The position numbers were made by a program, and so were the translations under genes. The notes under the pieces are model-generated. The model was not told the DNA's origin. It was given only the letters and a program-made list of their open reading frames with translations, and ran no database searches. DNA of 13,582 bases from NCBI GenBank assembly GCA_029555085.1, contig JAKPTO010000011.1:1-13582 (forward strand). The letters run 5' to 3'. The stretch comes from a bacterium. Lineage in GTDB: Bacteria; Patescibacteriota; Patescibacteriia; UBA1558; S5-K13. Below are positions 1-13,582 of the stretch, piece by piece. How positions within the stretch are numbered: the stretch's first letter is position 1; every line of letters starts with the position of its first letter.

Positions 1-50
1 CCGCCAATTTTCACTTTTTGTGAATAAAATTTAAACTATTTTTAATTGAT

Positions 51-214
51 AAAGAGAAGGGTTTTTCTCAGAATCATCTATCAAAAGAAGCGGAAGTGTG
101 TATAATACAATTATAAAAATAGAGTCAGGAGAGAATCCTAACCCTATAATAGACACGCCTGAACGGATTACCAAAGCTCTCGAAGTGTCTATTGAAAAAT
201 TATTTAAGGAATAA
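51..214 (+). pseudogene. Frameshifted, N-terminally damaged XRE/Cro-C1 family helix-turn-helix regulator
   Basis: 51-98 reads KEKGFSQNHLSKEAEV; after a 1-nt frameshift 101-214 reads YNTIIKIESGENPNPIIDTPERITKALEVSIEKLFKE*. Joined, this fits the HTH_3/XRE pattern (G.SQ..L...A.V....I..IE.G...NP...T...I.KAL.V....L). No in-frame ATG; stop at 21-23 upstream. Not in the ORF track. Confidence 0.8.
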
Positions 215-218
215 AAAT

Positions 219-378
219 ATGAGCGAAAAATTTTCAACACCAGAAAAATTTAGAACAAACAACAAAATCGAGCATAGGTACAATTTCAGATGAAGAAGGA
301 ATTTATGTTAATATACCAAAAAACGCAACGCTTCATTCGGGTTGGAGAATTGTTGGATTGAAAAAGTTAAAAGAATAA
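219..378 (+). pseudogene. Probable frameshifted remnant of a hypothetical protein gene
   Basis: ATG 219, 4 nt after the HTH stop and preceded by AAGGA. Reads MSEKFSTPE; removing one A from the A-run near 245 continues NLEQTTKSSIGTISDEEGIYVNIPKNATLHSGWRIVGLKKLKE* to TAA 376-378. The unshifted frame stops after 24 codons. Confidence 0.45.
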
Positions 379-596
379 AATAGCACACCAACTTCTCACT
401 AACACAATAACCCATAAAATTATCATTGTTAACAGACAATTTTTTAATATATTTTTAGATATAAACTAATAGATAAAAAAACAGATTTAGTGATTAATAT
501 AAAAATGTTTAATTAAAATATTATAAAAATAATTTCTATTTATACAATAAAATATCTAATAACCCAATCCCGAGTTTTTCTATCAATTATATAAGC

Positions 597-626
597 AAAA
601 AAGCTCGGCATTACTGTCGAGCTTTT
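597..626 (-). terminator. Rho-independent terminator (copy 1), possibly bidirectional
   Basis: Minus strand AAAAGCTCGACA-GTAA-TGCCGAGCTTTTTT: GC-rich stem with one mismatch, GNRA loop, U-tract. Confidence 0.8.
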
Positions 627-634
627 AATTAAGT

Positions 635-650
635 GAATCCTCGAGGATTC
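635..650. repeat. Perfect 16-bp palindrome/hairpin GAATCCTCGAGGATTC
   Basis: Self-complementary; lies between the stop codon at 657-659 and the terminator. Variant counterpart at 2592-2610. Confidence 0.85.
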
Positions 651-656
651 TAATTT

Positions 657-767
657 CTAAGTTTCATCTTCGATTTCATCAATGTCTTCAGTAACCTGTT
701 CTTGTCTGTGGTTCATCGGAATGAAACCACCTTTTTTTCGACCCCTTCCACGACATCCTCTGCCAAT
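657..767 (-). pseudogene. 5'-truncated second allele of the 63-aa small protein gene (3' 36 codons)
   Basis: Reads IGRGCRGRGRKKGGFIPMNHRQEQVTEDIDEIEDET*, matching the C-terminal part of 2623-2814. Upstream there is an in-frame TAA within 7 codons and no ATG or SD. Confidence 0.85.
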
Positions 768-817
768 GAATGCTATTTTAATTATTTATCACGAGATGAT
801 AAAGCTTATTAAAAATA

Positions 818-846
818 TTGCCATAATACATACTATTATATATAAT
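818..846 (+). promoter_or_regulatory. Sigma70-type promoter for the 404-aa ORF
   Basis: TTGCCA (818-823) - 17 bp - TATAAT (841-846), ending 48 nt upstream of ATG 895. Confidence 0.75.
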
Positions 847-894
847 TAAATAACTAACAAGTAGTCTGACACTAAACAAGTAACACGCAACTCT

Positions 895-2109
895 ATGGGC
901 AAACAAGAATTGTTCTTCGCTAAAGAACCAAAAATAGCAAAACAAGAAGAAATCGATTCTATCAACGAATACTACATGTCGAGTGATAATCTGGACAGTC
1001 AGATGTCACCAGCATTAGCGGCGGATAAGGCTGAAAAAGAGGCTAGCGAGCTGCTAATAGCTACAAAAAAGTACCATCAAATGCTAAATAAATATAAAGA
1101 AATTGAATCGGAAATAAGAATGAATCTGGCCAGAATTAATGATTTGAATCGGGATACAATATCAAAGATCATTTCAAGAATGGATAAAGACAGACATGAG
1201 TTACACCTGGCCACGATAGCGATGGCAGTTAAACTTGGAAAAAATGAACAAGATGTTTTAGTTGATTTAGTTAGGAAAGATAAGACACTTGCAGAATACG
1301 GCTTGCCAGAATTTTCAATATTTAACGGCTATGACATCATAGATACCGGCTACTGGTATAAACCCTTCATTGTTGACTCTGGTTATGTTATCGAGCAAGG
1401 CGAATATTTGCCTGATCGTAGAGACAACGGCATTGCGAATATAGAGCGTATAATGAATTATAAGCTAGAAGGAAGAAATTATGAATATAAACCAATGATT
1501 CCAGCAGATTCCTTTATGCTCGCGTTCAGTATCAGCGCCCTGAGCGCTCTCCGGCTAGATTCCGAAATAAGAATAGACAAGGCGACCAAGTTAGCTAAAG
1601 AATTAGACGGCCAATATATCTCAAAGTGTGACAGCTGTTACCATGAGGGCTATATTCGTTTCACCGGAGTAATATTTAAAAACAATAGATTTGAGGAGGT
1701 TGTCAATTATATAAAAAACAGCGGGAATAAATTTAGATTCGGTCAGGAATTCTATTCAGCTGAAGAGAAAGAACTGCTCAAAAAAAGATGGTTAGAAATT
1801 AAAAATTACAATAATAATAAGTTAAAGGAATTAGCCGATATAATTGAAAAATATAAAAATGCCCTAAAGAATAAAACCAACGATATTACAATAAACACCA
1901 GAAACATATTTGAACAGATGCCAGAAGAGTATGACAATCATCCACTTTATAGTCTTATATTCGAAATTAACGAACAGTTAAACTCACAAATATTTCAAGA
2001 ACTTATTTATTTAAAAAAAACCAATAAATTAGATGATAAAAATACTGCCATCTTGCTAGAAAAATTAAATAATCTATCCTTAGAAATAGAAAACTATTTC
2101 AAATCATAA
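895..2109 (+). CDS. Hypothetical protein, 404 aa; likely helical/coiled-coil ends and a central alpha/beta region with CDSCYH
   Basis: Long uninterrupted ORF with its own promoter, opposite in strand to the core genes. No family recognised; no signal peptide or TM segment apparent. Confidence 0.85.
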   Translation: MGKQELFFAKEPKIAKQEEIDSINEYYMSSDNLDSQMSPALAADKAEKEASELLIATKKYHQMLNKYKEIESEIRMNLARINDLNRDTISKIISRMDKDRHELHLATIAMAVKLGKNEQDVLVDLVRKDKTLAEYGLPEFSIFNGYDIIDTGYWYKPFIVDSGYVIEQGEYLPDRRDNGIANIERIMNYKLEGRNYEYKPMIPADSFMLAFSISALSALRLDSEIRIDKATKLAKELDGQYISKCDSCYHEGYIRFTGVIFKNNRFEEVVNYIKNSGNKFRFGQEFYSAEEKELLKKRWLEIKNYNNNKLKELADIIEKYKNALKNKTNDITINTRNIFEQMPEEYDNHPLYSLIFEINEQLNSQIFQELIYLKKTNKLDDKNTAILLEKLNNLSLEIENYFKS

Positions 2110-2196
2110 CTACTATATATAATCCAATGCTAATAACCTTCAGTTATCTGTTAAACACAAAATCCTATAACGGCTGACCTAGTACCAAAAACTGTC

Positions 2197-2403
2197 TTAA
2201 TTGCCCTCAATCAAACCAATTACCTGACCATCGCCACCGGTCAAGGTCAAATCACCACTATCGCTGATATTATAGCCGAAACCTTTTTGAACCACTAAAT
2301 CTGTTTTTAATTCATTTACTTTATTTACTGCTTTTACATAACACCATCTTGTATATACATCTATTAATGTATATACACATATCTTTTCTTTTTCGTTTTT
2401 CAT
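2197..2403 (-). pseudogene. Chimeric ORF: integrase-core transposase fragment fused to an unrelated GC-richer fragment
   Basis: First 30 residues are transposase-like. Composition and peptide character change at about 2293-2309 (…QKGFGYNISDSGDLTLTGGDGQVIGLIEGN). The coding strand of the second fragment is ambiguous because the + strand is also open over 2155-2298. Confidence 0.5.
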
Positions 2404-2448
2404 AAGATGAATATTAATATAAACTAATAGATAAAAACAGATTTAGTG
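2293..2448. repeat. Perfect 17-bp inverted repeat (2293-2309 and 2432-2448) enclosing the transposase fragment
   Basis: CACTAAATCTGTTTTTA at 2293-2309 is the exact reverse complement of TAAAAACAGATTTAGTG at 2432-2448. Sixteen bp of the motif recur at 477-492 as part of repeat copy 1. Confidence 0.9.
2314..2412 (-). mobile_element. Small internal fragment of an IS481/IS3-like DDE transposase (rve integrase core, first beta strands)
   Basis: IHLMKNEKEKICVYTLIDVYTRWCYVKAVNKVN matches the rve pattern (D-T-I-H…Y.hhT.ID..SR…A). The first catalytic Asp and everything downstream are missing. Confidence 0.7.
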
Positions 2449-2740
2449 ATTAATATAAAAATGTTTAATTAAAATATTATAAAAATAATTTCTATTTATA
2501 CAATAAAATATCTAATAACCCAATCCTGTGTTTTTCTATCAATTATTATAAGCAAAAAAGCTCGGCATTGCTGTCGAGCTTTTAATTAAGTAAACCCTCG
2601 AGGGGGGTTCTAACTGTAGAGATTACTCATCTTCGGTTTCATCAATACATTCATCACATTCATCAACTTGTTCTTGTCTGTGATTCATCGGAATGAAACC
2701 ACCTTTTTTTCGACCCCTTCCACGACATCCTCTGCCAATG
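2417..2740. repeat. Direct repeat copy 2 (324 bp) of 459-768
   Basis: See copy 1. This copy is continuous with the intact 63-aa gene. Confidence 0.97.
2554..2583 (-). terminator. Rho-independent terminator of the 63-aa gene (copy 2)
   Basis: Minus strand AAAAGCTCGACA-GCAA-TGCCGAGCTTTTTT, about 40 nt after the stop at 2623-2625. Confidence 0.85.
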
Positions 2741-2814
2741 GGCGTGCCACTGCGATTCGTATCGTTATTGGAATCTAATTTTTTTTCTGCGCGTTTCTTT
2801 AGTTTTTGCGCCAT
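2623..2814 (-). CDS. Small disordered protein (63 aa): basic N-terminus, GRGCRGRGRKKGG core, acidic C-terminal tail
   Basis: ATG with AGGAGG (2824-2829) 9 nt upstream and a terminator downstream. Comparison with the second allele shows three synonymous changes and one in-frame 9-nt indel, consistent with coding selection. Confidence 0.8.
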   Translation of the reverse strand: MAQKLKKRAEKKLDSNNDTNRSGTPIGRGCRGRGRKKGGFIPMNHRQEQVDECDECIDETEDE

Positions 2815-2873
2815 ATGGATTTTCCTCCTATAATTTGATTTCTTTCATGATAGATACATTACTACATTAACAA

Positions 2874-3176
2874 CTATTCGTCAATATAATCTCCTCCACT
2901 ATTGCTAATTTTTTTAGCTCGATTATAAAATTCTTCTGAAATTCTAATAGTGCGTTTACACTGATCACATCTGTGAAAATATATATTTTCTCCAGAAAAA
3001 GCATGATAAATCCCAAATTCATGTATAAAAACACCTCCCATGCGAATACAATTCTTTTTTAACAAAAAGGTATTATCCACTAAATGAAAACTAAAATGAA
3101 TTTCATCTCCACATTCACTTAACTCTTCCAAACGACGAGCTTTTTTTAACTCAAACTCATTCAAATTATGCTTCAC
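2874..3176 (-). CDS. Hypothetical protein, 100 aa, possible zinc-binding (C-x8-H…CxxC)
   Basis: GTG start with GGGAGG (3182-3187) 5 nt upstream; follows ppsA after a 22-nt gap. Contains CIRMGGVFIH and HRCDQCK. Confidence 0.7.
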   Translation of the reverse strand: MKHNLNEFELKKARRLEELSECGDEIHFSFHLVDNTFLLKKNCIRMGGVFIHEFGIYHAFSGENIYFHRCDQCKRTIRISEEFYNRAKKISNSGGDYIDE

Positions 3177-3198
3177 AATTTCCTCCCATTTATATAAA

Positions 3199-5592
3199 CT
3201 ATTTATTTTTTCCCAACATTAAAATTGTCTTAACAACTGAGTCCGGAATCAGCGACATACTATCAATTCCTTCTTTTACTAAAAATTTTGCAAATTCAGG
3301 AAAATCACTTGGCGCTTGTCCACAAATTCCAACCTTTCTTTTATTTTTCTTTGCTATTTTTATAACTTGAGCAATTAAGGTTTTTACTGCTTGATTTTGT
3401 TCATCATAAATATGCGACAACATAGCAGAATCCCTATCTACTCCCAAAGTTAACTGAGTTAAGTCATTTGAACCGATAGAAAATCCATCAAAAATTTTAC
3501 AAAACTCTTCTGCTAATATTACATTTGATGGAATCTCGCACATAACATAAATTTCTAATCCATTTACTCTTCTTTTCAATCCCTCACTTTCCATTATTTT
3601 TATAACTTTTTTTCCCTCTTCTACTGTTCTACAAAATGGAATCATTATTTTTACATTATTGAGACCCATTTGTTCTCTAACTCTTTTTAGTGCCTGACAT
3701 TCCAATCTAAAAGCTTTTTCATATTTTTTGTCATAATAACGAGATGCTCCGCGCCAACCAATCATTGGATTGCCCTCAATTGGCTCAAAATATTTTCCAC
3801 CTAATAAATTTGCATATTCATTTGATTTAAAATCAGATAATCTTACAATTACATCTTTTGGATAAAATGCTGCTGAAATACGAGCTACGCCTTCGGCAAG
3901 TTTTTCAACAAAAAATTCTGCTTTGCTTTTATAATTAACTGTTAAATTTTTAATTTGTTCACGCTCTTCTTTGTCTTTTACTTTTTCAAATTCCAAAAGC
4001 GCTAATGGATGAATTTTTATATAATTTGAAATTATAAATTCTTCTCTCGCAAGACCAACTCCGTGATTTGGAATCATTGAATCCCTAAATGCCTGCCTTG
4101 GATTTCCAACATTCATCATTATTTTTACATTTTTCGGTAATTTAAGAAACTTCAAATCTATATCTTTTTTCTCAAACGGAACTTTTCCATCATACACAAA
4201 TCCCTCTTCACCAAGAGAACAATCAACTGTCACAAATTGATTATTTTTTAATTTTGAAGTTGCAGTTGTTGTTCCGACAACACATGGAATTCCAAGTTCA
4301 CGAGACACAATTGCCGCATGACAGGTTCTTCCACCTGAATTTGTTATAATTGCGCTAGCTTTTTTCATTACTGGCTCCCAATCAGGATCAGTCATTTCTG
4401 CAACTAAAATTTCTCCCTGTTTAAAATTAACGAGCTCTGAAACTTTTTTTATAATGTGAGTAGGGCCACAACCAATTTTTTTACCCACTGATTGTCCTGT
4501 TAAAATTATTTTTCCTTTTTGTTTTATTTTATACTCAGTCAAAATATTTTTATTCTCACGAGATATAACTGTTTCTGGGCGAGCTTGAACAATATATAAT
4601 TTATTTGTCTTTCCATCTTTTGCCCACTCCATATCCATTGGCCTCTTATAATAATCCTCTATGATTACTGCCCACTTTGCCAATTGAATTATTTCCTTAT
4701 CTTCTAAAACAAATTTTAATCTCTCTTCAATTGGCACATCAACATTTTGAGTTGAATGCGTACCACCTGTTGCATATATTAATTTTTTCGCTTTTTCTCC
4801 TACGTCTTTACCTATAATAGAATTATATTTTCGCTTCAATGTTGGTTTATAAACATGATATTCATCCGGCGTAACAACTCCCTTTACAACATATTCTCCT
4901 AGTCCATAAGCGGCATTTATAACAACAATTTCGGGAAATCCAGATTCAGTATCAACTGAAAACATAACTCCTGACGACGCAAGGTCGGATCTTACCATTT
5001 TTTGAACCACCACTGATAATGCAATTTTAAAATGACTAATTTTTTTATCCATTCTATAAGAAATTGAACGATCTGTGAATAAAGATGCCATGCATTTTTT
5101 GACCGACTCTAATAAGGAATGCTCACCGGTAATATTTAAATAAGATTCTTGCTGACCCGCGAAACTAGCATCAGGAGCATCTTCCGCTGTAGCGCTAGAA
5201 CGAACCGCAACATCACAATCCAATATTGTGGTTTTATAAAAATCTGCTAATTTTTTATATGCATCAATTATTTGTTCTTTTAAATCTTCTGGAAATTCTG
5301 ATTTTAAAATCAATTCTCTAATTTTCTTTGCTTTATTTTGTAAATCGGTAATTCTATCTATCCTCAGCTCTCTCAAAATTTTATTAATATCTTCCTTTAT
5401 CTTGTTGTGTTTTAAAAAATACCAATAAGCATCAGATGTTATTGCAAATCCATTTGGAATAGGAACTCCCTTACTTGAAAGTTTTTGGTACATCTCGCCA
5501 AGCGATGCATTTTTACCACCAACAAGAGGAACATCTTTTATTGTTAATTCTTTAAACCATGATACATATTTTTGTTTTTTTGTTTTAGACAT
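3199..5592 (-). CDS. ppsA: Phosphoenolpyruvate synthase (pyruvate, water dikinase)
   Basis: 797 aa; VGGKNASLGEM, AVRSSATAED…SFAGQQ, phospho-His motif GGRTCHAAIVSRELG, GFSIGSNDLTQ, GICGQAPSD. Confidence 0.98.
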   Translation of the reverse strand: MSKTKKQKYVSWFKELTIKDVPLVGGKNASLGEMYQKLSSKGVPIPNGFAITSDAYWYFLKHNKIKEDINKILRELRIDRITDLQNKAKKIRELILKSEFPEDLKEQIIDAYKKLADFYKTTILDCDVAVRSSATAEDAPDASFAGQQESYLNITGEHSLLESVKKCMASLFTDRSISYRMDKKISHFKIALSVVVQKMVRSDLASSGVMFSVDTESGFPEIVVINAAYGLGEYVVKGVVTPDEYHVYKPTLKRKYNSIIGKDVGEKAKKLIYATGGTHSTQNVDVPIEERLKFVLEDKEIIQLAKWAVIIEDYYKRPMDMEWAKDGKTNKLYIVQARPETVISRENKNILTEYKIKQKGKIILTGQSVGKKIGCGPTHIIKKVSELVNFKQGEILVAEMTDPDWEPVMKKASAIITNSGGRTCHAAIVSRELGIPCVVGTTTATSKLKNNQFVTVDCSLGEEGFVYDGKVPFEKKDIDLKFLKLPKNVKIMMNVGNPRQAFRDSMIPNHGVGLAREEFIISNYIKIHPLALLEFEKVKDKEEREQIKNLTVNYKSKAEFFVEKLAEGVARISAAFYPKDVIVRLSDFKSNEYANLLGGKYFEPIEGNPMIGWRGASRYYDKKYEKAFRLECQALKRVREQMGLNNVKIMIPFCRTVEEGKKVIKIMESEGLKRRVNGLEIYVMCEIPSNVILAEEFCKIFDGFSIGSNDLTQLTLGVDRDSAMLSHIYDEQNQAVKTLIAQVIKIAKKNKRKVGICGQAPSDFPEFAKFLVKEGIDSMSLIPDSVVKTILMLGKNK

Positions 5593-5610
5593 TTGTTTAT
5601 AATTAAAAAT

Positions 5611-6459
5611 TTAATAAGTTACATTGAGCCAGGTACAATATCTTTTTCCGGTACTTGTCCTAAAATCAAGGGAAATACAGTTTTTATAATCTGGCTTATC
5701 TTTATAGCAATCTATTTTTTTAAAATCATTAGCAATTTTTTTAAAAATATTTTCATCTTCAAATGTAAAATATTTAACCATACTATACTTTGCGCTCGTT
5801 CCAAATGGTTCAATTGTAAAATCTTTAAATGCTAATTCTGCTTCACTAACTGAGACTTCTTTTCTTGCAACATTTAATCTTTTTAATAAATTATTTATGC
5901 CGACTTCGGCATTTTTATCATAATAATCAATTCTTAGTCTCGCTACATTATTAGATAATATAGCATAACTTTGATTTTCAAATTTTAAAATATTCTGATC
6001 TTCTGAATTATTTATATTAACAATATTGATTTTATTATTTTCAAACTTTATCTGGTACTGAAAAATTCTATTATTATAAGACACATCCATATTCCAATTT
6101 TTAATTTCTCCTATTTTTTCCTGTTTTTTAATTTGTATTGGTTCAAAATTACAAGAAATTTTTTGCGTTATATTTTTTAAATCTAATTTTATTAAGCTAT
6201 TTTCTTGATTTACACTAAAATCATAAATTAAATCAGCGCATGCATATTTATCTTTTGTGTTAAAATCTAAAAATAAACCATCCTTATTTTGCCCAATATT
6301 AAGTAATAAATTTTGAATTTCTAATTGCTTCTCAGTGACATGTTCTTTTACAATGGGCTGTTTTTTATTGCTAGTAACTATATCATAGTAAATTAGCAAT
6401 AAAAAAAATGCTATCAATATTACAAATAACAATAGTAAAATTATAATTTTTTTATTCAT
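5611..6459 (-). CDS. Hypothetical membrane-anchored/secreted protein, 282 aa
   Basis: MNKK followed by a long hydrophobic stretch (IIILLLLFVILIAFFLLLIYY), then a polar beta-rich domain with five Cys. Lies between pyk and ppsA with short gaps. Confidence 0.85.
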   Translation of the reverse strand: MNKKIIILLLLFVILIAFFLLLIYYDIVTSNKKQPIVKEHVTEKQLEIQNLLLNIGQNKDGLFLDFNTKDKYACADLIYDFSVNQENSLIKLDLKNITQKISCNFEPIQIKKQEKIGEIKNWNMDVSYNNRIFQYQIKFENNKINIVNINNSEDQNILKFENQSYAILSNNVARLRIDYYDKNAEVGINNLLKRLNVARKEVSVSEAELAFKDFTIEPFGTSAKYSMVKYFTFEDENIFKKIANDFKKIDCYKDKPDYKNCISLDFRTSTGKRYCTWLNVTY

Positions 6460-6498
6460 ATATTTATTTTATTATCTCGGACAAAGTCGAGAAATATT

Positions 6499-7929
6499 TT
6501 AAATTTTTTTCAACTCAATTAAATTCATATTTTCCTTCATTCCAACTGGTTGCCCAGTAACTATAATAGCAAAATCACCTTTTTTTGCTAAATTTTTATT
6601 TTTTATAAATAAAACTACTTTTTCAATAAGTTCTTCTACATTTTTACACTTAGGCATTTCATAGGAATATATACCCCAAACAACGGATAATTGACGTCTA
6701 ACTTGTTTGTCATTTACAAGAGCAACTATTTTTGTTTCCGGTCTAAGTCTTGCTATCATTCTTGCGCTGTAACCAGAGTTGGTTGCAACAACAATTATTT
6801 TTGCTTCTGTATTAAAAACCAATCCTTTCACTGATTCAGAAATCGCCAAAACATTTTTTGGCTTTTCCTCGGAATTAATTATAACAGAATCATCATAAAC
6901 GGATTTCTCTGTAATATCTATAACCTTTGACATTACCTTAATCGTTTCAACTGGATATTTTCCAAAAGCAGTTTCCTCAGATAACATTACTGCATCTGCA
7001 TGATCTATTACAGCATTTGCAACATCAGATACTTCGGCTCTAGTTGGTTTTATGTTTTTCACCATAGATTCAAGCATTTGCGTAGCAACAACAACCGGTT
7101 TGCCAAATTCTAAACATTTCAAAATTAAATCTTTTTGTATTATTGGAACTTTTTCTACTTGAACTTCTACACCTAAATCGCCACGAGCCACCATAATACC
7201 ATCTGATTCTTTTATTATATCATTTATATTCTTAAGCGCTTCTGAAGTTTCTATTTTTGCCATAATTTTTACATTGGCATTTTTCTTATACCTTCTTATG
7301 GCCATTTTTAAATCTTTAATATCTTTTCCAGATTTAACAAGGGATAGGGCTACCCAATCAATCCCATTTGCAAGACCAAATTTTAAATCATTTAGATCTT
7401 TTTTTGTAAGTGGTTTTTCCTCGATATTAACATTGGGAACATTAATTCCCTTAAAAGAAAAAACAATCCCGCCCTTTACAACATCACACCAGACAACATC
7501 TTTTATAATTCTGGAAACTCTTAGCTCTAAAAGTCCATCATGTATCATTATTTTTGCATTTTTTTTGACAATTTTGTGTATAGGAAAAGAAACAGGAATA
7601 ATTTTATTCCCTGAACCAACAATTAATTTATAATTAATTATCTTTTCAAAAATTAAAACAACTTTTTCATTTTTTTCAATTTTAATACCCAAATCAGAAA
7701 CATTACCAACTCTTATTTTTGGACCCTGTAAGTCCTGCATTATAGAAAGTGGAATATCTAAAGTTCTCCTTACTTTATTTATATTTTTTATCAAAGATAA
7801 ATGACTTTTATGAGAATTATGAGAAAAATTTAATCTACAGACATTCATTCCACTCTTTGCCATTTCTAAAAGAGTCTTGTAATCAGATGAAGCTGGACCT
7901 ATTGTTGCGATAATTTTTGTACGTTTCAT
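6499..7929 (-). CDS. pyk: Pyruvate kinase
   Basis: 476 aa; TKIIATIGPAS, RLNFSH, DLQGPKIR, AKIE, GIMVARGDLGVE, ATQMLESM, PTRAEVSDVANA. Confidence 0.98.
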   Translation of the reverse strand: MKRTKIIATIGPASSDYKTLLEMAKSGMNVCRLNFSHNSHKSHLSLIKNINKVRRTLDIPLSIMQDLQGPKIRVGNVSDLGIKIEKNEKVVLIFEKIINYKLIVGSGNKIIPVSFPIHKIVKKNAKIMIHDGLLELRVSRIIKDVVWCDVVKGGIVFSFKGINVPNVNIEEKPLTKKDLNDLKFGLANGIDWVALSLVKSGKDIKDLKMAIRRYKKNANVKIMAKIETSEALKNINDIIKESDGIMVARGDLGVEVQVEKVPIIQKDLILKCLEFGKPVVVATQMLESMVKNIKPTRAEVSDVANAVIDHADAVMLSEETAFGKYPVETIKVMSKVIDITEKSVYDDSVIINSEEKPKNVLAISESVKGLVFNTEAKIIVVATNSGYSARMIARLRPETKIVALVNDKQVRRQLSVVWGIYSYEMPKCKNVEELIEKVVLFIKNKNLAKKGDFAIIVTGQPVGMKENMNLIELKKI

Positions 7930-7939
7930 AAATATAAAA

Positions 7940-8245
7940 TTACTTTATTTTAATTTTTAAAGACAAATTGTATATATATGGTATTTTCCACTTTCCACCA
8001 GACAATGAAGATCTAATAGCTAAAACAGTTATAAGAATAACTATAATTCCCAAAATCCATCCAAACACGGGAATGCTCATCAAAAAAATAACAACAATTT
8101 GTATATTTGATAAAACAAACCCTTGTCTTGAATGAAATTTAATAAACTCATCTTTTCCTAGTATCAATGGAATTAAACATGTAATAAATAAATAACTAAG
8201 GGCAGCCAATTTCAAATTGTTATTTGTATTATTTATTTCTTGCAT
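7940..8245 (-). CDS. Small membrane protein, DUF4870/Tic20-like
   Basis: AALSYL…IPL…KDEFIKFHSRQG…IP..GW…A..G..WKIP.I pattern with three hydrophobic segments. ATG at 8245 preferred over the track's TTG at 8269; overlaps the end of the upstream gene by 17 nt. Confidence 0.8.
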   Translation of the reverse strand: MQEINNTNNNLKLAALSYLFITCLIPLILGKDEFIKFHSRQGFVLSNIQIVVIFLMSIPVFGWILGIIVILITVLAIRSSLSGGKWKIPYIYNLSLKIKIK

Positions 8246-8855
8246 ATTTATGTTTTGATGATTTGTCAATTAAGTAAAAAAGTCCTCCAAAAATAAATCC
8301 TACAATCAAACCCAACAACATTAAAAAAACACTTTCAAATACTACATTAAACAAAGTCCATAATTCTCTATGATAAATAATTTTATAAATAGCAATAAAA
8401 AGACCCGAACAAAGCCCAACAGATGCACACATTAATCCAGATGTTCTGGGTATTTGTTTTTTTATTCTTACAATATAAATACTTAAAATTAAAAAAACAA
8501 TAATTTCGCCTGGAATTCTAATTGCTCCCCAAATAGTCTTTCTTATATCTCCTTGTGATAAAATTATAAATATACTTAATGAGGATATCAAAACTGTTGC
8601 TATAATAAAACTCAATATGCGCCATTTAGTATTTATCGTCTCATCTCCTACACTCTTGGTATAAATTTTTTTGTCCTCTATTGGTGTTTGAAAATCTTGA
8701 TTATTTTTTGTATTTAAATTTTCTTTCTTTTCTATTAAAACATCTTTTTTATTATCGTCTAAAATATTTTCTATGTCATCAATATCTAAAAGATCTACAA
8801 TATTTCTATCTTTTCCATATTTATCTTCTATTAATATTTCATCTTCTAAATTCAT
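8229..8855 (-). CDS. Hypothetical integral membrane protein, 208 aa (acidic soluble N-terminus, about 4 TM helices)
   Basis: About 75 charged residues followed by four hydrophobic stretches; likely first gene of the unit running through pyk and ppsA. Confidence 0.85.
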   Translation of the reverse strand: MNLEDEILIEDKYGKDRNIVDLLDIDDIENILDDNKKDVLIEKKENLNTKNNQDFQTPIEDKKIYTKSVGDETINTKWRILSFIIATVLISSLSIFIILSQGDIRKTIWGAIRIPGEIIVFLILSIYIVRIKKQIPRTSGLMCASVGLCSGLFIAIYKIIYHRELWTLFNVVFESVFLMLLGLIVGFIFGGLFYLIDKSSKHKYARNK

Positions 8856-8955
8856 AAAATTAAAAATGAGTAATTAAATATACCTATATATATTATATTG
8901 TATTTTTCACATAAATAAAAGCATTATTATACATACATCATGAATATATCTTTAC

Positions 8956-8991
8956 AAAAAAGTAGGGGTGATTTATGAATCACCTCTACTT
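8956..8991 (-). terminator. Rho-independent terminator after groEL (GTAG…CTAC REP-like hairpin)
   Basis: Minus strand AAGTAGAGGTGATT-CATA-AATCACCCCTACTTTTTT, about 20 nt after the groEL stop. Confidence 0.85.
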
Positions 8992-9010
8992 GCAACACAA
9001 TAAATCAATT

Positions 9011-10666
<1,656 letters not shown>

Positions 10667-10744
10667 TTATTATTTTTTAAATGATAAATAAATTTCAAAA
10701 TTATTTAATAAAACAATTTGTTGAAATTTAAAATTTTTAATTCA

Positions 10745-11035
10745 TTATTCTAATATTGCTATTACATCGCTCTGAGTCATTACTAAATATTCCTCGCCGT
10801 CAATTTTAATTTCATCTGGCGCATATTTTCTAAACAAAACTTTATCGCCTATTTTAACTTGCATAGGAATGATATCGCCTTTTTCAGATGCTTTTCCATC
10901 TCCTATTGATATTACTTCTCCTTTTTGAGGTTTTTCTTTGTTAATTGTGTCTGGTAATACAATTCCTGACTTTGTTGTTTCATTTTCCTCAATTCTTTTG
11001 ACAATAATATTGTCGAATAATGGTTTTAATTTCAT
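10745..11035 (-). CDS. groS: Co-chaperonin GroES (Cpn10)
   Basis: 96 aa; MKLKPLFD, TKSGIVLPD…KEKPQKGEV, VKIGDKVLF.KY; directly upstream of groEL. Confidence 0.99.
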   Translation of the reverse strand: MKLKPLFDNIIVKRIEENETTKSGIVLPDTINKEKPQKGEVISIGDGKASEKGDIIPMQVKIGDKVLFRKYAPDEIKIDGEEYLVMTQSDVIAILE

Positions 11036-11065
11036 AGTTTTATAAATTAATTATTATTTATTATT

Positions 11066-11092
11066 TTAGCAATATAGCTCCTTAATTGCTAA
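11066..11092. promoter_or_regulatory. CIRCE-like operator (HrcA site), variant
   Basis: TTAGCAATA-N9-AATTGCTAA versus consensus TTAGCACTC-N9-GAGTGCTAA; exact 9-9-9 geometry, between the promoter and groES. Confidence 0.85.
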
Positions 11093-11105
11093 TTCTTATA
11101 TTAAT

Positions 11106-11132
11106 ATTATACCAAGAAGGGTCTATTGTCAA
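11106..11132 (-). promoter_or_regulatory. Sigma70-type promoter of groES-groEL
   Basis: Minus strand TTGACA (11132-11127) - 15 bp - TATAAT (11111-11106) with an extended -10 (TGGTATAAT). Confidence 0.75.
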
Positions 11133-11168
11133 TACAAAAAGAACTTATAAATAAGTCCTCTTTTTGTA
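11133..11168 (-). terminator. Probable terminator of gyrB
   Basis: Minus strand TACAAAAAGAGGACTTAT-TT-ATAAGTTCTTTTTGTA; AU/GU-rich stem with U-run starting 12 nt after the gyrB stop. Confidence 0.6.
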
Positions 11169-11180
11169 AGAATATTTAAA

Positions 11181-13259
<2,079 letters not shown>

Positions 13260-13307
13260 TTATAAATACCTTAAAAATAAAAAAATAAACATCGTTATTA
13301 TGCTATA

Positions 13308-13336
13308 ATTTTAGCAAAAAATCACCCCAAAATCAA
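13308..13336 (-). promoter_or_regulatory. Putative gyrB promoter
   Basis: Minus strand TTGATT (13336-13331) - 17 bp - TAAAAT (13313-13308) with extended -10 TGC. A divergent TGCTATAAT lies on the + strand at 13301-13309. Confidence 0.55.
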
Positions 13337-13355
13337 GGTAATTTTAGGGTGATTT
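13319..13355 (-). terminator. 15-bp-arm inverted repeat; terminator-like on the minus strand
   Basis: AAATCACCCCAAAAT-CAAGGTA-ATTTTAGGGTGATTT. The single mismatch is a U-G pair in minus-strand RNA, and the stem ends in a U-run. Confidence 0.65.
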
Positions 13356-13440
13356 ATTGTCATTTTATACAATCAATAAAAAACTTTATGTGCTTCAAAA
13401 TACCGATAATATTAAAACTAAAATGCAACAGTAATTTTGT

Positions 13441-13582
13441 CAAATTTTGGGTCAAAAAGGTCTTATGCCAAACCCAAAGAGCGGAACAATTGATAATGAT
13501 ATTGAAAAAATGATTAAGGAATTAAAAGCTGGAAAAGAATCATTTAAAAACGATGACAGTGCAAATGTGCATTTAGCTGTTG
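13441..13582 (+). pseudogene. rplA: C-terminal half of 50S ribosomal protein uL1, 5'-truncated, running off the window edge
   Basis: QILGQKGLMPNPKSGTIDNDIEKMIKELKAGKESFKNDDSANVHLAV carries the uL1 signature LG..GLMPNPK.GT…ELK.GK..F..D…N.H. In-frame TAA at 13432-13434; only about 195 nt separate it from the gyrB start, too little for the missing N-terminal half. Confidence 0.85.

Follow-up and report, generated by a model that had tools for sequence, protein, structure and literature searches.

Single-crossover integration of a circle that shares homology with the chromosome (Campbell-type integration) produces direct repeats on both sides of the insert, one of which completes the gene. In the silent-cassette gene conversion of Neisseria pilE/pilS, an expressed gene lies beside a promoter-less partial copy, and conserved arms enclose a variable segment. 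Displaced gene ends are also described at rhs, cdiA and T6SS effector loci. In the part of PMC5361080 that deals with them, the idea of C-terminal displacement and orphan 3′ fragments is credited to Jackson et al. (2009), and the recombination of orphan ends in vivo to Koskiniemi et al. (2014). The cryptic prophage e14 in icd of E. coli leaves the pseudogene icdC, as stated in a passage of PMC13626634 that cites Hill et al. (1989).

Here, a locus is described in which the end of a small gene of a member of the Patescibacteria is present twice, on either side of a block of accessory DNA. Judged by its sequence, the locus has the features of an orphan gene-end scar, with a 5′-truncated, start-less copy, a pair of copies that are conserved and then diverge, and acquired DNA that is absent in relatives. 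The favored explanation, held with a probability of roughly 0.6, is that the scar was left by recombination during horizontal import from a relative through the end of the gene, with one allele displaced as an orphan and no new mobile element involved.

Anatomy of the locus

The window, which is the whole stretch of 13,582 nt of DNA that was analyzed, contains the following features around the repeat pair.

1..6, plus strand: 3′ end of tRNA-Ser(GGA), ending in CCA; the other part is found on contig C38 (13308-13396), and this contig overlaps the first 141 nt of the window
7..458, no strand: left flank between the tRNA and R1, without a supported gene
459..768, minus strand: repeat copy 1 (R1), with AT-rich block (459-598), terminator hairpin (599-626), hairpin 2 (635-650) and the orphan 3′ fragment with tail 1
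712..768, no strand: 57-nt core, with the same letters at 2684-2740
769..894, plus strand: junction and region upstream of the cargo gene; 818-846 resembles a promoter, agreeing with the consensus at 11 of 12 positions
895..2109, plus strand: cargo gene, 404 aa, of an unnamed family with 81 remote relatives; confident AlphaFold model that matched no solved fold
2197..2403, minus strand: chimeric ORF of 68 aa, its first 36 residues from a transposase fragment; terminator-like site at 2245-2223
2302..2416, minus strand: 115-nt stretch from inside an IS481-like (rve) transposase gene, with 93% identity to C41:450-564 and abutting the outer edge of R2
2417..2740, minus strand: repeat copy 2 (R2), with AT block and both hairpins as in R1, followed by the expressed gene's 3′ part, which ends in tail 2
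2623..2814, minus strand: intact 63-aa gene, with basic N terminus, GR-rich core and acidic tail
2874..3176, minus strand: orf100, a conserved Cys/His-rich gene of 100 aa, found ahead of the small-gene slot in seven relatives
3199..5592, minus strand: ppsA, PEP synthase/pyruvate phosphate dikinase-type, the syntenic anchor

The direct repeats R1 and R2 are 89% identical over 326 columns by BLASTN, and a repeat search gave three aligned segments: 477-590 with 2433-2546 (98%), 590-646 with 2547-2603 (95%) and 687-768 with 2659-2740 (95%). Each repeat holds the last 37-38 codons of the 63-aa gene, two hairpins and the AT-rich block, and both borders of the cargo block (769-2416; 1,648 nt) thus carry a direct repeat that includes the 3′ end of the target gene. 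No further copy is present in the genome, the third match being 62 nt at 76% (E 1e-3). Identity is unevenly distributed: 134/139 columns in the AT block, 27/28 in hairpin 1, 25/33 in the hairpin 2 region, 43/67 in the tail and 57/57 in the core, which contains a run of T7/A7. The longest identical runs common to the two copies are 94 and 57 nt. When the positions of the differences were shuffled, both runs were reproduced together in 1 of 20,000 trials, and the mosaic of identity is therefore not due to chance.

Between the tails of R1 and R2, there are three synonymous changes, three replaced codons, a 9-nt in-frame indel and a further in-frame indel of 3 nt ahead of the stop. Both hairpins fold (−19.3 and −22.7 kcal/mol; z of −3.2 and −3.4), and the stem of hairpin 2 has changed on both sides between the copies, 638 T/C being compensated by 647 A/G. 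Together with the clustering of the divergence, the in-frame coding indels and the compensated stem fit two alleles that evolved while functional. The allele argument rests on two coding indels, and both would be in frame by chance in about 1 in 9 cases.

The orphan fragment in R1 (767..657) starts at codon 26 and keeps an open frame until the TAG at 657-659; the sequence upstream of it contains stops and no ATG. The intact gene has AGGAGG 9 nt ahead of its ATG. The variable tail of the small protein comprises 13-15 acidic residues, and the V-D that is invariant in the alignment of the family is retained in tail 2 only.

Most of this anatomy had been anticipated by the sequence-only reading of the window, which described two diverged direct repeats around ~1.65 kb of cargo, each with the gene's 3′ part, two hairpins and an AT-rich block, perfect identity over 57 bp at the gene-internal boundary, allele-like differences between the tails and an alternative 3′ end of the gene at the far side. 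These descriptions hold, and the compensated stem change is added to them. The repeat pair is likewise real within its proposed limits, except that the left edge of copy 2, placed at ~2415, lies at 2417.

The surroundings of the repeats are conserved. The order ppsA, orf100 and then an ORF of 61-72 aa was found in all seven loci examined in relatives; tRNA-Ser(GGA) adjoins the slot in six of them as well as in this genome, and the HD-domain and 348-aa genes past the tRNA are also syntenic. What occupies the slot varies. At least three types of small gene that cannot be aligned with one another occur in it, and the type of the present genome is common to another genus but not to its own. In the relatives, the slot holds a convergent Cys-rich gene, which was sought and not found in this genome, and no duplicated gene end; with a matching query, the small gene was single-copy in six of six relatives tested and a second copy was seen in none. 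The gap between tRNA-Ser(GGA) and the block of ppsA, orf100 and the small gene is best read as a swap-prone slot in this family of Patescibacteria. Terminator hairpin 1 is kept at the syntenic position in all three relatives of the same genus, which indicates that the repeat unit is native to the locus; compared with these relatives, the hairpin loop has one difference in R2 and two in R1.

Annotation of the flanks and the small gene gave little more. An XRE-type HTH remnant read by eye at 48-214 was rejected, having no match in Pfam even at E ≤ 1. Rfam returned FsrA alone, whose 19.9 bits fall short of the gathering score of 80. Neither the small protein nor the cargo matched a Pfam, NCBIfam or PHROG family, and orf100 and the Cys-rich protein of the relatives had no match in NCBIfam. 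The alignment of the small protein, searched against metagenome and genome contigs, and a degenerate DNA pattern of 13 core residues, searched in metagenome and genome collections, gave no match, with the qualification that records near this genome may have been left out of both.

Cargo between the repeats

The cargo gene is rare. Its family was found in none of 13 other genomes of the bacterial family and in 1 of 400 genomes of the phylum. A word-index protein search returned one 404-aa cluster of near-identical copies, whose representative differs at one residue. The exhaustive HMMER search that yielded the 81 remote relatives rules out an ORFan. No function could be assigned: there was no Pfam match for the cargo protein or for 17 of the 81 relatives, no match in PHROGs with 52 aligned members, and none among PDB sequences or in the ESM Atlas. 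A model predicted by AlphaFold from the single sequence was poor (pLDDT 45.8). With the confident cargo model, Foldseek gave no PDB match at E ≤ 0.001, and the top Z of 9.9 in the VIA wide comparison covers a helical hairpin only, below the level that is meaningful for helices. The imported gene would represent a rare unnamed family of 250 residues, for which the fold is predicted confidently and no relative is known.

The remainder of the block contains the transposase piece, equivalent to residues ~150-188 of a protein of 296 aa. The IS itself is present in full copies elsewhere. A 16-nt piece of the repeat occurs inverted at the end of the IS homology. The block is neither an IS nor a composite transposon, as there is no intact transposase and the flanks are direct repeats of 310-324 nt.

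The view of this DNA as accessory is supported by the seven relatives' loci, none of which has such a block at this site. That the locus is integrase-less is also borne out: no tyrosine or serine recombinase is present, and the sole recombinase-like sequence is the 115-nt internal piece of a DDE transposase gene. The further proposal of a minimal island or dedicated gene-capture site is not supported: short cores of the att type and a recombinase are lacking, and no second cargo is seen between these repeats. No comparable locus turned up in scans of viral, metagenome and genome collections, in which records of this genome may be masked.

Origin of the duplicated gene end

Homology-facilitated uptake from relatives, as the sequence-only reading had suggested, is retained as the best explanation of the accessory block, the allele-like tails and the missing integrase. 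DNA of a related lineage would have entered the slot in the lineage of this genome, the donor bearing a distinct form of the small-gene end, with terminator and AT block, and a different neighbor beyond. The incoming DNA may have been joined by homologous recombination on one side and by an illegitimate joint inside the small gene, at codon 25/26 (768|769), on the other; a single crossover of a circularized fragment would give the same result. The product would be an intact expressed gene composed of the 5′ part and R2, with the displaced, start-less R1 fragment past the imported block. No recombinase encoded by an element would have taken part, and the shard of IS transposase gene is dead.

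Some observations weigh against import. No donor lineage, empty site or second cargo was found in the collections, in which records close to this genome may be hidden. A perfect 57-nt core beside a strongly diverged tail does not follow from simple import; the core would have to be strongly conserved or to have undergone gene conversion later. Of the two copies, R2 is slightly more like the relatives, which would also be explained by R1 being a drifting local duplicate.

Such a duplicate is the basis of a different and unlikely account, in which the segment from gene end to AT block, terminator included, was duplicated within the genome, for example during an IS-associated rearrangement, and the unexpressed copy then drifted while gene conversion kept the 57- and 94-nt stretches identical. 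The position of the IS fragment exactly at the outer edge of R2, the inverted 16-nt piece where the IS homology stops and the closeness of the relatives to R2 agree with it, and gene conversion could explain the clustered identity. It is less easily reconciled with two coding indels that are both in frame, an R1 frame that is open to its stop and the compensated change in hairpin 2. Moreover, as the cargo family is foreign to this family of genomes, an import event is required in any case.

The identical stretches of 57 and 94 nt may remain as substrates for RecA-dependent deletion or gene conversion, either of which would place tail 1 on the expressed gene; RecA is present in the genome. One public contig of 1,874 nt encodes protein P0007, a full-length gene in which the 5′ part and the core are followed by tail 1. 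A contig of the same length and source encodes the last 204 residues of the cargo protein. The contig with the orphan's tail suggests that tails 1 and 2 may exchange between the orphan and the expressed gene. The earlier prediction of a recombined gene with a switched tail thus has a candidate in P0007; excision, its predicted route, fits poorly, because the contig apparently also carries the end of the cargo gene, which points to tail exchange or a mis-join. Whether R1 serves as the silent cassette of a two-state switch, its tail being moved into the expressed gene by conversion through the 57- and 94-nt arms, is doubtful. Conserved arms do flank a hypervariable middle, and P0007 and the encoded RecA accord with a switch. 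However, tail 1 was found on a full gene in one public contig and tail 2 in 23, the same protein would arise if a short contig of low coverage had been mis-joined over the exact 57-nt repeat, and there is a single silent copy, with no second copy in any relative. If the switch were true, this CPR bacterium with a tiny genome would have a two-state switch in a fast-evolving small protein, with P0007 as the switched state; an exchange of tails, if it takes place, would amount to a minimal switch by gene conversion, of which no case is described in this group.

It is similarly improbable that the block is a decayed site-specific integrative element of the e14/icd type that targeted the small gene, supplied a new 3′ end and later lost its integrase. 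The gene's 3′ end in a direct repeat at both borders, perfect identity at the gene-internal border and a variable slot adjoining a tRNA gene speak for such an element. Against it stand the lack of a tyrosine or serine recombinase, the only transposase sequence being an internal fragment of an IS with full copies elsewhere, and a repeat that continues for ~200 nt beyond the stop codon, a length that is unusual in att sites. In addition, the tRNA 3′ end has no second copy in the window (15-45 nt, ≤3 mismatches), and no viral relatives of the cargo protein were found among viral contigs, from which records near this genome may have been left out.

The locus is close to a contig end (459 nt) in a metagenome-assembled genome of 53 contigs, where two strain alleles of one locus could have been chained into a false tandem. 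In contigs from four runs of four studies, the same seven pieces were recovered with no differing letters, joints or indels. These contigs, apparently built from 31-nt words judging by the overlaps of the pieces, drop rare variants and do not span the 310-nt repeat, and their uniformity therefore says nothing about excision or switching. No contig of an empty site was seen among them, which is equally uninformative; nor can short-word contigs assign tail 1 or tail 2 to either end. Words from the two shared pieces (94-mer and 57-mer) were 1.3-3.1 times as deep as those from unique pieces, and in 20 runs, which come from 12 studies, a fraction of 0.99 of the sampled words was present. An overlap of exactly 141 nt occurs at five contig ends of the genome, including that of C38 to C2. 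This suggests a graph of 141-nt words, and in such a graph every shared run, being 94 nt or shorter, is unambiguous. With junction 768|769 and all unique pieces unchanged in the four runs at a word depth similar to the flanks, assembly words seemingly longer than any shared run, and both the cargo and the 63-aa protein found on contigs of up to 76,661 nt, a false tandem is highly improbable and the two-copy arrangement is probably not a product of assembly.

Relation to described systems

If import is the correct reading, the locus is a clean and very small case of a reduced-genome member of the Patescibacteria acquiring accessory genes without the enzyme of a mobile element. The homologous gene end would be the anchor and the displaced allele the footprint, and such footprints would flag swap-prone slots and help to find recent imports.

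Like pilE/pilS, the arrangement pairs an expressed gene with a partial copy whose arms are conserved and whose middle varies; unlike pilE/pilS, there is one silent copy here and no sign of programmed or frequent exchange. As in Campbell-type integration, direct repeats flank the insert and one completes the gene, although no circular form was seen. The locus also resembles e14 in icd, where, in the account excerpted from PMC13626634, the insert gives a new gene end, the old end lies at the far border and recombination of the ends yields a chimeric functional gene. In contrast to e14, which according to the same account possesses a site-specific recombination system and is excised when the SOS response is induced, the present block has no integrase and measures only 1.6 kb.

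Compared with rhs and cdiA, the gene is only 63 codons long, its variable end is an acidic tail of 13-15 residues, neither a toxin domain nor an immunity-like partner is recognizable, and the repeat also spans ~200 nt of non-coding terminator and AT-rich DNA. The order of parts is nonetheless that of the rhs, cdiA and T6SS effector loci as presented in the relevant part of PMC5361080: an intact gene, then acquired DNA, then a start-less 3′ copy, with a conserved stretch before the divergence. There too, the proposed origin is homology-facilitated illegitimate recombination, and the orphan is able to recombine back into the expressed gene.

Diverged repeats and two ends of a small gene

The source genome comprises 1.02 Mb in 53 contigs and is 99% complete, and the window is one entire contig of it. 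Diverged direct repeats around a cargo, with a perfect core and diverged tails, had been described by the sequence-only reading, and this description was confirmed by BLASTN, by per-block alignment and by a separate repeat search of the window, which recovered the same three blocks. The features are:

459-768: R1, copy 1 of the repeat
769-2416: cargo, 1,648 nt
895-2109: cargo ORF of 404 aa
2302-2416: transposase fragment, right end of the cargo
2417-2740: R2, copy 2 of the repeat
2814..2623, minus strand: intact small gene, 63 residues, with a basic N-terminus, a Gly/Arg-rich core and an acidic tail

R1 and R2 are 89% identical over 326 columns (BLASTN), and a whole-genome search found no third copy. 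Identity is very uneven among the blocks: 134/139 in the AT block, 27/28 in the terminator hairpin 3′ of the small gene (hairpin 1), 25/33 in the region of hairpin 2, and 43/67 in the gene tail versus 57/57 in the core. When the 25 difference events were shuffled, the 94-nt and 57-nt exact runs were jointly reproduced in 1 of 20,000 shuffles. The two hairpins fold more stably than shuffled sequence does (z −3.2 and −3.4), and the stem of hairpin 2 is preserved between copies by two-sided change. The repeat extends ∼200 nt beyond the stop codon.

The ATG of the intact gene is preceded by AGGAGG, 9 nt upstream. In copy 1, the small-gene frame stays open between codon 26 and a TAG at 657-659; it has no start codon, as upstream there are stops only and no ATG. 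Comparison of the two gene tails, tail 1 (R1) and tail 2 (R2), shows three synonymous changes, three codons replaced and two indels, 9 and 3 nt long, that keep the frame. Judged from the sequence, the two gene ends look like alleles, each evolved under constraint.

Among public proteins, a 61-aa variant (P0007, from the protein collection) corresponds exactly to the 5′ part, the core and tail 1. Its source is one 1,874-nt contig (JGI/IMG and Logan), and the C-terminal 204 residues of the cargo protein are encoded on a contig with this same length and source. If these are one contig, tail 1 occupies the place of the expressed end and the cargo is still its neighbor, as would follow from gene conversion or reciprocal exchange between R1 and R2, or from a mis-join at the 57-nt repeat. 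One contig has tail 1 on the full gene, versus 23 with tail 2. RecA is encoded in the genome. Another variant, a frameshifted protein of 49 aa (P0008) on a public 31,765-nt contig, is consistent with A7 to A5 in the T7/A7 run of the core (2701-2707) and may reflect either slippage or a sequencing error in the homopolymer.

Assembly of the region

For positions 1-3400, 0.99 of the words were present in 20 runs from 12 studies. These runs, for which words were sampled, are labelled activated sludge, wastewater, soil, digester or metagenome and date from 2016 to 2024. Contigs of four runs from four studies were placed on the region, and each run gave the identical seven pieces: 1-506, the shared 94-mer, 541-741, 739-2462, 2497-2713, the shared 57-mer, and 2711 onwards. 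No differing letter was found among the contigs of the four runs, and the organism is therefore strikingly clonal across samples. Word depth of the shared pieces was 1.3-3.1× that of the unique pieces, and cargo depth was near flank depth, contig depth being a rough measure. Such short-word pieces are blind to which tail is at which end, and they would look alike if an empty site coexisted with an equally abundant, separate circle of 2 kb.

The first 141 nt of the window recur without change at the end of contig C38 of the same genome, and an overlap of exactly 141 nt occurs at five contig ends of the genome. These overlaps suggest an assembly graph of 141-nt words, in which the shared runs (94 nt at most) would be unambiguous. 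Records of the 63-aa protein come from 23 contigs and those of the window's cargo protein from 19; for both, the longest contig has 76,661 nt. The assembled order is supported by the 141-nt overlaps and by these long-contig records, and the repeat-cargo-repeat arrangement is taken as real.

The cargo and its slot

A good promoter-like site precedes the 404-aa ORF, whose protein fell into no family of Pfam, NCBIfam or PHROG. In an exhaustive HMMER search, 81 relatives reached E ≤ 1e-3; the best of full length is 38% identical over residues about 45-300, and none of the 17 relatives scanned had a Pfam family above cut-off. The AlphaFold model (52-sequence alignment; pLDDT 84.4, pTM 0.78) predicts a helical hairpin, an alpha/beta domain and a helical bundle, for which neither Foldseek nor VIA gave a convincing solved fold. 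The protein represents an unnamed family that has at least 81 members and a confidently predicted fold. None of 13 other genomes of the taxonomic family encodes a member; of 400 genomes sampled from the phylum one does, and there the single relative (L028:7421-8386) adjoins a DUF2130 gene and a PIF1-like helicase. GC content is 0.34 for the ORF versus 0.30 for the contig, no strong anomaly.

At its right end the cargo matches, with 93% identity, an interior stretch of an IS481-like transposase gene; this 296-aa gene is located where contig C41 begins, and three other contigs have full rve matches at or close to their ends. The fragment ends within three bases of the outer edge of R2. A 16-nt piece of the AT block (2433-2448, 477-492) recurs inverted at 2293-2308, exactly where the transposase homology stops. 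It hints at a further rearrangement joint, or could be chance in AT-rich DNA.

The repeats and cargo lie in a slot between tRNA-Ser(GGA) and a block of ppsA, orf100 (a 100-aa Cys/His-rich gene) and the small gene. The tRNA terminates C38, its final six bases being window 1-6, and farther into C38 an HD-domain gene and a 348-aa gene follow. In the loci of seven relatives the order is ppsA, orf100 and an ORF of 61-72 aa, with tRNA-Ser(GGA) near the slot in six; an HD-domain or 348-aa gene stands on the far side in the two same-genus relatives tested, as in this genome. Both flanks of the slot are therefore syntenic. In most of the seven loci, a convergent Cys-rich gene, about 110-180 codons long, separates the small ORF from the tRNA; this gene was not found in the present genome. 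All three relatives of the same genus keep hairpin 1 at the syntenic position, so the repeat unit is native to this locus type.

In the relatives' loci (L019-L025) and the window, the small ORF after orf100 is of at least three types unalignable by BLASTP. The type found here matches that of genus g3 (45%-50% identity by genome search, 39%-44% by alignment) and has no match to that of its own genus. The small gene is single-copy in 6 of 6 relatives tested with a matching query. Flanks and terminator are conserved around a hypervariable small-ORF slot. A 36-nt copy of the 5′ part of the tRNA, with a GC-rich hairpin after it, lies some 100 nt upstream of the complete tRNA (C38:13107-13396); in two relatives (G001 and G003), GIY-YIG-type ORFs extend into 5′ parts of tRNA-Ser(GGA) and are partly duplicated.

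Origin of the arrangement

No integrase and no short att core were found at the locus, and the window holds no copy of the tRNA 3′ end. The repeat is long, the cargo is foreign to the family and the two gene ends look like alleles. The best account is that the DNA came from a related lineage and entered by recombination through the end of the small gene. Incoming DNA would have been anchored by homology on one side and joined illegitimately on the other, at 768|769 inside the small gene; equivalently, a circular fragment may have integrated by a single crossover. Either route would displace one allele as an orphan, and the left edge of the repeat (458|459, 2416|2417) would be the point where the neighbors of the two lineages differed. 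Local duplication followed by drift and gene conversion is a possible alternative, in favor of which R2 is slightly nearer than R1 to the relatives. The earlier proposal of an integrase-less minimal island anchored in the small gene holds in part: the foreignness of the cargo to the family, the allele-like ends and the missing integrase agree with it, and the lack of a short att core does not.

The contig ends on the right (13402-13582) in a fragment of ribosomal protein L1, covering profile positions 96-155, and a TAA stands shortly before this fragment. The last 141 nt of the window are identical to the true rplA on contig C21 (C21:1-436), which spans positions 1-155; two contigs converge here on one 141-mer. 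The L1 piece is perhaps a displaced fragment of the same sort, a second partial copy of a gene.

The locus belongs to a known kind of recombination footprint, and the parts that deserve further attention are the possible tail exchange and the unnamed cargo family. With an orphan allele that was probably displaced, it fits the model of "C-terminal displacement" that has been put forward for loci of the rhs and T6SS type (PMC5361080), and it resembles e14 in icd with its icdC remnant (PMC13626634).
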